DNA from: Streptosporangiaceae bacterium
Lineage (GTDB): Bacteria; Actinomycetota; Actinomycetes; Streptosporangiales; Streptosporangiaceae
DNA length: 54,725 bases
NCBI GenBank assembly: GCA_030045175.1
Contig: JASIBM010000468.1
Coordinates: 1-54,725, forward strand
Reading direction: 5' to 3'
Part shown: positions 1 through 54,725 of the stretch, in pieces
Position numbering within the stretch: the first letter of the stretch is position 1
Layout of the letters: the number at the start of each line of letters is the position of its first letter
Position numbers and translations under genes: made by a program
Notes under the pieces: model-generated
Told to the model about the DNA's origin: nothing
The model's input: only the letters and a program-made list of their open reading frames with translations
Database searches by the model: none

Positions 1-1802
1 TCGGCCGGGGCCAGGCGCTTGAGCTGGCGGTGCTCGGTCAGGATCAGCAGCGTCGGCGTCGTCGCGTCGGTGGCCGGGGTGAGCACCACGGCCTGGCCTG
101 CTCGCCGGCCACCTGGGACCACGATGATGTCGCCACGGCGCAGCACCCGCAGGGAGTCGGCCACCTCGGCCCGCCTGGCGGCGGCCAGGCTCGACGATAG
201 CTCGCGCTCGCGCCTGGACAGCTCGGCCCGCATCCTGGCGTACTCGCCGAAGTCGCCGCGCTCGCACGTCACGGCGACGGCGGCCATCTGATCCCTGAGC
301 CTGCGCGCCTGCCTGGCCAGCGCGACGACCGACCGGTCCGCCTGGAACTGGGCGAACGAGGACTCGAGCAGCCGGGAGGCACGCTGGATGCCGACCTGGC
401 CGACCAGGTTGACCGCCATGTTGTAGGACGGCTGGAAGCTCGAGTTCAGCGGGTAGGTGCGGGTGCCCGCGAGGCCGGCGACGGCAACCGGGTCGACGCC
501 AGGCTGCCAGAGCACGACGGCGTGTCCTTCGACGTCGATGCCGCGCCGCCCGGCCCGGCCGGTGAGCTGCGTGTACTCCCCCGCCGTCAGCTCGGAGTGC
601 GCCTGGCCGTTCCACTTGTCGACCCTTTCGATGACGACGCTCCTGGCTGGCATGTTGATGCCGAGCGCCAGGGTCTCGGTGGCGAAGACCGCGCGGATGA
701 GCCCGGCGGCGAACAGCTCCTCGACCACCTCCTTGAACGCGGGCAGCATGCCAGCGTGGTGCGCGGCAACGCCGCGGAGCAGGCCGGCCTGCCAGTCGTG
801 GAAGCCGAGCACCGGCAGGTCGGCGGCGGGCAGGTCGGCGACCCGCCGCGCCACGATGGCGGCGATCTTGTCGGCTTCCTCCCGCGTGGTGAGCCGCACG
901 CTGGCGGCCAGGCACTGCTGGACGGCCGCGTCGCAGCCCGCCCGGCTGAAGATGAACGTGATCGCGGGGAGCAGGCCCTCGCGGTCCAGCCGGGTGATCA
1001 CGTCGGCCCGGCGTGGCCTGGTGAACCTCGGCTCGCGGCCGGCCTGCCTGGGCCGGCCGTCCCGGCGGGACGGGCGCGGTGGCCTGGGATCGGGCTGGGT
1101 CAGCCTGAGCAGCTCGGGGTTGACCCGGGGGTGCGGCGCGGTACCCGTGTCCGCCTTGGCAGGCCCTGCGAACAGGTCAAGCAGCCGGCCGCCGACCAGC
1201 ATGTGCTGCCACAGCGGCACCGGCCGGAGCTCGTCCACGATCACCTTGGTGCCGCCACGGACCGATGCCAGCCAGTCGCCGAACTCCTCGGCGTTGCTGA
1301 CCGTCGCCGACAGCGCCGTGAGGGTCACCGACTCGGGAAGGTGGATGATCACTTCCTCCCAGACCGTGCCGCGGAACCTGTCGGCGAGGTAGTGCACCTC
1401 GTCGAGCACCACGTGACGCAGGCCCGCGAGCGCCGGCGAGCCCGCGTAGAGCATGTTCCGCAGCACCTCGGTGGTCATGACCACCACGGGCGCGTCGCCG
1501 TTGATGGCGTTGTCCCCGGTCAGCAGCCCGACCCGGGCAGCGGAGTAGCGCCGCACGAGGTCGCCGTACTTCTGGTTGGACAGCGCCTTGATCGGCGTGG
1601 TGTAAAAGCACTTGCCGCCCCGTGCCAGCGCCAGGTGCACGGCGAACTCGCCGACGACGGTCTTGCCCGACCCGGTGGGCGCGGCAAGCAGCACGCCATG
1701 GCCCGCCGCGAGCGCCCGGCAGGCCTCGAGCTGGAAGTCGTCGAAATCGAAGTCATACAGCGCCTGGAACGCGGTCAGCTCCGGGTCGTCCGGCACGGTC
1801 AT
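1..1802 (-). CDS. helY: Ski2-like DEAD/DEAH-box helicase HelY, N-terminal ~600 aa (3' end runs off the left edge, so it is absent from the ORF track)
   Basis: My reverse-complement translation from CAT at 1800-1802 gives MTVPDDPELTAFQALYDFDFDDFQLEACRALAAGHGVLLAAPTGSGKT (Walker A). A DEVH box (RHVVLDEVHYL) lies near 1390. It sits next to tatC/tatA as in other actinobacteria. Confidence 0.85.
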   Translation of the reverse strand, partial: MTVPDDPELTAFQALYDFDFDDFQLEACRALAAGHGVLLAAPTGSGKTVVGEFAVHLALARGGKCFYTTPIKALSNQKYGDLVRRYSAARVGLLTGDNAINGDAPVVVMTTEVLRNMLYAGSPALAGLRHVVLDEVHYLADRFRGTVWEEVIIHLPESVTLTALSATVSNAEEFGDWLASVRGGTKVIVDELRPVPLWQHMLVGGRLLDLFAGPAKADTGTAPHPRVNPELLRLTQPDPRPPRPSRRDGRPRQAGREPRFTRPRRADVITRLDREGLLPAITFIFSRAGCDAAVQQCLAASVRLTTREEADKIAAIVARRVADLPAADLPVLGFHDWQAGLLRGVAAHHAGMLPAFKEVVEELFAAGLIRAVFATETLALGINMPARSVVIERVDKWNGQAHSELTAGEYTQLTGRAGRRGIDVEGHAVVLWQPGVDPVAVAGLAGTRTYPLNSSFQPSYNMAVNLVGQVGIQRASRLLESSFAQFQADRSVVALARQARRLRDQMAAVAVTCERGDFGEYARMRAELSRRERELSSSLAAARRAEVADSLRVLRRGDIIVVPGGRRAGQAVVLTPATDATTPTLLILTEHRQLKRLAPA

Positions 1803-1896
1803 GCGGTCCAGGCTACGGTCCGCCGGTGGCTGGGCGCGCCCGCCACCGGGCTGCCCTCGCGCGGCGCGGCGGGCCCGGCGCGCCGGTCAGGCGCGG

Positions 1897-2841
1897 CTAC
1901 TCGTCGAAGTCGGCGTCGCTCAGGTTGGCGGAGACCAGCGGGTCCTTGTCAAGCCCGTACTCGGCGACCTCCTCCGGCGTCAGGCCCGGGTACACCACGC
2001 CCCTTCGCGCCTTGCGACGGTCGTGCGCCCAGGCGAACACCTCGGCGGCCTCGACGAGCACCACGCAGGGGACGGCGAGCAGCAGCATGCTGATCGGGTC
2101 CGGGCTCGGCGTGGCGACCGCGGCGAACGCGAACACGCCGAAGATGATCATCCTGCGCCACCTGGCGAACCGCTTGTGGGTCAGCAACCCGGCCAGGTTG
2201 AGCAGGACGAACACCAGCGGCAGCTCGAAGGAGAGCCCGAAGATCAGCAGCATCGCCGTCGCGTAGCCGAGGTAGCTGTCGATGGTGATGAACGTGCTGG
2301 CGCCGGCGGGTATCAGGCTGAGCAGGAAGCGCAGGCCCTTCGACATTGCGAAGTACGCGATCGTGCCCCCGATGGCGAAGAGCGGGACCGCCGAGCCAGC
2401 GAAGAAGTAAGCCCAGCGCCGCTCGTGCCTGTGCAGCCCGGGGGCGATGAACGCCCACAGCTGATACAGCCACAGCGGCGAGGTGAGGACGACCCCGGAG
2501 ACGAACGCGATCTTCAGGCGCAGGAAGAACGCGTCGAACAGCCCGGTCACGATGAGGGTGCAGCGCCCGTGCCCGGCTATCCCTGCCGGGTTCGTGTAGC
2601 GCGGCCCCAGCCGGCAGTACGGCGCTTCGAGGAAATGCCACACATGCGGGTAAATAAACCAGCCGACGATGGCCCCCACGGTGACCACGAGCGTCGCCTT
2701 GAGTATCCGGTTGCGTAGCTCGCGGATGTGCTCGATGAGCGGCATCCGGGCCTCGGGATTCGTGACCCGGCGACTACGAGGCACCCGGAGCCTGCGGGTG
2801 CCAGCGTCTGGCGCCGGGCTGTCCTGCTGATCGGACATCAC
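1897..2841 (-). CDS. tatC: Twin-arginine translocase subunit TatC
   Basis: 314-aa ORF with MPLIEHIRELRNRILK and multiple TM segments typical of TatC. An alternative start at the internal Met (2745) is possible. Confidence 0.9.
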   Translation of the reverse strand: MMSDQQDSPAPDAGTRRLRVPRSRRVTNPEARMPLIEHIRELRNRILKATLVVTVGAIVGWFIYPHVWHFLEAPYCRLGPRYTNPAGIAGHGRCTLIVTGLFDAFFLRLKIAFVSGVVLTSPLWLYQLWAFIAPGLHRHERRWAYFFAGSAVPLFAIGGTIAYFAMSKGLRFLLSLIPAGASTFITIDSYLGYATAMLLIFGLSFELPLVFVLLNLAGLLTHKRFARWRRMIIFGVFAFAAVATPSPDPISMLLLAVPCVVLVEAAEVFAWAHDRRKARRGVVYPGLTPEEVAEYGLDKDPLVSANLSDADFDE

Positions 2842-2853
2842 CGGCCCCTTGGT

Positions 2854-3219
2854 TCAGGACCGCGCGTCGCGGCTCGGCTCGGCCGGGGCCGGGTCGCTGG
2901 CCGGCCTCGCGTCGCTACCCGCCGACGCGCGCTGCAAGTCCTGTATCTGCCGCTGCAGGTCCGCGATCTGCGCCTGCGTGGCCGCGTCGGACGACGGGCG
3001 CGGGAGCTCCGCCGCCGGCATGATGGTCCCCTGGGTGACGTTCGCTGGCTCGGACGGCCCCTCGTTCAGGCCCTCCTGCAGAGACTTCTTGAAGATGTGC
3101 ATGGAGCTGCCGAGCGACTTCGCCGCGTGCGGCAGCCTGCTGGAGCCGAACAGCAACAGGGCCACGACAGCCACGATGGCCCAGTGCCACCCGCTAAACC
3201 AATCCATCTCAGTCCCCAT
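2854..3219 (-). CDS. tatA: Twin-arginine translocase subunit TatA/E
   Basis: The ORF contains WHWAIVAVVALLLFGSSRLPHAAKSLGSSMHIFKK, a TatA TM plus amphipathic helix. I chose the start at CAT 3217-3219 (MGTEMDWF). The ATG at 3207 is equally possible. The 143-aa track ORF is probably over-extended. Confidence 0.85.
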   Translation of the reverse strand: MGTEMDWFSGWHWAIVAVVALLLFGSSRLPHAAKSLGSSMHIFKKSLQEGLNEGPSEPANVTQGTIMPAAELPRPSSDAATQAQIADLQRQIQDLQRASAGSDARPASDPAPAEPSRDARS

Positions 3220-3381
3220 CCTGTTAGGGTGGCGTCCGCGCGCCGATCTGACCGGGCCGTACGCCGACGCTGCTTTCGCCCGCATCGCATTCTACATCGG
3301 CAACCTGATGACCACCGCTGGTCACCCGCCCGGCATCGCCCGCCATCCGCGGCCGTTTCTGGTCATGAGATACCTCGGTGC

Positions 3382-4344
3382 TCATGAGTACAGCGCGAGC
3401 GCGGCGGCGGCGGCCGCCCTGACCTGCTCGGCGAGCTCCGGCGGCGCGATCACCTTGCCGTCCTCGCCGAGCCGCAGCGCCAGCCGCCTGACCCACCGGG
3501 TATCAGGGGTGCGCAGCGTCACCCGCAGCCGCCCGTCGGCGAGCTCGCTGACCCGCTCGCACGGGTAGTACTCGGCGACCCAGCGGCCCGCCTCGGCGAG
3601 CTCGAGATCCACCCGCACGTCCCCTGCCGACGGCTGGAACAGGCCAGAGTCCACGTCGACGTGCTCGGCCTCGTCAGGCACCTGCGCGGCCACGTCAAGC
3701 AACGTCAGCGCCAGCACGCGGTCGAGCCGGAACAGCCGGACCGCCTCGGCCCGCCGGCACCACGCCTCCAGGTAGGCCCGGCCCTCCACGACGACCAGCC
3801 GCATCGGGTCCACGTCGCGCTCGGTCGCCTCGTCGCGACCTGGCACGTAGTACGACAGGTGCAGCCGCCGGCGCCGCCGCAGCGCGTCGGCGACCTGAGC
3901 CTGCACATCGGCGGGCGCGCGGCCGTCCTGGTGGACGGCGACCTGCGCGCTCGCCATCCCCGCGTCGCCGGCCGCGGCCTCGAGCTTGGCGATCGTCGTG
4001 CGCAGCGCCGAGCGGTCTTGCGGCCCGGGCAGCTCCGCGAGCATCCGCAGCGCCACGAGCAGCGCGCTCGCCTCATCGGTGCCGAGCCGCAGCGGCCTGC
4101 CAATCGACTCGGCCTGGCTGACCGTGATCTCGCCGCCCTCGTACGACAGGTCGATTGGGCAGTACGGGTCAGGCGAGCGCAGCTCGACGCACCACAGCAG
4201 GTTCAGGTCGTCGACGAGCTCGGTCTCGCTGACCCCGAACGCGGCGGCCGTCTCTGCCAGGCCCACCGCCTGCCGGCTGATCACGTAGGGCACCAGCGCG
4301 AGCAGGCGCTGCAGCCGGTCGCTCGCCCCAGGCCGGCCCGTCAT
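3382..4344 (-). CDS. pafC: PafC, WYL-domain transcriptional regulator
   Basis: 320 aa with an HTH-like N-terminus (LQRLLALVPYV...AAAFGVSETELVDDLNLL). It has a 4-nt ATGA overlap with the upstream pafB and sits in the pafBC-tatAC-helY synteny. Confidence 0.85.
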   Translation of the reverse strand: MTGRPGASDRLQRLLALVPYVISRQAVGLAETAAAFGVSETELVDDLNLLWCVELRSPDPYCPIDLSYEGGEITVSQAESIGRPLRLGTDEASALLVALRMLAELPGPQDRSALRTTIAKLEAAAGDAGMASAQVAVHQDGRAPADVQAQVADALRRRRRLHLSYYVPGRDEATERDVDPMRLVVVEGRAYLEAWCRRAEAVRLFRLDRVLALTLLDVAAQVPDEAEHVDVDSGLFQPSAGDVRVDLELAEAGRWVAEYYPCERVSELADGRLRVTLRTPDTRWVRRLALRLGEDGKVIAPPELAEQVRAAAAAALALYS

Positions 4345-5294
4345 GCCAGGGCCCCCTTGAGCCGGCGGATGACCGCGTCCCGCAGGTCGACGGGCTCGAG
4401 CACCACCGCGTCGGCGCCGAACGAGGCGATGTAATCGGCGTACCAGGCGACGTCGGAGAACGGGGCGCGAACCAGGTCCCAGCCCGGCTCCGGCGCCGCG
4501 CGGTCCGAGCTGGCCCGCCGGCGCAGGCCGTGCCCCGCGCCCTCGCGGACCCTCAGCACCGCGTCCCGTACGGCGGGCGCCGAGGCGTCCCAGGCTCGCA
4601 CCGTGTCACGCACGCTGACGCCGTCGGGCACGGTGACCGACCCCGGCGGGCCGGTGACGGTGACCGGGCCGTCGATCCGGCTCAGCCGGAACACCCGCTC
4701 CTCTCCCCGGTCGCTGTCCAGCCCGGCGACGTACCACCGGCCGTGCCTGTTCACCACGCCCCAGGGCTCGAGGTTCCTGCGCTGCGCGGCGGCGCGGCCC
4801 GCCGCCTGGTAGCTGAAGCTCACCGGCCGCCGGTCTCGCACCGCCCGCCACAGCGGCCCGAACGCGGCCTCGCCGGTCTGCAGCCTGGGCTCGATGCCCG
4901 GCTGACTCACTTCCTCGGCCTCGACGCCGGCCGCTCGCAGCTTCAGCAGCCCGCCCGCGGCGGCACCAGCCAGCTCGGCGCGCTGCCACACCCGGGCGGC
5001 CAGGCCGAGCACGGCCGCCTCGGCCGGCTCGAGCGCGATTTCCGGCAGCTCATAAGCCTGGCGCGAGATCCGGTAGCCGGTCTCCTCGTCGGTGACCGAG
5101 TTGACCCCGGTCTCGAGCGGGATGCCGAGCTCGCGAAGCTCGTCCTTATCCCGCTCGAACATCCGCTTGAACGCCTCGGGCGTGTCCGGGTAGCCGGGCA
5201 CGGCGTCGCGGATCTGCCACGCGGTCAGGTACCTCCGCGATGACAGCAGGCACACGACGAGGCTGAGCAGCCGCTCGGTCTTCTGCTTCGACAT
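4341..5294 (-). CDS. pafB: PafB, WYL-domain transcriptional regulator
   Basis: Start chosen at MSKQKTERLLSLVVCLLSSRRYLTAWQIRDAV (CAT 5292-5294). The longer track ORF adds a non-conserved extension. It is paired with pafC. Confidence 0.85.
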   Translation of the reverse strand: MSKQKTERLLSLVVCLLSSRRYLTAWQIRDAVPGYPDTPEAFKRMFERDKDELRELGIPLETGVNSVTDEETGYRISRQAYELPEIALEPAEAAVLGLAARVWQRAELAGAAAGGLLKLRAAGVEAEEVSQPGIEPRLQTGEAAFGPLWRAVRDRRPVSFSYQAAGRAAAQRRNLEPWGVVNRHGRWYVAGLDSDRGEERVFRLSRIDGPVTVTGPPGSVTVPDGVSVRDTVRAWDASAPAVRDAVLRVREGAGHGLRRRASSDRAAPEPGWDLVRAPFSDVAWYADYIASFGADAVVLEPVDLRDAVIRRLKGALA

Positions 5295-5314
5295 CGCCGC
5301 CTCCGCGCGCCCTA

Positions 5315-5364
5315 TTCCCGCAGTGCTGGCCCGGGGGACTTCCCGCAGTGCTGGCCCGGGGGAC
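5315..5364. repeat. Perfect 25-bp tandem duplication (ttcccgcagtgctggcccgggggac x2) in the pafB / DUF3866 divergent intergenic region
   Basis: Read directly: copy 1 is 5315-5339 and copy 2 is 5340-5364, identical. Confidence 0.95.
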
Positions 5365-5497
5365 ACGGCGCTCCCGGGGGCACCCCGGACCCCGATGGCC
5401 GGAACGCTCCGCAACTGACGGTACCTCGCGCGGGGATCTCGCGGCGGATTGTCACGGCTTCGCGCGGCGCGGCTTCCCCCGGCGCTACCCTGCCACC

Positions 5498-6604
5498 GTG
5501 ATCAGGTGGCGCCGCGGCGTGGTGGCCGCTGTCAGGCGGGAGTGGGCAGGCGCGGTCGAGCTCGACGTGACAGTACCCCCTGGGACAGCGGCGGTGCGCG
5601 CGCTCGCTTACCCGCGGCTGACCGGCCGCCCCGAGCCTGGCGACGAGGTGCTGCTCAACGCCGGGGCGCTTGAGCTTGGCCTGGGTACCGGCGGCTACGC
5701 GCTCGTGATCGCCATTCCTGACCGCCTGCCGCCCGACCAGCCCGGCCCCGGCCACCTGGTGAAAGCCAGGTACACGCCGATGCAGGCGATCGTGGCTGGA
5801 GCGGACGAGCAAGGCTCCGCGCACCACGACACCCTGCGTGACGCCGACGACATCGAAGGCATCGGCGTCGTGATCGCCGACCTGCACTCGGCGCTGCCCG
5901 CGGTGCTCGCTGGCTTTCATGCACAACGGCCAGGGCCGGCCAGTCCCGGCGGGCGAGCTGGATCATCCCGCGTCGCCTATCTCATGCTCGACGGCGGGGC
6001 GCTCCCTGCCTGGTTCTCGCGCACGGCGGCGACGCTGCGCGAGATCGGCTGGCTCGCCGGGATCGTCACGGTCGGGCAGGCGTTCGGCGGCGACGTCGAG
6101 GCGGTCACCGTGCACAGCGGCCTGCTCGCGGCCAGGCACGTCCTGGGCGCCGAGCTCGTCGTCGTCGCGCAGGGCCCGGGCAACCTGGGCACGGGGACGC
6201 GCTGGGGCTTCTCTGGCGTCGCCGCCGGCGAGGCGGTCAACGCGGTGGCCGTGCTCGGCGGCCGCCCGGTCGCCTCGCTTCGGGTCAGCGACGCGGACCC
6301 GCGCGAGCGGCATCGCGGCATCTCGCACCACAGCCTGACCGCGTACGGCCGGGTCGCGCTGGCAAGGGCCGACGTCGTCGTGCCCGACCTGCCAGGCGAG
6401 CTCGGGGCGCGGGTGCGCGCGGAGGCCGAGCCGCTGCGCAAGCGGCATGACCTCGTCCTGGTCAGCGTGGCCGGCTTGCGCGAGGTGCTCGCGGACTGCC
6501 CGGTGCCGCTGTCGACGATGGGCCGCGGCCTGGATCAGGACCTGGCGTATTTCCTCGCGGCGGCCGCGGCCGGCCGCCACGCGGCGACGCTGGGGCCGGC
6601 CTGA
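5498..6604 (+). CDS. DUF3866-like conserved actinobacterial protein
   Basis: The ORF reads VIRWRRGVVAAVRREWAGAVELDV...ARYTPMQ. The GTG start at 5498 is chosen on family-like N-terminus and length (~368 aa). Start is uncertain. Confidence 0.6.
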   Translation: MIRWRRGVVAAVRREWAGAVELDVTVPPGTAAVRALAYPRLTGRPEPGDEVLLNAGALELGLGTGGYALVIAIPDRLPPDQPGPGHLVKARYTPMQAIVAGADEQGSAHHDTLRDADDIEGIGVVIADLHSALPAVLAGFHAQRPGPASPGGRAGSSRVAYLMLDGGALPAWFSRTAATLREIGWLAGIVTVGQAFGGDVEAVTVHSGLLAARHVLGAELVVVAQGPGNLGTGTRWGFSGVAAGEAVNAVAVLGGRPVASLRVSDADPRERHRGISHHSLTAYGRVALARADVVVPDLPGELGARVRAEAEPLRKRHDLVLVSVAGLREVLADCPVPLSTMGRGLDQDLAYFLAAAAAGRHAATLGPA

Positions 6605-6619
6605 AAGCTGAGCCAGGCC

Positions 6620-6640
6620 CGCCGGCCTTCGCGGCCGGCG
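6620..6640. terminator. GC-rich hairpin (cgccggcc-ttcgc-ggccggcg) between convergent genes
   Basis: 8-bp perfect stem and 5-nt loop, located between the DUF3866 stop (6604) and the PNP-like gene stop (6661). There is no U-tract, as is common in actinobacteria. Confidence 0.4.
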
Positions 6641-6660
6641 CCACGATCCCTAGCCGCGCA

Positions 6661-7674
6661 TCAGGGAGCCGGGTCCGGCCATGGGAATAGCGGATTGGCT
6701 ACCAGCGTCAGGAAGAGGTCTAGAGCGTTATGCATGGCATACCGGCGCCATGAGCCCGCGGCGCCACTGCAGCCGGTGGCGTCGTCCAGCTCGCCCTTCC
6801 GCTCATCCGAGAAATCAGAGATGCCGCGGATGACCATTAGATGGGCCCGGTTGTCATGATATATAGCTCGCGCGGCTCCGCCTGCTTCCATCTCAATGGC
6901 CGCCCGAAACCGGTTAGTCTGACGAAGCCACCGACTAAATGATGCGGCTGCGCTGACTATATCACCAGTTGCGACAGGGCCGACCAGATAGTCCGGGTAA
7001 TCGCCAGCCAGCGCAGGGACGCCGGCCGCGAGCACAGGATCCCTGTTGTGCTTCGTGCGCTCGCGCCACGAGCTGAAGCCTCCGCCCGCATCATGAAGGT
7101 AGCGGAAGTTATTGATATAGCTGACGATCTCCGGCTTCGCCTGCCAGGATACGCCACCGAGGTCGAATTCAACCCCATCTCCTGACTCAGCCGGCGTGGC
7201 CCGGGCCCCGTACAGGTACTCCTCGATGGAGGATGCTATGACCACGTCGCCCAAGCGCAACTTAGGGCTTAGTGCTCCTGCGATACCTACCAGGGCAAGT
7301 GCCCTGACATCGTAGCGCGCGAGCACGCTGGTCGCCGCCACTGCTGATGACGCTTGCCCCATCTCAAAGAGAACGACGGCAACTCCGCTGAGCGAGCTAG
7401 CACCGACCGCGAATGGATAGTGGTAGTACCCGCCGCCGTCGCTGCGGGGATCGCCAAAGCGAAGAATGTCGCGTGCGTAGTCGAACTCATCACGAGTCGG
7501 GATGATCAGGCATACGTCGACGGGGTTGCCCGTGCGGGCCGCACGGCCAGCAGCTGCCCCCAGATCCTGCGCGTTCCTGCGAGCCCCGAGGTCTGTGCCG
7601 TTCTTGACGATGCCGGTGTTGCCGTCACCGACCTGAATTACCTGATCGCCGACCTGACGATACTCAGTAGGCAT
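6661..7674 (-). CDS. PNP_UDP_1 / MTA-SAH-nucleosidase-fold protein with an N-terminal RHIM/BASS-like peptide (337 aa)
   Basis: Hallmark phosphorylase/nucleosidase-fold motifs are present: LALVGIAGAL, AIEMEAGGAARAI and MVIRGISDFSDE. The N-terminus is MPTEYRQVGDQVIQVGDGNTGIV. Start chosen at CAT 7672-7674, overlapping the upstream gene stop by 11 nt. The track start at 7722 is the alternative. Confidence 0.75.
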   Translation of the reverse strand: MPTEYRQVGDQVIQVGDGNTGIVKNGTDLGARRNAQDLGAAAGRAARTGNPVDVCLIIPTRDEFDYARDILRFGDPRSDGGGYYHYPFAVGASSLSGVAVVLFEMGQASSAVAATSVLARYDVRALALVGIAGALSPKLRLGDVVIASSIEEYLYGARATPAESGDGVEFDLGGVSWQAKPEIVSYINNFRYLHDAGGGFSSWRERTKHNRDPVLAAGVPALAGDYPDYLVGPVATGDIVSAAASFSRWLRQTNRFRAAIEMEAGGAARAIYHDNRAHLMVIRGISDFSDERKGELDDATGCSGAAGSWRRYAMHNALDLFLTLVANPLFPWPDPAP

Positions 7675-8176
7675 GGGATACGCCAGTGTTATTGTTGCCG
7701 TATTGCGACACGATGTCCCCATAATTGGTTATCCAGTTATGGTAGGCGACTTTAGCATCGCCGATCGCGTCCATGATCGTTCGTATCAGTTCCTCGATAA
7801 CGCTCCGGTCAGGGCTTGCCAGCAGAGTCTGCGGATCGCCTGAGGTCTGGATCATCAGGAGGTGATACGCTATTTTCCTGCGCTCCTTCTGGATGGCTCG
7901 GATAAGCTTAATCGTGCTCACCGCGGAGCAGGCCAGAACTCCGAGTATTGCATACGTGCCCGCGTTATGCACATGGAGTATCGCCATTATGATAGCCGCC
8001 AGGATACCGAGGCCTATCCACTTCGCCAGTGCCTTGAGATAGTCCTTCACCGGCGTGCCACGTCTCGGGTATACTGTCCTTACTTGCGCCCTGGCGATGT
8101 TTCGGAGCGGATACGCGTCCCGGCCAATCCACAGAACCCCCTTGGCGACCTGGACCTCCGTATTAATTCCTGCCAT
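7664..8176 (-). CDS. Small two-TM membrane protein (170 aa) with a beta-rich PH-like N-terminus and a C-terminal RHIM/BASS-like peptide, possibly DUF6232-like
   Basis: Two hydrophobic segments, WIGLGILAAIIMAILHV and YAILGVLACSAVSTIKLI, are flanked by basic residues (N-in/C-in). An SD-like GGGGGAAAGAG lies upstream of the ATG. The C-terminus is NYGDIVSQYGNNNTGVSHAY. G+C is far below the neighbours. The family name is a memory-based guess. Confidence 0.65.
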   Translation of the reverse strand: MAGINTEVQVAKGVLWIGRDAYPLRNIARAQVRTVYPRRGTPVKDYLKALAKWIGLGILAAIIMAILHVHNAGTYAILGVLACSAVSTIKLIRAIQKERRKIAYHLLMIQTSGDPQTLLASPDRSVIEELIRTIMDAIGDAKVAYHNWITNYGDIVSQYGNNNTGVSHAY

Positions 8177-8351
8177 TTCGCTCTTTCCCCCTATATGATC
8201 ACGATGCGTGGCCTCGCTTGCTCATACGGTTATTAAGGCAGGCGAGCATGTATTACCACATGTTGATTGCATCGCGGTCATCTACCAGCGCTCTACCATT
8301 TCTCTTCCGATGACGCGAAGAGCCCGGAACGACGTGCGGGCCGCAGCGCTG

Positions 8352-9311
8352 TCAGCCGGTAGCGGCCAGGATGTCGATGACGAACACCAGCGTGTCGGTG
8401 CCCTTGATGCCGACCGACGGCTGCCCGGCCTTGCCATAGCCATCGGCCGGGGGCACCACGAGCATTACCCTGCTGCCCACCGGGACCCCGACGAGGCCGG
8501 TCTTCCACGCCGTGATGACGTTGTCCAGCGGGAACGAGGTCGGCGGCGCACCCGGCTGAGCCTTCGTCGGCCAGTCGTTGTTGAACTCCTTGCCCGTTCG
8601 CCAGATTGAGCCGATGTACCTCGTGACGAGCGTTTGCCCTGCCTTCACCGCCGGGCCGGTGCCCTTGATCAGCGTGGTCACCACCAGGCTGGTCGGCGGG
8701 GCCTTCTTGGGGAACGTCAGGCTCGGCGCCTGGCCCGGTGTCGCCTTGACCGTGGGCAGCGCGCCTCCGCCGTTGCTGACCTGCTTGCCCGACGCGCTCG
8801 TCGTCGGCGTGAACGCCTCGGTCGGGTCGATGACCCAGACCATCGTGTCCGTGGGCTTCACGCCGAGTTGCGGCTGGCCCTGCTTCCCGTAGCCGTACTT
8901 GGGCGGCACGACAGCGAGCTCGCGGCTGCCGATCCGCGCACCGGTCATGGCTCGCTGCAGGCCAGTAAGCCCGAGATTGACCGGAAGAAGCTGCGGGCCC
9001 GTCGCGTAGGTGGAATAGATCAGCTTGTGGGTGGAGCCGCGCCAGACGAAGACGTCGAAGTTCGCGAGGTAGGAATCCAACGCGGTCAGGGCGGCGCCGT
9101 GCCCCGCCGTCACGGTCTTGGTGACCAGCGAGCCGCTCGCCGGCTCGGCGGGGATCTTGACGGTGGGCGCCTTGCCCACGGCGCCGGCGACTGTGACCGA
9201 CTTGTTGGGGTTGGCAGGCGTGGCGGACGAGCACCCCGCCAGCGCGATGCCGACGGCTAGCACGGTGCCGACGGCGGGCGGGGTGAGGAGCGCAGCGGTC
9301 AGGCGTCGCAT
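8352..9311 (-). CDS. FKBP-type peptidyl-prolyl isomerase lipoprotein (two FKBP domains)
   Basis: The signal peptide has a lipobox (IALAGCSS). Two repeated FKBP-like segments are present (VTRYIGSIWRTGKEFNNDW... and DVFVWRGSTHKLIYSTY...). Confidence 0.8.
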   Translation of the reverse strand: MRRLTAALLTPPAVGTVLAVGIALAGCSSATPANPNKSVTVAGAVGKAPTVKIPAEPASGSLVTKTVTAGHGAALTALDSYLANFDVFVWRGSTHKLIYSTYATGPQLLPVNLGLTGLQRAMTGARIGSRELAVVPPKYGYGKQGQPQLGVKPTDTMVWVIDPTEAFTPTTSASGKQVSNGGGALPTVKATPGQAPSLTFPKKAPPTSLVVTTLIKGTGPAVKAGQTLVTRYIGSIWRTGKEFNNDWPTKAQPGAPPTSFPLDNVITAWKTGLVGVPVGSRVMLVVPPADGYGKAGQPSVGIKGTDTLVFVIDILAATG

Positions 9312-9544
9312 GAGATTTCCCTGATTCGGCGTGAGACTTCGGTTTCGTGGCGCGGCTAGCTTAGCGGACCGGCCTTGGCTGGCTGGCCCGGACCGGGGGT
9401 CTCAGATCCGGTAACCAGGCGTTGTGCGCAATTTTCCATGTTTAACTGTTTTCCAGGAATTAATCAGATATTTTACCTTCGATCAGGCCCCGCGACAGGC
9501 GCTCAGCGCCCAGTAGCCCGGCGTGTACCGGCGTTAGGCAGGTC

Positions 9545-10582
9545 TTGAGGCTAGTCACCGCGCATCGCACGACAGGCAAGTCCAGGAGGGCAGCACGCCA
9601 CGCGGCGCCAGGGCAGGCCCCGGCCCGGGTCAGGCGAGCGGGCCTGGTGGCCACCGTGGCCATGCTCGCGGGCGGCCTGGTCGCCGTCGTCGCGGCCTTC
9701 GCGGGCGGCATGGTCGCGACGCCGCTGCCCGGCCAGTCAGCCAGCCCGGTGGCCACCGACGCCATCAGCAGCGTCAGCCGCGCGGGCCTGGCTAGCCCTG
9801 GCTACCCGGACAAGATCAGCGGTAGTACCGTCGCGGCCCGCTCGCGGCCGGCGAAGCCGGCCAGCAAGGCCAGGACACGGCGGCCCGAGCGCCCGGCAGC
9901 CCGTCCCGCCGCCCGGTCGGGCGGGCACCATGTCGCGCGTCATGTCGCGCGCACCTGGTGGGAAGAGCGCCAGGTCGCGCGCCACACCACACGGACCTGG
10001 TGGGAAGAGCGCCAGGTCGCGCGTCATGTCGCACGGGCCTGGTGGGAGGACCACCTGATCGCGCGTCATGTCGCCGGAGCCTGGCCGGGTAAGCGCCCGG
10101 TCACCCGCCGCGCCGCCGTCGCCAAGCGCGCCAGCTCCAGTCCAGGCAAGAGCACCACGGCCAGCACGCTGCATTGCTCCGGGTCGAGCGCGATGCTCCC
10201 GGAGAACTACGTGACCATCGTGAGCTTCCTGATCAAGCACGGGTACACCAGGCTCGCGGCCGCCGGGATCGCGGGGAACATCTGGCAGGAATCCCAGGGC
10301 AACCCCGAGGCGGTGGGCTCCGGCGGCGGCGGCCTGATCGGGTTCACGCCGCTGCCCGCTGGCTACGTCACGGGCAACCCGGCAGTGGACCTGCAGACGC
10401 AACTCGATGCCATCTTGACCTACAACGAGCAGTGGGCGCAGTACATCCCGGCGCTGAACGCCGCGACCAGCGCGACGCAGGCCGCGGATATCTACATGAA
10501 CGACTTCGAGCGCCCCGGCATCCCGGCCGCGGCCAACCGGGAGGCGGCAGCGGTCGCTGTCGCCGGCGCCTGCGGGTTCTAG
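9545..10582 (+). CDS. Secreted or membrane-anchored cell-wall hydrolase-like protein (C-terminal phage-tail-lysozyme/transglycosylase-like domain)
   Basis: Basic N-region plus a hydrophobic anchor (LVATVAMLAGGLVAVVAAFAGG). The C-terminal domain contains AAAGIAGNIWQESQGNPEAVGSGGGGLIGFTP...AADIYMNDFERPG. The 9545 start is TTG and is uncertain. Confidence 0.65.
   Translation: MRLVTAHRTTGKSRRAARHAAPGQAPARVRRAGLVATVAMLAGGLVAVVAAFAGGMVATPLPGQSASPVATDAISSVSRAGLASPGYPDKISGSTVAARSRPAKPASKARTRRPERPAARPAARSGGHHVARHVARTWWEERQVARHTTRTWWEERQVARHVARAWWEDHLIARHVAGAWPGKRPVTRRAAVAKRASSSPGKSTTASTLHCSGSSAMLPENYVTIVSFLIKHGYTRLAAAGIAGNIWQESQGNPEAVGSGGGGLIGFTPLPAGYVTGNPAVDLQTQLDAILTYNEQWAQYIPALNAATSATQAADIYMNDFERPGIPAAANREAAAVAVAGACGF
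9953..10078 (+). repeat. 3 x 42-nt in-frame tandem repeat encoding (T/A)WWEE(R/D)xxARHxxx
   Basis: Units are 9953-9994, 9995-10036 and 10037-10078, with partial copies on both flanks (9929-9952 and 10079-10090). Confidence 0.9.
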
Positions 10583-10681
10583 CGCGCCACCGCTGGCGGC
10601 AGCCGTCGGCGGGCAGCCGCGACCGGAACAATGGCAGCCCTGTCGGCTCAACCTTTTGACCGGCGGCGTCGTTAGCTGAGT

Positions 10682-11209
10682 ATGCGGACGCGGGACGCCA
10701 GGACCTCCTTCGAGGAGTTCGTGCTGGCTCGCTCGGGCAGCCTGCTGCGGACCGCGCTGCTGCTCACGGGGCAGAACCGGGCCGAGGCCGAGGACCTGCT
10801 GCAGCTGGCGCTCGAGCGCGCCTACCGGCACTGGGCGCGGGTGCACGCCGCTGGCGATCCCGAACGGTACGTGCGCCGGATACTCGCCAACGCCTCCGCC
10901 GATCGCTGGCGGCGGCTGGCCCGCAGGCCGGAGCAGCCGCTTCCGGCCGGTGACGCTGGCCCGTCCACGCCGGACCTCTCGGCCGAGGTCGCCGAGCGCG
11001 ACTTCCTGCTCAGGGCGCTGGCGCAACTGCCGCCGCGCCAGCGGGCCGTGATGGTGCTGCGGTACTTCGACGACATGACAGAAGCCGAGATCGCCGACGT
11101 GCTCGGCTGCAGCGTCGGCACGGTCAAAAGCCAGGTAGCGCGGGCGCTCGCGCGGCTGCGAGACGCGACCGAGCCGCGGGCCACGGCGAGCCGGGGCGCG
11201 GGAGGCTGA
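10682..11209 (+). CDS. ECF-type sigma-70 family RNA polymerase sigma factor
   Basis: 175 aa. Region 2 is like DLLQLALERAYRHWARV. Region 4 is like LPPRQRAVMVLRYFDDMTEAEIADVLGCSVGTVKSQVARALARLR. Confidence 0.85.
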   Translation: MRTRDARTSFEEFVLARSGSLLRTALLLTGQNRAEAEDLLQLALERAYRHWARVHAAGDPERYVRRILANASADRWRRLARRPEQPLPAGDAGPSTPDLSAEVAERDFLLRALAQLPPRQRAVMVLRYFDDMTEAEIADVLGCSVGTVKSQVARALARLRDATEPRATASRGAGG

Positions 11210-11210
11210 C

Positions 11211-12461
11211 ATGATTGAGCTTGAGCAGAAGCTGCGCGCCGCGATGCACGCGGCCGTCGGTGACGAGCAACCACCTCGCGACCTGACCGCGCGGGTGCTC
11301 AGGCGGCACCGCCGCCGCACCGCGGTGGTCGCATCGCTGAGCGTGGCGGCGAGCGCCGCCGTAGTCATCGCGGTGCTGCTCGCTGCCCTGCCCTCGCGCG
11401 GCGGCGCGCCGGTCGGCCCCCGCTCCGGCCCGTCCCCGCAGGGGCTGGGCCACCCCACCTCGAAGCTGCGCGGTGCCGCCATGCCGCCAGGCAGCGACGT
11501 GCGCCTGCTGGTGGACGGCCCTTCCCAGACAGGGTGGTACTCCACCGCGACGCGCCAGATCGTGCAGATCGCTGGCCTGCCTCCGACGTCGATCGGCTAC
11601 GGCATCAGGCGCATCGACGGAGGTTATATCGCCCGCGCAGCCATCGCCGGGTCCGCCTGCTGCGACCAGAGGCCGGTCTACTACGTGGCCGACGGCGCGA
11701 AGACCGCCACCGGCGTCGGCCTCGCGGCCGCCGCGGCGCCGGCCAGCGTCGCCGGCGCCGTCTGGCTGACCTACCATCCGCGCCACGGTCCGTCCCGTGC
11801 GCAGCTGACCGGCCTCGACGGCCGGCCAATCGGCGCGCCGGTGACGCTGCCCGCCGGCAAGTCCGCTGTCATGGCCGGAGTCGGCAGCTACCTGCTACTC
11901 TCCCCGCTGGGCGATCTCGTCCCTGGGACGCGGGAAAGGCTCTGGGATCCTGCGTCCCGGCGGGTGATCCGCACCTTCGGGCAGGTCGACGCCATCGGCC
12001 CGGAGCAGATCGCGTGGGGCGGGGCCTGCGTCGGCTGCCCGGTGCACGTGCTCGACGTGCGGACGGGCGCCACCTTCAGCATCGCCATCCCGCGCGGGTC
12101 ACGGGTGTTCGTCGACGGCACGCTCGGCTCTGATGAGTGGTTCAGCTCTGACGGAACGCTGCTCGCCGTCAAGCTGACCCACGGCGCCTACCGGCACATG
12201 CTCGCCGGTTCCGAGCAGCTCGCCGTGATCGACCTCGCGACCAGGCGCCTGGTCATGCTGCCCGGCGTGGACATCGGCTCGGGGACCTCCATGTTCCTCG
12301 GCTTCGGCTGGCAGCCGGGTACCCACCGGCTCGTGGTGATACTGCGCCCCCTTAACCCGCACGCCGCGACCCAGGTCGGGTACTGGCAGCCGGGAGCGGC
12401 CCGGCTACGGATAACCACGGCCCGCCTGCCGCCCAGGGTGTGGGCGATACTCGTTCAGTAA
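11211..12461 (+). CDS. Single-pass membrane protein, putative anti-sigma/partner of the ECF sigma
   Basis: It starts 1 nt after the sigma gene stop. There is a short cytoplasmic N-terminus, one TM (VVASLSVAASAAVVIAVLLAAL) and a ~350-aa extracytoplasmic domain. The function is inferred from position only. Confidence 0.5.
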   Translation: MIELEQKLRAAMHAAVGDEQPPRDLTARVLRRHRRRTAVVASLSVAASAAVVIAVLLAALPSRGGAPVGPRSGPSPQGLGHPTSKLRGAAMPPGSDVRLLVDGPSQTGWYSTATRQIVQIAGLPPTSIGYGIRRIDGGYIARAAIAGSACCDQRPVYYVADGAKTATGVGLAAAAAPASVAGAVWLTYHPRHGPSRAQLTGLDGRPIGAPVTLPAGKSAVMAGVGSYLLLSPLGDLVPGTRERLWDPASRRVIRTFGQVDAIGPEQIAWGGACVGCPVHVLDVRTGATFSIAIPRGSRVFVDGTLGSDEWFSSDGTLLAVKLTHGAYRHMLAGSEQLAVIDLATRRLVMLPGVDIGSGTSMFLGFGWQPGTHRLVVILRPLNPHAATQVGYWQPGAARLRITTARLPPRVWAILVQ

Positions 12462-12487
12462 CGCCGCGAGCACCGGCCGCCGGTCCG

Positions 12488-13846
12488 CTACATTCCCGCG
12501 ATCAGCTTCTCGACCCGCTCGTCCACCGAGCGGAACGGGTCCTTGCACAGCACGGTGCGCTGCGCCTGGTCGTTCAGCTTCAGGTGCACCCAGTCGACCG
12601 TGAAGTCGCGGCGCCGTTCCTGCGCGCGCCTGATGAAGTCACCGCGCAGCCGGGCCCTGGTGGTCTGCGGCGGCACCGACTTGGCCTCGAAGATCGCCAG
12701 GTCGCGGCAGACCCGCTCGACGGCGCCGCGCTTTTGCAGCAGGTAGTACAGGCCGCGGCCGCGGTGCACGTCGTGGTAAGCGAGGTCGAGCTGAGCGACC
12801 CGGGGCGAGGAAAGCGGCAGGTCATGCTTGGCCCGGTAGCGCTCGATGAGCTGGTACTTGGTCACCCAGTCGATCTCACGGGAGACCAGGTCGAAGTCGC
12901 CGGTCTCGACCGCCCCGACGGCGCGTTCCCACAGCTCGAGCACCCGGCCCGTGACCGCGTCGCGGCCCCGCGCGTCGATGAAGGCGCGCGCCTTGGCCAG
13001 GTACTCCTGCTGGATCTCAAGCGCGCTCATCTCCCGCCCGCTGGCCAGCCTGATCTTTCTCCGGCCCGTCATGTCGTGGCTGACGTCCCTGATCGCCCTG
13101 ATCGGGTTCTCCAGGGTGAGGTCGCGCATCACGGTGCCGGCCTCGACCATCCGCAGCACCAGGTCGGTCGCGCCGACCTTGAGCAGCATGGTGGTCTCGC
13201 TCATGTTCGAGTCGCCGACGATGACGTGCAGCCGCCTGAACCGCTCCGCGTCCGCGTGCGGCTCGTCGCGCGTGTTGATGATGGGCCTGGACCTGGTCGT
13301 GGCCGACGAGACGCCCTCCCAGATGTGCTCGGCGCGCTGGCTCACGCAGTAGACCGCGCCGCGCGGGGTCTGCAGCACCTTGCCGGCGCCGCAGATGATC
13401 TGCCTGGTGACCAGGAACGGTATCAAGATGTCGGCCAGCCTGCCGAACTCGCCGTGCCTGGCGACGAGGTAGTTCTCGTGGCAGCCGTACGAGTTCCCTG
13501 CCGAGTCCGTGTTGTTCTTGAACAGGTAGATGTCCCCCGCGATGCCTTCTTCCCGCAGCCTGCGGTCGGCGTCGACGAGCAGCCCCTCAAGGATCCGCTC
13601 GCCGGCCTTGTCGTGGGTGACCAGGTCGGTCAGGCTGTCGCACTCGGGGGTGGCGTACTCGGGGTGGCTTCCGACATCGAGGTACAGGCGCGCGCCGTTG
13701 CGCAGGAACACGTTGCTGCTCCGGCCCCAGGACACCACGCGGCGGAACAAGTACCTGGCCACCTCGTCCGGGGACAGCCGTCGCTGCCCGCGGAACGTGC
13801 ACGTGACGCCGTACTCGTTCTCCAGCCCGAAGATTCGCCTGTCCAC
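12488..13846 (-). CDS. pafA: Pup--protein ligase PafA
   Basis: GTG start at 13844-13846 gives [16 protein letters not shown]...HPEYATPEC...NSYGCHENY, 452 aa. The 686-aa track ORF reads through into the upstream gene in the same frame. Confidence 0.92.
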
Positions 13847-13851
13847 GGTCG

Positions 13852-15282
13852 CTACCAGTCCACGGCGATGTACTTGGCCTCGGTGAACTCGAGCAGCCCC
13901 TGGTGACCGCCTTCCCTGCCCAGGCCGGACTGCTTGACCCCGCCAAACGGCGCGGCCGGGTCGCTGACCACTCCGCGGTTGATGCCGACCATGCCTGCCT
14001 CGAGCGCCTCGGCCACGGCGAGCGCGCGGCGCAGGTCGGCGGTGTACAGGTAGGACACCAGGCCGTACTCGGTGTGGTTGGCCATCGCGATCGCCTCGTC
14101 GGTGCCGGTGAACCTGACGATGGGCGCGACCGGGCCGAAGATCTCCACGCCCAGGATGCCAGCCGTCGGCGGCACGTGGTCGATCACGGTCGGCGTGTAG
14201 AAGTAGCCGCGCCGGTCCGGCGCCTGACCGCCGGTGACCACCCGGCCGCCGTCCCTGGTGGCCGCCTCGACCAGGGTGGCCACCTTGGTCCTGGTGTCGG
14301 CGTTGACGAGCGGGCCGAGGTCGGTGCCGTCGTCCAGGCCAGGCCCGACGTGGAGCGCGGCCAGCCTGGCCGCGAACTTCGCCGTGAACTCGTCGGCGAC
14401 GGCCTCGTGCACGAAGAACCTGTTGGCGGCCGTGCACGCCTCGCCACCGTTGCGCATCTTGGCGATCATCGCACCGTCCACGGCCGAGTCCACGTCGGCG
14501 TCGGCGAATACCAGGAACGGGGCATTGCCGCCAAGCTCCATCGAGCACTTGGTGACCGTGTCGGCGGCCGTGTGCAGCAGCTGCCTGCCCACCTCGGTCG
14601 AGCCGGTGAAGGAGAGCTTGCGCACCCGCGGGTCAGCCAGCATGGCCCCGACGACCGGCCCGGGCGCGGCCGTCGGCAGCACGTTGACCACCCCGTCGGG
14701 CACCCCGGCCTCAGCCAGGATGGCGGCGACGGCGAGCGCGGAAAGCGGAGTCTCCTTGGCGGGCTTCAGCACCACGGTGCAGCCGGCCGCGAGCGCCGGC
14801 CCGATCTTGCGGGTGGCCATCGCGGCCGGGAAGTTCCACGGCGTCACGAGCACGCTGACGCCCACCGGCTGGTACTGCACCAGGATCCGGTTGGCCCCCG
14901 ACGGCGCGGTCGTGACCGTGCCATCGATCCGCACCGCCTCCTCGGCGTACCAGCGGAAGAACTCAGCGGCGTAGGTGACCTCGGCACGGGCGTCTCGCAG
15001 CGCCTTGCCGTTCTCCAGCACCATCAGCCTGGCCAGCGCCTCGGTGTCGGCGATCATGAGCTCGTAAGCCCGGCGCAGGCACTCGCCGCGCGTGCGGGGC
15101 GCGGTCGCTGCCCAGCCGGGCAGGGCCCGGTGGGCGGCGTCTACCGCGTCGATCGCGTCAGCGGCGGTCGCCGCGGCGACCTCGGTGATCGGATCCTCTG
15201 TCGCCGGGTCGATGACCGGCAGGGAGCCGGCCCGCCCGGCCGACCACTGACCTCCGATCAGCAGCTCGGTCGGCGCGCTCAT
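13852..15282 (-). CDS. gabD: NAD(P)+-dependent succinate-semialdehyde dehydrogenase (aldehyde dehydrogenase family)
   Basis: [40 protein letters not shown] closely matches the GabD core. ELGGNAP and the catalytic Cys region (GEACTAANR) are present. Start chosen at [13 protein letters not shown] (CAT 15280-15282). Confidence 0.75.
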
Positions 15283-15430
15283 GCCGGTGATGCTCGCCAG
15301 GTCAACAGCCACGATCTCCTCCGATGTCAAGACGTAAGCTGAGGCTATCAACGGCGCACTCATACCCTGGCAGAGCCGCCGTCAACTGAGCCGCCGTAAA
15401 CCTGAGCCGCCGGCCCCGGTCAGGCGGACT

Positions 15431-15454
15431 CGCCGGCCTTGCGCTCGGCCGGCG
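15431..15454 (-). terminator. GC hairpin (cgccggcc-ttgcgctc-ggccggcg) downstream of prcA
   Basis: 8-bp perfect stem about 50 nt after the prcA stop. The arms have the same sequence as the 6620-6640 hairpin. Confidence 0.35.
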
Positions 15455-15506
15455 CCGGAGCCAGGCCAGGCGATCATCGGCGGTCCCGGCGCTCGCCGCT
15501 CGCTCG

Positions 15507-16361
15507 TCAGCTCGCTGGCGCGTCGTCACCGCCGTCCGCAGGCTCCTGGCCGGCTGGCTCGCCGGCGGGCGGCTGGCTGGCCTGCGCCGCCTCCGTTCCC
15601 GCCGTCTTCTTGGCCTTGCCTGCGCCACCCGGCTGGCTCACGCCCTGCTGCCGCGTCCCGGCCGGAACCGCCTCGGTGAGCAGGGTCTCCAGGCGGCTGC
15701 CCGTCAGCCGGCGGAACGTCCTGTGCACCTTGCTGCGATCGAGCACGGCCACCTCAAGCTGGCTGGCCTGGATCTCGATCCGGTCCCCGTTGGCCTGCGC
15801 CGCGAGGCCCGCGATGGCGGCGGCCAGCGCCCGCGACAGCGTGGCGCCCTCTGCGTACTGGTCCTTGAGCACCGTGGTGATCTTCTCGGCCTGGCCGCCC
15901 ATCGCGACGTAGCCGTGCTCGTCGTTGACCGATCCGTCGAAGGTGATCCGGTAGATCTGGTCCTCGGCCAGAACCTCGGCCACCTCGGCGACAACGATCT
16001 CGACTTCGAACGGCTTGGGGCTGTCGGTGAAGATCGTGCCGAGCGTCTGGGCGTACCAGTTGGCCAGCCCGCGCGCCGTCACGTCCTGGCGGTCGTACTG
16101 GAAGCCAGTCATGTCCGCGTACCTGACGCCTGCCTTGCGCAAGATCTCGTACTCGTTGTACCTGCCCACGGCGGCGAAGGCGATCCTGTCGTAGATCTCG
16201 CTGATCTTGTGCAGCGCTCGCGAGGGGTTAGGCGCGACGAACAGTATCCCGGCGTCGTACTGGATCACGACCCCGCTGCGGCCCCGCGCGATGCCCTTGC
16301 GCGCGTAGTCCGCCTTATCCTTCATCGCCTGTTCAGGCGACACGTAGAACGGCATCGTCAC
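15507..16361 (-). CDS. prcA: Proteasome alpha subunit
   Basis: MTMPFYVSPEQAMKDKADYARKGIARGRS is the canonical PrcA N-terminus. 284 aa with an acidic/Pro-rich tail. Confidence 0.93.
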   Translation of the reverse strand: MTMPFYVSPEQAMKDKADYARKGIARGRSGVVIQYDAGILFVAPNPSRALHKISEIYDRIAFAAVGRYNEYEILRKAGVRYADMTGFQYDRQDVTARGLANWYAQTLGTIFTDSPKPFEVEIVVAEVAEVLAEDQIYRITFDGSVNDEHGYVAMGGQAEKITTVLKDQYAEGATLSRALAAAIAGLAAQANGDRIEIQASQLEVAVLDRSKVHRTFRRLTGSRLETLLTEAVPAGTRQQGVSQPGGAGKAKKTAGTEAAQASQPPAGEPAGQEPADGGDDAPAS

Positions 16362-16441
16362 CGCTGGCGCTTCCTCACTTCACTTGTGTCGGAGGGCTAA
16401 GCCGGGCCGGCTCCGCCGTGCCCGCGCGTGGGGTCGCCCGC

Positions 16442-17335
16442 TTACTCCGTCAATGCCTGGCGCAGCGCCGAGCTCGGGCCGTCCGGCAGGCTCATCCTGC
16501 CCGACAGCACCGACTGGGCGTACGAGCCTGCCTCCTCATCGGTCAGCCGGTGATAGCCGTCGGCAGTCACGGTGACGACGACCGGGTAGATCCGCCTGGT
16601 CATGTCGGGCCCCCCGGTCGCTGAGTCGTCGTCGGCCGCGTCGTAGAGCGCCTGCATGCAGGCCAGGATCGCGTCAGAGGGCCCCATCTGGTCGACGTAC
16701 AGCTTCTTCAGCGACCCGCGGGCGAATACCGAGCCCGAGCCAATCGAGTGGAACCTGTGCTCTTCGTAACGGCCGCCAGCGACGTCGTAGCTGAAGATCC
16801 GGCCCACACCCTCGTCAGTGTCATAACCAGCGAAGATCGGCACCACCACCAGCCCTTGCATGGCACCGCCCAGGTTCGCGCGGACGATCCCGGCCAGCCG
16901 GTTGGCCTTACCTTCCAGTGACAGTTCCCTGCCCTCAAGCTTCTCGTAGTGCTCGAGCTCAACCTGGAAGAGCCGCACAAGCTCGATGCCGATGCCAGCC
17001 ACCCCGGCGATCCCGATGCAGGAGTACTCGTCGCTGCGGAACACCTTTTCGATGTCCCGCTGGGAAATCATGTTCCCGGCGGTCGCCCGGCGGTCGCCCG
17101 CCATCACGACGCCGCCGTTGAACGCGGCGGCCACGATCGTGGTCCCGTGCGGCAGGCCGGCGACGATGCCGGCCGCCACCTCGACGCCGCCGCCGCCAGG
17201 GAGCAGCTCCGGCGCGATCGTGGTAAGGAAATCAGCGAACGAAGACGTCCCCGCGGTCATGAACGGGGCGGTCATCAACCGGGCGGCAGGGTCATAACCC
17301 AAGGCGGTCCCTTCCTCGTGCGCACCATACGCCAC
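16442..17335 (-). CDS. prcB: Proteasome beta subunit (with propeptide)
   Basis: A propeptide is followed by the [26 protein letters not shown] Thr-1 active-site context. Confidence 0.93.
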
Positions 17336-17383
17336 CGACCTTACTGCGATGGCGCCGTCTGCGGCAGATCATCGGCGTGGCCG

Positions 17384-17593
17384 TCACTGCCCGCCCTTCT
17401 GCACATATGACCGGACGAATTCCTCGGCGTTCTCCTCGAGCACCTCATCGATTTCGTCGAGGATCGCGTCCACGTCGTCGGCTAGCTTCTCCCGGCGCTC
17501 CTCACCTTCCTTGGTGCTCTGGTCCTGCTCGTCCTGCTCGTCCTGACCCCGCCGGGTGGTATGCCGCTGTCCCCCGGTGTCCTTCGTCGCCAT
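17384..17593 (-). CDS. pup: Prokaryotic ubiquitin-like protein Pup
   Basis: 69 aa, acidic and disordered. It ends DEIDEVLEENAEEFVRSYVQKGGQ (a GGQ terminus that requires Dop deamidation). Confidence 0.95.
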   Translation of the reverse strand: MATKDTGGQRHTTRRGQDEQDEQDQSTKEGEERREKLADDVDAILDEIDEVLEENAEEFVRSYVQKGGQ

Positions 17594-17780
17594 CCGAACC
17601 TCCGCTTCGTCGGCGTCCGCCTACTTAAACCTATCCTGGCCACCGCGCAGACAAGCTAATCACGGCGTTCGGACACCGTGGCCGGCGTCAGCGCCGGCCC
17701 GACGGCGATTCCTGGCCGAGCCAGCCCGCCGGGGCGCCGCGCCCATGCCACCCGCCACTTGCTGTGGTGTCAGGTGCCAG

Positions 17781-17826
17781 GACTGGGTATTTTCTGGGTA
17801 TCAGACTGGGCATTTTGTGGGCATCG
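17781..17826. promoter_or_regulatory. Imperfect 23-nt tandem direct repeat (gactgggtattttctgggtatca / gactgggcattttgtgggcatcg), candidate operator
   Basis: 19/23 identity. AT-rich T-tract cores in otherwise GC-rich DNA. It lies about 50 nt upstream of the GTG at 17876, in the pup-divergent intergenic region. Confidence 0.4.
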
Positions 17827-17875
17827 GCGCTCTATCAGGACGCGACGGCTCTGGAGCGACCGGAAGGAGGCACCT

Positions 17876-18793
17876 GTGGAACGACCACCTTCCCCACCCG
17901 CAGGGCAGGAGCTTATCGCCGTGCTGCGTGCGCTACTTCGGGCCGGTCTGCCACCAGCCGATAACCACGCACTCGACGGGCTGCTTGCCTTGCGGGGCGT
18001 GACGGCCCGCGCCGTCAGCCCTTCCGACCGCTTCAGTCGCCTGCGCGCCCTAGACGGCTTGCTGCGCTGGCAGCTGGCGCGGTTCGAGCATCCACGGCTG
18101 GCCGAGCCAGCCCGGCTGCTGTTCGGCGCCGCGCCCGGAGCGTCTGGGTTGAAGCTGACCGAGCGGCGGGCCAGAGCCGCCGTCGCGGCCGGCTACGACG
18201 CGCACCACTTCCGCAAGTGGATCGAGCCGCAGATTTGCCGCCGCCTGGCCGCCATGCTCGCGGCCGACGATGCTGAGGCTGTAGTTCGCGCGGTGCCGCC
18301 ACATCTATCGCGGCCCCACCACCCACTGCGCCTGCCAGCCGATGTATTTGCGTGGGAGGCAGCCGAGCACGAGCAGGCCATCACGGCTCTGTGGGCCGAG
18401 GTCTACGCGCTGCGCGCTGCGCTGCTGGCGGTCGCCCGCGTCGCCTGCATGCACGGCGCCATGCACCCTGAGACCGGAGCAGCCACCGAGACGGCGCTGT
18501 GGCGTGCGGCACAGCTACACCACGCCGTGCTTGAGTACCAAGATGCCTACGGGCCGCAACTACTCGGCGCCGACCCAGGCGTCGGCCCAGAGGATCTAGC
18601 CGCAGTAGCCGGCTGGCATCCAGCGCTTGACCCTCTGATCCAGCGCGAGCTGGCCGCGATGGCGGCTGTGCACCCGACCTCTGGCGACTTCCATCGTGCC
18701 CTTCCAGTTCCCGCCGCCGAGGCGGCCCAGCGCTGGCGGCAGGAACTGGCCGAACAGTCCACCACCGAACTTAGGCAGGAGCCATGGACCTGA
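17876..18793 (+). CDS. Hypothetical Ala/Leu/Arg-rich, probably all-alpha protein (305 aa)
   Basis: A strong SD, GGAAGGAGG, lies 5 nt before the GTG at 17876. The stop overlaps the next gene start (ATGGACCTGA). I recognise no family. Confidence 0.55.
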   Translation: MERPPSPPAGQELIAVLRALLRAGLPPADNHALDGLLALRGVTARAVSPSDRFSRLRALDGLLRWQLARFEHPRLAEPARLLFGAAPGASGLKLTERRARAAVAAGYDAHHFRKWIEPQICRRLAAMLAADDAEAVVRAVPPHLSRPHHPLRLPADVFAWEAAEHEQAITALWAEVYALRAALLAVARVACMHGAMHPETGAATETALWRAAQLHHAVLEYQDAYGPQLLGADPGVGPEDLAAVAGWHPALDPLIQRELAAMAAVHPTSGDFHRALPVPAAEAAQRWRQELAEQSTTELRQEPWT

Positions 18794-19356
18794 CCAGGCT
18801 GATCGACCCGCTCGGTTCCCCACGCCGCTACGTGATCACTGGCGGGCCATCCGCTGGCAAGGAAGCCGTGCTCGACGAACTGACCGCCCGCCACATCCCG
18901 GTCACCGAAGGCGAGCCGGCTCGCGAGATCTACCGCAAGCACCGCCAGCGCCTCGGCCGCCACCTGCAGGTCGGCGACCGACGCGAATACTCACGTGAGG
19001 TACTTGAAGTTTTCATCGCCGAATACACCACGCACAAGCACGGCCTGCGCTTCTACAACCGCGGCATCCCCGACGGATACGGCTGGGATGCCTTCTTTGG
19101 CCTAGGTCCCTACCCGGAACTGGAGGCGGCCAGCCGGGCATACCGGTACGAGGCGGTGTTCGTCCTTGACCCGCTCGACGACTTCGAGAGCGAAGACGAC
19201 CTCGTGTTCGCCAAGGACCGAGAAATCCGCCGCGTGCACGAGCTGATCGTGCAGGGCTACTACGACGCCGGATACAGCCCGATCTTCATTCCCGCAGACG
19301 AGCCGGCCCGCCGGGTTGATCAGATCCTCGCCAACATCCCCGCCCCTGCCGAATGA
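18784..19356 (+). CDS. P-loop NTPase/kinase-like protein (AAA_28 / NadR-C-terminal-like)
   Basis: 190 aa. Walker A is ITGGPSAGKEAV (18841-18864). A Walker-B-like hydrophobic strand plus acidic run is present (AVFVLDPLDDFESEDD). Its small size is typical of the AAA_28 family. Confidence 0.6.
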   Translation: MDLTRLIDPLGSPRRYVITGGPSAGKEAVLDELTARHIPVTEGEPAREIYRKHRQRLGRHLQVGDRREYSREVLEVFIAEYTTHKHGLRFYNRGIPDGYGWDAFFGLGPYPELEAASRAYRYEAVFVLDPLDDFESEDDLVFAKDREIRRVHELIVQGYYDAGYSPIFIPADEPARRVDQILANIPAPAE

Positions 19357-19380
19357 CGAGCGACGGGAGAGATAGCCGCC

Positions 19381-20823
19381 GTGCCCACCGAGAATGCCTT
19401 CGACCTCATCAGTCCGAACACCGTCCTAGCCAACGCGATGCTGCGCACCGTAGACATGGTCCGTCCCCGGATCGAAGCCACCCACCCTGACCGCGTCGCC
19501 CTGTGCGTTGGCGCTCAGATCAACGGCGCACCGCACCTGGGCACCGCCTTAGTCCAGACCGCCGCATTCCTGCTCGCCAAGGCCGTCAAGCGCACCTTCA
19601 ACGTCGACGCCATCGTCCGATTCGGCGCCCTGGACAACGCCCCATACGACATCCGGCTCGATCCGGAGACTCACCACGCCTACCAGCAGACCTACTTCCA
19701 CGCTCTGGGCGCAGCGAAGATCGGGGAACTGATCGAGACCTACTACCGCGCGTTCTTTGACTCGCTTGCGGACGCCACCGGCGTGGACTACGAGACCGAG
19801 ACCTACACCGCCCAGCAGGCCGACCCCATCTTCCGGCACGAGTTCCTGGCCACCCTTGGTCACTTCAACTCGATCCGCTGGCCCCTGGCCCCTTCCCACG
19901 GGCAGGTTCACCTGCGCTTCCCTTGCCCGCAGTGCGGCTGGGCGGAGAAGCGTGCTGAACGCACCCGCCTAGCCGTAGTCGGGTCCGGCGGCGCCGAGTT
20001 CAGCGCGGTCTGCACAGACCACGGTGACTACAAAGTCGCTATCACTCCCGACTCGACCGCCTACCTCGATCTAGCCACCCTCTACCGCAACCTGGTAAAG
20101 GAGCGCGTCGCCGCCCGCGACCACATCACGCTCTGCGTCATGATCAAGGGCGGGGACTGGGCGTTCGGCTGCCAACTAATCGACGAGGCCTTCGCCCACC
20201 TCCCAGGATCTCCGGCCCCGCCGCGCGTGTTTACCCCCATGGTCCTCACCGATACGGGCGCCAAGCTGTCAAAGTCCCTGATCCGCGAAGGGAAGGTGGC
20301 CCCGCCGCCGGGCGCGAAGCCGTGGATGCTCGACACCACGATGTGGGAAGGCACCATCGACTCCCTCGTCGACGCGATGGTTTGGCTGGTCGGTCGCATG
20401 ATGTCCGACCCGAAGCACTTCTACCGCTCCTACACCACCCAAGAACTGGACCGCCTGATGACGACCCGCCCCAGATCGGCCCCGACCATCCGCGCCCGCG
20501 AGATGAACTTGTACCGCCGCTATTTTGACCTAGTCGCCGAAGGCCGCAAGACCATCGAAGTTCGAGTGCGATACCCGAACCTGCGCACCCTCGCCCCAGG
20601 CGACCACATCCGCTTCGTCTGCGGTCGCGACGAATGTCTCACTCGCGTCACACGCGTGGCCGTCTACAACTCCTTCGAGCAGATGATCGACACCGAGGGA
20701 CCAGCCAACGTCAACCCTGACTCGCCACGCGACCAGCAGCTTGCCAGCATCCGCCGGATCTACGGACCGGAGAAGGAAGCCCTCGGCGTCCTCGCCATCG
20801 AGATCGAGCGCGCTGGAAGCTGA
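19381..20823 (+). CDS. Class I aminoacyl-tRNA-synthetase-like catalytic core (HxGx + KxSKS + Zn-knuckle) fused to a C-terminal ASCH domain
   Basis: NGAPHLGT (HIGH-type) is at 19534-19545. CPQCGW...CTDH starts at 19924. GAKLSKS (KMSKS-type) is at 20263-20277. The C-terminal ~105 aa reads YFDLVAEGRKTIEVRVRYPNLRTLAPGDHIRFVCG...YNSFEQM, matching the ASCH/PUA-like pattern. GTG start with GGGAGAG upstream. Confidence 0.6.
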   Translation: MPTENAFDLISPNTVLANAMLRTVDMVRPRIEATHPDRVALCVGAQINGAPHLGTALVQTAAFLLAKAVKRTFNVDAIVRFGALDNAPYDIRLDPETHHAYQQTYFHALGAAKIGELIETYYRAFFDSLADATGVDYETETYTAQQADPIFRHEFLATLGHFNSIRWPLAPSHGQVHLRFPCPQCGWAEKRAERTRLAVVGSGGAEFSAVCTDHGDYKVAITPDSTAYLDLATLYRNLVKERVAARDHITLCVMIKGGDWAFGCQLIDEAFAHLPGSPAPPRVFTPMVLTDTGAKLSKSLIREGKVAPPPGAKPWMLDTTMWEGTIDSLVDAMVWLVGRMMSDPKHFYRSYTTQELDRLMTTRPRSAPTIRAREMNLYRRYFDLVAEGRKTIEVRVRYPNLRTLAPGDHIRFVCGRDECLTRVTRVAVYNSFEQMIDTEGPANVNPDSPRDQQLASIRRIYGPEKEALGVLAIEIERAGS

Positions 20824-20900
20824 GATGGCCTCCAGGGCATAGGTCAGCGATAAGCGCCGCGGTCGTGCCGCCCGGCGCGCCCCTGTGCGCGGTTCTGAGG

Positions 20901-22415
20901 CTATTTACCGGTCAGCGCGGTCACGAGCTCAGCCGCCGTCTGGCAGCGGTCCAGGAGGGCGCCTACGTGCGCCCTGGTGCCGCGCAGCGGCTCGAGCGTG
21001 GGGACCCGTTGCAGCGACTCACGGCCCGGGATGTCGAAGATGACCGAGTCCCAGGACGCGGCGGCGACCGAGTCCGGGTACTGGCGCAGGCACCGGCCAC
21101 GGAAGTAGGCCCTGGTGTCCTCGGGCGGCTCGGTCATGGCCCGCTGCACGTCGGCCTCATCGAGCAGCCGCCCGACCCGCCCGGACGCGGCCAGCCTGTT
21201 GTACAGGCCGCGATCGGACCGCACGTCGGAGTATTGCAAGTCGACGAGCTGCAGCCGCGGGTGACTCCAGCCGATCCCGTCCCTGGTGCGGTAGCCGTCG
21301 ATGAGCTGGAGCTTGGTCACCCAGTCAAGCTCGCCTGCCAGCCGCATCGGATCGTCGGCCAGCCTGGTGAGCGCGGACTCCCACTTGTCGAGCACGTCGC
21401 AGGTGAGCTCGTCCACGTCAGAGCCGAACCTGTCCTGGGTGTACTTGCGTGCCAGCTCCAGGTACTCCATCTGGACCTGCACCGCCGTGAGCTTCCTGCC
21501 GCTGCGCAGCGGGATCAGGTGCCTGCAAGACGGGTCATGCGAGATCGCGCGGAGCTCGGCCACCGGGCCCTCGATGGACAGGTCCGCCCCGAGGAAGCGA
21601 TCTTCGATCATCGAGAGCACGAGCGAGGTGGTGCCCAGCTTGAGGTAGGTGGACAGCTCGCTCATGTTCGCGTCACCGATGATCACGTGCAGCCTGCGGT
21701 ACTTCTCCGGGTCCGCGTGCGGCTCGTCCCTGGTGTTGATGATCGGCCGCTTGAGCGTGGTCTCCAGGCCGACCTCGACCTCGAAGAAGTCGGCGCGCTG
21801 GCTGATCTGGAATCCTTCCTCCCTGCCATCGGCGCCCCGGCCGATCCGGCCGGCCCCGCACACCACCTGCCTGGTGACGAAGAACGGGGTGAGGTTCCTG
21901 ACGATCTCCGCGAACGGGGTCGACCGGCTCATCAGGTAATTCTCGTGGCAGCCGTAGGAGGCGCCCTTATTGTCGGTGTTGTTCTTGTACAGCTGGATCG
22001 GCGCGGTCCCTGGCAAGGCGCTCGCCTGCGCGGCGGCCTCCTCCATCACCCGCTCCCCCGCCTTGTCCCACAGCACGGCGGAGAGCGGATCGGTACATTC
22101 CGGCGAGGAGTATTCAGGGTGCGCGTGATCAACATAAAGCCGGGCGCCATTGGTCAAGATAACATTTGCCAGCCCGAGGTCCTCGTCCGTGAGCTGGCTC
22201 GCGTCCGCGGTGTCCCTGGACAAGTCGAACCCGCGTGCGTCGCGCAGCGGGTTCTCCTCCTCGAAATCCCAGCGCGTCCTGCGCGCCCTCGCTGCGGTCG
22301 CCGCGTGGTAGGCGTTGACGACCTGAGACGACGTCACCATCGCGTTAGCGCCGGGCTGGCCGGGCACGGAAATGCCGTACTCGGTCTCGATGCCCATCAC
22401 GCGGCGGACGCTCAT
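20901..22415 (-). CDS. dop: Pup deamidase/depupylase Dop
   Basis: [19 protein letters not shown]...HPEYSSPEC...ASYGCHENY, with a Dop-specific insertion. 504 aa. Confidence 0.92.
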
Positions 22416-22502
22416 GACTGCAAGACTAATGCTGCCCGGCAGGCGCCCTTGCGGCCGAGCGCGGCTCTAGCGGCCAGCGTCTCGTCGCGTATCGGATATG
22501 TG

Positions 22503-24320
22503 TCACAGGTACTGGCCGGTGTTCGCCACGGTGTCGATCGAGCGGCCGGCCTCGTTGCCGCTCTTGCCAGAGACCAGCGTCCTGATGTATACGATCCGCT
22601 CGCCCTTCTTGCCGGAGATCCTGGCCCAGTCGTCCGGGTTCGTGGTGTTGGGCAGATCCTCGTTCTCGCTGAACTCGTCGACGCAGGCCGACAGCAGGTG
22701 CGCCACGCGCAGCCCCTTCTGGCCGGTCTCGAGGAACTCCTTGATCGCCATCTTCTTCGCCCGGTCCACGATGTTCTGGATCATCGCGCCCGAGTTGAAG
22801 TCCTTGAAGTACAGCACCTCCTTGTCCCCGTTGGCGTAGGTCACCTCGAGGAACCTGTTCTCCTGGGTCTCGCTGTACATGCGCTCGACGACCCGCTGGA
22901 TCATCTCGGCGACGGTCGCCGTTGCCGAGCCGCCGTGCTCGGCGACGTCATCTGGGTGCAGCGGCAGCTCCGCCACCACGTACTTGGAGAAGATGTCCCT
23001 GGCCGCCTCGGCATCCGGCCGCTCGATCTTGATCTTCACGTCGAGCCTGCCCGGGCGCAAGATGGCCGGGTCGATCATGTCCTCGCGGTTGGACGCGCCG
23101 ATCACGATGACGTTCTCCAGGCCCTCGACGCCGTCGATCTCGCTCAGGAGCTGCGGGACGATGGTGTTCTCGACATCGCTGGACACGCCAGAGCCCCTGG
23201 TGCGGAAGATCGAGTCCATCTCGTCGAAGAACACGATCACCGGCATGCCCTCGCTGGCCTTCTCCCTGGCCCGCTGGAAGACCAGCCTGATGTGCCGCTC
23301 GGTCTCGCCGACGTACTTGTTCAGCAGCTCAGGGCCCTTGATGTTGAGGAAGAAGCTCTTGCCCTCCTTGGCCGCCTCGCCGCCGGCACCGTCGGCCTGG
23401 ATGGCGAGCTGCGCGGTCCGCCTGGCCACCTGCTTGGCCAGCGAGTTGGCCACCGCCTTGGCGATCAGCGTCTTGCCGCAGCCGGGCGGCCCGTAGAGCA
23501 GCACGCCCTTCGGCGGCCGCAGCTTGTGCTCCTTGAACAGGTCGGCGTGCAGGTAGGGCAGCTCGATCGCGTCCCTGATCTGCTCGATCTGCGACGCCAG
23601 CCCGCCGATCAGGTCATAGGTGATGTCCGGGACCTCTTCGAGTATCAGCTCCTCGACCTCGGCCTTGGGTATCCGCTCGTACACGTAGCCCGATCGGGGC
23701 TCGAGCAGGAGCGAGTCGCCGGCCCGCAACGTGCCCGCGAGCAGCGGCTCGGCCAGCCTGACGATCCGCTCCTCGTCGGCGTGCGAGATCACCAGTGCCC
23801 GGTCGCCGCCCTCGAGCAGCTCCTTGAGCATCACGACCTCGCCGACGGTCTCGTAGCCGAGCGCGATCACCACGTTGAGCGCCTCGTTCAGCACGAGCTC
23901 CTGGCCCGGCCGCAGGTGGGCGACGTCGACGGCCGGGCTCACCGAGACCCGCATCTTCCTGCCGCCGGTGAACACGTCGGCGGTGCCGTCGGCGTTGGCC
24001 TGCAAGAACACGCCGAAGCCTGACGGCGGCTGAGCCAGCCTGTCGACCTCTTCCTTGAGCGCGATGATCTGGTCCCTGGCCTCGCGCAAGGTCGCGGCTA
24101 GCCGTTCGTTCTGGCCGGTAACAGTGGCGAGGGAGGCCTCGGCCTGGGTCAGCCGCTCCTCGATCAGCCTGGACGCGCGCGGCGACTCCGCTAGCTTGCC
24201 GCGAAGCGCCGCCACCTCCTCCTCAAGGAAGGAGATCTGGTCCGTCAGGACCTTGACCCTGACCTCGTCATCATGGCGTCCGGCGCGAGCGCTGTCGTCA
24301 CGAGAGGCCATGCCTCTCAC
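22503..24320 (-). CDS. arc: Proteasome-associated AAA ATPase ARC/Mpa
   Basis: Coiled-coil N-terminus, Walker A GPPGCGKT, and a C-terminal ...NTGQYL proteasome-docking tail. The start may be Met4 (24311). Confidence 0.93.
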
Positions 24321-24512
24321 CCCCTCCTGAGAGCGGACTTACCTAGACCCTACCTACGCGCGGTCATTCCGTAACCTCGCGCGGACCTCCGGTCTAGCCT
24401 TTTCTGCTGGTTCGATCCCGTCCTGCCGTCGCATCGTTACTCATCACCGGCCTGATAGTCCAGCAACCCGACGGGACTGGCCGCCAACTTTCCGTTATGC
24501 CTGATATATTAC

Positions 24513-25382
24513 TTATCTTGCCGACTCGAGCTCGTCGGCCTGGGCACCCTTCGCCGGGCGGCGGCGCCGCGGTGGCGCGCTCACCCCCCTGGCGAGCCGG
24601 CGGGCGGTCACCAGGAAGCCAGTGTGCCCGACCATCCGGTGCTCGGGCCTGACGGCGAGGCCCTCCACGTGCCAGCCGCGCTGCAGTGCCTCCCAGGCCG
24701 CTGGCTCATCGAAGCCACCATGCCCGCGCAGCGCCTCGACCACGCGCGAAAGCTGGGTTGTGGTGGCGACGTAGCAGCAGATCAGCCCGCCCGGATTCAG
24801 GCAGTCAGCGGCCGGCGCCACCTGATCCCACGGCGCGAGCAGGTCGAGCACCACCCGGTCGGCGCCCGCCTGGCCCGCTGGCCTGGCCGGGAAGTCGCCG
24901 ATGACCAGCCGCCAGGCGGGATGCGGCCCGCCGAAGTAGGCTTCGACGTTGCGCCTGGCGACCCCGGCGAAATCCGCCCTGCGCTCGAACGACACGAGCA
25001 GCCCGGCCTCCCCGACGGCGCGCAGCAGCCAGCAGGACAGCGCGCCGGAGCCCGCCCCTGCCTCGAGCACCCGGGCGCCTGGGAAGATGTCGGCGAGGCC
25101 GACGATCTGGGCCGCGTCCTTGGGATAGACCACGGCGGCGCCGCGCGCCATCGACACCGTGTAGTCGGCGAGCAGTGGCCGCAGGGCCACGTAGGCCGTG
25201 CCGCCCGACGCCCGGACGACGCTTCCCTCGTCCGCGCCGATCAGGTCATCGTGCGCCACCGAGCCACGGTGGGTGTGGAACGACTGGCCGGGGGCGAGCA
25301 CGAGCCGGTGCCTGCGCCCCTTGTCGTCGGTGAGCTGGACGTGGTCACCGGGTTGGAATGGCCCGCGCCGCTGGAAGATCAC
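24513..25382 (-). CDS. trmI: tRNA (adenine58-N1)-methyltransferase TrmI
   Basis: GPFQPGDHVQLTDDKGRRH...FHTHRGSVAHDDLIG plus the SAM motif VLEAGAGSGALS. Conserved position beside arc. Confidence 0.85.
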   Translation of the reverse strand: MIFQRRGPFQPGDHVQLTDDKGRRHRLVLAPGQSFHTHRGSVAHDDLIGADEGSVVRASGGTAYVALRPLLADYTVSMARGAAVVYPKDAAQIVGLADIFPGARVLEAGAGSGALSCWLLRAVGEAGLLVSFERRADFAGVARRNVEAYFGGPHPAWRLVIGDFPARPAGQAGADRVVLDLLAPWDQVAPAADCLNPGGLICCYVATTTQLSRVVEALRGHGGFDEPAAWEALQRGWHVEGLAVRPEHRMVGHTGFLVTARRLARGVSAPPRRRRPAKGAQADELESAR

Positions 25383-25458
25383 GCCGCACAGGCTAGCGCC
25401 CCGGCGCTTGCCCGTGCCGGTGCTTGCCCGTCCCGGTGCTTGCCCGCCTCGCGCCCCG

Positions 25459-26640
25459 TCACACCCCGGCGAACGCCAGGTCGAGGTCGGCCGTCGCGAG
25501 CACGCCGGCCACCTGGCCGGTCTGCTCGATCAGCAGGTACTCACTCGCGGGAGTCTGCTGGACCGCCTTGACCAGGTCTATGCCAGACAAGTCCGCGGAG
25601 AGCACCATGCCAGGCTCGAGCGTGCGGGCGAGTGACCCGACGTCGACCCAGGGCCTGCGCTCCATCGGCGTGGCCTGGACGGCTGACTCGGCCACGATCG
25701 CGGTCGGCTCGTTGTCGTGGTCCACGATCACCAGCGCCCGCGCCCCGGTGACCTGCGCGCGCCTGACGGCCTCGGCGAGCGGGAGGCTCGCCACCACCGG
25801 GATCGCCCGCCTGGCCAGGTTCCTCGCGCTGACCATGGGCAGCCGCTCGCGGATCCTGGCGGACTTGATCGCCTGCGTGCTCTGCAGCCAGATGAAGACG
25901 GCGATGAACAGGAGCCAGATCCAGGACAGGCTGATCACCGAGTTGGAGGTGCTGTCGCGCTGGACGTACAAGGTGACGCCGACCACCGCGATCGCGAGCA
26001 CCCGGCCGGCCCAGGCCGCGGCGATGGTCGCCGACACCTGGTTCCCCGTCAGCTTCCACACGCCTGCGCGGAAGACGCGGCCGCCGTCGAGTGGCAGCCC
26101 AGGCAGCAGGTTGAAGATCCCGACCAGCACGTTCGCCCAGAAGAGCTGCACGATCACGTCGTGCGTCAGGCCATGCCCCACGACGTGGGCGAGCACGTAG
26201 CCGACCCCGGCGATGGCGAGCGACACGAGCGGCCCAGCCACCGAGATGAGCGCCTCGCGGCCCGGTGACGCGGGCTCCTGCTCGATCTCCGACCAGCCGC
26301 CGAGCGGGTAAAGCAGCACGCGGCGTACCGGCAGGCCGAACCCCCGCGCCACGACGCAGTGCGCGAGCTCGTGCACGAGCACGGAGGCGTAGAGCAGCAC
26401 CACGAAGGCGGCGGCCACGATGTACTTGTCCTGCGTGGTGACGATGTGCATCTGCTGCTCGGCCGGGCTGGTCGCGTACATCCAGACGAGCACGACGGCG
26501 AAGATCAGCCAGTAGGGCGAGATGTAGACCGGGATGCCGAACGGCCTGGCGATGACGATGCCCAGCCTCGGGTCGCGCCTTGGCCCTGGCGCCTGCGATC
26601 CCGTGCTCGCCGCGCCGCGGTTCGGCCCAGAAGTTGCCAC
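25459..26640 (-). CDS. Site-2 (M50) family metalloprotease with a C-terminal CBS pair
   Basis: HELAHCVV zinc motif, multiple TMs, NLLPGLPLDGG, and CBS-like C-terminal repeats. Confidence 0.85.
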   Translation of the reverse strand: MATSGPNRGAASTGSQAPGPRRDPRLGIVIARPFGIPVYISPYWLIFAVVLVWMYATSPAEQQMHIVTTQDKYIVAAAFVVLLYASVLVHELAHCVVARGFGLPVRRVLLYPLGGWSEIEQEPASPGREALISVAGPLVSLAIAGVGYVLAHVVGHGLTHDVIVQLFWANVLVGIFNLLPGLPLDGGRVFRAGVWKLTGNQVSATIAAAWAGRVLAIAVVGVTLYVQRDSTSNSVISLSWIWLLFIAVFIWLQSTQAIKSARIRERLPMVSARNLARRAIPVVASLPLAEAVRRAQVTGARALVIVDHDNEPTAIVAESAVQATPMERRPWVDVGSLARTLEPGMVLSADLSGIDLVKAVQQTPASEYLLIEQTGQVAGVLATADLDLAFAGV

Positions 26641-26744
26641 AACACGATGTTACGTGCTGTGGCGCGCGGCTGCCCGCCACGCGATCGCGCGCGCCCGGCG
26701 AGCGCGAGCCGAGTTTGTCGGCGGCGCGGGCTACCCTGCCAAGG

Positions 26745-27680
26745 GTGAGCGAGACCACCTGTCCAGCGGAGCACGTCACCGAGCCGGTGACCGGCGTCAC
26801 CGGCCCGTCGCTGTCACCGTCCAGGGCCGCGGACTTCCTGACGTGCCCGCTGCTCTACCGGTTCCGGGTGGTGGACAAGCTGCCCGAGCCGCCCAGCGCC
26901 GCCGCCGCGCGCGGCACGCTCGTGCACGCCGTGCTCGAGCGGCTGTTCGACCAGCCCGCGGCGGACCGCCGCCCCGAGGTGGCCGTGGCGCTGCTCGAGC
27001 CCGAGTGGGACCGGCTGGTCACAGAAGAGCCCGAGCTCGCCGGGTTGTTCGGCGACGAGGCCGAGCGCGCGGGCTGGCTGGCGCAGGCGAGGGAGATGCT
27101 CGGCCGCTACTTCACGCTCGAGGACCCGACCAGGCTGGAGCCCGCCCACAGGGAGCTTGCCGTGCAGGCCGTGCTCGGGTCGGGCCTGCGGCTGCGCGGC
27201 TACATTGACCGCCTCGACGTCTCGCCCAGCGGGGACGTCAGGATCGTGGACTACAAGACAGGGACGGCGCCACGGGAGGACTTCGAGGCACGGGCGCTGT
27301 TCCAGATGCGGTTCTACGCGGTCACGCTCTGGCGCAGCGAGGGCACCGTGCCCAAGGTGCTCCAGCTCATGTACCTGGGCAACGGCGAGGTCATGCGGTA
27401 CGAGCCCGACGCCGCCGACCTGGCCGCGACCGAGCGCAAGATCGAGGCACTGTGGCGGGCGATCGAGCGGGCCAGGTCATCAGGCGACTGGCGGCACCGG
27501 CCGGGCAAGCTCTGCGCCTGGTGCCCGCACCAGGCGCTCTGCCCCGCGTTCGGGGGCACGCCGCCGCCCCTGCCGGCGGTCCCGCCCGCGACGCCGCCGC
27601 CGGCGGGGGCGTCTCCCGGTGCCGGCGCGGCTAGCGGAGACGAGATAGTACTTGACTCACGGGATCGAGATAGTACTTAA
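26745..27680 (+). CDS. PD-(D/E)XK (RecB/Cas4-like) nuclease family protein with a C-terminal Cys cluster
   Basis: LSPSRAADFLTCPLLYRF..., GYIDRLD...IVDYKTG (D...D/E-x-K motif) and C-terminal CAWCPHQALC. GTG 26745 is chosen so that it does not overlap the divergent M50 gene. Start is uncertain. Confidence 0.75.
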   Translation: MSETTCPAEHVTEPVTGVTGPSLSPSRAADFLTCPLLYRFRVVDKLPEPPSAAAARGTLVHAVLERLFDQPAADRRPEVAVALLEPEWDRLVTEEPELAGLFGDEAERAGWLAQAREMLGRYFTLEDPTRLEPAHRELAVQAVLGSGLRLRGYIDRLDVSPSGDVRIVDYKTGTAPREDFEARALFQMRFYAVTLWRSEGTVPKVLQLMYLGNGEVMRYEPDAADLAATERKIEALWRAIERARSSGDWRHRPGKLCAWCPHQALCPAFGGTPPPLPAVPPATPPPAGASPGAGAASGDEIVLDSRDRDST

Positions 27681-27733
27681 TTGAGCTGGCGGGCGGGCGG
27701 CGCTGAGTGCCGCGACTGCGAAAGCGGGTGGAC

Positions 27734-28747
27734 ATGGCGATCATCGAGGCTCACGGGCTGGCGCGAACCTTCAGGAGCCGCAGGGGATCCGTCGACGCCG
27801 TGCGCGGCGTGGACCTGACGGTCAAGCAGGGGGAGATCGTCGGCTTCCTCGGCCCCAACGGGGCGGGCAAGACGACCACGCTGCGGATGCTCACCACGCT
27901 GCTGCGGCCCACCGCGGGAACGGCCACCGTCGCCGGGGCCGATCTGCTGAAAGACCCGCTCGGGGTGCGCAGGCGGATCGGCTACGTGCCGCAGGCGATC
28001 GGCGCCACGGCGGGCGGCACCGACCCGAACTGCCAGGTCGGCGAGGAGCTCGCCACGCAAGGACGGGTGTACCGGCTATCCGCCAGGCAGGCGGCTGAGC
28101 GAGCCGGGCTGCTGACCGGGCAGCTCGACCTCGCCGGACTCGAGCGCAGGCAGTGCAAGACGCTCTCCGGCGGCCAGCGCCGCCGCCTGGAGATCGCGCT
28201 CGGCCTGATCCACTCCCCCGTCGTGCTCTTCCTTGACGAGCCGACCACCGGCCTTGACCCGCAGAGCCGCAGCAACCTGTGGCAGCACATCCGCGGGCTG
28301 CGCGAGCGGCTCGGCACCACGGTCTTCCTCACCACGCACTACCTGGACGAGGCCGACGCGCTGTGCGACCGGGTGCTCGTGATCGACAACGGGAAGATCA
28401 TCGCCGAGGGCGTGCCCGAGGAGCTGAAGCGCAGGATCTCGGGTGACGTCGTCACCTTGAGCGTGAGCAGGGACCCTGAGCGGGCGCAGGCGATCCTGAG
28501 CGGGCAGCCTGGCGTCCGCGAGATCGCCGCTGAGGGCCGGGCGATCAGGATGACGGTCACCCATGGCGAGGAGGCGCTGCCCGCGATGCTGCGGGCGCTG
28601 GACGCCGACGGGATCGCGATGGAGTCCATTCAGCTCGCCAGGCCGACGCTTGACGACGTGTTCTTGACCCTCACAGGCAGGTCCCTGCGCGATGACTCGC
28701 CATCGGCCACCGCCGGCGACGCCGCGCAACGCACTCCGAGGAGCTAG
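27734..28747 (+). CDS. ABC transporter ATP-binding protein (DrrA-like, ABC-2 exporter)
   Basis: Walker A GPNGAGKTT, signature LSGGQRRR and Walker B LFLDEPTTGLD. Start at MAIIEAHGL. Confidence 0.88.
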   Translation: MAIIEAHGLARTFRSRRGSVDAVRGVDLTVKQGEIVGFLGPNGAGKTTTLRMLTTLLRPTAGTATVAGADLLKDPLGVRRRIGYVPQAIGATAGGTDPNCQVGEELATQGRVYRLSARQAAERAGLLTGQLDLAGLERRQCKTLSGGQRRRLEIALGLIHSPVVLFLDEPTTGLDPQSRSNLWQHIRGLRERLGTTVFLTTHYLDEADALCDRVLVIDNGKIIAEGVPEELKRRISGDVVTLSVSRDPERAQAILSGQPGVREIAAEGRAIRMTVTHGEEALPAMLRALDADGIAMESIQLARPTLDDVFLTLTGRSLRDDSPSATAGDAAQRTPRS

Positions 28748-28749
28748 TC

Positions 28750-29598
28750 GTGACCCCTTCCACCGCCACCAGGCCCGATGCCATGGTCCAGGCGCGGCCA
28801 GCCCGCCAGGAAGCACGCCGGTCCCGTGCGGCCGACTTTGCCGGCGACACCTTGCTGATCTTCCGCCGCCAGTTGCGCCTGTCCCTGCGCAACCCGGTCT
28901 GGGTCATCATCGGCCTGATCCAGCCGATCTTGTACCTGGCGTTCTTCGGGCCGCTGCTAGCCAAGATCGCCTCGGGCGGGCTGCTCGACGTGCCGGCGGG
29001 CGATCCTTACCGCTTCTTCGTGCCTGGCCTGCTGATCCAGCTCGGCCTGTTCGGCGCCGCGTTCGTCGGCTTCACGATCATCGCCGACTGGCGGGCGGGC
29101 GTGATCGAGCGGTTCAGGGTCACGCCGGTCAGCAGGATGGCGCTGCTGGCCGGCCGCGTGCTGCGCGACGTGCTCACGCTGACGGTCCAGGCGATCGTGC
29201 TCGTGGTGGCCGGGACCGCGTTCGGCCTGCGGGCGCCGGTGGCCGGCGTGCTGATCGGGCTCGGCTTCGTCGCGATGGTCGCCGTCAGCCTGTCGGCCAT
29301 GTCCTACGCGGTCGGCCTGGTGCTCAAGAGCGAGGACGCGCTGGCACCGCTGCTCAACATGGTCATGGTCCCGCTGATGCTGCTGTCGGGCATCATGCTG
29401 CCGATGACGCTCGGCCCGCGCTGGCTGCGCGACGCCGCGAAGGTGACCCCGTTCGGCTACATCATCAACGCCATGCGCGAGGCATTCGCCGGGCGCTACT
29501 TCGACGCGATCGTGGCCGAGGGCATCGCGGTCGCCATCGGCCTGGCGATCATCTGCCTGTGGCTGGCCAGCCGCGCCTTCATGAAGGAGAACGCCTGA
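28750..29598 (+). CDS. ABC-2 type transporter permease
   Basis: GTG start 3 nt after the ATPase stop. Six predicted TM segments. Confidence 0.8.
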   Translation: MTPSTATRPDAMVQARPARQEARRSRAADFAGDTLLIFRRQLRLSLRNPVWVIIGLIQPILYLAFFGPLLAKIASGGLLDVPAGDPYRFFVPGLLIQLGLFGAAFVGFTIIADWRAGVIERFRVTPVSRMALLAGRVLRDVLTLTVQAIVLVVAGTAFGLRAPVAGVLIGLGFVAMVAVSLSAMSYAVGLVLKSEDALAPLLNMVMVPLMLLSGIMLPMTLGPRWLRDAAKVTPFGYIINAMREAFAGRYFDAIVAEGIAVAIGLAIICLWLASRAFMKENA

Positions 29599-29607
29599 AC
29601 GCGATCC

Positions 29608-30678
29608 CTACCCCGGCACGTCCACCGGGAAGTGGCAGGCCACCGGGTGGCCTGGCGACAGCTCGACCAGCGGCGGCTCGACGGATCGGCAGATATCCTG
29701 CGCCTTCCAGCACCGCGTGTTGAACCGGCAGGCGGCAGGCGGGTTGAGCGGGCTCGGCACGTCGCCGGTCAGCCTGATCCGCTCGCGGCGCTGGCGCTGG
29801 CCGGTCTCGCTGCGCAGTGGCTCCGGCACCGGGACAGCCGACAGCAGCGCCACCGTGTAGGGGTGCCTGGGAGCCGCGTAGAGCTCATCCCTGTCGGCGA
29901 GCTCGACCAGCTTGCCGAGGTACATGACGGCGACCCGGTCGCTGATGTGCCGCACCACCGACAGGTCGTGCGCGATCACCACGTAGGTCAGCCCGAGCTC
30001 GTCCTGCAGGTCCTCGAGCAGGTTCACCACCTGCGCCTGGATCGAGACGTCCAGCGCCGATACCGGCTCGTCCGCGACGATCAGCTTCGGCCGCAGCGCC
30101 AGCGTCCTGGCGATGCCGATCCGCTGGCGCTGGCCACCGGAGAACTCGTGCGGGTACCTGTTGTAGTGCTCGGGGTTGAGCCCGACCAGGCTCAGCAGGT
30201 CCTGCACGGTCTTCTTGATGCCCTGCTCGGTCCGGACCTTCTGCAGCTTCAGCGGCGCCCCGACGATCGTCCCGACGGTGTGCCGTGGGTTCAGCGACGA
30301 GTAAGGATCCTGGAAGATCATCTGGATGTCGCGGCGCAGCGGGCGCATCTGGCCCATGGACAGCTTCCCGATTTCCCTGCCGTCGAACTTGATCGAGCCG
30401 GAGGTCGGGGACAGCAACCTGACCAGCAGCCTGCCCGTGGTCGTCTTGCCACAGCCAGACTCGCCGACCAGGCCGAGCGTCTCCCCCCTGCGGACAGAGA
30501 AGCTCACGTCGTCGACCGCCTGGACGGCGCCGACCTTGCGCCGGACGATCACGCCCCTGGTGACAGGGAAGTGCTTGGTCAGCCCGTTCACCACGAGCAG
30601 GGCGTCGTGGTCGAGCTTGGGCTCGCCAGGCCGCTGCTCGGCGAGCGACGTGCCGGTCACGCTTGCCTCGCTGGTCAT
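29608..30678 (-). CDS. Peptide/nickel ABC transporter ATP-binding protein (OppF/DppF-like), locus 1
   Basis: [24 protein letters not shown], and the C-terminal oligopeptide-transporter Cys motif (ACRFNTRC). ATGA overlap with the upstream ATPase. Confidence 0.88.
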
Positions 30679-31763
30679 GCTTCCTCCCCGCGCCCTGCCC
30701 GGCCCAGCTTCACCGCTCCGCTCTCCCGGATCTGCGATCGCTGCGCCGCGGTGAGGTGACAGGCCACCTGATGTCCAGGGCTCACGTACACGAGCAAGGG
30801 GACCTCATTCTGGCTCCGGCCGTCGGTCAGGCCCGCGTACTGGCACCTCGGGTGGAAGGGGCAGCCGGAGGGCACGTTGATCAGGCTGGGCGGCGTGCCC
30901 TCGATCGGGATCAGCCGCTCCGACCTGGCCTCGTCCATCCTGGGCATGGAGGCGAGCAGGCCCCAGGTGTACGGATGCGCCGGCGACACGAAGATGTCCT
31001 CGGCCGAGCCGTACTCCACGCACCGCCCGGCGTACATCACGAGGATGTCGTCGGAAAGCTCGGCGACCACGCCCAGGTCGTGGGTGATGATGATGACCGC
31101 CGAGCCGAACTCTTGCTGAAGATCCGAGATCAGGTCGAGGATCTGGGCCTGCACGGTCACGTCGAGCGCCGTCGTCGGCTCGTCGGCGATCAGCAGCTCC
31201 GGGTTGCAGGACAGCGCCATCGCGATCATGACCCGCTGGCGCATGCCGCCGGAGAACTGATGCGGGTAGTCATCGACCCTGGTGGCGGCCTTCGGGATGC
31301 CGACCCGGCCGAGCAGGTCGATCGCGTGCTGGTGCGCCGCCTTCTTGCTCACCTTGTTGTGCACCAGGTAGGCCTCGGCGATCTGGGCGCCGACCGTGTA
31401 GAACGGGTGCAGCGAGGACAACGGGTCCTGGAAGATCATCGCCATCTTGCTGCCGCGCAGCTGGCGGACCCTGGCCGAGGTCGCGCCGACCAGGTCCTCG
31501 CCGTCCAGCCAGATCTTGCCGTCGATCGTGGCGTTGCCGCCATGGTGCAGGCCCATGATGCCCAGGCTGGTGACGCTCTTGCCTGATCCGGACTCGCCGA
31601 CGATGCCGAGCGTGCGGCCCCTGCTCAGCGTGAACGAGATCCCGTCAACGGCCTTCACCAGGCCATCGTCGGTCGGGAAGTGGATGCGCAGGTCCCTGAC
31701 CTCGAGCATCGCGCCCGAGGCCGGGCCGGCCGAGAAGGCAGGCCCGGCGTCGGTGGCCGTCAT
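30675..31763 (-). CDS. Peptide/nickel ABC transporter ATP-binding protein (OppD/DppD-like), locus 1
   Basis: [23 protein letters not shown] and GCPFHPRC. Confidence 0.88.
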
Positions 31764-32776
31764 GCCAGCCTCACCCTCGGGTCGATGAACGCGTACAAGA
31801 TATCCACCACCAGGTTCGCTATGACGACGAAGAACGTGGCGACGAGCACGACGCCCATGATCTCGGGCAGGTCCTGGTTGTCGATCGCCAGCACCGTGAA
31901 CTGGCCGATGCCGTACAGGCCGAAGACGTTCTCCGTGATGATCGCGCCGCCGAGCAGCAGGCCCAGGTCCATGCCGAAGATCGTGAGGATCGGCGTCAGC
32001 GCCGCGCGCAGGCCGTGCTTGAAGATCACGGTCCGCTCGGGCAGGCCCTTCGCCCGCGCCGTCCTGATGTAGTCCTCATTCATCGTCTCCAGCATGCCCG
32101 CCCTGGTCAGCCGCGCGTACAGCGCCGCGTACAAGAAGGCGAGCACCACCCAGGGCAGGAACATGTTGTCGACGAACTGCCACGGGTTCTGGAAGACCGA
32201 CACGTAGTGGATCGCAGGGAAGATCGTGAACGGGTGGCCGTAGACGAACATGGTCTGCACGATCTGGCCGGTGAAGAAGACCGGCAGGGAGACCCCGGCC
32301 AGCGCGATCAGCATGGCCCCGCGGTCAACAGGGTGACCGCGGCGCAGCGCGGAGATGACGCCGATCGCGACGCCGCCGATCACCCACATGATCGCCGCGC
32401 CGATCGCCAGTGACGCGGTCACCGGGACGTCGCTGACGATCTGCGGCCAGACAGGAAGCTGGCTGCGGAACGAGTAGCCCAGGCACGGCGGCGGGCAGTA
32501 GATCGTGGCGGGCCCGTCGTTGTAGTGCCGGCCGGCGACGATGCCCCAGATGAAGGTGCCGAACTGCGCGAGCACCGGCCGGTTCAGGCCGAGCTGGTAC
32601 TCGACCTGGATCACCGCGGCATGGGTCGGCGACCTGCCGGTGTACTCCAGGGCCAGGTCGTACGTCGTCTGCCCGGCAAGCCGCGGTATCTCGAAGAAGA
32701 TCAGGAACGTGATCAGGCTGATCAGGATCAGCAGGAGAACGGTGGCGAACAGCCGCCGGATGATGAATGCGATCAC
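31760..32776 (-). CDS. Peptide ABC transporter permease (OppB/DppB-like), locus 1
   Basis: MIAFIIRRLFATVLLLILISLITF N-terminus and the EDYIRTARAKGL EAA-loop. Confidence 0.85.
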   Translation of the reverse strand: MIAFIIRRLFATVLLLILISLITFLIFFEIPRLAGQTTYDLALEYTGRSPTHAAVIQVEYQLGLNRPVLAQFGTFIWGIVAGRHYNDGPATIYCPPPCLGYSFRSQLPVWPQIVSDVPVTASLAIGAAIMWVIGGVAIGVISALRRGHPVDRGAMLIALAGVSLPVFFTGQIVQTMFVYGHPFTIFPAIHYVSVFQNPWQFVDNMFLPWVVLAFLYAALYARLTRAGMLETMNEDYIRTARAKGLPERTVIFKHGLRAALTPILTIFGMDLGLLLGGAIITENVFGLYGIGQFTVLAIDNQDLPEIMGVVLVATFFVVIANLVVDILYAFIDPRVRLA

Positions 32777-32876
32777 TGTATGCCGGCCGACTGCCCGGCC
32801 GGGTCAGTGACCCGGCCGGGCAGATCCACCTTCACCTGCTCTCTGTCAGTCGTTGGTCAGTCGCGGATGGTGTTCG

Positions 32877-34706
32877 TCAGCACGAGGCCGTGGTGCACCC
32901 GAGCACCGCGTAGTTGTACATGCCGTAGTAGCCCTGCACGTACACGTTGGTCAGGTTCGGGTTGCGGTAAAGCAGCGACTTGGCGTAAACCATCGGCAGG
33001 AACGCCGCGTCCTTCATGACCTGCAGGTCGATGGCGTGCGCGACCGCGTTGCGCTGCGCCTGCGTCTGGCCAGGCTGCTCGAGCTTGACGAAGTCGGCGT
33101 TCACGACCGGGTCGTTCAGCTCGCTGATGTTGGAGTTGCCCGCGGCCACGATCGCGTTGCCGTTCTCGATCTCGTCGCCCCACCCGAACGCCGTCGGGAA
33201 GTCCGGACCCCAGCCACCCACGGCCAGGCCGATGTCGTGGCTGGCCACGTACGCGGTGTTACCAGCGAAGTCGCTGTAGTACGTGGCGGTCGGGAAGCCC
33301 TTCAGCACGAGGTTGATGCCGACCCTGGCCAGCGAGGCCTGCGTGGCCTGCGCCGCCGCGGTCGCCTTCGGCGAGTCGTTGCGGTAAGCGATGCCGGTCG
33401 TGAAGCCCTTCGCCGTCACCAGCTTCGGGTTCTTGACCTGGCTGGCGCACAGCGCCAGCTGCGCCTTGGCGGCTGACAGGTCACCATTGGGGTCCTTGAT
33501 GAAGTTGTAGAGGTCGAACGCCTTGTAGCCGACCACGGTCGGCGGCATCGAGTTCGTCGCGATCGCGCCGCCGGCGATGGGGCCACCGTAGGCGGTCTGG
33601 TTGTTGGTCTTGTTCGCCGCGAACTCGACCGCCTCGCGGCAGTGCACGTTGTTCATCGGCGGGACCGACTTGGTGTTGAGGTAGATGAAGTCGATGAAGC
33701 CGTTGATCGGGTCATCGGACATCGCCTTCAGCGACGGGGTGGTCAGGATCTGGGCGCGGGCCGCGGTCTGCACGCCACCGCCTGCGTAGTCCATCTGGGC
33801 GTAGTTGTGCATCAGGTCCTGGTCGACCCTCGCGGCGGCGATGTTCATCTTCAGGATGACGTGGCCCACGAGCTGCTTGGCCTGGGTGTCCATCCGTGGC
33901 ACCCAGTACGGGTTGTCCTTGAGTATGAGCTCCTTGTTCGGCGTGTAGCTCTGGAACATGTACGGGCCGGAGGAGATCACGTTCAGGTCGTACTTCGCGC
34001 CGCCGGTCGCGGCGTTGAGGTCCACGCTCGGCGGGACCGGGACGGTCTGCGGGAGCGCGGCGAGGTAGTTGAAGTCAGCGAACGGGTGCGCCAGGTGGAA
34101 CTCGATCGTGTAGTTGTTCGGCGTGGTGACGGCCTTGAGACCCAGGTGGCCTGGCGTCTTGTCGGTGTACGGGCCGGTGTAGGCCGGCGTTTGCGGTGCT
34201 AGCCAGACCTGGAAGTAGCTCGGGCCGCCGGGCAGCACGTTCTTGGCGAAGCTGCGCTCCACCGCGTACTTGACGTCCTGTGCGGTGATCGGCATGCCGT
34301 TGGAGAACTTCAGGCCCTGCTGGATGTGGTAGGTCCAGGTCAGGCCGTTCTTGCTGACCACGCCAGGGCCGGTCGCGAGGCCGGGGACGAGCTGGAGGCC
34401 GCACGTGCCCGGGCAGGACTTGTAGGTCATCAGGGTCGTGGTGTACAGCCTGATGAAGTTCCAGTTCGCCGCGTAGTACGTGTCGCCCGGGTCGGTCGAG
34501 TCAGGAGCGCCGAAGTCCTCGAAGGTGAGGGTCGCCGACTTGAACTCGCGGTTCGACGGGTTGACCACGTGCTTCAGGCCCTCGTTGAAGTAGACAGCGG
34601 TGGTCGGCGTCTTCGCGCCACTGCTGCTGTTGCTGCTGCAGGCGCCGAGCATCATCGCTGCGACAGCGGCCACGACGCCGAGCCCTACAATCTTGGGCTT
34701 ATACAT
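32877..34706 (-). CDS. Family-5 peptide/nickel ABC substrate-binding lipoprotein, locus 1
   Basis: Signal peptide with lipobox (MMLGACSS). 609 aa, the typical size for the family. Confidence 0.8.
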   Translation of the reverse strand: MYKPKIVGLGVVAAVAAMMLGACSSNSSSGAKTPTTAVYFNEGLKHVVNPSNREFKSATLTFEDFGAPDSTDPGDTYYAANWNFIRLYTTTLMTYKSCPGTCGLQLVPGLATGPGVVSKNGLTWTYHIQQGLKFSNGMPITAQDVKYAVERSFAKNVLPGGPSYFQVWLAPQTPAYTGPYTDKTPGHLGLKAVTTPNNYTIEFHLAHPFADFNYLAALPQTVPVPPSVDLNAATGGAKYDLNVISSGPYMFQSYTPNKELILKDNPYWVPRMDTQAKQLVGHVILKMNIAAARVDQDLMHNYAQMDYAGGGVQTAARAQILTTPSLKAMSDDPINGFIDFIYLNTKSVPPMNNVHCREAVEFAANKTNNQTAYGGPIAGGAIATNSMPPTVVGYKAFDLYNFIKDPNGDLSAAKAQLALCASQVKNPKLVTAKGFTTGIAYRNDSPKATAAAQATQASLARVGINLVLKGFPTATYYSDFAGNTAYVASHDIGLAVGGWGPDFPTAFGWGDEIENGNAIVAAGNSNISELNDPVVNADFVKLEQPGQTQAQRNAVAHAIDLQVMKDAAFLPMVYAKSLLYRNPNLTNVYVQGYYGMYNYAVLGCTTASC

Positions 34707-34778
34707 GGGATTGCGTGCCTCCTACTGGATATCTCGTTATTCACTTATGGACGGGGTTACGTCTTATAAAGCGCCGGG

Positions 34779-35783
34779 TTAGCGGCTCTTCGGGTCGAGC
34801 GCGTCCCGCAGCCCGTCGCCGAAGAGGTTGAAGGCGATCACGGTGATGAAGATGGCCACGCCGGGGACGATCATCGCCATCGGGTCGATGGCGTACCACT
34901 CGTACACGACGGCGTCGGAGAGCATCCCGCCCCAGGTGGGCGTGGGCGGCTGGATGCCGACGCCCAGGTAGGACAGCGCCGCCTCGAACAAGATGTTGGT
35001 CGGGATCAGCAGCGTCGAGTAGACCAGGATCGGCCCGACGAGGTTCGGCAGGATCTCACGGAACAAGATGTACGGGGTCCGCCCGCCCATGCTGCGCGCG
35101 GCATCGACGAACTCGCGCTCGCGCAGCGACAGCGTCTGGCCCCGGATGATCCGGCCCATGTAGGGCCAGGCGAAGAAGCCGATGATGAAGATCAGCAGGC
35201 CGACCCGCAGCGCCAGCCCGGAGGCCTGGATGGGACCGAACTTCGCCGAGGTCGGGATCACGCCGATCAGCGCGATCGCGAAGACCAGCAAGGGGAAGGC
35301 CAGGAACACGTCCATCGCCCTGGCGATCACCGAGTCAAGCCAGCCGCCCACGTAGCCCGAGATGATCCCCATCACCACGCCGATCCCGACGGCGAGGACG
35401 GTCGACAAGAGCGCGATGAGCAGCGACCATTTCGCGCCGTTCACGACCCTGGCCAGCATGTCCCTGCCGCTGATCGGCTCGACGCCGAGCGGGTGGGCCA
35501 GGCTGATGCCACCGAACGAGCCGATGGGCTCGCTGGTGTCCGGGTTGATGAGGTTCGCGTGGTACAGGAGCGGGTTGGCGACCAGGGACGGGCCGAACAC
35601 GGCCACCAGGCACAGCAGGATCACCACGATCCCGCCCGCCATCGCGACCTTGTCGCGGCGCAGCCGCATCCATGCGATCTGGCCGAGCGAGCGCCCCTCG
35701 ATCGCCTTGCCAGGCACCCCGGTGACGAGGGCGTCCGGGCTCACCTCGGTCTCGGCCGGCGTTATCTCGATCGGCGCTGTCAT
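34779..35783 (-). CDS. Peptide ABC transporter permease (OppC/DppC-like), locus 1
   Basis: Start chosen at MTAPIEITP (CAT 35781-35783, with AGGAGA 7 nt upstream). Contains WMRLRRDKVAM and the REREFVDAARSMG EAA-loop. Confidence 0.82.
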   Translation of the reverse strand: MTAPIEITPAETEVSPDALVTGVPGKAIEGRSLGQIAWMRLRRDKVAMAGGIVVILLCLVAVFGPSLVANPLLYHANLINPDTSEPIGSFGGISLAHPLGVEPISGRDMLARVVNGAKWSLLIALLSTVLAVGIGVVMGIISGYVGGWLDSVIARAMDVFLAFPLLVFAIALIGVIPTSAKFGPIQASGLALRVGLLIFIIGFFAWPYMGRIIRGQTLSLREREFVDAARSMGGRTPYILFREILPNLVGPILVYSTLLIPTNILFEAALSYLGVGIQPPTPTWGGMLSDAVVYEWYAIDPMAMIVPGVAIFITVIAFNLFGDGLRDALDPKSR

Positions 35784-36000
35784 GGGCAGGTCTCCTGGCT
35801 GATCGTCTGAGAACTGCCTGCTCTCTTCGAGAGGCCCGCCGCCGACGATCGTCGCGCCCGGGCCCGACAGCAAACAGAAACAGACACGTTAACTCCTAAG
35901 AGGTTCTACCAGCACAGCCAGCCAGCGCCAGTGCCACGTGCCGGTTGTAGCGCATTTGTAATGGAATGAAGATCGATCCGCTACGCGGCGTGCACGCTTC

Positions 36001-36978
36001 CTAGTGGATCCGTACCCTCGGGTCGAGCACCGCGTAGAAGATGTCCACGATCAGGTTCGCCACGATCACGCCGGCCGATGCGACGATGACGACGCCGATG
36101 ATCAGCGGCAGGTCCTGGTTGGCGATCGCGTGCACCGCCTCGAAGCCGAGCCCGTCCAGGCCGAAGATCTGCTCCGTTATGATCGCGCCGCCGATCAGGC
36201 TCCCGACGTCCAGGCCGAACTGGGTCACGATCGGGGTGAGCGAGGCCCGGAGGTTGTGCCGGAAGATCACCCGCCGCTCGCGCATGCCCTTGGACCTGGC
36301 CGTCCTGATGTAGTCCTCGCCGAACACGTCGAGCATCGAGCCGCGGGTCAGCCGGGTGTACGTGGCCGCGGAGACAAGCGCGACGGTGAGCCAGGGCAGG
36401 ATCATCGTGTGCGCCCACGTGAGCGGTTCGGAGAAGAACGACGGCGGGTCGATGTCCGGCGCGACGAACCACGCGAGCCCGTGGTTGGTCAGGTAGTAGT
36501 AGAAGAACCAGATCAGCATCAGGCCGAGCACGAACGTGGGCATCGAGTAGAACAGCAGCGCCTGGACGGTGAACGTGCGGTCAAGGACCGACCTGGTCTT
36601 GACGGCTGACAAGATACCGGTGAGCACGCCGATCGCCAGCCAGATCACCGACGCGCCGACCACGAGCGACAGCGTGATGGGGAACGCCTGCCTGATGATC
36701 GTGGTGACTGGGACGTCGTTGTAGTAGTCGAACCCGAGGCTGTGGTGCAGGACAAGCCCGGACCAGAAGTAGTGCGTGTACTGCTCCCAGATCGGCCGGT
36801 TCAGCCACAGCCGGTCCGTGATGGTCTTGATCTCCGCCGGGGTGGCCTGGCGTCCCGCCAGGATGCGCGGGACGTACTGCGGGCCCGGGCCGACGAAGAA
36901 GATCAGGAAGACCGTGATCGTCATCAGCCAGAGCACGAGGATGCCCTGGAGGATGCGACGGATCAGGAATCTGGCCAC
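36001..36978 (-). CDS. Peptide ABC transporter permease (OppB/DppB-like), locus 2
   Basis: MARFLIRRILQGILVLWLMTI and EDYIRTARSKGM. Confidence 0.85.
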   Translation of the reverse strand: MARFLIRRILQGILVLWLMTITVFLIFFVGPGPQYVPRILAGRQATPAEIKTITDRLWLNRPIWEQYTHYFWSGLVLHHSLGFDYYNDVPVTTIIRQAFPITLSLVVGASVIWLAIGVLTGILSAVKTRSVLDRTFTVQALLFYSMPTFVLGLMLIWFFYYYLTNHGLAWFVAPDIDPPSFFSEPLTWAHTMILPWLTVALVSAATYTRLTRGSMLDVFGEDYIRTARSKGMRERRVIFRHNLRASLTPIVTQFGLDVGSLIGGAIITEQIFGLDGLGFEAVHAIANQDLPLIIGVVIVASAGVIVANLIVDIFYAVLDPRVRIH

Positions 36979-36987
36979 TGCGTGCTC

Positions 36988-38004
36988 CTAGGCGTAGAGG
37001 TCGCCGCGGGGGTCGAAGGCGTCCCTCACCCCGTCGCCGAAGATGTTGAAGGCCAGCGTGGTGAACAGCAACGCGAGGCTCGGGAAGACCAGGTACCACC
37101 ACGGGCCGTACAAGAACATGGTCGAGGCCGTGCTGATCATGTAGCCCCAGTCGGCCGTCGGTGGCTGCACGCCGACGCCAAGGAATGACAAGGTGGCCTC
37201 GCCGACGATCGACAAGGGGATCAGCAGCGTGGCGTACACGATCAGCGGCGCGAGCAGGTTGGGCAGGATGTCGATGAACATGATCCGCCACGGTCCCGCG
37301 CCGAGCGCCCTGGCCGCCTCGATGTACTCCTTTTCCCTGATCGAGAGCACCTGCCCGCGCACCAGGCGGCCGACAGAGGCCCAGCCGAAGAAGCCGAGCA
37401 CGACGATCACGATCGACAGCCCTGGCTTGATGATGCCGAGGATCGGGTGGAACTGGGCGACCGAGAACAGCGAGATCGCGAACAGCAGGAACGGGACCGC
37501 GAGCAGCCAGTCCATGAACCGGGCGAGCACCGAGTCGACCAGGCCGCCGAAGTACCCGGCCGCGAGCCCGATGACCGTGCCGCCGAGCACCGTGAGCGCG
37601 GTCGCGACGACGCCGACGAACAGCGAGACCCTCGCCCCGTAGGCGATCCTGACCAGCAGGTCACGGCCCTGGTCGTCGGTGCCGAGCCAGAACCACTGGT
37701 TCGGGGCGACGGGCACGCCGTCCGGCGTCAGGCCCTCGGTGGGCCCGGTGGTACCGCGGTACTGCGTGAAGTTGCCGTGGCCGGTGATCCACGCCACGAC
37801 CGGCGCGAAGACCGCGAAGAGGACGATGAACACGATGACGCCCAGGGCGATCATCGCCGCGCGGTCCCTGCGCAGCCGCCGCCACGCGAGCACCCAGGGG
37901 CTCTTGCCCTCGATCTTCTTCGGCGCCTCGGCCCCGGGGGGAGTGACCGCGGGCAGCGCGACGGCGGTGTCGTGCTCCGAAGGCGTCCGGATGTTGAACG
38001 TCAT
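36988..38004 (-). CDS. Peptide ABC transporter permease (OppC/DppC-like), locus 2
   Basis: Start at MTFNIRTP (CAT 38002-38004, with AGGAGGAGGG upstream). Contains WRRLRRDRAAM and the REKEYIEAARALG EAA-loop. Confidence 0.82.
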   Translation of the reverse strand: MTFNIRTPSEHDTAVALPAVTPPGAEAPKKIEGKSPWVLAWRRLRRDRAAMIALGVIVFIVLFAVFAPVVAWITGHGNFTQYRGTTGPTEGLTPDGVPVAPNQWFWLGTDDQGRDLLVRIAYGARVSLFVGVVATALTVLGGTVIGLAAGYFGGLVDSVLARFMDWLLAVPFLLFAISLFSVAQFHPILGIIKPGLSIVIVVLGFFGWASVGRLVRGQVLSIREKEYIEAARALGAGPWRIMFIDILPNLLAPLIVYATLLIPLSIVGEATLSFLGVGVQPPTADWGYMISTASTMFLYGPWWYLVFPSLALLFTTLAFNIFGDGVRDAFDPRGDLYA

Positions 38005-38030
38005 GGTGACCCTCCTCCTGCCCGTACGGG

Positions 38031-39143
38031 TCAGGTGCCCGCGATGAGGCCAGATTCGATGACGCGCTGGTCGGCGGCGATGGCCGGCTTGGACAGCGAG
38101 ATGTCCTCGCCGTCCTCGACGGGGAAGTGGCACGCCGCCACGTGGTCGGCGCCGTCGCCGAGCCTTGGCGCGAGTTCAGGCACGGTGACCACGCAGTCCT
38201 GGCGTGCCTTGGGGCAGCGCGGGTGGAACCGGCAGCCCGATGGGGGGTTAATCGGCGAGGGGACGTCGCCGGCCAGGATGATGCGCTCACGCTGGAGCGC
38301 GTGATCCGGGTCGGGCAGCGGAACGGCGGAGAGCAGCGCGTCGGTGTACGGGTGCCTGGGGTGGTGCCACATGTCCTCGACCGCTGCCTCCTCGGCGATC
38401 TTGCCGAGGTACATGACCGCGACCCGGTTGCTCACGTGCCTGACCACGGACAGGTCGTGGGCGATGAAGACGTACGTGAGCCCGAGGTCGCGTTGCAGGT
38501 CGGAGAGCAGGTTCAGGATCTGGGCCTGGATCGACACGTCGAGCGCGGAGACCGGCTCGTCGCAGATGATCAGCTTGGGGGTGAACGCCAGCGCCCGGGC
38601 CACCCCGATCCGCTGCCGCTGGCCACCGGAGAACTCGGCGGGGAACCTGTTGTAGTGCTCCGGGTTGAGCCCGACGAGCTCCATCAGGTGCTGTACCCGC
38701 CGCTTGCGCTCCTGGCCGCTCGCCGTCCGGTGGATAGCGAAAGGGTCGCCGATGATCGATCCCACCCGGCGCCTCGGGTTGAGCGAGCCGTAGGGATCCT
38801 GGAAGATCATCTGGATCTCACGGCGGAACGGCCGCATCCGGTGGGCCGACAGGCGGGTGATGTCGGTGCCGTCGAACGTGATCTTGCCAGAGGTCACGTC
38901 GTACAGCTTGGCGATGCACCTCGCCAGCGTGGACTTGCCGCAGCCGGTCTCGCCGACCAGGCCGAGCGTCTGGCCCTTGCGCACCTCGAGGCTCACCCCG
39001 TCCACCGCGTGCACGGCCTCGTGCGAGCGCTGGAACAGCCTGGTCGACTTCAGCGGGAAGTACTTGACGACGTTCTCCACCCGGAGCAGCACCTCGCCGG
39101 ACGGGTCCGCCACGGCCTGCTGCGTCGTCGCCTGCTCTGTCAT
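38031..39143 (-). CDS. Peptide ABC transporter ATP-binding protein (OppF/DppF-like), locus 2
   Basis: Start at MTEQATTQQ (CAT 39141-39143, with GGGAGGGA upstream). Contains [24 protein letters not shown] and GCRFHPRC. Confidence 0.86.
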   Translation of the reverse strand: MTEQATTQQAVADPSGEVLLRVENVVKYFPLKSTRLFQRSHEAVHAVDGVSLEVRKGQTLGLVGETGCGKSTLARCIAKLYDVTSGKITFDGTDITRLSAHRMRPFRREIQMIFQDPYGSLNPRRRVGSIIGDPFAIHRTASGQERKRRVQHLMELVGLNPEHYNRFPAEFSGGQRQRIGVARALAFTPKLIICDEPVSALDVSIQAQILNLLSDLQRDLGLTYVFIAHDLSVVRHVSNRVAVMYLGKIAEEAAVEDMWHHPRHPYTDALLSAVPLPDPDHALQRERIILAGDVPSPINPPSGCRFHPRCPKARQDCVVTVPELAPRLGDGADHVAACHFPVEDGEDISLSKPAIAADQRVIESGLIAGT

Positions 39144-39153
39144 CGTCCCTCCC

Positions 39154-40182
39154 CTATGCCTGCGCGCTGACCGGTGGCGCCTGCGTGACCTTGCGCCGCA
39201 GCTCCTGCCGTGCCGCGGGCTCACGCGGCAGCCAGCAGGCTGACATGTGCCCCGGCTCGTTGCCTGCCGCGGCCAGCGGCGGCTGCTCGGCGCGGCACTT
39301 GTCCATCACGTACGGGCACCTGGGGGCGAACGGGCAGCCAGGCGGGACGTTGATCGGACTCGGCGGCGTGCCAGGGATCGAGCGAAGCCGCTCACGCTCC
39401 CCGCCGTAGGCGGGCAGTGATTGCAGCAACCCCTCGGTGTAGGGGTGGTGGTAGTCCTTGAACAGGGTCAGCCGGTCGGCTTGCTCCATCACCATGCCGC
39501 CGTACATGACCACGACGTCGTCGGCGACGTCGGCGATCACGCCCAGGTCGTGCGTGATCAGGATCACCGCCGTGCCAAACTCCTCCTGCAGCCTGTTGAT
39601 CATCTGCAGCACCTGGGCCTGCACGGTCACGTCAAGCGCCGTCGTCGGCTCGTCCGCGATCAGCAGCTTGGGGTTCAGCGCCATCGCCATCGCGATCATC
39701 GCGCGCTGTCGCATGCCGCCGGAGAACTGGTGCGGGTAGTCGTCGATCCGCCTGCTCGCCTGCGGGATGCCAACGAGCTGTAGCAGCTCGATCGCCCGCT
39801 TGCGGGCGTCGGCCCTGCTCGCCCCCTTGTCGTGCAGCCTGATCATCTCGATGATCTGCCAGCCGACCTTGTAGAAGGGGTGCAGGCTGGACAGCGGATC
39901 CTGGAAGATCATGCCGATCTGCGCGCCGCGGATGCGCGACATCTCCTCGCGCGACATCGTGAGCAGGTCGGCGCCCTCGAATAGGGCCCGTCCCTCGACC
40001 GCCGCCCCGCGGGTCAGGCCCATGATGGTCTGAGTGGCCACGCTCTTGCCGGACCCCGACTCCCCGACGATCCCAAGCGTCTGGCCGGGCTCAACCTGGA
40101 ACGACAAGCCCCGGACCGCCCTGACGATGCCGTCGTCGGTCCGGAAAGAGACGCGCAGGTTGTCGACCTCAAGTAGCGCCAC
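39154..40182 (-). CDS. Peptide ABC transporter ATP-binding protein (OppD/DppD-like), locus 2
   Basis: [36 protein letters not shown] and GCPFAPRC. Confidence 0.88.
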   Translation of the reverse strand: MALLEVDNLRVSFRTDDGIVRAVRGLSFQVEPGQTLGIVGESGSGKSVATQTIMGLTRGAAVEGRALFEGADLLTMSREEMSRIRGAQIGMIFQDPLSSLHPFYKVGWQIIEMIRLHDKGASRADARKRAIELLQLVGIPQASRRIDDYPHQFSGGMRQRAMIAMAMALNPKLLIADEPTTALDVTVQAQVLQMINRLQEEFGTAVILITHDLGVIADVADDVVVMYGGMVMEQADRLTLFKDYHHPYTEGLLQSLPAYGGERERLRSIPGTPPSPINVPPGCPFAPRCPYVMDKCRAEQPPLAAAGNEPGHMSACWLPREPAARQELRRKVTQAPPVSAQA

Positions 40183-40341
40183 TCTGCCTACCTCCCTGGT
40201 GACTGGCGATCAACGTCGCGATCCGGCCATGCCGGGCAGATGAGCCATCACCAAACACTGGCGTAAAAGATTGTATTCCGGCGGTGCCCCGCGGTATACG
40301 CACCGCGGGGCACCGTCAGGACTTGCTATGTCAGAGCTTGA

Positions 40342-42174
40342 TCACGAGCCTGGAGCGCTCAGCCAGACGTTGGTCGGATCGAAGTTCTGGATCGCGGGCA
40401 CGTACACGGCGTTGTGCACGTAGCTCGCGTGGTAGTTCGGCTGGAGCGGCTGGGTGATCGGGTAGATGGGGGCGTCCGCCATGACCATCATGTCGAGCTT
40501 GGCCCACAGCTTGCCCGCGGCCACGATGTTGCCAGTCTTCGCCGCCTGCGTGATCAGGGTGTTCACCGCCGGGTTGTTGTAGAAGCCGAAGTTGCTCCCA
40601 CCGTTCTGCGGGTAAGCGGTCGGGCCGTAGAACAGCGGCTCGAAGAACGAGGCCGCGGCGTCTCCGTACCAGTCCGGACCCCAGCCGGCCAGTGACAGGT
40701 CCCAGACACCGGTCTTGGCGGTGTTCGGGGCGTACAGGTACTTGGTGTAGAAGTCGGCGTTGGGAACCGCCAGGCCCTTCAGGGTGATGTTGACCTTGGA
40801 CAGGTCAGCCTGCAGGGTCTGGAACATCTTGACGGCCAGCGTCGACTCGGTCCGGTACAGGAACGTGAGCGTCATGCCGTGCGGGAAGCCAGCGGCCGCG
40901 AGCATCTTCTTGGCCTTCGCCGGGTTGTACGGGTACGGGTTGTAGTTGGCGGGCACGTACTGAGCGCCGTTGATGCCGGCGGGCAGCACGTGGGTCAGCG
41001 GCGGGCTCACGTCCGGGCCGTTGTCGTCCTGGATCAGGTGCGCGCGGTCGATCGCGTAGCTGATCGCCTGCCGGACCTTCACGTTCGCCAGCGCGCCGTG
41101 GTTGTTCGGCGAGATGGTGTTGAAGATGATGTACGGGTTGGTCGAATAGGTCGGGCCAAGGTTAAAGTCCTTGCTGCCCGCCTTCATCTGGGCGATCAGG
41201 CCCGGAATGGCCGAGACCGGCGGGAAGGTGTCCCACTCTGCGCCGCCCGCGGAGGTGTTGGTCTGCAGCACCGTCTGGTTGGCGACGGGGTTGCCTGTCT
41301 CCTTGACGATGATCTCGTTCACGTAGGCCTTGCGGATCGGGTCGGTCGACGCGTTCCAGGCCGGGTTCCTGGTGAAGATGATCTCCTTGGCCGGGATGTA
41401 CGTCGCGACCTTGTACGGGCCGTCAGCGATGGTGTGCTGGGCGGCTGCCGCGCTGGCCGGGAGGTAGTTCAGGCTCTCGAGCGGGGCCGGGTTGAACGCG
41501 TCAAGCGTCAGCTCGTCGGCGAAGTACGAGGCCGGGTGCACGAGCGTGATCTTCTCGGTCAGGCCGCTGGCCGTCACACCGGAGATCGAGTGCGTCGCCA
41601 TGTATGCCTTGATCCCCGCGATGGTCGGCTTGGCCTTGGCGAAGCCGGCGCAGAACGCGGCGTAGCCCTTGATCAGGTTGATGAAGTCCGGCAGCCCGCC
41701 GAACCTGGTGACGGGGTTGCAGGCCCGCTCCAGGCCGCGCACGGCGTCCGCGGCGGTTACCTGCCGCGGCGGCGTGGTGTCCCAGTCGGCGCCCTTGCGG
41801 ATGGTGATCGTGTAGGTCAGGCCGTTCGCGCTGATCGACGGCAGGGCCGTGGCCAGGTCGGGCGCGACGTCGAAGACCTTGTGCGGGATCGCCGGGTAGG
41901 CGTAAAGCCCCCTGATCCACATCCGCTGGCCGAGGTAGCCGATGCTGTAGTAGCTGATGTTGTAGTCCATGTAGTCAACATCGCCAGCGCCTAGCAGGGT
42001 GAGCGTGCCGCCCCGGACCGGCGTGCCGCTGTTGTTCAGGGCCTGAAGGCCACTGTTCAAGCTGACGCCAGACTTAGACGTACCGCTGTTGCTGTTGCTG
42101 CTGCAAGCGACAGCAACCAGCGCGAGCGCAGCCAGGCTGGCGACCGCAAGAGAACTTCGTGTGCGTGTCCGCAT
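40342..42174 (-). CDS. Family-5 peptide ABC substrate-binding lipoprotein, locus 2
   Basis: Start chosen at MRTRTRSSLAVASLAALALVAVACSS (lipobox), with AAGGAGG 12 nt upstream. The ATG at 42186 and the track start at 42267 are alternatives. Confidence 0.78.
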   Translation of the reverse strand: MRTRTRSSLAVASLAALALVAVACSSNSNSGTSKSGVSLNSGLQALNNSGTPVRGGTLTLLGAGDVDYMDYNISYYSIGYLGQRMWIRGLYAYPAIPHKVFDVAPDLATALPSISANGLTYTITIRKGADWDTTPPRQVTAADAVRGLERACNPVTRFGGLPDFINLIKGYAAFCAGFAKAKPTIAGIKAYMATHSISGVTASGLTEKITLVHPASYFADELTLDAFNPAPLESLNYLPASAAAAQHTIADGPYKVATYIPAKEIIFTRNPAWNASTDPIRKAYVNEIIVKETGNPVANQTVLQTNTSAGGAEWDTFPPVSAIPGLIAQMKAGSKDFNLGPTYSTNPYIIFNTISPNNHGALANVKVRQAISYAIDRAHLIQDDNGPDVSPPLTHVLPAGINGAQYVPANYNPYPYNPAKAKKMLAAAGFPHGMTLTFLYRTESTLAVKMFQTLQADLSKVNITLKGLAVPNADFYTKYLYAPNTAKTGVWDLSLAGWGPDWYGDAAASFFEPLFYGPTAYPQNGGSNFGFYNNPAVNTLITQAAKTGNIVAAGKLWAKLDMMVMADAPIYPITQPLQPNYHASYVHNAVYVPAIQNFDPTNVWLSAPGS

Positions 42175-42468
42175 CGATGCCCTCATCCTCCTTGGGTTCT
42201 CTATGTTCCGCAGCCACTGTTCCGCAGCCGCTGCCCAGGGGCTTAGCGCGGAGGGCTCAGTGCCCATTCACCGGGCCCACGGCATGGCGGCGCGCCGCAT
42301 GACGGCCGTCGCGTCATCTTAGGTCCGGTACGTCCGCCTCAGGAATGGGCCGCGAGCCAGAGCAGGCAATCGTGATCCGACAGTGACCTGCCGCTTATCA
42401 GACCGCAACTAGCCCCGCCGAAACGAGCAGGTCAGCGCGTGCCCGGACGCGATATCCCGACGGAGCGG

Positions 42469-45400
42469 TCAGGCGCTGAAATAACTCGCCTCTGGGTGAT
42501 GCGCAATCAGCGCGTCGGTGGACTGTTCCGGCGCGAGCTGGAACTCCTCGGACAGCGTGACGCCGATCCGCTCGGCGTCGAGCAACCGCATCAGCTTGGC
42601 CCGGTCCTCGAGCTCCGGGCATGCCGGGTATCCGAACGAGTAGCGGCAGCCGCGGTAGCCCACCTTCAAGATGCCGTCGATGCTGGCCGGGTCGTCGCCG
42701 CTGATCCCGAGCGCATCCCTGACCCGCGCGTGCCAGAACTCGGCGAGCGCCTCGGCTAGCTGCACGGAAAGCCCGTGCAGCTCCAGGTAGTCGCGGTAGG
42801 CGTTCTTGGCGAACAGCTCCGCGGTGGCCTCGCTGATCCGCGGGCCGATCGTGACGAGCTGGAAGGCGACCACGTCGGCCTGCCCGCTCGAGGCCGCCCT
42901 GAAGAAGTCGGCGAGGCAGAGCCGCCGGTCCCGGCGCTGGCGCGGGAACGAGAACCGTTCCCGCTCGCCACCGGACTCATCGAGCACGATCAGGTCGTTG
43001 CCCTCGCTGGCGCAGCGGAAGTACCCGTGCACCACGGCCGCGCCGAGCAGCCCCTCGGCCTGCACCCGCTCGAGCCACATCCGCAGCCGCGGCCTGCCCT
43101 CCGCCGCCACGAGCTCGTCATAGCCCCGCCCGCCGGTACCCCTGGTGGGCCGCAGGCCCCACTGGCCAAGGAAGAGCGCCCGCTCGTCGAGGTAGGCGGC
43201 GTAATCGGCGAGCGGTATGCCGCGCACCACCCGGGTGCCGAGGAACGGCGGGACAGGCACGGGCACATCCATGCTTACGTCGGAACGGAGCGCTTCACCC
43301 GGCTCCAGCCCGTCCGGCTGATCGCCGCCGCGGGTGGTCACCTTGGCCGTGGCCACCCGCCGCTGTCGCAGGGCGGGCAGCGCCGCGCCTGGCTCGCCGC
43401 GCCTGACCGCCATGCAGGCGTCCATCAGCCGCAGCCCCTCGAACGCGTCGCGGGCGTAGCGGACCTCGCCTTCGAACAGCTCGGCTAGGTCCTGCTCGAC
43501 GTAGGACCTGGTCAGTGCCGCGCCGCCGAGCAGCACGGGCCAGCGCCCGGCGAGGCCGCGTGAGTTGAGCTCGGCGAGGTTATCGCGCATCACCACGGTG
43601 GACTTGACCAGCAGGCCCGACATTCCGATCACGTCCACATCGGCCTCGGCGGCGGACTGGACGATCGCCGAGATCGGCTGCTTGATCCCGAGGTTGATGA
43701 CGTCGTATCCATTGTTCGACAAGATGATGTCGACCAGGTTCTTGCCAATATCGTGCACGTCGCCCTTGACGGTCGCGAGCAGGATCCTGCCCTTGCCCGC
43801 CTCACCCGAGTGCTCCATGTGCGGCTCGAGGTATCCCACCGCGGCCTTCATGACCTCAGCGGACGCCAGCACGAACGGCAGCTGCATCTGCCCGGAGCCG
43901 AACAGGTCCCCGACCGTCTTCATGCCGTCGAGCAGCACGTCGTTCACGATCTGCAGGGCCGGGCGCTGGCCGAGCGCCTCGTCCAGGTCGGCCTCGAGCC
44001 CGAGCCGCTCGCCGTCGATGATCCGGCGCTTGAGCCGGTCCCAGAGCGGCAGCCCGGCAAGCTCGGCCGCACGGGTCGCCCGAAGCGACGCGGCGTCCAC
44101 GCCAGCGAACTGCTCGAGCAGCGCGGCCAGCGGGTCGTAGCCGTCCCGCCTGCGGTCGTAGACCAGGTCGAGCGCGACCTGTAGCTGCTCGGCGGGAATC
44201 CGCGAGATCGGCATGATCCGCGCGGCGTGCACGATCGCGGAGTCCAGGCCGGCGTTCACGCACTCGTGCAGGAAGACCGAGTTGAGCACGGCCCTGGCGG
44301 CCGGGTTGAGGCCAAACGAGACATTCGAGACGCCGAGCGTGGTCTGCACGTCCGGGTAACGGCGCTTGACCTCCCTGATCGCCTCGATCGTCTCGATCGC
44401 GTCCCGCCTGGTCTCCTCCTGGCCGGTGGCGATCGGGAAGGTCAGGCAGTCCACGATGATGTCGCACTGGCGCATGCCCCAGGTGCCGGTCAGGTCGTCG
44501 ATCAGCCGGCCGGCCACGGCGACCTTCCAGTCCGCCGTCCTCGCCTGACCCTGCTCGTCGATGGTGAGCGCGATCACGGCGGCGCCGTGCTCGGCGACCA
44601 GCGACATGACCTTGGCGATCCGCGATTCCGGGCCGTCGCCGTCCTCGTAGTTCACCGAGTTCACCACGGCCCGCCCGCCGGTCAGCTCGAGGCCGGCCCT
44701 GAGTACCTCGGGTTCGGTGGAGTCGAGCACGAGCGGCAGCGTGGCGGCCGTGGCCAGCCTGCTGACGATCTGGCGCATGTCGGCGACGCCATCCCTGCCG
44801 ACATAGTCCACGCACACGTCGAGCAGGTGCGCGCCGTCGCGGGTCTGGGACCTGGCGATCTGGACGCACTCGTCGTACTTGCCCGCGAGCATCGCCTCGC
44901 GGAACGCCTTCGACCCGTTGGCGTTCGTCCGCTCGCCGATCGCGAGGAACGCCGTGTCCTGGCGGAACGGCACATGCTGGTAGAGCGAGGCCACGCCAGG
45001 CTCTGGCCTGGGGCGGCGCCTGGCGGCCTGCCGCCCGGCGAGCCTGGCGACGACGGTGGCGAGGTGGTCGGGCGTGGTGCCGCAGCAGCCGCCGATCAGG
45101 GCCAGGCCGTACTCGGCGACGAAGGTCTCGTGCGCGGCGGCGAGCTCGGCCGGGGTGACCGGGTAGTAGGCGCCGTCGGCGGTGAGCTCGGGCAGCCCGG
45201 CGTTGGGCATGCAGGAGATCGGGAGCCGGCAGTGCGCGGCGAGATAGCGCAGGTGCTCGCTCATCTCGGCGGGCCCGGTCGCGCAGTTCAGCCCGATCAC
45301 GTCGACGCCGAGCGGCTCGAGCACGGCGAGGGCGGCCCCGATCTCGCTGCCGAGCAGCATCGCGCCCGTGGTCTCGATCGTCACCTGCGCGATGAGCACG

Positions 45401-46008
45401 ATATCCCGGTCGGCGGCGGCTGCGAGCGCGCGCTTGGCTCCGATGATGGCGGCCTTGGCCTGAAGCAGGTCCTGGCAGGTCTCCACGATCAGCGCGTCCG
45501 CGCCGCCGTCGAGCAGCCCCGCCGCGTTGGCCTGGTAGGCGTCGCGCAACTCGGCGAACGAGACGTGGCCGAGGGTCGGCAGCTTGGTGCCAGGGCCGAT
45601 CGATCCGAGTACCCAGCGCGGCCCGCCGCCGGCCGCGCCGACCGCCTCGCGCGCGAGCGCGGCGCCCGCCCTGGACAGCTCGTAGATCCGGTCGGCGATC
45701 CCGTACTCACCGAGGTTGCCCAGGTTCGCGCCGAACGTGTTGGTCGAGATCGCGTCCACCCCGGCCGCCAGGTAACCCTCGTGCACCGAGCGCACGATGT
45801 CGGGCCTGGTGAGGTTCAGGATCTCGTTGCAGCCCTCGTGCCCGGCGAAGTCGTCGAGCGTCGCGCCGCTGCCCTGCAGCATCGAGCCCATCGCGCCGTC
45901 CGCGATCACAACCCGCTCAGTCAGCGCCGCTCGGAGTGTCTGCCCGGGGGGATGACCCCCCGAGCCCCCCGGCGGCGACTGGCGAGGCGGATCCGGTGCA
46001 AGCGACAT
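42469..46008 (-). CDS. metH: Cobalamin-dependent methionine synthase
   Basis: 1179 aa. Modules in order: Hcy-binding (VIADGAMGSML), pterin-binding, the B12-binding DxHxxG motif (GDVHDIGKN), and a C-terminal AdoMet-activation domain. Confidence 0.93.
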   Translation of the reverse strand: MSLAPDPPRQSPPGGSGGHPPGQTLRAALTERVVIADGAMGSMLQGSGATLDDFAGHEGCNEILNLTRPDIVRSVHEGYLAAGVDAISTNTFGANLGNLGEYGIADRIYELSRAGAALAREAVGAAGGGPRWVLGSIGPGTKLPTLGHVSFAELRDAYQANAAGLLDGGADALIVETCQDLLQAKAAIIGAKRALAAAADRDIVLIAQVTIETTGAMLLGSEIGAALAVLEPLGVDVIGLNCATGPAEMSEHLRYLAAHCRLPISCMPNAGLPELTADGAYYPVTPAELAAAHETFVAEYGLALIGGCCGTTPDHLATVVARLAGRQAARRRPRPEPGVASLYQHVPFRQDTAFLAIGERTNANGSKAFREAMLAGKYDECVQIARSQTRDGAHLLDVCVDYVGRDGVADMRQIVSRLATAATLPLVLDSTEPEVLRAGLELTGGRAVVNSVNYEDGDGPESRIAKVMSLVAEHGAAVIALTIDEQGQARTADWKVAVAGRLIDDLTGTWGMRQCDIIVDCLTFPIATGQEETRRDAIETIEAIREVKRRYPDVQTTLGVSNVSFGLNPAARAVLNSVFLHECVNAGLDSAIVHAARIMPISRIPAEQLQVALDLVYDRRRDGYDPLAALLEQFAGVDAASLRATRAAELAGLPLWDRLKRRIIDGERLGLEADLDEALGQRPALQIVNDVLLDGMKTVGDLFGSGQMQLPFVLASAEVMKAAVGYLEPHMEHSGEAGKGRILLATVKGDVHDIGKNLVDIILSNNGYDVINLGIKQPISAIVQSAAEADVDVIGMSGLLVKSTVVMRDNLAELNSRGLAGRWPVLLGGAALTRSYVEQDLAELFEGEVRYARDAFEGLRLMDACMAVRRGEPGAALPALRQRRVATAKVTTRGGDQPDGLEPGEALRSDVSMDVPVPVPPFLGTRVVRGIPLADYAAYLDERALFLGQWGLRPTRGTGGRGYDELVAAEGRPRLRMWLERVQAEGLLGAAVVHGYFRCASEGNDLIVLDESGGERERFSFPRQRRDRRLCLADFFRAASSGQADVVAFQLVTIGPRISEATAELFAKNAYRDYLELHGLSVQLAEALAEFWHARVRDALGISGDDPASIDGILKVGYRGCRYSFGYPACPELEDRAKLMRLLDAERIGVTLSEEFQLAPEQSTDALIAHHPEASYFSA

Positions 46009-46124
46009 GGTGCACCTATCCTAGGGCCATCGGGGCACACGTAGGCTGGGAGGCATCTGATCGGCGCCGGCCGGCTGGGACGGCAGCGTCAGGGCGAAAC
46101 AGGTGTGGCGGAGGAGGCTTTGCG

Positions 46125-46985
46125 ATCAAGCTCGACGGCATCTCGGCACTTACCTCACCGGCGGTCATAGCGGCCTTCGAAGGCTGGAACGATGCGGGCG
46201 AGGCGGCAAGCACCGCCGCGGCGCTGCTGAGCGCCGCCTGGGACGCGCGGGTGATCGGCGAGATCGATCCGGAGGACTACTACGACTTCCAGGTCACCAG
46301 GCCGGTCATCGAGGTCGCCGACGGCCACACCCGCAGGCTTTCCTGGCCTACGACGAGGCTGGCGCTGGCCAGCCCGGCCGGGCTGGGCCGTGATCTGATC
46401 GTGGTGCATGGCATCGAGCCGAACATGCGCTGGCGCGGGTTCTGCCGCGAGCTCGTGGACGGCTTCGCCGAGCTCGGCGCCGAGCTCGTCATCCTGATCG
46501 GCGCGCTGCTCGCCGACTCGCCGCACACCAGGCCAGTGCCAGTGACAGTCTCGGCCTCCGACGAGAAGATGGTCGCGGCGCTGCAGATCGAGCCCGTCGA
46601 CTACCAGGGGGCGACCGGGATCGTAGGGGTCCTGCAAGACATGTGCGCGACGGCTGGGCTTCCCGCGGTGTCGCTGTGGGCGGCGGTGCCGCATTACGTG
46701 GCGCAGCCGCCTAGCCCGAAGGCCACGCTGGCGCTGCTGCGCGGGGTCGAGGACATCCTGGACGCGCCGCTGCCGCTCGGCGACCTGCCCGAGGAGGCCC
46801 GGGCGTGGGAGCGGGGCGTGGATGAGCTCGCCGAGCAGGACTCGGAGGTCGCCGAGTACGTCCGCGCGCTCGAGGAGGCCAAGGACGCGACCGACCTGCC
46901 CGAGGCCAGCGGTGACGCGATCGCCCGCGAGTTCGAGCGTTACCTGCGCCGTCGCGGCGACCGCGGCGAGCACGGCGGCCGCTGA
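46125..46985 (+). CDS. PAC2 (proteasome assembly chaperone 2-like) family protein
   Basis: SPAVIAAFEGWNDAGEAAS is the family hallmark. There is no in-frame ATG/GTG/TTG between the metH start and this motif. A GGAGGAGG SD (46110-46117) lies 7 nt before an in-frame ATC at 46125. The alternative is GTG 45996, which overlaps metH. Confidence 0.7.
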   Translation: MKLDGISALTSPAVIAAFEGWNDAGEAASTAAALLSAAWDARVIGEIDPEDYYDFQVTRPVIEVADGHTRRLSWPTTRLALASPAGLGRDLIVVHGIEPNMRWRGFCRELVDGFAELGAELVILIGALLADSPHTRPVPVTVSASDEKMVAALQIEPVDYQGATGIVGVLQDMCATAGLPAVSLWAAVPHYVAQPPSPKATLALLRGVEDILDAPLPLGDLPEEARAWERGVDELAEQDSEVAEYVRALEEAKDATDLPEASGDAIAREFERYLRRRGDRGEHGGR

Positions 46986-47001
46986 CCGGCGAAACGTAAG
47001 C

Positions 47002-47754
47002 TCAAATCGGCGGCCAGGGCACGGCTGGCCAGTCTTCCGGCGGGTAGGGGTGCACGCGGTGCCGCAGCAGCAGCTCGACCCTGATCCTGGTGGCCATGAC
47101 CTCATCGGCCGTCAGCCACCTGGCCAGCGCCTCGGCCAGCTCTCCGCCGTCGAGCTGCGCGCTGATCCGCTCGAGCGCGAGCACGGCGTCAGGGGTGAGC
47201 GGATCGCCGCGCCACTGCCAGAGCACCGTGCGGAGCTTGTACTCCTCGGCGAAGCACACGCCGTGATCACAGCCGTACAGGTGCCCGTCGGGCGCTGGCA
47301 GCAGGTGGCCGATCTTGCGGTCGGCGTTGTTGATCACCGCGTCGAACACGGCCATGGCCCGCAGGCCGGCGTGAACGCGGCTCCTGGCCAGGGCCACGAG
47401 GTCGACGGCTTCATCCGAGTCGATCCATAGCTGGCACATGCCGGGCCCGAACGGCCCGTCACGGTAGACCGTCGGCGGCACGATGTCCCAGCCCGAGGCC
47501 AGCGACACCGCGTAGGCAGCGAGCTCACGGCCCGCGAGCGTGCCGTCAGGGAAGTCCCAGAGCGGCCGTTCCCCCGCGATCGGCTTGTACACGCAGGCGG
47601 CTTCCCTGCCATCGCGGGTGATCGTGCAGTACATGGTGGCGTTGGATGCCTCGGCGAGCCGGCCGCGGACCTCTAGCTCGCCATGTTCAAGCAGGTCGAT
47701 GTCCAGATCATGTCGGCCGGATGGCAGCTCGGGCGCGCTCTCAGCCGCGGCCAA
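47002..47754 (-). CDS. SCO1664-family protein (PI3/4-kinase-like fold, conserved actinobacterial)
   Basis: ASNATMYC...VYKPIAGERPLWDFPDGTLAGRE...VINNADRKIGHLL...CDHGVCF matches my recollection of this family. Confidence 0.7.
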   Translation of the reverse strand: MAAAESAPELPSGRHDLDIDLLEHGELEVRGRLAEASNATMYCTITRDGREAACVYKPIAGERPLWDFPDGTLAGRELAAYAVSLASGWDIVPPTVYRDGPFGPGMCQLWIDSDEAVDLVALARSRVHAGLRAMAVFDAVINNADRKIGHLLPAPDGHLYGCDHGVCFAEEYKLRTVLWQWRGDPLTPDAVLALERISAQLDGGELAEALARWLTADEVMATRIRVELLLRHRVHPYPPEDWPAVPWPPI

Positions 47755-48301
47755 CCCGGTGTCCGTTCTGTCGCGGGCAGATGTGGCCAGACGCGTCGAG
47801 CGGCAGGCCGCACAGCGGACAGGGCGGGCGGCCGGCGACGACGAGGGCGAGCGCGCGCTTGGCGAAGGCGCGGGCGACGCCCGCCGTGATCGTGACGCGC
47901 AAGATCCCCGGGCCGTCTTCCGGCAGGTCCTCGGTCAGCGGCTCCAGCGGCTCATCGCTGAGCTCCTGCGCCTCGATGATGACCCGCTCGCTCTCGCCGT
48001 CCCACGCCAGCGCGATCGCCCCGACCCTGAAGTCCTCCATCAGCGGCTGCTCGAGCGGGCCGTCGTCGGCCAGCGAGGCCGGCGCGACGGCGGGTATCGA
48101 CGCCGTGCCGCCGGTACGGCGCAGCACCTCGTCGAGCAATTCATCCAGCCTCTCAGCCAGCTGGCTGACCTGCCCCTTCTCCAGTGCGACGCTAGTGACC
48201 CTGCCGCCGCCCGTGGCCTGCAGGTAGAAGGTGCGATCCCCCGGCTGGCCCACGGTTCCTGCGATGAACCTGTCCGGCGGGTCGTACGAGTAGACCGGCA
48301 T
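47741..48301 (-). CDS. DUF3090 domain-containing protein
   Basis: PDRFIAGTVGQPGDRTFYLQA... and the C-terminal CPLCGLPLDASGHICPRQNGH zinc ribbon. 14-nt overlap with the downstream gene. Confidence 0.7.
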   Translation of the reverse strand: MPVYSYDPPDRFIAGTVGQPGDRTFYLQATGGGRVTSVALEKGQVSQLAERLDELLDEVLRRTGGTASIPAVAPASLADDGPLEQPLMEDFRVGAIALAWDGESERVIIEAQELSDEPLEPLTEDLPEDGPGILRVTITAGVARAFAKRALALVVAGRPPCPLCGLPLDASGHICPRQNGHRVGRG

Positions 48302-48305
48302 GAAC

Positions 48306-49025
48306 CTATCCTCCCGCGCCGCCGCCTACGGGCGCATCGCCTGGCCGCAGGGCTGGCGTTCCAGCCTGGGCGCCATCTGTTGCTCGCTGAGCGGTCCTGG
48401 CCAAGGCAGCCACGCTCCCGCCTGTGTCGTTGAGCCGCTCGACGAACGGGCGCAGCGGCGTGTAGCGGATGACGCTCAGCGAGCAGGGATCGACCTGGAT
48501 CCGCTGATACAAGTCCAGATGCAGGCCCAGGCTATCGGCCAGGATGGCCTTGATCACATCGGCGTGCGAGCAGATCAGGTAAACAGCGTCGGGACCGAGC
48601 TTGTCGTTCCAGTCCCGCACGGCAGCCACGGCCCTGCGCTGGATGTCGGGGAGCGTCTCGCCGCCAGGGCCCGGGAACGTGACGGCGCTCGGATGCGCCT
48701 GGACGACCCGCCAGAGCGGCTCGCGAGACAGCTTGCGCAGCGAGCGCCCGGTCCAGTCGCCATAGCCGACCTCGATCAGCCTGTCGTCGGCCTGCACAGC
48801 GGCGCGCGGCGGTCGCTGCGCGGCTGAGATGGCTTCCGCCGTCTGAGCGCACCGTTCCAGCGGGCTCGACACGATCGCGTCGAGCTGGACCGGGGCGAGC
48901 CGCTCGGCCAGGGCCGCCGCCTGGGCGCGGCCCCTGTCGTCAAGCGGGATACCTGGCGTCCGGCCAGCGAGCGCCGTCCCCGTCGCCGCCGTCAAGCCAT
49001 GCCGCACCACTAGCACCAGCGTCAC
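48306..49025 (-). CDS. Histidine phosphatase (phosphoglycerate-mutase-like) family protein
   Basis: The N-terminal LVLVVRHG RHG motif, with SSPLERCAQTA. It is the first gene of the conserved trio. Confidence 0.8.
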   Translation of the reverse strand: MTLVLVVRHGLTAATGTALAGRTPGIPLDDRGRAQAAALAERLAPVQLDAIVSSPLERCAQTAEAISAAQRPPRAAVQADDRLIEVGYGDWTGRSLRKLSREPLWRVVQAHPSAVTFPGPGGETLPDIQRRAVAAVRDWNDKLGPDAVYLICSHADVIKAILADSLGLHLDLYQRIQVDPCSLSVIRYTPLRPFVERLNDTGGSVAALARTAQRATDGAQAGTPALRPGDAPVGGGAGG

Positions 49026-49088
49026 GGACCGACTCTACGACCAGGCGACGTGAGCTTTGCGCTAACCGCCCCGCCGAGCCCGTGCCGC

Positions 49089-49784
49089 TCAGGACGCGCC
49101 GATGGGGCGATCAGTGATGACGAACGTGACGCTCCCGAACGAGACCTGATCGCCCGGCCGCACGGGTACGCCCGTGGTGACCCGCCAGCCGTTGAGCCTG
49201 GTCCCGTTTGTCGAGCCGAGGTCAGAGAGCATCCAGTGCTCTTGTTCCCTGTGCAGCTTGGCGTGCCAGCGGGACACGCTCAGGTCGGCGAGCGTGAAGT
49301 CGCAGGCTAGCGCGCGGCCAATGGTGAGCCGGCCGTTCTGCTGTGGTGGCAGGCACAGCGGTGGTGGTTCTGGCTGGCCGGCGCCCGCGCGCCGGGCTGG
49401 CGCCCAGCTACCAGGGGCCGGCTGGCCCTGGGCCGGCTGACCTCGGACCAGCTGACGCAGGGCCGCGAGCCGGCCGGTCGCGGCCTGCCGCAGTCGCCTC
49501 CTCTTCGCCGGGTGCGGCACGTCCGACTGGCCGGGCGCCGCGCTCGGCAGGTCACGCAGCAGCTCAGAGAGTTCAGACCGCTCCTTGGCCTGAAGCGCGG
49601 CGTCCATTCTGTACAAGAACGTGTTCTGGCTGATCCGGCCCTCAGCGAAGCGCTCCCTCAGCTGATCGACCGCCTGGTCGCGCTCGGCGTCAGAGGCTCG
49701 CGGGCCGCCGGTCCCGGCGGCCTGCGGTACACCGCGAGGTTGCAACCCCAGACCGGCATCCGGCCGATCGCTGGACGCTCGCAT
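49089..49784 (-). CDS. DUF1707 + FHA domain protein
   Basis: The N-terminus has ASDAERDQAVDQLRERFAEGRI (DUF1707). The C-terminus has LTIGRALACDFTLADLSVSRWHAKL...SDLGSTNGTRLNG (FHA). Confidence 0.8.
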   Translation of the reverse strand: MRASSDRPDAGLGLQPRGVPQAAGTGGPRASDAERDQAVDQLRERFAEGRISQNTFLYRMDAALQAKERSELSELLRDLPSAAPGQSDVPHPAKRRRLRQAATGRLAALRQLVRGQPAQGQPAPGSWAPARRAGAGQPEPPPLCLPPQQNGRLTIGRALACDFTLADLSVSRWHAKLHREQEHWMLSDLGSTNGTRLNGWRVTTGVPVRPGDQVSFGSVTFVITDRPIGAS

Positions 49785-49808
49785 ACCAAAAAGTATCCGA
49801 TCCCGGTC

Positions 49809-51890
49809 TCACCCGCACAAGGCACTCGCCGGTTCTGCGGCAGCGGGCCGCAAAGGGAAATGGCAGGCAGCGACGTGGCCGGGTCCGAATGACCGCGCGC
49901 GCGGCTCTTGTCGCGCGCAGATCTCCTGTGCCAGCGGGCAGCGGGTGCGGAACCGGCAGCCGGACGGCGGGTTTATCGGGCTCGGCAGCTCACCGGTGAT
50001 GCCGCCGCGCTCCGCCCGGCGGGCGGCAGGGTCAGGCGGCGCGATCGCGCCGATCAGCGCGGCCGTGTACGGATGCGCGGGCCTGGCGTAGACGTCATCG
50101 CTCGCGCCGATCTCGACCAGCTTGCCGAGATACATCACGCCGATCCGATCGGCCAGGTACCTGACCACCGCCAGGTCGTGCGAGATCACCACGTAGGTCA
50201 GCTCGTGATCGGCTTGCAGCCGCCTCATCAGGTTGAGTACCTGGGCGCTGACGGAGACGTCGAGAGCGCTGACCGGCTCGTCGGCGACGATCAGCTTCGG
50301 CTTCATCGTCAGCGCGCGGGCGAGCCCGATCCGCTGCCGCTGCCCGCCAGAGAACTCGTGCGGAAACCTGTCGACCGCGCCACGTGGCAGGCCGATCTCT
50401 TCGAGCAGGTCGAAGACGCGCTTGCGCCGCGCGGAGCGGCTCGTCGCGCCGGCGATCACCATGGGCTCGGACAAGATCGTCCCGACCCGCATGCGCGGGT
50501 CGAGCGATGAGTAGACGTCCTGGAATATCAGCTGCAGGTCGCGGCGGCGCCTGCGCAACTCGCCGCCGCGCAAGGTAGCGAGGTTGGCGCCGTTCAACGT
50601 GACCGTGCCAGCGGTTGGCCGCTCGAGCGCGACGATCATCTTGCCAACGGTGGACTTGCCGCAGCCAGACTCGCCGACCAAGCCGAACGTCTCGCCGGGC
50701 GCGACGGTGAACGAGATATCCGACACGGCGTGCACCGGGCCAGACCGGCGCGCCAGGCCTGGCACCGGATACTGCTTAACCAGGCCGCTGACCTCGAGCA
50801 GCGGCCGCTTCCCGACTCCGCTCACATCGAGCAGCGGCCGCTCCCCCGCTCCGCTCACCACGAGCAGCGGCCGCTTCACCGCTCCGCTCACCCCGAGCCG
50901 CTGCCCGTCAACGCCATGCGGCCCCTCCAGGGGGAACCAGCAGGCGAACAGGTGGTCCCCTGCGCTGCCAGCCAGCGCGGGCTCACTCGTGCGGCAGATG
51001 GCGCCCGCCTGCTCGCACCTAGGGGCGAACGAGCAGCCTACGAGCGGCTGCCCTAGGTCGGGCGGCATGCCCGCGATGGCGCTCAGCGCGGCACCCCGGT
51101 CCTGGTCGAGCCGCGGGATCGAGGCGAGCAGCGCGCGGGCATACGGGTGGCGCATGCGCGCGAACAGGTCCGCGGTCGGCGCGGTCTCAACGATCTTGCC
51201 CGCGTACATCACGCTCACCCGGTCGGCACGGGCGGCGATGACGCCCATGTCGTGGGTAATCAGCAGCATGGACATGCCCAGCCGGTCCTTGACGTCCTCG
51301 AGCAAGTCGAGTATCTGCGCCGAGATCGTGGCGTCTAGCGCGGTTGTCGGCTCGTCGGCTATCAGCACCTTGGGCTCGCAGGACAGCGCCATGGCGATCA
51401 GTACCCGCTGCCGCTGACCACCGGACAGCTGATGCGGGTAGTCGGACAGTCGCTCCCTGGGCTTGCTCATGCCGACCATGGCGAGCACGTCCGCGGCCCG
51501 GTCAAGCGCCGCCGTCCTGCTCGCGCCGAGATGCAGCCGCACGGGCTCGGCGACCTGGTACCCGATGGTCTTGGTCGGGTCAAGCGAACTGTGCGGATCC
51601 TGGAAGATCATCGCGATCTCGTTGCCCCTGATCGCCCGCAAGCCAGGCTCGCCGAGCCCGACGAGCTCGGCGCCATCGAACTTGATCGATCCGCTGACGA
51701 TCCGGCCGCCTGGCGGCAGCAGGCCCATCACGGAGAGCCCGGTCATGGACTTGCCGCAGCCGGACTCACCGACCAGGCCGACCGTCTCGCCCGGGTCTAG
51801 CCGCAGGTCCACGTTGCTGACCGCGCGCACGACGACGCGGCCTGCGCTGATGCGCGTGCTAAGGTCGCGGACCTCAAGGACAGGCGGCAC
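49809..51890 (-). CDS. Fused double ABC ATPase (DppD-like + DppF-like halves), with no adjacent permease
   Basis: Two full nucleotide-binding domains: GESGCGKS...[15 protein letters not shown] and GESGCGKST...[15 protein letters not shown]. The linker between them is repetitive. Confidence 0.85.
50787..50885 (-). repeat. 3 x 33-nt in-frame tandem repeat (plus a partial 4th copy to ~50905) encoding VSGxxxRPLLx in the inter-domain linker
   Basis: Units are 50787-50819, 50820-50852 and 50853-50885. On the plus strand they read gct(g/c)ac(c/a)(t/a)cgagcagcggccgct(t/c)c(c/a)c(g/c)(a/c)ctcc. Confidence 0.9.
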
Positions 51891-51898
51891 CGGCCCGG

Positions 51899-52699
51899 TC
51901 AGCCGCCCATCGCATGCGCGCCGCCGTCGACGTGCACGATCTCGCCGGTTGTCGCAGGGAACCAGTCCGAGAGCAGGGCGACGCAGCCGCGCGCGGCCGG
52001 CTCATGGTTACTCAGGTCCCAGCCGAGCGGCGCCCGGTCGCTCCACAAGGACTCGAACTGCTCGGCCCCAGGTATGGACCTCATGGCCATCGTGCGCAAG
52101 GGGCCTGCCGCCATCAGGTTGACCCTGATCCGGTACTGGCCCAGGTAGCGCGCGAGATAGCGCGCGCAGGACTCCAGGGTCGCCTTGGAGACGCCCATCC
52201 AGTCGTAGGCTGGCCAGGCCTGCCTGGCGTCGAAGTCCATCCCGACGATCGCTCCCCCGTTCTGTTTCATCAGGGGTAGCGTGGCCATCGCCAGGGCCTT
52301 GAGCGAATAAGCCGAGACCTGCAGCGCGGTCGCCACGTCGGACCACTCGCTGTTAAGGAAGTTCCCGCCGAGCGCCGCCCCAGGAGCGAACGCGATACCG
52401 TGCACCACGCCATCTAGGCCGTCTACGTGCTCCTCGATGCGGTCGGCCAGCGTCTCCAGATGTACTGGATTGGCCACGTCGAGTTCGAGCACCGGCGGGG
52501 GCGAAGGCAGTCGTTGCGCCACCCGCCGCACCAGGCTGATCCGCCGCTCGGGATCTTCCTCCGCCTCGCGACCGGGCACGAAGCCGGTGAGCAGCACGGT
52601 CGCGCCCTCCTGCTGGGCAATCCTCGCGACATGAAAGGCGATCGAGGAGTCGGTCAGCACGCCGGTGACAAGAACCCGCTTGCCATCAAGTAGTCCCAT
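51899..52699 (-). CDS. fabI: NADH-dependent enoyl-ACP reductase (InhA/FabI)
   Basis: MGLLDGKRVLVTGVLTDSSIAFHVARIAQQEGATVLLTGF is nearly collinear with the InhA N-terminus. Confidence 0.9.
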   Translation of the reverse strand: MGLLDGKRVLVTGVLTDSSIAFHVARIAQQEGATVLLTGFVPGREAEEDPERRISLVRRVAQRLPSPPPVLELDVANPVHLETLADRIEEHVDGLDGVVHGIAFAPGAALGGNFLNSEWSDVATALQVSAYSLKALAMATLPLMKQNGGAIVGMDFDARQAWPAYDWMGVSKATLESCARYLARYLGQYRIRVNLMAAGPLRTMAMRSIPGAEQFESLWSDRAPLGWDLSNHEPAARGCVALLSDWFPATTGEIVHVDGGAHAMGG

Positions 52700-52770
52700 A
52701 TCGCGCCCTTCGCTGTGTCCTTATAGCAAGAGTGTCCTGATAGCAGAGTGTCCTGCTAGCGGAATGGCGG

Positions 52771-53478
52771 TCAGTGGCCCATGCCGAGGCCGCCGTCGAC
52801 CGGGATGACGGCACCGGTGATGTAGCCAGCATCAGGCCCGGCGAGGAACTGCACCACGCCGGCCACCTCATCGGCCGAAGCCGTGCGACCGAGCGGAACG
52901 CTGTCCACGATCGCCTGCTTGCGCTCCGGTGTCAGCCCGGCTGTCATGTCGGTGTCGGCGAAGCCTGGTGCGACCACGTTGACCGTGATATTCCGGCTGC
53001 CAAGCTCCCTGGCAAGCGAGCGGGCCATCCCGACCAGCCCGGCCTTCGAAGCGGCGTAGTTAACCTGGCCGGCCGATCCGAGCAGCCCCACCACCGATGA
53101 GAGGAAGATGATCCGGCCCCTGCGCAGCCGGATCATCGGCCGGACCGCGCGCCTGACGACCCGGTACGCCCCGGTCAGGTTGGTGTCCACGACAGAGGTG
53201 AACGCTTCCTCGCTCATCAGCGCGAGCAGCTGATCGCTGGTCACCCCGGCGTTGGCCACAACCACCTCGACCGGGCCGTGGGCGGCCTCCGCTACCGCGA
53301 AGGCCTCGTCGACGGACGCCGCGTCCCGCACGTCGCACCTGGCCACGGTCAGCCCGTCAATCTCCGCGCCAGACCGGGACGTGACGGTGACCTTGTCTCC
53401 AGCGGCGGCCAGCCGACGGGCGATCGCCAGCCCGATGCCCCGGTTGCCGCCGGTCACCAGGACTGATCGGCTCATCAT
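52771..53478 (-). CDS. fabG: 3-oxoacyl-ACP reductase (FabG1/MabA-like SDR)
   Basis: VLVTGGNRGIGLAIARRL, with the NAG and YxxxK (YAASKAG) SDR motifs. Directly upstream of fabI. Confidence 0.88.
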   Translation of the reverse strand: MMSRSVLVTGGNRGIGLAIARRLAAAGDKVTVTSRSGAEIDGLTVARCDVRDAASVDEAFAVAEAAHGPVEVVVANAGVTSDQLLALMSEEAFTSVVDTNLTGAYRVVRRAVRPMIRLRRGRIIFLSSVVGLLGSAGQVNYAASKAGLVGMARSLARELGSRNITVNVVAPGFADTDMTAGLTPERKQAIVDSVPLGRTASADEVAGVVQFLAGPDAGYITGAVIPVDGGLGMGH

Positions 53479-53562
53479 CTACCTCCGTTGCCCAGGCGGT
53501 GCGTCGGCAGCGCGGTTAGGAGCGTACTCGGCGATTGGCAGCATCGCGCGGTCGGGAGCGGA

Positions 53563-53775
53563 TCAGGAGTCCTCGAGCCTGAAACCAACTTTCATGCCAA
53601 CCTGGATGTGCGCGATGGCCCCGTCCTGGAGCTGACCGCGGATCTCGGTCACCTCGAACCAGTCGAGATGGCGCAGCGTCGCTGCCGCGCGGCCTAGCCC
53701 GTTGCGCACGGCCGCGTCGATGCTCTCGGGTGACGTGCCGACGATCTCAGTTACCCGGTAGGTCCTGTCGGTCAT
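53563..53775 (-). CDS. Dodecin family flavin-binding protein
   Basis: 70 aa. YRVTEIVGTSPESIDAAVRNGLGRAAATLRHLDWFEV is the dodecin signature. Confidence 0.85.
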   Translation of the reverse strand: MTDRTYRVTEIVGTSPESIDAAVRNGLGRAAATLRHLDWFEVTEIRGQLQDGAIAHIQVGMKVGFRLEDS

Positions 53776-53894
53776 GCGGTTCCTCCACGTCGACGTAAAG
53801 CAGGTCTAGGTCTACTACCCTGGCCGGCCCTGGCGGCGGCGCCACGCTGCACCGCCGATTCGCTTCCTCGCGATCACGGCCCTAACGTGGGACT

Positions 53895-54350
53895 GTGCGA
53901 AGCCGCCACGCCCGCCGCGACCAGGCCTATGTGGTCACCGAGGCCCGGCAGTCCCGCTCGGAGGAAATCAGCCAGCGGGAACGGCGATACCTGCTGATGA
54001 TGGGCATCCGTATCGCCTGCTTCATCGTGACGGTCGTGTTGTTCGTCAACCATGCCGGCTGGTTCACGCTCATCCCCGCGGCCGGCGCGATCGCGCTGCC
54101 TTACTTCGCTGTGGTCGTCGCCAACGCCAGACGAGAAACTGGCGGGGCGAGCGGATTCCACGCCTATCAGCCGCGGCTACCCGAGCGCTACACTCCGCCG
54201 GGCGACGCCAACGGCCAGCCCAGTGCCGGCCAGCCCGGTACCGGCCAGCCCAGTACCGGTCAGCCCGGTGCCGGCCAGCCCGGTGCCGACTGGCCTGGCA
54301 CGACCAAGCCGGGCGCCGCGAGCGACGACGACCCAGGCTCTGGCCGGTAG
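53895..54350 (+). CDS. DUF3099 domain-containing membrane protein with a Gly/Gln/Pro repeat tail
   Basis: ISQRERRYLLMMGIRIACFIVTVVLFV...IPAAGAIALPYFAVVVAN (two TMs). GTG start. Confidence 0.75.
   Translation: MRSRHARRDQAYVVTEARQSRSEEISQRERRYLLMMGIRIACFIVTVVLFVNHAGWFTLIPAAGAIALPYFAVVVANARRETGGASGFHAYQPRLPERYTPPGDANGQPSAGQPGTGQPSTGQPGAGQPGADWPGTTKPGAASDDDPGSGR
54213..54287 (+). repeat. 5 x 15-nt in-frame tandem repeat encoding (GQPxx)5
   Basis: ggccagcccagtgcc / ggccagcccggtacc / ggccagcccagtacc / ggtcagcccggtgcc / ggccagcccggtgcc. Confidence 0.95.
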
Positions 54351-54601
54351 GACGACCGCAGGCGCGGCCGTCCCTGGTTACTTGCGAACGACCGGCTGGC
54401 CTGCGACGGGTCCGACTTGCCAGGCGGTTCTGGCGCGCTTCACCGTAACGTCACAGTTAGTCCAGAACGTTGCAGCTAGTCCAGCAATGGTCGGCGCAAA
54501 TCGGCTAACCTGGCTGGTTCTGACCAGCCGTGAGTGATCAGCAGATTCGCTTCTAATCCGGTCTTGACGCACATGGGGGCGGTTCGGTGTAACATGCATA
54601 C

Positions 54602-54710
54602 CGGTGCTCTGGTCCCCCGCTGGGGCACCGATGCCGGCGTTCCGGGCCCCCGTCGGAGCGCCGATGAACGCGACGCCGGGTGGTTTGCCCCCGTAGCCAC
54701 CCGGCGTCGC
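54602..54710 (+). ncRNA. Candidate 6C-family-like small RNA: three consecutive hairpins, each with a CCCCC loop
   Basis: Hairpin 1 is 54602-54630 (loop tcccccg). Hairpin 2 is 54635-54663 (loop gcccccg). Hairpin 3 is 54670-54710 (14-bp perfect stem, loop tttgcccccgtag). The region has no convincing coding potential. A TTGACG lies at 54564-54569 upstream. Confidence 0.45.
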
Positions 54711-54725
54711 TCTATGCTCGCTGGC

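What the first reader, a model, noticed from the sequence alone, without database searches (positions are those of the whole stretch)
6605..8351. Low-GC two-gene islet (two-TM protein + PNP/MTAN-fold nucleosidase) inserted in the conserved pafBC-FKBP-pafA neighbourhood: candidate novel conflict/defence module
What the sequence shows:
- Composition drops sharply. My hand count of 7681-7740 is 27/60 G+C, against 50/60 for 6541-6600 in the flanking DUF3866 gene.
- Two minus-strand genes are translationally coupled through an 11-nt overlap (ATGCCTACTGA, 7664-7674).
- They are preceded by an AT-rich leader (8177-8290) with a GGGGGAAAGAG Shine-Dalgarno.
- Gene 1 (170 aa) has a beta-rich PH-like N-terminus, a two-TM hairpin with basic flanks (both termini predicted cytoplasmic) and a ~75-aa C-terminal tail.
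- Gene 2 (337 aa) has the hallmark motifs of the PNP_UDP_1 / MTA-SAH nucleosidase fold: VGIAGAL, EMEAGG and IRGISD.

Established knowledge (from memory): this fold is a recurrent effector in conflict systems. Examples are the ATP-cleaving PNP effector of Detocs and the N-terminal PNP_UDP domains of fungal NLRs and bacterial NTPase conflict systems.

Inference: no sensor NTPase, kinase, integrase or transposase accompanies the pair. A minimal membrane-protein + nucleosidase pair of this kind is not a named system to my knowledge. I infer a membrane-linked trigger coupled to nucleotide or nucleoside depletion (abortive-infection-like).
Basis: partly seen in the sequence, partly recalled or inferred. 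Interest (0 to 1): 0.88.

Follow-up and report, generated by a model that had tools for sequence, protein, structure and literature searches.

The report
Membrane protein–nucleosidase pair sharing a peptide
A horizontally acquired two-gene cassette encodes a small membrane protein and an immune-type nucleosidase that carry the same short glycine/asparagine-rich peptide at their facing ends, the genomic signature of prion-like "amyloid signalling", here without the usual NLR receptor and as one branch of a large, undescribed actinomycete gene-pair family.

Summary
Two translationally coupled minus-strand genes (7664-8176, DUF6232, 170 aa; 6661-7674, PNP_UDP_1/MTAN fold, 337 aa) form a ~1.7-kb low-GC insert (GC3 0.67 vs 0.90) between DUF3866 and FKBP. 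That gap is empty (59-77 nt) in three relatives and holds other cargo in a fourth.

The C-terminal tail of gene 1 (YGDIVSQYGNNNTGV) is mirrored at the N-terminus of gene 2 (VGDQVIQVGDGNTGI). A profile of DUF6232 tails from other subclades finds only these two peptides in the whole window.

The mirroring is a family rule. In ~77 of 80 actinomycete DUF6232 loci the tail recurs at the start of an adjacent gene, with strong within-pair co-variation. The partner is usually a ~110-aa DUF5955-like protein, once a TIR, and in this subclade a PNP swapped in behind the same head. Sister PNPs carry C-terminal tails mirrored in adjacent STAND/P-loop NTPases.

I read this as an NLR-less, amyloid-signalling-type conflict module. 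The membrane protein templates or recruits the nucleosidase, which probably cleaves (d)ATP.

- **Shown:** anatomy, mobility, pairing.
- **Inferred:** amyloid formation, trigger, substrate, defence role.

It is a new variant of a known kind, of high interest.

The parts
6646..8330 (.). Inserted ~1.7-kb low-GC cassette (approximate boundaries)
   Evidence: Alignment of the DUF3866|FKBP gap with L091 and L092 places loss and resumption of homology near 6646 and 8330. The gap is only 59-77 nt in relatives. GC is 0.592 against 0.690 for the window, the lowest 1.7-kb stretch in it.
7664..8176 (-). Gene 1: DUF6232 protein, 170 aa. N-terminal beta region, two-helix TM hairpin (residues 42-66 and 72-99), beta/alpha module, disordered C-terminal tail
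   Evidence: Pfam PF19744, E 6e-16, 59 bits vs 27.4 cutoff. AlphaFold pLDDT 70.6. 322 relatives found by profile search.
7679..7723 (-). Tail peptide of gene 1 (residues 152-166, YGDIVSQYGNNNTGV)
   Evidence: Invariant N151, G153, D154, Q158, Y159, G160, N163 and G165 in orthologues. It lies beyond the Pfam model and is conserved across the DUF6232 family. pLDDT is below 50. It hits the tail HMM at E 0.0019.
7664..7674 (-). 11-nt overlap between the gene 1 stop and the gene 2 start (translational coupling)
   Evidence: Orthologous pairs overlap by 8 nt (L001) or 4 nt (L010). Most family pairs overlap by 4 nt, ATGA.
6661..7674 (-). Gene 2: head peptide + linker + PNP_UDP_1/MTAN-fold nucleosidase, 337 aa
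   Evidence: Pfam PF01048, E 1.3e-14. PADLOC PDC-M60C 2.6e-14 and CBASS PN-superfamily effector 2.9e-9. Below all NCBIfam housekeeping cutoffs. AlphaFold pLDDT 88. Foldseek best match is MTAN, TM 0.76.
7609..7653 (-). Head peptide of gene 2 (residues 8-22, VGDQVIQVGDGNTGI), mirroring the gene 1 tail
   Evidence: Tail-vs-head Smith-Waterman score is 42 against 18.8 +/- 3.9 for shuffles, 0 of 5000. It is conserved in register in P0002-P0006. It hits the HMM of DUF6232 tails at E 0.0021, with the next hit in the window at E 9.8. Short strands are predicted at residues 4-8, 11-15 and 21-23.
7519..7602 (-). Low-confidence, variable linker (residues 25-52) between the head peptide and the catalytic core
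   Evidence: pLDDT 48-63. Poorly conserved in alignment A2.
6664..7518 (-). Catalytic PNP core (residues 53-337), with E63, E261-M262-E263 and R283-G284-x-S286-D287 conserved
   Evidence: Invariant or nearly invariant columns in the 68-sequence alignment A3. EMEA and R-x-ISD align to the MTAN active-site segments.
8181..8191 (-). Shine-Dalgarno-like GGGGGAAAGAG upstream of gene 1
   Evidence: Sequence read directly.
8261..8309 (-). Conserved upstream block (CGGAAG...GGTAGAT...TGC.AT) that travels with the cassette; probable promoter
   Evidence: Conserved between the window, L001 and L010 leaders although the flanks are unrelated. Function is inferred.
6618..6642 (.). GC-rich hairpin after DUF3866, part of the native intergenic region retained at the left edge of the insert
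   Evidence: Aligns with the L091 gap sequence. Inverted repeats I8 and I12.

Best explanation
The islet is a self-contained, horizontally mobile two-gene conflict cassette.

Gene 1 (DUF6232) is a small inner-membrane protein. Both of its ends face the cytoplasm, and its flexible C-terminal tail carries a ~15-20-residue G/N/Q-rich beta-prone peptide. Gene 2 is an immune-type PNP/MTAN-fold nucleosidase that carries the same peptide at its N-terminus, joined to the catalytic core by a flexible linker.

I propose that the shared peptide is the signalling link, working as in HET-S/NWD2, Bell/NLR (BASS) and Bab/Agp amyloid signalling. When DUF6232 is perturbed or clustered in the membrane, its tails adopt a stacked cross-beta (beta-arch) fold. 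This fold templates the matching heads of the nucleosidase. The enzyme is thereby recruited and oligomerised, and so switched on. It then cleaves the N-glycosidic bond of an abundant adenine nucleotide, most likely ATP/dATP as for Cap17 and DtcC. This arrests the cell, an abortive-infection-like or regulated-cell-death outcome.

In this reading DUF6232 takes the place that a STAND/NLR NTPase holds in sister systems, and the partner gene is a swappable effector slot (DUF5955-like, TIR or PNP).

Shown:
- the anatomy of the two genes;
- the insertion and foreign composition;
- conservation of the pair;
- the shared peptide and its within-pair co-variation across the family;
- effector swapping behind a retained head;
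- conserved catalytic residues.

Inferred:
- that the peptide forms amyloid;
- the direction of signalling;
- the trigger;
- the substrate;
- the biological role.
For: Shared peptide in the window:
- The tail-vs-head alignment scores 42 against 18.8 +/- 3.9 in 5000 shuffles, and is the best match anywhere between the two proteins.
- An HMM of 61 DUF6232 tails from other subclades hits only the gene 1 tail (E 0.0019) and the gene 2 head (E 0.0021) in 100,160 six-frame residues.
- The peptide is conserved in register in all orthologue pairs.

Family rule:
- 322 DUF6232 relatives exist, and most end in such a tail.
- In ~77 of 80 genome loci the tail recurs in the adjacent gene, usually at its N-terminus with a 4-nt overlap.
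- Own-partner specificity is strong. Summed own-pair score is 2354 against 1317 +/- 75 for permuted pairs, 0 of 20,000, and the own partner ranks first in 18 of 32 dereplicated pairs.
- No third gene is conserved around these loci.

Swappable effector slot:
- The partner is a DUF5955-like small protein in most loci, TIR_2 in Lentzea (L050), and PNP in this subclade.
- The PNP head MSTEYHFGDEIVQYGPGNIGMIKYQG closely matches the small-partner head MSTNYHIGDSVTQYGDGNIGMIKSQ.

The PNP acts as the controlled effector elsewhere:
- Sister PNPs (61-69% identical cores) carry C-terminal tails mirrored near the N-terminus of an adjacent AAA_16-TPR STAND (L009) or a P-loop ~720-aa protein (L005, L006).
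- Others are fused to TPR, TIR_2 or EAD1.

Input-type fusions on the DUF6232 side: FHA-DUF6232 proteins P0122 and P0146.

Amyloid-motif properties:
- The peptides average ~21 aa. They are enriched in N (4.9x) and G (2.7x), also in Q and I, and depleted in L (0.06x) and P (0.16x). This matches most of the bias Dyrka et al. report for BASS motifs.
- Some family tails carry the G-phi-Q-phi-G core and hit Pfam RHIM at 16-18 bits.
- Both peptides lie in low-confidence flexible termini with short predicted strands.

Precedents:
- Bab/Agp amyloid signalling is an experimentally shown antiphage Abi system (bioRxiv 10.1101/2024.11.07.622273).
- Fungal PNP_UDP effectors are amyloid-controlled through the PUASM motif (PMC9815663).
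- Immune PNP domains are (d)ATP nucleosidases (bioRxiv 10.1101/2023.01.24.525353).

Mobility.
Against: - No experiment shows that these peptides form amyloid. The window's peptide subtype does not hit Pfam RHIM and was not scored against BASS1-11 profiles or ArchCandy/ASMscan, which were not available.
- The PNP pairs match less tightly (scores 40-46, own rank 13-19 of 32) than typical family pairs (60-109).
- The polarity is reversed relative to canonical systems. Here the enzyme carries the N-terminal motif, the position usually held by the receptor, and the membrane protein carries the C-terminal motif, the position usually held by the effector. DUF6232 could therefore be the executioner.
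- A TIR-DUF6232 fusion (P0191) shows that DUF6232 can also sit in cis with an effector.
- Only ~6 residues of DUF6232 are extracytoplasmic, and no ligand-binding domain was recognised, so the trigger is unknown.
- PADLOC has no model for gene 1 or for the small partners.
- The family was not found on viral contigs, and defence-island enrichment was not tested.
- Placement of gene 2 inside the Cap17 clade was not tested phylogenetically. It scores higher against an MtnN model (62 bits) than against the CBASS PN effector model (34 bits).
Confidence: 0.5

Rival explanations
1. The shared-peptide coupling is real but runs the other way. DUF6232 is the executioner: a holin- or Bell-like two-TM protein whose clustering damages the membrane. 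The partner nucleates it, or both proteins are effectors fired together by an unlinked trigger.
For: - In all described amyloid-signalling pairs the C-terminal motif sits on the cell-death effector and the N-terminal motif on the receptor. DUF6232 holds the C-terminal position.
- It is small, has two TM helices and basic flanks.
- PNP/MTAN enzymes are obligate oligomers (established knowledge). An oligomer could bring N-terminal heads together as an NLR oligomer does.
Against: - The partner slot is filled by classic effector domains (PNP, TIR_2) and by a tiny helical protein, none of which looks like a sensor.
- In sister systems the same PNP clade is the controlled effector of STAND NTPases.
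- FHA input domains are fused to DUF6232, not to the partner.
Confidence: 0.2
2. There is no amyloid. The matching peptides form a stable, stoichiometric beta-augmentation contact that simply tethers the nucleosidase (or other partner) to the membrane protein, holding it inactive or localised. Activation is by release, proteolysis or conformational change, as in a toxin-antitoxin or anchor-effector pair.
For: - Translational coupling suggests a fixed stoichiometry.
- Within-pair co-variation is equally expected for any specific protein-protein interface.
- The PNP pairs share only about 8 of 15 identities.
Against: - The peptides are like-with-like, not complementary. They are G/N/Q-rich, lack L and P, are ~21 aa long and sit on flexible termini. 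That is the signature of templating motifs rather than of typical heterodimer interfaces.
- Some subtypes are RHIM-like.
- Repeated-unit tails (GDKxxGDKxx) occur in the family.
- The same PNP clade uses equivalent mirrored peptides with oligomerising STAND NTPases.
Confidence: 0.2
3. The mechanism is as in the best explanation, but the biological role is not antiphage defence. Instead it is regulated cell death, kin discrimination or a developmental process of filamentous actinomycetes.
For: - The family is restricted to mycelial actinomycetes: Streptomyces, Kitasatospora, Amycolatopsis, Nocardia, Dactylosporangium and Streptosporangiaceae. BASS pairs show a similar restriction to multicellular bacteria.
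- No member was found on viral contigs.
- PADLOC has no model for DUF6232.
Against: - The patchy, insertion-like distribution and foreign composition are typical of defence cargo. The pair has lower GC than its flanks in 62 of 64 loci.
- Bab/Agp shows that amyloid signalling can be antiphage.
- PNP and TIR are recurrent Abi effectors.
Confidence: 0.25
4. Gene 2 is an ordinary salvage nucleosidase (MtnN, futalosine hydrolase or DeoD type) with an accessory membrane protein.
For: The best sequence and structure matches are MTAN and futalosine hydrolase. Catalytic residues are conserved.
Against: - It scores 62 bits against a 169-bit equivalog cutoff, and is below every NCBIfam cutoff.
- Identity to solved MTANs is 14-19%.
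- It is absent from close relatives.
- Its composition is foreign.
- Its homologues are fused to TIR, TPR or EAD domains and sit beside STAND NTPases.
Confidence: 0.03

Closest known systems
Bacterial amyloid signalling gene pairs (Bell/NLR with BASS1-10; Dyrka et al., bioRxiv 10.1101/2020.01.06.895854) and fungal HET-S/NWD2
   Same: - Adjacent, collinear, overlapping genes.
- A ~20-25-aa G/N/Q-rich, P/L-poor peptide at the C-terminus of one product and the N-terminus of the next.
- Within-pair matching, many motif subtypes, and restriction to filamentous actinomycetes.
- One subtype in the family carries the RHIM/BASS3 core G-phi-Q-phi-G.
   Different: - There is no NB-ARC/NACHT/STAND receptor in the pair.
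- The protein with the C-terminal motif is a two-TM DUF6232 protein, not Bell/HeLo.
- The protein with the N-terminal motif is an enzyme or a small helical protein, not a receptor.
- Amyloid formation has not been shown here.
Bab/Agp (BASS11) antiphage abortive-infection pair of E. coli (Ibarlosa et al., bioRxiv 10.1101/2024.11.07.622273)
   Same: A two-gene system with a shared terminal peptide. It shows that the receptor in an amyloid-signalling pair need not be an NLR, and it has an experimentally shown Abi outcome.
   Different: - Agp is a 1094-aa TPR-GreA/B-C-PIN sensor and Bab is a pore-forming Bell-like effector.
- Here neither protein is related to them.
- Here the enzyme sits on the N-terminal-motif side.
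Fungal PNP_UDP effectors controlled by NLRs through the PUASM motif (Wojciechowski et al., PMC9815663)
   Same: A PNP_UDP-fold enzyme linked to its partner by a short G/Q/N-rich peptide. PUASM is FxGxGxQxxGxGxF; the peptide here is [FY]GDx[VI]xQxGxxNxG.
   Different: - In fungi the motif is C-terminal to the PNP and the partner is a NACHT NLR.
- That arrangement is seen in the sister bacterial PNPs (L009, L005-L008) but not in the window.
- Here the motif is N-terminal and the partner is a membrane protein.
Immune ATP nucleosidases: CBASS Cap17 and Detocs DtcC (Rousset et al., bioRxiv 10.1101/2023.01.24.525353)
   Same: A non-housekeeping PNP_UDP_1 domain with conserved catalytic Asp/Glu, used as a modular effector. 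PADLOC's CBASS PN-superfamily effector model hits gene 2 (E 2.9e-9).
   Different: - The cassette has no CD-NTase/SAVED domain, no histidine kinase or receiver domain, and no STAND domain.
- Activation is proposed to run through a shared peptide.
- Membership of the Cap17 clade and ATP specificity were not tested.
PADLOC candidate system PDC-M60 (component C)
   Same: It is the best PADLOC hit to the PNP domain of gene 2 (E 2.6e-14), matching profile positions 189-379 of 407.
   Different: The similarity is at domain level only. No A or B components are present, and gene 1 and the partners of related PNPs have no PADLOC hit.

Membership tests
Amyloid-signalling gene pair (BASS/FASS type) | Short peptide shared between the C-terminus of one protein and the N-terminus of the protein encoded by the adjacent gene | tested here: met
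   window; orthologues; family; ~77 of 80 loci.
Amyloid-signalling gene pair (BASS/FASS type) | Collinear genes with a very short distance or an overlap | tested here: met
   11-nt overlap here. 8 nt in L001 and 4 nt in L010. Mostly a 4-nt overlap across the family.
Amyloid-signalling gene pair (BASS/FASS type) | Motif ~25 aa, enriched in G/N/Q and beta-branched residues, depleted in P and L, beta-prone | tested here: met
   Mean length 21.6 aa. N 4.9x, G 2.7x, Q 1.5x, I 1.4x; L 0.06x, P 0.16x. V and K deviate from the published bias. Short strands are predicted in the gene 2 head.
Amyloid-signalling gene pair (BASS/FASS type) | The partner carrying the N-terminal motif is an NLR/STAND receptor (NB-ARC or NACHT plus repeats) or another large sensor | tested here: not met
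   Gene 2 is a PNP enzyme with no NTPase or repeat domain. The feature is met only in sister systems (L009, L005-L008).
Amyloid-signalling gene pair (BASS/FASS type) | The partner carrying the C-terminal motif is a cell-death effector (Bell/HeLo, TIR, CHAT, hydrolase) | tested here: inconclusive
   Gene 1 is DUF6232, a two-TM protein of unknown activity. It has no hit to Bell-like or other effector families.
Amyloid-signalling gene pair (BASS/FASS type) | The peptides form amyloid fibrils or prion-like foci and cross-seed | not testable with these tools
   Needs ThT, EM or ssNMR, or in vivo GFP-fusion assays.
Amyloid-signalling gene pair (BASS/FASS type) | Match to a described motif family (BASS1-11, RHIM/PP, HRAM, sigma, PUASM) | tested here: inconclusive
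   The window peptides give no Pfam RHIM hit. L013-type family members hit RHIM at 16.4 and 17.6 bits, below the 20-bit cutoff. BASS profiles were not available.
Immune (Cap17/DtcC-type) PNP nucleosidase effectors | PNP_UDP_1 fold with conserved catalytic acid residues | tested here: met
   E263 and D287 lie in invariant or nearly invariant columns.
Immune (Cap17/DtcC-type) PNP nucleosidase effectors | Not an orthologue of the housekeeping MtnN, DeoD, Udp or XapA enzymes | tested here: met
   All NCBIfam equivalog scores are far below cutoff; the best is 62 vs 169 bits.
Immune (Cap17/DtcC-type) PNP nucleosidase effectors | Association with immune architectures (fusions or operons with sensors or other effectors) | tested here: met
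   Homologues are fused to TIR_2, TPR, EAD1 or Fic. Others sit next to STAND or P-loop partners. PADLOC PN effector and PDC-M60C models hit gene 2.
Immune (Cap17/DtcC-type) PNP nucleosidase effectors | Phylogenetic placement inside the defensive PNP clade | not tested
   Cap17 and DtcC reference sequences were not at hand. HMM scores alone are ambiguous.
Immune (Cap17/DtcC-type) PNP nucleosidase effectors | ATP/dATP N-glycosidase activity and toxicity on expression | not testable with these tools
   Needs biochemistry or LC-MS.
Housekeeping MTA/SAH nucleosidase (MtnN) or DeoD | Score at or above the curated equivalog cutoff, and conserved presence in relatives | tested here: not met
   scores; absent from relatives.
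Pfam DUF6232 (PF19744) | Score above the gathering threshold | tested here: met
   59.4 bits vs 27.4. The model covers residues 8-138 and so excludes the tail peptide.
Detocs | Sensor histidine kinase DtcA, DtcB, and a receiver domain on the PNP protein | tested here: not met
   Only two genes lie in the insert. Gene 2 has no receiver domain.
PADLOC PDC-M60 | Co-occurrence of components A, B and C | tested here: not met
   Only a domain-level hit to component C was found, with no hits for gene 1 or its neighbours.

The most novel reading that the evidence does not exclude
DUF6232 proteins are membrane-embedded nucleators of an NLR-independent, prion-like signalling pathway that is widespread in mycelial actinomycetes. 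A perturbation sensed at the membrane converts their C-terminal peptide to a cross-beta template. That template activates whichever effector is encoded next door: a DUF5955-like protein, a TIR, or, as here, a (d)ATP-cleaving PNP nucleosidase. This would be the first amyloid-signalling immune or cell-death module whose upstream component is a small membrane protein rather than a STAND/NLR or other large cytosolic sensor. It would also be the first bacterial example of an amyloid-controlled PNP effector.
Probability: 0.4. Interest if true: 0.9.

Novelty: new variant of a known kind. Interest (0 to 1): 0.78.

Why it matters
Amyloid (prion-like) templating is an established way for immune receptors to switch on cell-death effectors in fungi and animals. 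It has been shown experimentally in only one bacterial antiphage system so far. All described bacterial cases pair a large cytosolic sensor (an NLR or the TPR-PIN protein Agp) with an effector.

This locus points to a large family with at least 322 sequence clusters, found in dozens of Streptomyces, Kitasatospora, Amycolatopsis and Nocardia genomes. No paper in the searched library mentions its Pfam names. The family shows the same genomic signature but uses a 170-aa membrane protein and a swappable effector slot.

If it works as proposed, it would:
- extend amyloid signalling to membrane-initiated immunity;
- give a minimal two-protein model, with ~20-aa peptides that can be synthesised and mutated, for how templating activates an enzyme;
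- add PNP nucleosidases to the list of amyloid-controlled effectors in bacteria, mirroring fungal PUASM systems;
- supply natural 'head-swap' experiments, because the same head sits on three different effectors, that make the mechanism directly testable.

Tried and rejected
- **Flanking insertion scars:** none found. There are no convincing direct or inverted repeats at the boundaries and no tRNA anywhere in the window.
- **Consensus promoter/terminator scan:** nothing beyond chance.
- **Rfam on 6400-8700 at E <= 1:** no hit, so there is no known riboswitch or leader RNA.
- **Foldseek of the gene 1 model against the PDB:** best E 0.03, TM 0.25. The PH-like claim therefore stays unverified.
- **Genome scan with the 100-sequence family alignment A4:** I repeated it with the 26-sequence A5.
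- **Viral contigs:** no relative of DUF6232.
- **PADLOC on gene 1, the small partners, the TIR partner, and the partners of sister PNPs:** no hits, apart from weak PDC-M14B similarity for the L040 partner.
- **PHROGs:** only a weak hit for gene 1 (phrog_23009, E 2e-4, unknown function).
- **Pfam amyloid models on the window peptides:** no hit.
- **Literature:** no paper mentions DUF6232 or DUF5955. PDC-M60 is named in one survey only.

Considered and rejected:
- *The peptide similarity is an artefact of one DNA stretch read in two frames.* The two coding segments (7679-7723 and 7609-7653) do not overlap.
- *It is a neutral recent duplication.* It is conserved, and co-varies within pairs, across clusters less than 50% identical to each other.
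- *A functional link to the Pup-proteasome neighbourhood.* The cassette sits in unrelated contexts elsewhere and the gap is empty in relatives.
- *A third conserved gene.* None was found.
- *The plus-strand ORFs inside the islet (7354-7755, 7862-8236, 8208-8609).* They are antisense shadows with no support.

Full report
**1. Observation**

The two minus-strand ORFs exist as described: gene 1 at 7664-8176 (170 aa) and gene 2 at 6661-7674 (337 aa). They share the 11-nt overlap ATGCCTACTGA, and a GGGGGAAAGAG Shine-Dalgarno lies at 8181-8191.

Third-codon-position GC is 0.67-0.68 for the two genes against 0.89-0.94 for PafC, PafB, DUF3866, FKBP, the lysozyme-domain gene and the ECF sigma factor.

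The mechanical longest ORF of gene 2 starts at 7722. Orthologue N-termini (MPSEY..., MSSEY..., MSTEY...) support the ATG at 7674.

**2. What the two proteins are**

Gene 1 is a member of Pfam DUF6232 (59 bits against a cutoff of 27). It has no hit in NCBIfam or PADLOC. Its AlphaFold model (pLDDT 71) shows:
- four N-terminal strands;
- two long helices (42-66, 72-99) that form the TM hairpin;
- two more strands and a helix (124-139);
- a strand at 145-151;
- a disordered tail at 154-170.

Foldseek finds nothing significant for this model, so the 'PH-like' label is unverified.

Gene 2 has the PNP_UDP_1 fold. Its model is confident (pLDDT 88, pTM 0.85) for residues 50-330 and matches MTA/SAH nucleosidases and futalosine hydrolase (TM about 0.76, 14-19% identity). 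The EMEA and R-x-ISD active-site segments align with those of MTAN and fall in invariant or nearly invariant columns of a 68-sequence alignment.

Gene 2 is nevertheless far below every housekeeping equivalog cutoff; the best is MtnN at 62 against 169 bits. It also hits two PADLOC models, PDC-M60C and the CBASS 'PN-superfamily' effector.

Its 88 homologues are rare and mostly metagenomic. Many are fused to TPR, TIR_2, EAD1, Fic or HEAT domains.

**3.

The last ~20 residues of gene 1 (...NWITNYGDIVSQYGNNNTGVSHAY) and the first ~25 of gene 2 (MPTEYRQVGDQVIQVGDGNTGIVKNG...) share the pattern GD-x-[VI]-x-Q-x-G-x-x-N-T-G.

- The local alignment scores 42, against 18.8 +/- 3.9 for composition-preserving shuffles (0 of 5000). 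It is the best match anywhere between the two proteins.
- The peptide is conserved in register in all close orthologues of both genes. In gene 1, N151, G153, D154, Q158, Y159, G160, N163 and G165 are invariant.
- A profile built only from DUF6232 tails of other subclades finds exactly two hits in the window's 100,160-residue six-frame translation: the gene 1 tail (E 0.0019) and the gene 2 head (E 0.0021). The next hit has E 9.8.
- The two coding segments (7679-7723 and 7609-7653) do not overlap, so this is not one stretch of DNA read in two frames.
- Both peptides lie in low-confidence, flexible termini. AlphaFold draws short strands at residues 4-8, 11-15 and 21-23 of gene 2.

**4. The pairing is a rule of the DUF6232 family**

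An exhaustive profile search finds 322 DUF6232 relatives (155 at E <= 1e-10). Nearly all are 160-190 aa and end in a tail of this kind, which lies beyond the end of the Pfam model. Subtypes include GDxIxQxGxxNxGK, IGQVGDNFxVFGxxNxGK, MRDFYNASGxGxVGR, YGDxxGGDKFEVxGxGIGKIVH, GDxIQQYGSGSIGKAEHSGSG and a RHIM-like DxRGAQGVQVGDGNKQ.

A scan of one genome per species returned 80 loci in Streptomyces, Kitasatospora, Amycolatopsis, Nocardia, Dactylosporangium, Lentzea, Nonomuraea and Streptosporangiaceae. In about 77 of them the tail peptide has a second copy in the adjacent gene (scores 57-133). It is usually at that gene's N-terminus, on the same strand, with a 4-nt ATGA overlap.

The peptides co-vary within pairs. 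Among 32 dereplicated pairs the own partner ranks first in 18. The summed own-pair score is 2354 against 1317 +/- 75 for random re-pairing (0 of 20,000). No third gene is conserved around these loci beyond one genus-level synteny group.

The peptides average 21.6 residues. They are enriched in N (4.9x), G (2.7x), Q and I, and almost devoid of L (0.06x) and P (0.16x). This is close to the bias reported for bacterial amyloid signalling sequences. The RHIM-like subtype hits Pfam RHIM at 16-18 bits, just under the cutoff; the window's subtype does not.

**5. A swappable partner**

- The usual partner is a 105-125-aa protein: head peptide plus a conserved helical domain with weak similarity to DUF5955.
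- In Lentzea sp. (L050) the partner is the head peptide plus a TIR_2 domain (27.4 bits against a cutoff of 28).
- In the subclade of gene 1 (at least 54% identity) the partner is the head peptide plus PNP: the window, L001-L004/L011, L010, L093 and L098, with L094 cut at the contig end. DUF6232 genes at 44% identity or less keep the small partner.

The PNP head (MSTEYHFGDEIVQYGPGNIGMIKYQG) is nearly the same as a small-partner head (MSTNYHIGDSVTQYGDGNIGMIKSQ). The catalytic domain therefore replaced the small domain behind a retained head.

A single-chain relative (P0083) joins PNP, a G/N/Q-rich segment and DUF5955. On the DUF6232 side there are FHA-DUF6232 and TIR-DUF6232 fusions.

**6. The sister PNPs are wired in the canonical way**

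PNPs whose cores are 61-69% identical to gene 2 lack the N-terminal head and carry C-terminal tails instead.

- The P0016 tail (...NSQVNQAARDLHVY) is mirrored at the N-terminus of the adjacent AAA_16-TPR STAND protein (...GAKVMQAGRDIYDI).
- The P0007 and P0013 tails (TTFIGETHVGDLRIGG; TSFTGTTEIRGDLRIGG) are mirrored near the N-terminus of a downstream ~720-aa P-loop protein (ASFIGETHIGSVIIST; ASFVGNTYVQSVTISS). That protein lies in a four-gene operon unknown to Pfam and PADLOC.

So in this clade the nucleosidase is repeatedly the component controlled through a shared peptide. This arrangement is known for fungal PNP_UDP effectors and their NLRs (PUASM; PMC9815663). The bacterial amyloid-signalling survey I read (Dyrka et al.) does not list PNP among the effector domains it found.

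**7. Mobility**

- In relatives with 87%, 81% and 79% identical DUF3866 proteins, including a Streptosporangiaceae MAG, FKBP follows DUF3866 after 59-77 nt.
- In the closest relative (91%) the same gap holds a 146-aa ORF and an alpha/beta-hydrolase.
- Alignment places the insert at about 6646-8330 and shows that the native terminator hairpin is retained on the left.
- The same pair sits between tRNA_edit and MFS genes in another Streptosporangiaceae MAG, again with GC3 0.69 against 0.90-0.95.
- A ~50-nt upstream block (window 8261-8309) is conserved among three independent copies and probably holds the promoter.
- DUF6232 pairs in general have lower GC than their flanks in 62 of 64 loci.
- No integrase, tRNA or flanking repeats accompany the insert.
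- The link to the Pup-proteasome neighbourhood is coincidental.

**8. Mechanism proposed**

Following HET-S/NWD2, Bell/NLR and Bab/Agp, I propose that the shared peptide is a templating (beta-arch or amyloid-like) signalling motif.

DUF6232 sits in the membrane with both termini in the cytoplasm. Its flanks are basic and only a ~6-residue loop is external. Some membrane-level or phospho-signalling event (compare the FHA fusions) clusters or unmasks its tails. The stacked tails then recruit and template the heads of the nucleosidase, and so activate it. The nucleosidase cleaves an adenine nucleotide. ATP/dATP is the documented substrate of immune PNP domains from bacteria, fungi and sponges (bioRxiv 10.1101/2023.01.24.525353).

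Shown: the anatomy, the pairing, the co-variation, the effector swapping and the mobility.

Inferred: amyloid formation, the direction of signalling, the trigger, the substrate, and a defence or cell-death role.

The main rivals are:
- reversed polarity, with DUF6232 as a holin- or Bell-like executioner, since it holds the 'effector' position of canonical pairs;
- a non-amyloid 1:1 tether;
- a developmental or allorecognition role rather than antiphage defence.

A housekeeping role is effectively excluded.

**9. Comparison and novelty**

The locus works like an amyloid-signalling gene pair and uses an effector of the immune PNP kind. It fails one defining feature of the described families, because there is no NLR/STAND or other large sensor. 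Its membrane component belongs to a family with no literature. It is not Detocs, CBASS or PDC-M60 as a system.

I rate it a new variant of a known kind. It is of high interest because it exposes a large, unstudied family and offers an unusually small, peptide-level testable model.

Noticed in passing
L005 8001-12748; L006-L008 8001-12784: A four-gene operon: a PNP with a C-terminal tail, a ~720-aa P-loop protein (Walker A GPxGCGKE) whose N-terminal region mirrors the PNP tail, a ~350-aa protein and a 166-aa protein. None of the three partners has a Pfam or PADLOC hit. BTAD-NB-ARC and NUDIX-NrtR genes lie nearby. It looks like a separate, undescribed PNP-effector system.
   Followed up: partly
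L009 4051-8680: The PNP P0016 has a C-terminal tail mirrored at the N-terminus of a convergent 896-aa AAA_16-TPR STAND protein, the canonical effector/NLR peptide pair. A 323-aa predicted membrane protein overlaps the PNP start. The bacterial amyloid-signalling survey I read does not list PNP effectors of this type.
   Followed up: partly
Contig of P0258 (JGI 3300047160, no DNA held): In the closest relative (91% DUF3866 identity) the same DUF3866|FKBP gap holds different cargo: a 146-aa ORF without Pfam hits and a 298-aa alpha/beta-hydrolase. The gap is therefore a recurrent insertion spot.
   Followed up: no
L050 (Lentzea sp. HUAS TT2) ~5504-6094: The DUF6232 partner here is the head peptide plus a TIR_2 domain (197 aa). 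This is a third effector type in the same slot.
   Followed up: partly
L013, L049, L062 (partner on the minus strand upstream); L020, L021, L028 (partner upstream on the same strand): These are variant arrangements in which the second copy of the tail peptide lies in a short ORF (~40-60 aa by the nearest start codon) upstream of or divergent from DUF6232. The peptides are of the RHIM-like subtype (G-V-Q-V-G / DARGANIGNIGDH). The gene models are uncertain.
   Followed up: partly
Proteins P0122, P0146 (FHA-DUF6232); P0191 (TIR_2-DUF6232 lacking the TM hairpin); P0177, P0189 (DUF6232 plus a ~200-aa unannotated C-terminal domain); P0083 (PNP + G/N/Q segment + DUF5955): Domain fusions showing that DUF6232, the beta-peptide and DUF5955 are modular units. 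FHA suggests phospho-threonine input.
   Followed up: partly
window 9928-10084: A 42-nt tandem repeat (3.7 copies, 81% matches) lies inside the Phage_lysozyme2-domain gene (9545-10582). It encodes a repeated ...ARHVARTWWEERQV... 14-aa unit in the N-terminal half of the protein.
   Followed up: partly
window 8261-8309 (minus strand): A ~50-nt block is conserved upstream of gene 1 in three independent cassette copies (CGGAAG-N17-GGTAGAT...TGC.AT). The spacing resembles a -35/-10 promoter. The simple sigma-70 scan did not detect it.
   Followed up: partly
window 6661-7722: The public protein collection holds the window's gene 2 as the 353-aa longest ORF (P0001, start at 7722). Orthologues indicate the 337-aa start at 7674. 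The longer call buries the N-terminal head peptide 16 residues inside the protein and would hide it from N-terminus-based motif screens.
   Followed up: yes
window 9300-9599: A second, smaller GC dip (0.60) lies in the intergenic region between the divergent FKBP and lysozyme-domain genes. It is probably a promoter region and was not examined.
   Followed up: no

Follow-up and report, generated by a model that had tools for sequence, protein, structure and literature searches.

Bacterial amyloid signalling has so far been defined by Bell-domain effectors together with NLR or TGP sensors. In the Bell/NLR pairs (BASS1-10; Dyrka et al., bioRxiv 10.1101/2020.01.06.895854), a small membrane-targeting protein carries at its C-terminus a G/N/Q/V/I-rich motif of ~20-25 residues which recurs at the N-terminus of the adjacent gene product, the genes are collinear and often overlapping, the motifs are closer within than between pairs and the hosts are filamentous Actinobacteria. 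Fibrils and prions of BASS3 have been shown experimentally (bioRxiv 10.1101/2020.01.06.895854). The Bab/Agp system of E. coli (BASS11; bioRxiv 10.1101/2024.11.07.622273), for which amyloid signalling in abortive infection has been shown experimentally, also consists of two genes, one for a small membrane-active protein whose motif is C-terminal and one for a non-NLR partner whose motif is N-terminal. In fungi, a PNP_UDP effector is controlled by an NLR via the short amyloid motif PUASM (PMC9815663).

The two-gene locus described here lies in a 54.7-kb stretch of actinobacterial DNA (hereafter the window). It has all of the above features of the Bell/NLR pairs in the kind and placement of its motif, in gene order and in host. 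However, where those pairs have a helical Bell domain as membrane module this locus has DUF6232 (beta-rich and split by a TM hairpin), a nucleosidase or a small helical protein takes the role that falls to an NB-ARC/NACHT NLR there, and the motif belongs to a separate class which is unseen by the BASS3 HMM and absent from the published sets. The layout is also that of Bab/Agp, whereas Agp is a large TPR-GreA/B-C-PIN sensor-nuclease and gene 2 has no sensing domain, Bab is Bell-related and gene 1 is a DUF6232 protein, and the motif families differ. As with PUASM, the enzyme is a PNP_UDP protein which would be controlled via a short motif, and the Q..G.G half of the fungal FxGxGxQxxGxGxF resembles GDxVxQxGxxNxG; the fungal motif is at the enzyme C-terminus with a NACHT NLR as partner, whereas here it is at the enzyme N-terminus with a membrane protein as partner.

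Coordinates of the locus are presented in Table 1. The GC content of the islet holding the two genes is 0.60 as compared to 0.71-0.75 in the flanks, its GC3 is 0.67-0.68 as compared to 0.88-0.94, and the module is most probably a horizontally acquired islet. Convincing flanking direct repeats or att-like sites were not found around it, a scan for minus-strand promoter and terminator consensus gave no match, and no recognisable defence island surrounds the module in the window. The overlap of 11 nt between the two genes suggests translational coupling; in homologous pairs the overlap is usually 4 nt (ATGA/GTGA) or else 8 nt. No conserved third gene was found beside these pairs, whose flanks are unrelated housekeeping genes, and no DUF6232 relatives were found on viral contigs.

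Table 1. Features of the two-gene locus, with positions counted along the window.
Feature	Position	Strand	Description	Basis
Low-GC two-gene islet	6650..8300	.	between DUF3866 and FKBP gene, beside pafB/pafC	
Shine-Dalgarno-like AGGGGGAAAG	8183..8192	minus	6 nt upstream of gene 1 ATG	read from sequence
Gene 1	7664..8176	minus	170-aa DUF6232 membrane protein	Pfam PF19744 and AF2 model
Gene 1 transmembrane hairpin	7880..8053	minus	residues about 42-99	AF2 helices 42-66, 72-99
Gene 1 tail motif	7667..7726	minus	N-Y-G-D-I-V-S-Q-Y-G-N-N-N-T-G-V-S-HAY	outside DUF6232 Pfam model; motif HMM 28.5 bits
Gene 1/gene 2 overlap, 11 nt	7664..7674	minus	gene 2 ATG 7674-7672, gene 1 stop 7666-7664	read from sequence
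Gene 2	6661-7674	minus	PNP_UDP nucleosidase, probably of defence-effector type	
Gene 2 head motif	7603..7674	minus	MPTEYR-Q-V-G-D-Q-V-I-Q-V-G-D-G-N-T-G-I-V-K	motif HMM 25.3 bits
Gene 2 linker, low-complexity, variable	7528..7602	minus	residues about 25-49	AF2 pLDDT 47-55
Gene 2 PNP_UDP_1 domain	6661..7527	minus	residues about 50-337 and stop codon	

Gene 1 matches Pfam PF19744 (DUF6232) over residues 8-138 with 59.4 bits, against a gathering cut-off of 27.4 bits. The family has ~322 representative clusters, and TIR-DUF6232 and FHA-DUF6232 fusions exist. The AF2 model shows a beta-rich N-terminus, the TM hairpin, a set of beta strands with a helix and finally a disordered C-terminal tail with pLDDT <50. 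Two Kyte-Doolittle peaks exceed 1.6 (19-residue window), and in our alignment of 15 close homologues the TM segment varies in sequence while its hydrophobicity is kept. With such a hairpin topology, the tail and the two halves of the soluble domain would lie on one side of the membrane, presumably the cytoplasmic one. A fold search of the AF2 model against the PDB gave no match below E=0.03, which leaves a PH-like fold guessed for DUF6232 unsupported.

In gene 2, PNP_UDP_1 (PF01048; 54.7 bits against a gathering cut-off of 25.1 bits) is the sole domain found by Pfam, and it is modelled by AF2 with pLDDT of about 90 or more over most residues. Sequence search of the PDB returned distant MTA/SAH nucleosidases (3e-8), and among the PADLOC profiles PDC-M60C (2.6e-14) and the CBASS 'Effector PN-superfamily' (2.9e-9) are matched. 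Within the EMEA and RGISD stretches, residues E261, M262, R283, G284, S286 and D287 show no variation, and E263 almost none. The PNP fold, the PADLOC similarity and the intact EME and SD catalytic motifs are shared with Cap17 and DtcC, although these are activated by cyclic-nucleotide binding or phosphorylation and gene 2 is likened to them by profile matches (bioRxiv 10.1101/2023.01.24.525353). Defensive PNP domains are ATP nucleosidases (bioRxiv 10.1101/2023.01.24.525353). Fusions of related PNP domains with EAD1, bDLD3, TIR, TPR and AbiTii occur, and PNP homologues of gene 2 bear EAD1 or bDLD3 in place of the motif. The EAD and Death-like systems (Kaur et al., PMC7159879), in which PNPase is a common effector, likewise couple the products of adjacent genes through a homotypic adaptor whose adjacent copies are the most alike; EADs are globular and helical, in contrast to the unstructured ~20-residue peptide found here. 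A sensor domain could be recognised neither in gene 1 nor in gene 2. The pair can be linked to conflict systems because of the PNP fusions, the PADLOC matches, the TIR- and FHA-DUF6232 fusions and the ATP-nucleosidase kin.

The C-terminus of gene 1, which ends in NYGDIVSQYGNNNTGVSHAY directly before the stop codon, and the N-terminus of gene 2, which starts with MPTEYRQVGDQVIQVGDGNTGIVK from ATG 7674, carry the common pattern h-G-D-x-[IV]-x-Q-x-G-x-x-N-x-G. A match between the two ends with 8 identities over 17 positions had been reported in the first-pass annotation, and this count, the coordinates and the translations of both ends all proved correct on re-checking. So did the observation on codon use: of the eight identical residues only two share a codon, the other six being encoded differently, and DNA identity of the motifs is 25/57, meaning that the likeness is maintained in the peptides and does not stem from a recent DNA duplication. 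The best ungapped BLOSUM62 segment between the two ends scores 42, as compared to 16.8 +/- 3.5 for composition-preserving shuffles, of which 1 in 20,000 reaches 42, and to a best score of 23 against the heads of the 163 other ORFs of the window. Scanned with the motif HMM, the whole 54.7 kb of the window yields exactly two copies.

Seven tail residues of gene 1 (G153, D154, Q158, Y159, G160, N163 and G165) are invariant in 15/15 homologues. The head motif of gene 2 is conserved in its homologues P0017-P0021 and P0067 as well as in the locus partners, and a QVGD heptad is duplicated inside it, corresponding to a direct repeat in the DNA (7625-7636 / 7646-7657). AF2 predicts three short strands in the head (residues 4-8, 11-15 and 21-24) with low pLDDT, and in the predicted monomers both motifs are unstructured or weakly beta and stand apart from the folded domains. 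The composition of the motif (G+N+Q+V+I 57%, P+L 0.7%) is biased like that reported for BASS (Dyrka et al., bioRxiv 10.1101/2020.01.06.895854). The linker which follows the head is conserved neither in sequence nor in length (P0016-P0021). Only two in-frame starts, ATG 7722 and ATG 7674, precede the PNP domain and both lie upstream of the motif, as had been proposed for the start of gene 2; therefore the motif must be translated. The start at ATG 7722 (353-aa gene-finder form) is unlikely, as the homologues all begin M-x-x-(E/N)-Y at the overlap, and its use would leave the motif in place.

Thirty homologous pairs were found in which the motif is C-terminal in a DUF6232 protein and N-terminal in the product of the following gene, and DUF6232 identity across them goes down to about 30%. 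Genomes with such a pair include the Kitasatospora chromosome NZ_CP108408.1 and the assemblies of Streptomyces mutabilis JCM 4400 and Nocardia terrae. The second protein is a PNP_UDP enzyme in one clade and a ~105-aa helical protein elsewhere, and the motif is kept in both. This small partner is weakly DUF5955-like, being below the DUF5955 threshold in 11/16 cases. Similarity of its helical domain to the C-terminal domains of PNP-DUF5955 fusions is marginal (~8 bits locally).

Co-variation of the terminal motifs within pairs, which the first-pass annotation had put forward as a check, was borne out: over 20 distinct pairs the similarity is 54.5 within and 47.6 between pairs, the observed value being reached by only 1 in 100,000 permutations when shared phylogeny is ignored. 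In one pair (L041), a one-residue insertion is common to the motifs of both partners, and in another (L032) the Gln is gone from both. Motif DNA similarity in L032 is 39/57 nt, and gene conversion could account for part of the co-variation in some pairs such as this one. For the likeness within the window pair gene conversion is evidently not responsible, because only two of its eight identical residues share a codon.

Presence of the motif follows the neighbour. No DUF6232 gene lies next to any of three close PNP homologues that lack the motif (P0022, P0025 and P0028; BLASTP local identity of 66-69% with gene 2), and none of the genes downstream of them is related to anything near the window pair. 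The tail motif has decayed in a DUF6232 locus from which the partner is gone (L012), while in another partner-less locus the tail looks intact (L025). No third copy was detected, either in the window or in the +/-3-5 kb around each pair, and a search of the protein database with the motif-plus-linker alignment, looking for other domains with an N-terminal motif, returned only three fragments of the small partner. Judged from these comparisons, the resemblance between gene 1 and gene 2 is evidently real and not due to chance, and the motif appears to be strictly linked to DUF6232 adjacency.

RHIM (RIPK1/RIPK3; PF12721), and with it BASS3 and PP, which are RHIM-like, share the core x-Q-x-G-x-x-N with the window motif. 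This core reads IQVGDGN in gene 2, VQVGDGNT in BASS3 and VQVGDNN in RIPK3. However, the upstream (YH-h-GD) and downstream (G-h-h-K) halves of the window motif class differ from those of RHIM and BASS3. The earlier suggestion that I-Q-V-G in gene 2 represents a RHIM core does not extend to the family: gene 2 (IQVG) and some relatives, such as the tail of pair L027 (VQVG), have an (I/V)-Q-(I/V/L)-G tetrad, which gene 1 (SQYG) and most pairs (TQHG, TQYG, RQYG) lack, the positions flanking the Gln being variable and often aromatic. Pfam PF12721 (RHIM) gave no match at E<=10 to the isolated tails and heads of the window pair and L027, and none at E<=1 to the whole gene 1 and gene 2 proteins. With the tail of another DUF6232 protein (P0115) the RHIM model reaches 14.7 bits, short of its cut-off of 20 bits.

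For BASS3 we used an HMM of 96 published sequences (PMC8086366, supplementary file 38), with which 4,400 shuffles scored 9.3 bits at most. The gene 2 head scores 10.6 bits, just above that maximum, and the gene 1 tail <3.5 bits, and on these scores membership of the window motif in BASS3 was rejected. The hexamers GDHNIG, GDHNVG, GDGNIG, GDGNTG and GDNNTG are absent from the 69 supplementary files with the published BASS1-10 sets, in which Bell-side, NLR-side and unassigned sequences were covered; profiles were compared for BASS3 and hexamers for BASS1-10. As RHIM, BASS3 and the BASS1-10 hexamers are all unmatched, the amyloid behaviour of the window motif is extrapolated from its relatives. 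Other DUF6232 tails are genuine BASS3, with 21-47 bits against the 9.3-bit shuffle maximum, and these proteins adjoin Bell-like proteins ending in matching, lineage-specific BASS3. The proposed link to BASS and RHIM holds by way of the sister DUF6232 proteins, whereas the window motif itself fails both models.

With respect to the definition of an amyloid signalling pair (Dyrka 2020; Daskalov 2012), the window pair shows a motif shared between a C- and an N-terminus of adjacent collinear genes, higher similarity within than between pairs, and the expected composition and beta propensity; however, gene 1 is DUF6232 and not Bell- or HeLo-like, and neither gene 2 nor the ~105-aa partner is an NLR (NB-ARC/NACHT plus repeats). 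In our reading, the motif represents a new BASS-like class on a new membrane module, with an enzyme as partner and no NLR. The first-pass annotation had regarded an enzyme in place of an NLR as the new architecture. In this it is preceded in part by fungal PNP_UDP and SesB enzymes with amyloid signalling motifs (PMC9815663) and by the non-NLR Agp (bioRxiv 10.1101/2024.11.07.622273). In the literature searched, we found no description of DUF6232 as the membrane module, of the motif class or of a pair devoid of any NLR or sensor.

We therefore favour, with slightly better than even confidence, a self-contained two-gene conflict module, with regulated cell death or abortive infection as the probable outcome, in which the motifs pair homotypically in an amyloid-like manner and couple the nucleosidase to the membrane protein. 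Gene 1 would be anchored in the membrane by its TM hairpin and would expose the disordered cytoplasmic C-terminal tail of ~20 residues. Gene 2 would present its motif at the extreme N-terminus, followed by a flexible linker and the PNP_UDP enzyme domain, and may be a nucleosidase of the same defence-effector kind as its relatives Cap17 and DtcC, which cleave ATP. The two motif copies would serve as a homotypic pairing device, most likely stacking in register as short beta-arches with cross-beta templating of the BASS/RHIM type, and the pairing would couple the nucleosidase to the membrane protein, cluster it and activate it. We infer the physical binding, its amyloid-like geometry, the sensor and executor roles, the enzyme substrate and the biological trigger alike.

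The partners could instead form a stable non-amyloid hetero-complex, assembled co-translationally, in which a short beta-zipper or beta-augmentation keeps the partner, be it nucleosidase or small helical protein, permanently tethered to the DUF6232 membrane protein and any regulation comes from the DUF6232 domain and not from templated polymerisation. Overlapping or 4-nt-coupled genes do put the finished C-terminus of gene 1 beside the emerging N-terminus of gene 2, and so tight an overlap is just as compatible with a constitutive 1:1 complex; however, the Bell/NLR BASS pairs have the same overlaps. The module has no sensor or NLR, AF2 draws only a small beta-meander, and the RHIM and BASS3 models are unmatched, all of which would suit a tether, whereas the BASS-like composition and the true BASS3 on sister DUF6232 proteins speak against it. 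The two motifs are also collinear homologues with identical G/N/Q positions which co-vary column by column, as would be expected of parallel in-register stacking and not of an ordinary asymmetric interface. We regard a permanent tether as rather unlikely.

Alternatively, gene 1 and gene 2 might both be downstream effectors, acting on membrane and nucleotides respectively, which are switched on by a motif-bearing sensor encoded elsewhere, for instance an NLR, as in the fungal three-gene NLR/HELLP/SBP clusters. Partners encoded at a distance have fungal precedents, both window proteins lack a sensor domain, and the adjoining DUF6232-BASS3 and Bell-BASS3 proteins both carry the motif at the C-terminus, implying a third, nucleating partner. 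Against this, no third motif copy is seen in the searched surroundings of the pairs or in the window, none of the signature hexamers occurs in the published NLR-side sets, and overlapping genes in a strict C-terminus/N-terminus layout are what a two-partner pair shows. A sensor acting in trans thus appears doubtful.

That the likeness of the G/N-rich termini is accidental, or a neutral, functionless leftover of a junction duplication, is hardly credible, and the comparative data already refute it: both segments are short with a biased composition, and the window pair alone shares 8/17 residues, yet the shuffle probability is about 5e-5, the key residues are invariant in the 15 close homologues, the 30 pairs extend to roughly 30% DUF6232 identity, codons have diverged synonymously under conserved amino acids, and the L012 tail has decayed where the partner was lost.

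Returning to homotypic, amyloid-like coupling, it is possible to speculate further, although we think it quite unlikely, that DUF6232 is itself the sensor. As a membrane-embedded switch it would respond to a perturbed membrane (for instance phage entry or lysis, or lost potential), whereupon its tail would become cross-beta and template the N-terminus of a soluble ATP nucleosidase into an active polymer, and various partners (PNP, DUF5955-like adaptor, BASS3/Bell) could be exchanged on this tail as on a universal socket. If so, two proteins would make up a prion-like immune switch that needs no NLR, and its signal would travel from membrane protein to enzyme, opposite to the NLR-to-Bell direction.

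DUF6232 emerges as a probable second membrane module of bacterial amyloid signalling, which carries either the known BASS3 or a previously uncatalogued motif class. The latter appears to be wired directly to a nucleotide-degrading effector with no NLR, in a modular family where one constant membrane protein meets interchangeable partners through the same short peptide. The locus offers a two-gene system of ~1.5 kb for asking whether prion-like templating can activate an enzyme as well as a pore-former, and how such a switch is triggered without a dedicated receptor. It also provides leads on what DUF6232 and DUF5955, both Pfam families of unknown function, may do.

Gene 1, which encodes the DUF6232 membrane protein, overlaps gene 2, which encodes the PNP_UDP nucleosidase, by 11 nt, and the motif h-G-D-x-[IV]-x-Q-x-G-x-x-N-x-G is present at the C-terminus of the former and the N-terminus of the latter. 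Re-reading of the window sequence confirmed the termini described in the first-pass annotation, with 8 identities in an ungapped 17-residue alignment and different codons for 6 of these 8 residues. Gene conversion is ruled out as the source of this similarity by the codon differences and a DNA identity of 25/57. The best ungapped BLOSUM62 segment of the pair scores 42, compared with 16.8 ± 3.5 for composition-preserving shuffles (1 in 20,000 reaches 42) and a top score of 23 for the heads of the 163 other ORFs of the window.

Only two in-frame starts, ATG 7722 and ATG 7674, lie 5' of the enzyme domain. Since both precede the motif, it is safe from re-annotation of the start, and the earlier concern that gene 2 truly begins downstream of it does not apply. 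Sequence comparison favours ATG 7674, because in all homologues of gene 2 the protein starts M-x-x-(E/N)-Y where the genes overlap. Public gene calls use ATG 7722, located inside the gene 1 coding region in another frame (7675-7722), which gives a 353-aa form (P0016). A direct repeat inside the gene 2 motif (7625-7657; TCACCGACCTGA / TCGCCGACCTGA, 21-nt spacing) corresponds to a duplicated QVGD heptad seen only in the window, whose closest relative is locus L001.

Coordinates of the window features and of loci encoding Bell-like and DUF6232 proteins with BASS3 tails
Feature	Position	Strand	Remarks
Gene 1	7664-8176	minus	170 aa, C-terminus ...NYGDIVSQYGNNNTGVSHAY, then stop
Gene 2	ATG 7674 to 6661	minus	N-terminus MPTEYRQVGDQVIQVGDGNTGIVK
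Two-gene islet	6650-8300		between DUF3866 and FKBP genes, beside pafB/pafC
PafC	3382-4344		islet neighbourhood
PafB	4341-5414		islet neighbourhood
DUF3866	5348-6604		islet flank
FKBP	8352-9311		islet flank
L048	459-1535		Bell-like/DUF6232 BASS3
L049			Bell-like/DUF6232 BASS3
L050			Bell-like/DUF6232 BASS3
L005	4346-5489		Bell-like/DUF6232 BASS3, Nocardia
L006	4460-5489		Bell-like/DUF6232 BASS3, Nocardia
L008	3089-4052		Bell-like/DUF6232 BASS3, Nocardia

Together, genes 1 and 2 make up an islet of low GC content (GC 0.60, GC3 0.67-0.68; flanking GC3 0.88-0.94) which is inserted into a conserved actinobacterial core region, and no repeats flanking the islet were found. The nearby ORF 9545-10582 contains a 42-nt tandem repeat (9928-10084, 3.7 copies) encoding ARHVARxWWEERQV-like repeats; its product carries a C-terminal Phage_lysozyme2 domain, and shortly downstream comes the gene for an ECF sigma factor (10682-11209).

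Gene 1 matches DUF6232 (PF19744, 59.4 bits) over residues 8-138. Its AlphaFold2 model, built with 15 homologues, has a beta-rich N-terminus and long hydrophobic helices (42-66 and 72-99) followed by two further strands, one helix and a low-confidence tail (pLDDT below 50 for residues 154-170). The transmembrane hairpin is backed by hydropathy, and no similar fold was found among solved structures. Residues G153, D154, Q158, Y159, G160, N163 and G165 of the tail are invariant in 15 close DUF6232 homologues.

Gene 2 contains a PNP_UDP_1 domain (54.7 bits) with intact EMEA and RGISD motifs; E261, M262, R283, G284, S286 and D287 are invariant in 24 homologues and E263 nearly so. The model is confident from residue 50 onwards, and residues 1-49 (pLDDT 47-59) include three short strands drawn across the motif. 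In PADLOC, gene 2 hits PDC-M60C (2.6e-14) as well as the "PN-superfamily" effector of CBASS (2.9e-9). The fusion partners of related PNP domains are EAD1, bDLD3, TIR, TPR, AbiTii and DUF5955, domains that act as adaptors and partners in conflict systems of actinobacteria (PMC7159879). In defence systems, PNP domains act as ATP nucleosidases (bioRxiv 10.1101/2023.01.24.525353).

Genomic and metagenomic DNA surrounding DUF6232 relatives provided 46 loci. In 30 of these the motif occurs at two sites, the DUF6232 tail and the first ~25 residues of the immediately following gene, the overlap mostly being ATGA or GTGA. Two additional nucleosidase pairs were verified by contig look-up. Each locus contains exactly two copies according to the motif HMM, as does the entire 54.7-kb window. 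The surrounding genes vary between loci and are ordinary housekeeping genes; the module therefore consists of the two genes alone. In the clade nearest to the window the second gene is a nucleosidase, and the six nearest nucleosidase homologues retain the N-terminal motif followed by a freely variable linker. In other clades (Streptomyces, Kitasatospora, uncultured Actinomycetota and soil metagenomes) it encodes a helical protein of ~105 aa with the same N-terminal motif; as judged from these sequences, the partner domain is exchangeable and the motif is not. The helical partner accounts for most pairs (L002:5489-5821, L009:5492-5815 and ~20 other loci). Of its 16 members, 11 match DUF5955, all below threshold, with a best E of 0.0019. 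PNP_UDP proteins such as P0098 also carry DUF5955 as a C-terminal fusion, which hints at a chain of adaptors linking DUF6232 to PNP by way of the motif and DUF5955.

Three nucleosidase homologues that are 66-69% identical to gene 2 in local BLASTP alignments lack the N-terminal motif; no DUF6232 gene lies upstream of them, and they stand first in unrelated operons with NB-ARC/TPR genes adjoining. These conserved operons (L054:4001-8784, L058:4001-8748 and L056:4001-8766) encode proteins without a Pfam match, of ~715-737, 340-354 and 166 aa in L054 and L058 and of 390, 288 and 493 aa in L056, and probably represent another uncharacterised conflict system. A divergently transcribed NB-ARC/TPR regulator gene lies upstream of PNP in L054, directly adjacent, and in L058, with a methyltransferase gene between. 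In L012 (4965-5492) the partner gene is lost and the tail motif is degenerate (...QYDNRNTRK), and in L013 (4812-5393) a truncated DUF6232 N-terminus is fused in frame to the partner's motif and helical domain; both are decay products. L025 is an exception, keeping the tail without a partner.

The matching termini, noticed at first in a single pair, are thus conserved, and they also co-vary. For 20 non-identical pairs the mean score is 54.5 within pairs versus 47.6 between pairs, and 1 in 100,000 partner permutations reaches the within-pair score in a test that ignores shared ancestry. The excess is located in the variable columns, namely those that follow GD, precede Q or fall within N-x-G. 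L041 shows the same one-residue insertion in its two partners (QIGGIGNVG and QIGGSGNTG), and in L032 the conserved Gln is missing from both (KIT and KMY). In some pairs such as L032, where 39/57 nt are shared, part of the similarity may come from local gene conversion.

The gene 2 core QVGDGNT is identical to part of the core of BASS3, a bacterial amyloid signalling sequence of RHIM-like type. Assignment of the window motif to BASS3 was rejected, as the gene 2 head scores 10.6 bits and the gene 1 tail below 3.5 with a BASS3 HMM built from 96 published sequences (PMC8086366, supplementary file 38). The first-pass annotation pointed to I-Q-V-G of gene 2 as fitting the RHIM core; RHIM membership of the motif was likewise rejected, with no Pfam match at E<=10, and the signature hexamers are absent from the published BASS1-10, NLR-side and unassigned sets. 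In length, terminal position, gene arrangement and composition (57% G+N+Q+V+I and 0.7% P+L), the motif agrees with how amyloid signalling motifs are generally defined. The proposal of a RHIM/BASS-like pair is therefore largely borne out, by checks it had itself suggested, as regards a conserved, co-varying pair, but not as regards RHIM or BASS3 proper. Its claim of a new architecture with an enzyme in place of an NLR holds for the NLR-free pair; enzymes and non-NLR partners have their nearest precedents in fungal PUASM, an amyloid motif likewise on PNP_UDP but with NLR partners, and in the Bab/Agp pair. The literature searched contained no mention of DUF6232 or DUF5955 and no description of a bacterial nucleosidase controlled by such a motif.

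Searching 1.84 billion representatives with a profile yielded 322 DUF6232-like clusters. Among the top 150, 65 have tails with the window-type motif, and others carry GDK-type repeats or ...DLRGAxGVQ[VIL]Gx(N)xQxNxF. The latter is BASS3: these tails score 21-47 bits, and none of 4,400 shuffles exceeds 9.3. BASS3 forms fibrils and prions (bioRxiv 10.1101/2020.01.06.895854). Wherever a locus with such a BASS3 tail offers enough readable upstream sequence, the gene directly upstream on the same strand encodes a 130-150-aa protein that begins in Bell style (M-[DE]-P-[VI]-T-x-I-...-ALA-x-GA) and ends in a matching BASS3. A Nocardia-specific variant, RGANIGNIGDH, is present on both proteins. DUF6232, with BASS3 tails beside matching Bell-like proteins, therefore represents another type of membrane protein that carries BASS, in addition to Bell. 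Because BASS3 is C-terminal on both, a third, nucleating partner encoded elsewhere, perhaps an NLR, is implied. GDK-repeat tails consist of tandem GDK-h-x pentapeptide-like repeats such as GDKFDGDKFDGSKFDGD (L042:3001-3507, L044:880-1401; P0135, P0153, P0172, P0186, P0253), and what follows them in L042 and L044 is a small, conserved, hydrophobic ORF without a matching motif. Fusion proteins (P0191, P0146, P0177, P0189) comprise TIR_2-DUF6232, FHA-DUF6232 and an all-in-one form of DUF6232, degenerate motif and ~190-aa unknown domain.

The best-supported role of the motif is that of a homotypic pairing device linking the membrane protein to its partner. We lean towards a parallel, in-register, cross-beta co-assembly of the BASS type, which would cluster and activate the nucleosidase at the membrane. 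This is favoured because the motifs are collinear with identical Gly, Asn and Gln positions, because the same columns co-vary in both partners, and because proven amyloid motifs are also in use within the DUF6232 family. A serious competitor, although less probable than cross-beta co-assembly, is a constitutive beta-zipper tether of non-amyloid type, formed co-translationally. It is rather doubtful that both proteins are effectors of a motif-bearing sensor encoded elsewhere, an arrangement which would be compatible with co-assembly. Chance resemblance of the termini is excluded. The motif class, the DUF6232 membrane module and the NLR-free pairing with an enzyme are new, and the two-gene module offers a compact, experimentally testable system.

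Follow-up and report, generated by a model that had tools for sequence, protein, structure and literature searches.

The window, a stretch of 54,725 nucleotides from a Streptosporangiaceae bacterium, carries a Pup-proteasome locus. In actinobacteria this locus has the order arc/mpa, dop, pup, prcB, and prcA, with pafA further on (PMC8223512). The six genes of the window are intact and in canonical order and orientation; unlike the canonical locus, however, dop and pup are 3.3 kb apart, with foreign, opposite-strand genes between them. This gap of 3,307 bp (17594-20900) contains three plus-strand genes, referred to as g1, g2, and g3, confirming the coordinates and gene identities given in an earlier note on this DNA, which had reported three oppositely oriented genes in a dop-pup gap of about 3.3 kb. 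The features of the interval and its flanks are as follows, where L081 is a cassette-bearing relative and L087, L089, and L214 are cassette-free relatives used in the pup-spacer alignment.

17384..17593, minus strand: pup, 69 aa, left flank of the insertion (Pfam Pup, 7e-27; TIGR03687)
17594..17700, minus strand: ancestral pup-proximal spacer, with the probable pup promoter and leader (aligns with L087, L089, L214, and L081)
17624-17642, plus strand: conserved block CTTAAACCTATCCTGGCCA, which is TGGCCAGGATAGGTTTAAG read on the pup strand
17701..17783, no strand: decayed pup-side end of the element (alignment of the window with L081; boundary approximate, ~15 bp)
17784..17824, plus strand: four direct TGGG[CT]AT repeats with 11-12 nt spacing, putative operator/promoter region of the cassette (motif conservation)
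17862..17870, plus strand: Shine-Dalgarno sequence of g1, GGAAGGAGG (read from the sequence, upstream of the GTG)
17876..18793, plus strand: g1, ~305 aa, all-alpha, orphan fold (AlphaFold2, pLDDT 89.5)
18784..19356, plus strand: g2, 190 aa, AAA_28-family P-loop NTPase or kinase-like protein (Pfam AAA_28, 6e-22, whole domain)
19381-20823, plus strand: g3, whole gene, fusion of an aminoacyl-tRNA synthetase (aaRS)-like domain and an ASCH domain
19381..20490, plus strand: g3 N-terminal domain, residues 1-370, truncated class I aaRS catalytic domain of the LysRS-I/GluRS type (Foldseek, motifs)
20503..20808, plus strand: g3 C-terminal ASCH domain, residues 375-476 (Pfam ASCH, 1.5e-9)
20836..20883, no strand: remnant of the dop-side terminal inverted repeat (aligns with both L081 repeat arms)
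20884..20900, minus strand: ancestral spacer directly after the dop stop (common to L081; junction probably at GCGCACA^)
20901..22415, minus strand: dop, 504 aa, right flank of the insertion (TIGR03688, 764 bits; Pfam Pup_ligase)

The strong Shine-Dalgarno sequence and GTG at 17876 previously assigned to g1 are present, with GGAAGGAGG at 17862-17870, and alignments with homologues begin at residue 1-4 of the 305-aa form; the start is uncertain by ~15 codons, the public call of the same sequence being 290 aa (P0121). The ATG of g2 lies over the TGA of g1 (ATGGACCTGA), as had also been noted, and this overlap suggests translational coupling. Pfam (6e-22) bears out the AAA_28-like P-loop identity proposed for g2. 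In an alignment of 21 homologues, the Walker A motif of g2 is atypical, GGPSxGK[E/D], and lacks the usual Ser/Thr, therefore g2 may not be a kinase.

The codon composition of the cassette is foreign. Third-position G+C is 0.75-0.85 in g1, g2, and g3, against 0.90-0.94 in dop, arc, prcA, ALDH, and pafA. The lower G+C that the earlier note described in the third gene is thus clear at third positions, and there in all three genes, whereas overall G+C barely differs (0.63-0.66 in g2 and g3, 0.67 in dop and arc). The description of g1 as host-like does not stand, its third-position value of 0.75 being the lowest in the cassette.

The arrangement is not family-wide, since close relatives go straight from dop to pup. 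In relatives with 89-91 % identical Dop, the order is arc, dop, a spacer of 156-162 bp, pup, prcB, and prcA, and the outer flanks of the locus are those of the window. One relative with 95 % identity (P0204) has dop, 176 bp, and then pup; in another from the same sample (P0205), also at 95 %, an opposite-strand gene begins 94 bp past dop. There is population-level polymorphism, the insertion being present in some relatives with 95 % identical Dop and absent in others. In L081 (~89 % nucleotide identity), pup is followed by g1-g2-g3 and then dop, so that the insertion is common to this locus and the window. Empty sites in close relatives, together with the shared insert in L081, support a recent, polymorphic insertion of a mobile cassette.

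When the element is removed in silico from L081, a 136-bp spacer remains, the full length of which can be aligned with the empty sites of 156-162 bp. In the alignment with L087 and L089, good conservation is limited to the ~90-115 nt nearest pup; conservation is poor in the half towards dop, and the insertion junction is therefore approximate. The L081 insert is bracketed by inverted repeats of 48 nt with 85 % complementarity (84 % over 70 nt by BLAST), which have G-rich outer ends, GGGGG on the pup side and GGGCCC on the dop side. The dop-side remnant in the window has a well-conserved core at 20853-20883 and an outer CCCC at 20880-20883. This is the one match of the repeat core in the window, with 2 mismatches; a search of the pup side of the window gave no match, the L081 pup-side repeat being largely deleted or replaced there.

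Non-autonomous derivatives of Tn3-family transposons include mobile insertion cassettes and Tn3-derived inverted-repeat miniature elements. The L081 insert resembles Tn3-family elements in its long terminal inverted repeats, and the identical cassette is a passenger of complete Tn3-family transposons, one with 102-nt repeats, resolvase, cassette, and tnpA (L014) and one with 76-nt repeats (L079). It differs in that neither the window nor L081 has a transposase or resolvase, no target-site duplication, including one of 5 bp, is recognisable at the junction, the L081-type repeat is only loosely similar in sequence to the L014 and L079 repeats, and one terminal repeat has decayed in the window. 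The L081-type repeat gave no match beyond L081 and the window, therefore assignment of the insert to a family (Tn3-like or other) is left putative. On this evidence, the dop-pup interval is probably the eroded remnant of a non-autonomous mobile cassette, bounded by inverted repeats and inserted by accident with a three-gene cargo. Such a cassette, 3.2 kb of mobile DNA, would have entered the ~160-bp dop-pup spacer in a recent ancestor.

Upstream of pup, 90-115 bp that contain TGGC[CG]AGGATAG[CG]TTTA[AG]G are conserved in genomes with and without the cassette, and the putative pup promoter very probably lies within this proximal spacer. A pup promoter in a shared region at 17594-17875 had been proposed; the conserved block agrees with a promoter in the proximal part, although this sequence is ancestral and not newly recruited. 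Rather than a single divergent shared region, there are two juxtaposed control regions, the pup spacer at ~17594-17700 and that of the cassette itself at 17784-17824. Nor is a meaningful remodelling of the Pup-proteasome operon supported, the insertion being incidental, recent, and polymorphic, with none of the 80 loci elsewhere near Pup-proteasome genes. The position of the cassette inside this locus is accidental and pup-prcBA retains its ancestral proximal upstream region.

The order g1-g2-g3 is the same in 68 out of 80 genomic loci, in actinomycetes and at unrelated positions, therefore the three genes are not independent neighbours and a chance arrangement is ruled out. Co-occurrence of the three families, which the earlier note had raised, is thus borne out elsewhere. 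Across these loci only g1, g2, and g3 are conserved, and dop, pup, prcA, prcB, or arc is near none of the other 80. In addition to the two Tn3-family transposons, the cassette is found on plasmids (L030 and L077) and on an integrative Prim-Pol/DUF927/HTH_17 element (L082). In the temperate Streptomyces phages Mojorita and Picard, ligase and ASCH are two adjacent genes beside the integrase, and the g2-g3 pairing is present even in a Bacteroidota MAG (L054). This cargo is an uncharacterised, self-contained operon that moves horizontally among actinomycetes; its carriers are Tn3-family transposons, plasmids, integrative elements, and, for a reduced version, temperate phages. The suggestion that this is an undescribed system holds for the libraries and literature searched, in which no description was found.

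Within the window, the TGGGYAT repeats occur only at 17784-17824. They are found upstream of g1 in nearly all g1-containing loci, where the surrounding intergenic DNA cannot be aligned, and are absent at loci without g1. The 83 g1 homologues, among those with a named source, come from actinomycetes and soil metagenomes. No family match was found for g1 in Pfam, NCBIfam, PADLOC, or PHROG, its model has no fold match in the PDB (best E 0.59) or BFVD, and it has no recognisable DNA-binding fold. Based on the co-occurrence of gene and repeats across loci, g1 is tentatively a candidate regulator binding the TGGGYAT repeats, at slightly less than an even chance.

The aaRS-like/ASCH fusion previously read in the third gene is upheld by Pfam for the ASCH domain and by AlphaFold2 (pLDDT 86) and Foldseek for the class I aaRS fold. 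The N-terminal domain matches class I LysRS best (1irx, 2e-9), followed by GluRS, GlnRS, and BshC. It has invariant HIGH (PHLGT) and KMSKS (KLSKS) motifs and a CxxC...CxxH motif, and has no anticodon-binding domain. It has no match in Pfam or NCBIfam; g3 matches phrog_35625 'tRNA synthetase' (2.7e-116), and a distant member of its family (P0340) has a weak tRNA-synt_1f match. The ligase family is small, with 342 representatives among 1.84 billion proteins. Homologues without ASCH (~53 % identical) sit in a conserved, biosynthetic-looking Streptomyces cluster that also encodes an MFS exporter, a PLP enzyme, an AurF-like N-oxygenase, an OTCase-like enzyme, a methyltransferase, and a PhyH dioxygenase, and other members are fused to AdoMet decarboxylase or GDSL hydrolase. 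Therefore the ligase family is not intrinsically RNA-directed. The fusion of ligase and ASCH in the cassette, and their occurrence as split genes in the phages, supports a joint function.

Some known truncated class I synthetase paralogues acylate a target different from the 3′ end of tRNA. GluQRS/YadB attaches glutamate to queuosine-34 of tRNA-Asp, TmcAL uses acetate and ATP to form ac4C34 of tRNA-Met, and MshC and BshC ligate to small-molecule amines. Like g3, all have a class I catalytic domain of the Rossmann fold that bears HIGH and KMSKS, and all lack an anticodon-binding domain; the fold matches of g3 include BshC and GluRS, and the chemistry of TmcAL would yield exactly the N4-acyl-cytidine that ASCH domains recognise. 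However, g3 lies outside the sequence families of these four enzymes, with no Pfam or NCBIfam match, and belongs to a small, separate family; its best fold match is class I LysRS rather than GluRS or TmcAL. Unlike GluQRS/TmcAL-type paralogues, it is fused to ASCH, linked to an orphan protein as well as to AAA_28, and not housekeeping but mobile.

The ASCH domain of g3 has the fold of YqfB and of the GKER-type proteins TthASCH (2DP9), PH0355 (2z0t), and PF0455 (1s04), with 36-38 % identity. Sequence matches in the PDB to 2z0t and 1s04 are at 1e-11 to 7e-17, and the Foldseek target-normalised TM-score is 0.89 (2z0t). The octapeptide residues Gly, Lys, Glu, and Arg, invariant in the stand-alone proteins, recur in g3 as an invariant GxKxxExR ('GKER') motif (G388, K390, E393, and R395). 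Proteins of this type hydrolyse ac4C, both free and in tRNA, and the same activity in g3 is putative. Of 19 ASCH proteins tested, 17 hydrolysed free ac4C and all 19 deacetylated bacterial tRNA ac4C34 in vitro, with the Lys and Glu of the octapeptide essential for activity; ASCH enzymes including YqfB hydrolyse free N4-acyl-cytidine (bioRxiv 10.64898/2026.02.27.708502). EOLA1 is reported to act in ac4C salvage. In contrast to the stand-alone proteins, ASCH in g3 is the C-terminal module of a ligase, so that it may serve in substrate capture or in proofreading and not simply as an eraser.

From its motifs and structural model, the likeliest function of g3 is that of an ATP-dependent ligase, acyl or aminoacyl, whose target is the N4 of a cytidine in either tRNA or a nucleoside. 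In the proposed mechanism g3 would be the effector, its synthetase-like domain adenylating a carboxylate (an amino acid or short acid) with ATP and then moving the acyl group onto an amine presented by the fused ASCH domain. Since the best-characterised ASCH activity is the recognition and hydrolysis of N4-acyl-cytidine, the likeliest substrate is the N4 of a cytidine; the chances for and against a cytidine-type substrate are about even, with tRNA and small molecule roughly equal. The target cytidine could belong to a tRNA anticodon loop, with chemistry of the TmcAL or GluQRS type, or to a cytosine nucleoside or nucleotide in free form. g2 may phosphorylate or otherwise prime the substrate, or gate the enzyme.

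One reading, considered possible though doubtful, is of a module for RNA or tRNA modification, repair, or conflict whose presence uncouples pup-prcBA from dop and so affects Pup-proteasome regulation. The zinc site of the GluRS acceptor-binding domain resembles the CxxC...CxxH insertion of g3, its truncated class I domain resembles tRNA-acting paralogues such as GluQRS, and the annotations of the phage genes read 'tRNA synthetase' and 'RNA-binding protein'. The removal of tRNA ac4C by 19 out of 19 ASCH proteins (bioRxiv 10.64898/2026.02.27.708502) also favours an RNA target, whereas the ligase-family members in small-molecule contexts count against it. Regarding uncoupling, the convergent genes now in between preclude co-transcription of dop with pup, but pup probably had its own promoter already, given the unchanged ancestral block upstream; the cassette is never near Pup-proteasome genes elsewhere, and polymorphism among the 95 % relatives argues against adaptive rewiring.

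It is also possible, with similar doubt, that the module targets a cytosine or cytidine nucleoside or nucleotide in free form and spreads as a resistance or fitness determinant, through inactivation or aminoacylation of N4-acyl-cytosine nucleoside antibiotics, salvage of modified cytidine, or production of modified nucleotides. Carriage on Tn3 transposons and plasmids is typical of resistance genes, and the Streptomyces cluster of ASCH-less homologues (~53 % identical), the AdoMet decarboxylase and GDSL hydrolase fusions, the fold match to BshC, the hydrolysis of free N4-acyl-cytidine by YqfB, and the reported salvage role of EOLA1 all point in this direction. The nucleoside kinase domain of NadR belongs to AAA_28, which fits as well. 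However, no transporter or pathway-completing enzyme is linked to the cassette, the phages have ligase and ASCH alone, and no specific compound is implicated. RNA/tRNA-directed and small-molecule (cytosine nucleoside) roles are both possible and fit the evidence about equally well.

An anti-phage defence or superinfection-exclusion system, which overlaps with RNA targeting, is unlikely. The distribution is patchy with frequent carriage on mobile elements, some genomes have two copies (L014/L015 and L053/L067), and in temperate phages the genes sit between lysis genes and integrase. The cassette adjoins a type I-C CRISPR-Cas system (L083) and a SIR2_2 gene (L085), a few neighbours are SspH, AriA, or Gabija-like ORFs, and at the Bacteroidota locus a neighbour is an integron-cassette protein. 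Against this, g1, g2, and g3 have no PADLOC match even at E <= 1, most of the 127 neighbouring ORFs on the upstream side are ordinary genes of metabolism or regulation, and the cassette has no nuclease, membrane, or other obvious effector.

That the cassette serves the Pup-proteasome system as a lineage-specific accessory, modifying for example Pup, its substrates, or their synthesis, is suggested by physical location alone and is highly improbable, being contradicted by the synteny data (0 out of 80 other loci near Pup-proteasome genes, and an empty site in the closest relatives), the opposite orientation with its own control region, and the foreign codon composition. No functional link of the cassette to pupylation was found. 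The module is accessory, with conflict, defence, or resistance the likeliest class of function, and the point of interest is the cassette itself, rather than the split of the proteasome locus.

The interruption between dop and pup is a recent, polymorphic insertion, and the position of the three plus-strand genes within the Pup-proteasome locus is accidental. Together, these genes form a cassette of g1, encoding an all-helical protein, g2, encoding an AAA_28 P-loop protein, and g3, encoding a class I synthetase-like domain fused to an ASCH domain, within a dop-pup interval of 3,307 bp. Apart from the cassette, the locus agrees with the canonical Pup-proteasome arrangement (PMC8223512). From arc to pafA, the genes are:

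22503-24320, minus strand, arc/mpa
20901-22415, minus strand, dop (TIGR03688, 764 bits)
19381-20823, plus strand, g3 (ASCH domain at residues 375-476)
18784-19356, plus strand, g2 (AAA_28, 6e-22)
17876-18793, plus strand, g1 (GTG start; no family match in any library)
17384-17593, minus strand, pup
16442-17335, minus strand, prcB
15507-16361, minus strand, prcA
after prcA, minus strand, an aldehyde dehydrogenase (ALDH) gene, then pafA

The GTG of g1, a start codon placed with an uncertainty of about 15 codons, is preceded by GGAAGGAGG, and the g1 stop codon is overlapped by the ATG of g2. Two long plus-strand open reading frames, of 1,052 aa (20865-24023, antisense to dop and arc) and 488 aa (12440-13906, antisense to pafA), were rejected as genes, being the usual shadow ORFs of high-G+C DNA. 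No tRNA genes were found within the window, and Rfam gave no credible family (top match 20.7 bits against a cut-off of 71).

The nearest Dop proteins come from soil metagenomes and MAGs labelled Streptosporangiaceae bacterium. In relatives L087-L090 (Dop 89-91 % identical), dop is followed by a 156-162 bp spacer, pup, prcB, prcA (not called as a gene in L089), and later ALDH and pafA, and the outer flanks match those of the window, with an M50 peptidase, arc, and dop. A TrmI-family methyltransferase is present in the flank of L089, the window, and the contig of Dop protein P0205, with an unannotated 414-aa gene at that place in L087 and L088. Two contigs, both from one sample, encode a Dop that is 95 % identical; one (P0204) has dop, 176 bp, and pup, and the other (P0205) has a gene on the opposite strand 94 bp past dop, like the window. 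The earlier note had proposed synteny of the interval as a check, with an arrangement that is universal but unannotated as one possible outcome. This is rejected, since close relatives show empty sites.

Among close relatives, the half of the spacer nearer dop is hypervariable, with spacers of 156, 162, 176, or 416 bp and unrelated sequence (L214, a further contig without the cassette at this site, 2251-2666; L087 and L089, 8516-8677). Indels and insertions seem to be tolerated in this spacer. A second variable spot of the locus is the prcA-ALDH interval, which contains a GntR regulator and a 416-aa protein in L087 (10966-14130), a 371-aa protein and a SET-domain protein in L089 (10957-14247), and no gene in the window. 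ALDH itself is immediately before pafA in the window (13852-15363) and in the relatives.

The boundaries of the insertion can be seen in L081, a 4.4 kb contig of about 89 % nucleotide identity that carries pup, g1-g2-g3, and the C-terminus of dop. Its insert is flanked by inverted repeats with 48 nt arms (286-333 and 4227-4274; 85 % complementary), extending to 70 nt at 84 % identity by BLAST, with G-rich outer ends (GGGGG on the pup side and GGGCCC on the dop side). Removal of the sequence between these outer ends leaves a 136 bp spacer alignable over its whole length to the empty sites in L087 and L089, with good conservation only in the pup-proximal half and a junction at about GCGCACA^. 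In the window, the dop-side repeat has been kept at approximately 20836-20883 (core match 20853-20874, two mismatches, unique in the 54.7 kb) and the pup-side repeat has mostly been lost. The window is also without a segment of about 700 bp that is present in L081 between g3 and the dop-side repeat. This segment (L081 3527-4226) contains a minus-strand ORF of about 200 aa without a Pfam match, and may be a fourth passenger gene that is dispensable, or may have been added later. A perfect 17 nt direct repeat, CTGGCCGAGCCAGCCCG, has one copy at 17712-17728 of the window, where the pup-side end of the element has decayed, and another at 18098-18114, within g1; this repeat may be left over from the rearrangement in which the pup-side inverted repeat was removed.

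No recognisable target-site duplication was seen at the insertion; the 5 bp flanks in L081, CCGCC and TGTGC, are unequal, at a site that is GC-rich and diverged. Neither a DDE Tn3 transposase nor a resolvase is present in the window or in L081. The element here is therefore at best non-autonomous, although two other loci, L014 and L079, have these genes with the cassette, and the interval is best seen as a mobile cassette, non-autonomous and bounded by inverted repeats, in the course of decay. The inverted repeat of the L081 type is not present at the close cassettes L082, L084, and L085. A scan of metagenome contigs for the core of the repeat returned 120 matches, each limited to the 21-26 nt pattern and none with a cassette; these were taken as chance matches in GC-rich DNA rather than as the source transposon.

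On the pup side of the insertion, 90-115 bp upstream of pup are conserved between the cassette-free relatives, L214, L081, and the window, and this stretch contains TGGC[CG]AGGATAG[CG]TTTA[AG]G and a GGAGGT ribosome-binding site. In L214, the 416 bp dop-pup spacer is unrelated apart from the conserved pup-proximal stretch. On these alignments, the upstream element of pup is ancestral, not newly acquired. It had been suggested that pup-prcBA must now use a promoter in the proximal spacer, uncoupled from dop; a promoter here is reasonable, given the conserved upstream region, but the element is an ancestral one rather than new. Scans of 17300-21100 for consensus sigma-70 promoters and intrinsic terminators gave no match, which is uninformative because the host is a 69 % G+C actinobacterium. 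A RecA-NDp/PafBC-type promoter was considered for the conserved block and dropped on inspection by eye, the spacing and sequence being a misfit.

The three genes are one conserved, mobile unit. With one genome per species, 80 loci encoding a g3 relative were compared; these were retrieved via g3, and the co-occurrence figures are therefore conditional on its presence. In 68 of the 80, g1, g2, and g3 are in the same order and orientation, which bears out the three-gene unit for which the co-occurrence check had been proposed and rejects the view of three independent neighbours. All-against-all clustering of the ORFs in these loci found only g1, g2, and g3 in common, with varying flanks. That the cassette might be an accessory of the Pup-proteasome system is suggested by its location in the window; this is likewise rejected, as dop, pup, prcA, prcB, or arc is within 8 kb of the cassette in none of the 80 loci and close relatives are without the cassette at this site.

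The hosts belong to the Catenulisporales, Streptosporangiales, Pseudonocardiales, Glycomycetales, and Kitasatosporales; for Actinoplanes, a homologue came from the protein search alone. In a Bacteroidota MAG, g2 and g3 adjoin an integron-cassette protein. In g3, most loci of the Catenulisporales and Streptosporangiales are 77-81 % identical; for Pseudonocardiales and Glycomyces the identity is 60-64 %. Several of the contexts are mobile elements. L014 is a complete Tn3-family transposon with 102 nt repeats, resolvase, cassette, and tnpA, and L079 is another with the cassette and 76 nt repeats; Kutzneria plasmid pKutB-C1 and a Sphaerimonospora plasmid carry cassettes, and in L082 the cassette is on a Prim-Pol/DUF927/excisionase element. 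Some genomes have two copies. Close cassettes (g1 79-85 % identical) occupy quite different sites, for example adjoining a SIR2_2 gene in L085, and DNA similarity between cassettes is confined to the coding regions and about 100 bp upstream of g1.

L083 (1-11443) has a cut-down cassette within a variable region: g3 (86 % identical) stands alone there but for the final 23 codons of g2 upstream of it. A few kb away is a type I-C CRISPR-Cas operon (Cas3, Cas5d, Csd1, Cas7, Cas4, Cas1), separated from this g3 by a condensation-domain gene. Pairs of an XRE/DUF5753-type DNA-binding protein and a small, anti-sigma-like HATPase_c_2 protein recur beside the cassette. Such a pair is found in phage Mojorita, gp25-gp27 (L086 3825-5852), and one or both genes are in about ten chromosomal flanks (L004, L006, L012, L017, L020, L025, L035, L040, L059, L069, and L072). 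This recurrence could merely mirror the general abundance of such pairs in actinomycetes.

Composition differs between the cassette and its surroundings, mainly at the third codon position. The lower G+C that the earlier note reported for the third gene is slight overall, at 0.63-0.66 for g2 and g3 against 0.67 for dop and arc, but a lower value is clear in the third-position G+C (GC3) of all three genes (0.75-0.85, compared to 0.90-0.94 in dop, arc, prcA, ALDH, and pafA). The description of g1 as host-like is contradicted, because its GC3 is the lowest of the three.

Upstream of g1, in nearly every locus that contains this gene, there are two to four direct TGGG[CT]AT heptamers with a spacing of 11-12 nt, typically in the form CTGGGCATTTTCTGGGCAT, followed by an element like CGGTGCTTCACT. 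The DNA around the heptamers cannot be aligned between loci. As background, the heptamer has a frequency of 0.13 per kb per strand; 17784-17824 is the only place in the window with the paired motif. It was not found in the g1-less loci, these being the phage, the Bacteroidota locus, and the Streptomyces clusters. It is probable from this distribution that the repeats are the operator/promoter of the cassette operon, with g1 as their likely binding protein. The AlphaFold2 model of g1 is confident and all-helical (pLDDT 89.5), with no match at E <=0.001 in a fold search against PDB and BFVD, and g1 has no recognisable DNA-binding fold. Alignment of the g1 profile to the GerE helix-turn-helix with hhalign gave a probability of 0.1, therefore a DNA-binding role for g1 is suggested by its co-occurrence with the repeats only. 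There are 83 homologues of g1, all from actinomycetes where the source organism is named. Sequence and profile searches of g1 and g2 against PDB returned only noise, and none of the three cassette proteins matched an NCBIfam model.

The AlphaFold2 model of g3 (pLDDT 86.4, pTM 0.82) has a class I synthetase catalytic domain in the N-terminal 370 residues, for which Foldseek places class I LysRS (1irx, 2e-9) first, with many GluRS and GlnRS structures and BshC after it. In 34 homologues, the class I signature motifs PHLGT (HIGH) and KLSKS (KMSKS) are invariant, as are the three Cys of a CxxC...CxxH motif, the His being nearly so. There is no anticodon-binding domain in g3, the synthetase-like part of about 370 aa being followed by ASCH. 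The synthetase-like domain has no Pfam or NCBIfam match at E <=0.1 and is hence outside the GluQRS and TmcAL family models; a distant family member reaches 18.7 bits with tRNA-synt_1f, the Pfam model of class I LysRS, below the cut-off of 27. Among PHROGs, the ligase domain matches phrog_35625 'tRNA synthetase' (2.7e-116) and the ASCH part matches phrog_19935 'RNA-binding protein' (1.8e-30).

The ASCH domain (PF04266, 38.9 bits against a cut-off of 21.2) has the beta-barrel fold of this family and superposes on archaeal PH0355 (2z0t) with a target-normalised TM-score of 0.89, and G388, K390, E393, and R395 of its GxKxxExR octapeptide, the GKER motif, are invariant. According to a 2026 preprint, each of 19 ASCH proteins removed the acetyl group from ac4C34 of bacterial tRNA in vitro and most also hydrolyse free ac4C, the Lys and Glu of the GKER motif being essential; the preprint adds that TmcAL, a synthetase-like acetate ligase, can make ac4C34 (bioRxiv 10.64898/2026.02.27.708502).

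Searching 1.84 billion representatives with HMMER found 342 relatives of the g3 ligase, mostly stand-alone proteins of about 360 aa. Fusions in this family include a C-terminal AdoMet decarboxylase domain (P0441) and an N-terminal GDSL-type acylhydrolase domain (P0440), a hint that part of the family carries out amine or ester chemistry on small molecules. In the temperate Streptomyces phages Mojorita and Picard, which have no g1 or g2, the ligase (gp28) and an ASCH protein (gp29) are encoded by two neighbouring genes, with the lysis genes on one side and the serine integrase on the other. The existence of both fused and split forms of one ligase/ASCH pair argues that the two work together.

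In three Streptomyces genomes (L064 636-10137, L065, and L071), an ASCH-less ligase, about 53 % identical to that of g3, is part of a conserved cluster with a polysaccharide deacetylase, MFS transporter, PLP enzyme, AurF-like N-oxygenase, OTCase-like carbamoyltransferase, methyltransferase, and PhyH dioxygenase. This looks like an uncharacterised biosynthetic gene cluster using the g3 ligase family; the family is therefore not intrinsically tied to tRNA.

The g2 protein matches AAA_28, a group of NadR-kinase-like P-loop NTPases, over profile positions 1-159 of 164 (6e-22). In 21 homologues, Walker A reads GGPSxGK and then E or D (V in the Bacteroidota copy, L054) where S/T would be usual, and the canonical GxxxxGK[ST] is absent from g2. 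Nucleotide binding is likely, and kinase activity is uncertain.

Taken from this domain logic, g3 would adenylate a carboxylate and either pass the acyl group to an amine held by the ASCH domain or act jointly with ASCH hydrolysis. By analogy with all the characterised ASCH enzymes, the substrate would most likely be the N4 of a cytidine, either in tRNA, with a logic like that of TmcAL or GluQRS, or in a free nucleoside, nucleotide, or nucleoside antibiotic. The reaction may be primed or gated by g2, and g1 would regulate the operon. For tRNA, the combination of a ligase with an ASCH that recognises N4-acyl-cytidine would suggest ATP-dependent acylation of an anticodon-loop base. In action, the cassette may be likened to GluQRS, TmcAL, MshC, and BshC, truncated synthetase paralogues that acylate bases or small amines. 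By sequence it is not a member of these families, and it differs from them in joining a ligase to ASCH, to an orphan-fold protein, and to an AAA_28 protein of atypical type.

An accessory role in conflict, defence, or resistance fits the mobility pattern. A more specific reading, to which we give only a slim chance, is a mobile, autoregulated system that recodes or disables tRNA for conflict, passing from C34/ac4C34 capture to N4 acylation. ASCH would capture C34 or ac4C34 of a specific tRNA, deacetylating it if needed, and the LysRS-like domain would acylate N4 with an aminoacyl or another acyl group, giving a base modification that has yet to be described; the AAA_28 protein would be a switch or a kinase that primes the reaction. 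Such a system would let mobile elements and temperate phages alter decoding, or protect or poison tRNAs, in phage-host or inter-microbial conflict. The cassette is not called a defence system here: PADLOC-DB 2.0 contains no families matching g1, g2, or g3 at E <=1, and 127 upstream neighbour ORFs compared to Pfam and PADLOC are heterogeneous and mostly ordinary, with few defence or mobile-element matches. No description of the cassette system was found in the literature on ASCH/synthetase/AAA_28 systems, on class I LysRS paralogues in gene clusters, or on the Streptomyces cluster.

For the Pup-proteasome field, the modest point is that linkage of dop and pup is not obligatory; pup seems to have its own conserved upstream element, and the importance of co-transcription with dop could readily be tested in natural strains with and without the cassette. 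Of greater value is the cassette itself, which has spread on transposons, plasmids, and phages and is annotated as nothing beyond 'ASCH domain protein'. It couples a new, small family of class I synthetase-like ligases to the one domain family that has by now been linked to N4-acyl-cytidine chemistry, and adds an atypical P-loop protein, a confidently folded protein without a known structural relative, and a clearly defined putative operator. Being compact and highly conserved, with these proteins and this operator, the cassette is therefore a tractable entry point to two possible discoveries, a new cycle of tRNA or cytidine modification and erasure, or a new, mobile mechanism of resistance or defence in actinomycetes that produce antibiotics.

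Follow-up and report, generated by a model that had tools for sequence, protein, structure and literature searches.

Truncated paralogues of aminoacyl-tRNA synthetases (aaRSs), among them GluQRS, MshC, TmcAL and the cyclodipeptide synthases, have each led to unexpected chemistry. GluQRS (YadB), a truncated GluRS paralogue without an anticodon domain, aminoacylates the modified base queuosine and not the 3' end, and MshC consists of a class I aaRS catalytic core which activates an amino acid and passes it on to a small molecule, while the mechanism of BshC is less clear. The tRNA(Met) cytidine acetate ligase TmcAL, which has a class I aaRS-like fold and uses ATP via an acetyl-adenylate, has been described as an aminoacyl-tRNA synthetase for the acetate-dependent formation of N4-acetylcytidine (ac4C). 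The bond formed in this reaction is the one hydrolyzed by ASCH enzymes. ASCH proteins of the 'GKER' type deacetylate ac4C by means of a Lys/Glu dyad, which is essential in TthASCH, and ASCH proteins strip ac4C from tRNA in vivo and in vitro and also act on it as a nucleoside; YqfB-type enzymes hydrolyze various N4-acylated cytosine and cytidine compounds (bioRxiv 10.64898/2026.02.27.708502). The characterized ASCH proteins are stand-alone or HTH-fused, and a literature search revealed none that is fused to, or encoded in an operon with, an aaRS-like enzyme. To our knowledge, N4-acylcytidine hydrolysis is the only proven reaction of ASCH modules of this kind. A published analogue of the arrangement described below is provided by the (PIN)-GNAT-EVE operons, in which an acyl-transferring enzyme is accompanied almost always by ASCH and often by the P-loop protein AAA_17, frequently in mobile or defence settings (Bell 2020, PMC7641849).

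The window analyzed here is a stretch of 54,725 nucleotides from a Streptosporangiaceae bacterium (contig JASIBM010000468.1). It encodes a fusion of an aaRS-like core with an ASCH domain, which is the third gene of a cassette with g1 and a gene for an AAA_28 P-loop protein (Table 1). The current public label of the fusion is only 'ASCH domain-containing protein', and two thirds of the protein are unannotated. A preliminary description had reported two class I signatures, a zinc-knuckle-like insertion and a C-terminal ASCH domain for the open reading frame at 19381-20823. All of these features were recovered at the same positions by translation and Pfam analysis, with CPQCGW at aa 182-187 and the C-x-x-H element formed by C211 and H214, and the P-loop protein that had been noticed next to the fusion is the AAA_28 protein encoded upstream (Pfam E 6e-22).

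Table 1. Features of the cassette and of the aaRS-like/ASCH fusion in the window.
Feature	Position	Strand	Evidence
g1, first cassette gene, 305 aa, all-alpha	17876..18793	+	AGGAGG 5 nt before GTG
AAA_28 P-loop protein, 190 aa, NadR ribosylnicotinamide-kinase-like	18784..19356	+	Pfam E 6e-22
aaRS-like/ASCH fusion, 480 aa, GTG start	19381..20823	+	ORF list, Pfam, PHROG, AlphaFold model, Foldseek
aaRS-like catalytic core, aa 1-370 (Rossmann fold, acceptor-domain-like insertion with predicted zinc site, short post-KMSKS segment)	19381..20490	+	Foldseek, PHROG, profile
HIGH-type motif NGAPHLGT, aa 48-55	19522..19545	+	conservation, alignment to PHVGT of GluRS
Predicted zinc site C182-x2-C185 … C211-x2-H214	19924..20022	+	family conservation
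GGDW motif, aa 257-260, start of second Rossmann half	20149..20160	+	conservation, alignment to GEEW of GluRS
KMSKS-type motif GAKLSKS, aa 293-299	20257..20277	+	conservation, alignment to GTKLSKR of GluRS
ASCH domain, aa 375-476	20503..20808	+	Pfam PF04266, PDB matches
ASCH octapeptide G388-R-K390-T-I-E393-V-R395	20542-20565	+	invariant GxKxxExR in homologues

In an AlphaFold model of the fusion (pLDDT 86.5, pTM 0.82), aa ~20-365 adopt the fold of a class I aaRS catalytic core. The Foldseek search with this model, which the preliminary description had proposed for assigning the nearest aaRS family, yielded 94 PDB matches at E<=1e-3, and the best 50 of these 94 are class I aaRSs and their relatives except for four ASCH chains. 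The best match of the core is class I LysRS (1IRX, E 8e-10), followed by GluRS, GlnRS, BshC (4WBD, rank 12), MetRS, and CysRS; in the Foldseek alignments, the identity of the core to LysRS and GluRS is ~12%. The core also matches PHROG 35625 'tRNA synthetase' with E 2.7e-116. None of the Pfam or NCBIfam models of aaRS families, PF01921 and PF00749 included, matched the window protein at E<=1, and Pfam, NCBIfam, and PADLOC contained no usable match to its first 370 aa. Distant family members match PF01921 (tRNA-synt_1f) below threshold with E-values from 2.5e-5 to 0.04.

Motif conservation was determined for 51 diverse family members with a mutual identity of 23-58%. In this set, P51, H52, and G54 of the HIGH-type motif are invariant and T55 is 88% conserved, G293, K295, and K298 of the KMSKS-type motif are invariant and S297 is 94% conserved, and D259 and W260 are invariant, preceded by a 96% conserved G257. 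In searches of PDB sequences, the single sequence and a profile of close homologues matched only ASCH, and the profile of divergent members was needed to obtain a signal for the core. This 51-member profile matched GluRS 9Y81 with E 3e-4, and both motifs were aligned, in the same order, to HVGT, a known GluRS variant of the HIGH motif (PMC12088422), and to KLSKR. The two class I signatures are thus genuine, as had been proposed, and a fortuitous occurrence of the HxGx and KxSKS matches is excluded by motif conservation, by the profile alignment to GluRS, and by the Rossmann fold of the model.

The four ligands of the predicted CxxC…CxxH zinc site are each 96% conserved across the family, and their sequence position places the site in an insertion between the Rossmann halves. 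It can be likened to the zinc site of GluRS, which has the form CxCx24C and lies in the domain that binds the acceptor arm (PMC12088422). The preliminary comparison of this region with the connective peptides of MetRS and class I LysRS can be upheld with regard to a putative zinc-binding insertion on the class I LysRS side, but not with regard to MetRS, since the HxGT and KLSK[S/R] motifs and the Cys3His spacing of ~25 residues are those of class Ib. In the model, only ~65 residues separate the KMSKS loop from ASCH, and the fusion therefore has no helical anticodon-binding domain, in agreement with the earlier reading; the post-KMSKS segment was assigned from secondary structure alone. Stand-alone family members stop at ~360 aa and likewise have no anticodon-binding domain. 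ASCH does occupy the place of an anticodon-binding region, but its replacement by ASCH, as the preliminary description had put it, is not likely to be the history of the protein, because the core is widespread as a stand-alone protein without anticodon domain and ASCH is usually encoded by a separate downstream gene.

Judged from sequence and predicted structure, these comparisons place the core with the class Ib synthetases (the Glu, Gln, and class I Lys enzymes), of which it is a truncated paralogue with intact putative catalytic motifs. Like class I LysRS (LysK; PF01921), the core has HIGH and KMSKS motifs, and in both proteins an insertion separates the two Rossmann halves, but LysRS comprises ~520 aa as opposed to the ~360-aa core and has a helical anticodon-binding domain, and the core is not a housekeeping enzyme. 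The HxGT and KLSK[R/S] motifs and a Cys-rich zinc site in an acceptor-binding insertion are traits of GluRS (PMC12088422). However, the zinc ligands are CxxC…CxxH instead of CxC…C, and no GluRS or GluQRS model of NCBIfam or Pfam matches the core; an association with ASCH, a kinase, or mobile elements is not known for GluQRS. MshC and BshC differ by their CysRS-like lineage, by having no known ASCH partner, and by their thiol biosynthesis contexts. TmcAL is the best mechanistic precedent, but its likeness to the fusion is confined to the proposed mechanism and the window core is class Ib-like; the TmcAL model PF05636 had no Pfam match to the fusion, and TmcAL is absent from the best 50 of the 94 fold matches. 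The (PIN)-GNAT-EVE operons, which are reportedly also credited to Iyer 2013, differ from the window cassette in both the acylating enzyme and the P-loop family, and the cassette contains neither EVE nor PIN. The exchange of a GNAT for an aaRS-like ligase parallels the relation of TmcA to TmcAL.

The assignment of the C-terminal region to ASCH is based on PF04266, which matches with E 1.5e-9 and 38.9 bits compared to a gathering score of 21.2, and on sequence matches to the Pyrococcus structures 1S04 and 2Z0T (E ~1e-11) as well as 1XNE. Identities to the Pyrococcus proteins are 34-38% with TM scores of 0.75-0.89, and the C-terminal part of the model superimposes as a PUA-like beta-barrel on PH0355 (2Z0T; TM 0.89, rmsd 1.6 Å). 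The earlier assignment as ASCH/PUA-like is confirmed by the Pfam score and the superposition, which exclude any other C-terminal domain. Across 39 fused homologues, G388, K390, E393, and R395 do not vary, and the domain thereby has the same GxKxxExR ('GKER') octapeptide as YqfB, TthASCH, and the Pyrococcus ASCH proteins. In the fusion, ASCH may perhaps be a binding module and nothing more.

The core defines a previously uncharacterized family of ~360-aa class Ib aaRS paralogues with 342 clusters at 50% identity and more than 800 sequences, which retain the ATP motifs, the CxxC…CxxH zinc site, and GxDW. At least 297 matches were found in 185,579 species genomes. Core and ASCH are coupled in 157 of 168 assessable loci (123 fused, 34 split but adjacent), and the pairing occurs in actinobacteria, in Picard-like Streptomyces phages and prophages, on plasmids, and in Patescibacteria; ASCH is missing from the remaining 11 loci, all of which are low-GC. 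The fusion is limited to the actinobacterial lineage and one other lineage. ASCH is commonly encoded by its own downstream gene, which is translationally coupled to the core with a 4-nt overlap where this was directly read. Thus, core and ASCH almost always work as a pair, being fused in the window and encoded by adjacent, coupled genes in other lineages. A sequencing frameshift as the cause of the split gene in phages was rejected, as the same split occurs in more than 25 independent loci. Phage annotators have named the pair 'tRNA synthetase / RNA-binding protein', and UniRef automatically names a few members 'lysine--tRNA ligase'; a literature search on the fusion, on ASCH with TmcAL, on links to defence, and on phage Picard revealed no description.

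The surroundings of the family differ between lineages. Phospho-transfer partners (AAA_28, LMW phosphatase, HAD, or APH) directly adjoin in every lineage, while distant members neighbour NUDIX, Ham1, LOG, methyltransferases, and EamA/MFS transporters, and relatives have an S66 peptidase and APH among their neighbours. Many of these neighbour families are generic and their presence is possibly coincidental. A Macrococcoides plasmid homologue is adjoined by two ATP-grasp amino-acid ligases, and a fusion with another hydrolase, GDSL, also occurs in the family. Branches that are placed in small-molecule clusters conserve the zinc module to the same degree. In Patescibacteria, pairs of core and ASCH lie amid housekeeping genes, and the tRNA gene closest to the module is always Gln(CUG), Glu(UUC), Glu(CUC), or Lys(UUU), which is the class Ib set; this adjacency was noticed post hoc at four independent loci, and five other loci have no tRNA gene. 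The isoelectric points are 9.6-9.7 for the basic ASCH-A partners in Patescibacteria and 5.2 for the acidic phage ASCH, and the core is acidic to neutral.

In actinobacteria, the fusion is preceded by AAA_28 and g1, whose genes overlap by 10 nt. AAA_28 is present with 61-91% identity in 79 of 80 genome loci. Its Walker A motif TGGPS[SA]GK[DE] contains an invariant GGPSxGK and an acidic D/E in the position where S/T is usual, and a search of PDB sequences with the family profile ranked the NadR RNK domain 1LW7 first, at a weak E-value of 0.095. The AAA_28 kinase stands outside the core chemistry, because the phage, plasmid-split, and patescibacterial versions do not contain it. Alternative starts of g1 are 17921 in the database version (290 aa) and 17678 in the longest open reading frame. 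The g1 protein had no match in Pfam, NCBIfam, PADLOC, or PHROG and no sequence match in the PDB; its AF2 model has helices throughout (pLDDT 89.3) and no fold match in the PDB (best E 0.13). g1 is limited to actinobacteria, where it lies upstream of AAA_28 in 79 of the 80 loci, and it evolves much faster than the cassette enzymes, with identities of 36-53% as compared to 60-90%. PADLOC-DB 2.0 contains no system model that matches any of the three cassette proteins at E<=1. Rfam searches over the whole window yielded nothing, and no T-box or riboswitch precedes the cassette; scans of the cassette for promoters and terminators were likewise negative.

In actinobacteria, the three genes of the cassette form an accessory unit that is self-contained and moves horizontally. 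In Actinomadura violacea, the one relative in which the element was delimited, it is the cargo of an 8,097-bp Tn3-family transposon with ~97-bp inverted repeats, which is present in two copies with 99.99% identity, and Tn3 remnants are found elsewhere. The window itself contains no Tn3 transposase or resolvase, and neither target-site duplications nor inverted repeats were found around its cassette. Compared to relatives, homology stops at the cassette borders and the chromosomal sites are variable. Genes of the cassette or family also occur on actinobacterial plasmids, in a prophage lysogeny module, and on ~12 IMG/VR contigs; in the temperate phages Picard and Mojorita, the pair has a moron-like position with lysis genes on one side and the integrase on the other. 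The site of the window cassette between pup and dop is unique among the 80 genome loci, and a link to pupylation was dismissed, as pup, dop, prcA, prcB, and mpa are all absent within 6 kb at the other 79. The payoff of the cassette probably lies in a setting of conflict or resistance and not in translation.

As a tentative best explanation, to which we give somewhat less than even confidence, the core would be an ATP-dependent amino-acid or acyl-adenylate ligase that acts on a cytidine-type acceptor, either a free nucleoside or nucleotide or a tRNA, with ASCH as the partner that binds or hydrolyzes the N4-acyl-cytidine; the acid, the acceptor, and the acylated atom are those which the comparisons suggest. 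The Rossmann core would bind ATP via PHLGT and KLSKS and convert a carboxylate, most likely an amino acid, into an acyl-adenylate. Amino acids are preferred over acetate as acyl donor because relatives are located next to amino-acid ligases. The acyl group would then be transferred to the cytidine-type acceptor, for which the N4 amine would be the most economical target in analogy to ac4C formation by TmcAL. ASCH, with the Lys/Glu motif of N4-acylcytidine amidohydrolases, would supply an (acyl)cytidine pocket and either present the acceptor or hydrolyze wrong or spent product in the manner of an aaRS editing domain or an eraser, and the NadR-like AAA_28 kinase may phosphorylate the nucleoside substrate or product. 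Among the acceptors, free cytidine, as nucleoside or nucleotide, and nucleoside-like metabolites rank slightly above tRNA, because kinases, phosphatases, NUDIX/Ham1/LOG enzymes, and transporters recur as partners. Aminoacylation or adenylation of a non-canonical acceptor had already been considered in the preliminary description, and comparative genomics strengthens it as the best reading. The requirement of class Ib synthetases for tRNA in amino-acid activation, which is normal for this group (PMC12088422), counts against the ligase explanation. So do the proximity of tRNA-Glu, -Gln, and -Lys genes and the basic ASCH partner in Patescibacteria, which fit an RNA acceptor, as well as the 11 low-GC loci without ASCH and the uniformly negative PADLOC models.

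Two alternatives place the enzyme on tRNA. It is possible, if rather doubtful, that the protein modifies tRNA or another RNA: the zinc module would bind tRNA as in GluQRS, a base such as C34 or another cytidine would be aminoacylated or acylated, and ASCH would serve as reader, flipping module, or eraser of a new N4-acyl- or aminoacyl-cytidine mark. This would agree with the class Ib fold and the zinc module, with the removal of ac4C from tRNA by ASCH proteins in vivo and in vitro (bioRxiv 10.64898/2026.02.27.708502), with the TmcAL precedent and the phage annotators' choice of name, and with the patescibacterial tRNA neighbours and basic ASCH-A partners. The kinase, phosphatase, NUDIX, LOG, and transporter partners, however, are unexpected for a tRNA-modifying enzyme, the acidic to neutral core and the acidic phage ASCH do not point to RNA, the zinc module is no less conserved in the branches from small-molecule clusters, and the tRNA adjacency is a post hoc observation from four loci set against five without a tRNA gene. 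That the protein is a genuine minimal aaRS, which charges the 3' end of tRNA-Lys, tRNA-Glu, or tRNA-Gln and uses ASCH for tRNA binding in place of the anticodon domain, is highly improbable in spite of its intact HIGH and KMSKS motifs, the acceptor-domain-like zinc module, class I LysRS as nearest fold, the tRNA genes close by in some Patescibacteria, and the UniRef name of a few members. The identity to LysRS and GluRS is very low, all Pfam and NCBIfam aaRS models remain below threshold, the anticodon domain is missing, and the partners are hydrolases, kinases, and phosphatases. Because the gene is patchily distributed, mobile, and sometimes duplicated, it is also very unlikely to be the only copy of an essential aaRS, and the protein is not a housekeeping aaRS.

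The mobility of the cassette can also be taken as a sign of conflict. A role in anti-phage defence or in superinfection exclusion by prophages, with the aaRS-like/ASCH protein as an effector or signal-handling enzyme that makes or destroys an amino-acid–nucleotide conjugate or disables tRNA, and with AAA_28 and g1 as sensor or regulator, appears improbable. The moron-like position in Picard and Mojorita, the IMG/VR contigs, carriage by transposons and plasmids, the rapid evolution of g1 (36-53% identity versus 60-90% for the enzymes), the analogy to the (PIN)-GNAT-EVE operons (PMC7641849), and one locus with TrwB, a Dam methylase, an integron-cassette protein, and an RHS toxin as neighbours would fit such a role, but PADLOC models match none of the three proteins, typical effectors such as a nuclease, TIR, or pore are absent, and the patescibacterial copies have housekeeping surroundings. 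Quite improbable is a mobile resistance or detoxification cassette directed against a peptidyl- or acyl-cytosine nucleoside antibiotic of soil actinomycetes, in which the ASCH amidohydrolase, the AAA_28 nucleoside kinase, and the core ligase would inactivate or modify the drug. Enzyme types known from drug modification are represented by the NadR-like kinase and, in relatives, by APH and the S66 peptidase. MccF, which confers immunity to microcin C, belongs to S66. The hydrolysis of N4-acylated cytosine and cytidine compounds by YqfB-type ASCH (bioRxiv 10.64898/2026.02.27.708502), the two fresh copies as Tn3-family cargo, and the occurrence on actinobacterial plasmids and at variable chromosomal sites point in the same direction. 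On the other hand, the actinobacterial cassette lacks the kind of transporter or regulator commonly seen with resistance genes, and the same pair of core and ASCH lies amid housekeeping genes in Patescibacteria, which speaks for a broader role in metabolism.

The family stands out as large, conserved, almost always coupled to ASCH, and largely missed by annotation. For the ligase explanation, the pairing of core and ASCH leads to the testable hypothesis of a new cytidine adduct, either in tRNA or in the nucleotide pool, and it also points to a selectable function that is spread by transposons among soil actinomycetes. In its most specific form, which we regard as speculative and unlikely as a whole, the core would produce a novel N4-aminoacyl-cytidine, possibly with Lys or Glu, as a tRNA modification or an amino-acid–nucleotide conjugate that is proofread or erased with the help of ASCH, and transposons, plasmids, and prophages would carry this system as a plug-in module for microbial conflict. 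If this were true, writer and eraser would be paired within one polypeptide, and the family would represent a new branch of aaRS-derived nucleic-acid chemistry.

The fusion, the 480-aa product of the ORF at 19381-20823, consists of a class Ib aminoacyl-tRNA synthetase (aaRS) catalytic core in its N-terminal two thirds, followed by an ASCH domain. A class I aaRS-like core had been proposed in the preliminary description, and this is supported by both the structural model and the aligned, conserved motifs. The AlphaFold model, built with 39 homologues as input (pLDDT 86.5, pTM 0.82), has class I LysRS 1IRX as its top PDB match (E 8e-10), followed by many GluRS and GlnRS entries and then by BshC, MetRS, ArgRS, and CysRS. 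Among viral models, an unnamed 511-aa protein ranks at the top together with several synthetases of giant viruses; the matches also include Halogranum tailed virus 1, through a 375-aa 'lysine--tRNA ligase'. In PHROGs, aa 10-362 match phrog_35625 'tRNA synthetase' (E 2.7e-116). The ASCH domain is the sole Pfam match of the fusion, which has no NCBIfam or PADLOC match.

With aa 1-370 as query, an exhaustive HMMER search recovered 342 cluster representatives with identities down to 23%, the majority being stand-alone proteins of ~360 aa. In 51 aligned family members, P51, H52, G54, D259, W260, P286, G293, K295, and K298 are invariant, and conservation reaches 94% or more at C182, C185, C211, H214, R152, R179, R236, R349, and Y351. 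The profile of this alignment matches GluRS 9Y81 (E 3e-4), with PHxGT aligned to PHVGT, GGDW to GEEW, and GAKLSKS to GTKLSKR; the same profile matches 1IRX with E 0.14, and distant core members have sub-threshold matches to Pfam tRNA-synt_1f. Because of this conservation and the in-order alignment to the GluRS motifs, the HIGH/KMSKS-type signatures are homologous, and chance motif matches are ruled out. The ATP-binding motifs are intact on the class Ib fold. Class Ib enzymes, comprising GluRS, GlnRS, and class I LysRS, combine HVGT and KLSKR with a Cys-rich zinc site that lies in the domain binding the acceptor arm (PMC12088422). Accordingly, of the two resemblances originally given for the zinc-knuckle-like insertion, MetRS or class I LysRS-type, the LysRS one stands and a MetRS-like subclass is set aside, since the motifs fit, and the predicted zinc site resembles, the class Ib template. 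All four motifs read earlier were found again at their places in the ORF translation, and the missing anticodon-binding domain is likewise borne out because only ~65 residues lie between KMSKS and ASCH.

The C-terminal ASCH domain, also part of the preliminary description, is corroborated by Pfam (E 1.5e-9, above the gathering score) and by the similarity of this part of the model to the Pyrococcus ASCH protein PH0355 (TM 0.89); aa 371-476 correspond to phrog_19935 'RNA-binding protein'. The ASCH octapeptide GxKxxExR is represented by G388, K390, E393, and R395, none of which varies across 39 fused homologues. The catalytic motif is intact, and the domain looks catalytically competent. In a recent preprint, 19 ASCH proteins, including ones from Pyrococcus, have been assayed, and both 'GKER' and 'GKTR' types removed N4-acetylcytidine (ac4C) from tRNA and as free nucleoside; the Lys/Glu dyad is essential in TthASCH, and the acetate-using ac4C writer of Bacillus, TmcAL, is called an aminoacyl-tRNA synthetase (bioRxiv 10.64898/2026.02.27.708502).

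Features of the cassette, its surroundings and comparison loci (L numbers; other nucleotide positions refer to the window)
Feature	Location	Strand	Remark
prcA	15507-16361	-	ORF translation reading
prcB	16442-17335	-	ORF translation reading
pup	17384-17593	-	ORF translation reading
pup-g1 spacer	17594-17875		~280 nt
short direct repeats ACTGGGTATTTTCTGGGTATCAGACTGGGCATTTTGTGGGCAT	about 17781-17823		AT-richer stretch
g1	17876-18793	+	RBS ahead of GTG; database start 17921
AAA_28	18784-19356	+	10-nt overlap with g1
fusion ORF	19381-20823	+	480 aa
NGAPHLGT	aa 48-55 of fusion		HIGH-type
CPQCGW	aa 182-187 of fusion
C-x-x-H	C211-H214 of fusion
GAKLSKS	aa 293-299 of fusion		KMSKS-type
ASCH domain	aa 375-476 of fusion		Pfam
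dop	20901-22415	-	ORF translation reading
arc/mpa	22503-24320	-	ORF translation reading
TrmI-like ORF	24513-25382	-	by-eye resemblance
M50-like ORF	25459-26640	-	by-eye resemblance
Tn3-family element	L022 2642-10740; L023		Actinomadura violacea
LMWPc	L108 2441-2944; L109 7447-7938
Picard gp26-gp27	L004 6936-7852
core with PF02675 (P0238)	L196 1244-2713		metagenomic
Macrococcoides operon	L202 4473-8387		plasmid
Pantoea operon	L203 6171-9951		plasmid
tRNA genes by core-ASCH modules	L005 6508-6579; L008 10101-10174; L010 8983-9057; L198 6327-6400; L095 5003-5076		Patescibacteria

In the window, the three tightly packed cassette genes, with 24 nt between AAA_28 and the fusion gene, lie between pup and dop in the actinobacterial proteasome/pupylation locus (17384-22415); the names of the proteasome genes are read from ORF translations only. 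At all 79 other genome loci that bear the cassette, proteasome genes are absent from the surrounding 6 kb, so this placement looks like a one-off insertion. DNA homology to relatives ends at 17981 and 20813, and searches for repeats flanking the window cassette, a transposase, Rfam elements, promoters, and terminators gave no match. The AT-richer repeat stretch ahead of g1 could be an operator or promoter; the sigma-70 scan had no hit. Downstream of arc/mpa, two ORFs resemble, by eye and from their translations only, a TrmI-like tRNA m1A methyltransferase and an M50 site-2 protease, an arrangement as in mycobacterial proteasome loci.

The first cassette gene, g1, encodes an all-helical protein (model pLDDT 89) without a Pfam family or a PDB fold match (best E 0.13). 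Found only in actinobacterial cassettes, it changes at about double the rate of the enzymes encoded beside it (36-53% versus 60-91% identity). The neighbour described before as P-loop kinase-like proved to be an AAA_28 protein whose closest match, a weak one, is the ribosylnicotinamide kinase domain of NadR. In 82 of 84 homologues, the Walker A motif, TGGPS[SA]GK[D/E], has an acidic residue at the position where a Mg-binding Ser/Thr is usual.

The cassette is mobile. In Actinomadura violacea (NZ_JAGEPF010000018.1), it is cargo of an 8,097-bp Tn3-family element that ends in inverted repeats of ~97 bp and encodes a serine resolvase and a Tn3 DDE transposase (DUF4158+DDE). Two copies of this element, 99.99% identical, lie about 150 kb from each other. 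In several other genomes, among them that of the closest relative, Actinocrinis puniceicyclus, the cassette has Tn3 transposase/resolvase fragments nearby, and plasmids of Streptomyces, Amycolatopsis, and Prauserella carry fused or split versions. These occurrences mark the gene as an accessory one that spreads horizontally, not as a housekeeping synthetase.

Coupling of core and ASCH is obligate. Among 168 loci with an assessable downstream region (genomes, metagenomes, viral contigs, and look-ups), ASCH is fused to the core in 123, encoded directly downstream in 34, and absent in 11; split pairs read directly have a 4-nt gene overlap. Phospho-transfer enzymes recur immediately beside the core. 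Five gene arrangements recur. In actinobacteria, 79 of 80 genome loci have the order g1, AAA_28, fused core-ASCH. A lower-GC lineage without g1, in which AAA_28 precedes the fused core-ASCH, has a low-molecular-weight phosphatase gene (LMWPc) directly 3' of the fusion gene at L108, L109, where it starts one base past the stop codon, and four other loci, so that the fusion is flanked by kinase and phosphatase. Patescibacteria-type low-GC contigs encode a HAD phosphatase, the core, and ASCH-A, with a divergent ASCH-B on the opposite strand; recA, ssb, and dnaK are examples of the housekeeping genes around them. In an ASCH-less low-GC group (L098, L101-L107, L120, L153), an APH-family kinase gene overlaps the core start, and conserved neighbours encode NUDIX, methyltransferase, S66 peptidase, histidine phosphatase, an AsnA-like class II aaRS paralogue, and a 262-aa protein of no assigned function.

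Core and separate ASCH genes without a kinase occur in two temperate phages of Streptomyces, Picard and Mojorita, in IMG/VR contigs similar to them, and on small plasmids; in Picard, the pair adjoins the integrase in the lysogeny region. Ahead of this pair, the gp26-gp27 region encodes an anti-sigma-factor-like HATPase_c_2 protein annotated 'transcriptional regulator' and a 160-aa protein without family. Rarer fusions join a GDSL hydrolase to the core or the core to an AdoMet decarboxylase-like domain. In the metagenomic protein P0238, an AdoMet/arginine decarboxylase-like domain (PF02675) replaces ASCH, and the genes 3' of it encode AlkZ-like and alanine dehydrogenase-like products. Distant plasmid homologues (~25% identity) are encoded in Pantoea, in the order methyltransferase, core, LOG-family, DMT transporter, Ham1, and in Macrococcoides bohemicum, with two ATP-grasp amino-acid-ligase-like genes and an MFS transporter; both operons look like small-molecule or nucleotide pathways.

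The core would build an acyl-adenylate, and the LysRS/GluRS affinity together with the ATP-grasp ligase neighbours suggests that the activated acid is likely an amino acid. This would be transferred to a cytidine-type acceptor, for which ASCH may provide the (N4-acyl)cytidine pocket, as an acceptor-presenting, proofreading, or erasing module, and the NadR-like kinase would act on the nucleoside. Given the kinase, phosphatase, NUDIX/Ham1/LOG, and transporter neighbours, tRNA is a slightly less probable acceptor than a nucleoside or nucleotide in free form or a metabolite resembling a nucleoside. An RNA acceptor, ranked slightly lower, nevertheless has a real case and is consistent with the requirement of class Ib enzymes for tRNA as a cofactor in activation (PMC12088422), with tRNA being a substrate of ASCH enzymes (bioRxiv 10.64898/2026.02.27.708502), and with the basic ASCH-A partners. 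In addition, four independent Patescibacteria loci have Gln(CTG), Glu(TTC), Glu(CTC), and Lys(TTT), respectively, as the tRNA gene nearest to the module, all tRNAs of class Ib synthetases, with tRNA-Ala about 2 kb further out at the Lys locus; this pattern is suggestive, but post hoc and from a small sample, and five other loci have no tRNA gene. With respect to the role of the whole cassette, possible functions in resistance or detoxification, or against phages, would both fit its mobility; PADLOC gives no match.

The public record names the fusion only 'ASCH domain-containing protein', a few family members are automatically called 'lysine--tRNA ligase', phage annotators use 'tRNA synthetase', and a literature search for the core family or an aaRS-ASCH fusion found no paper. 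The fusion would belong among the truncated aaRS paralogues with a non-canonical acceptor, which are a known kind; new are its ASCH partner domain and its mobility.
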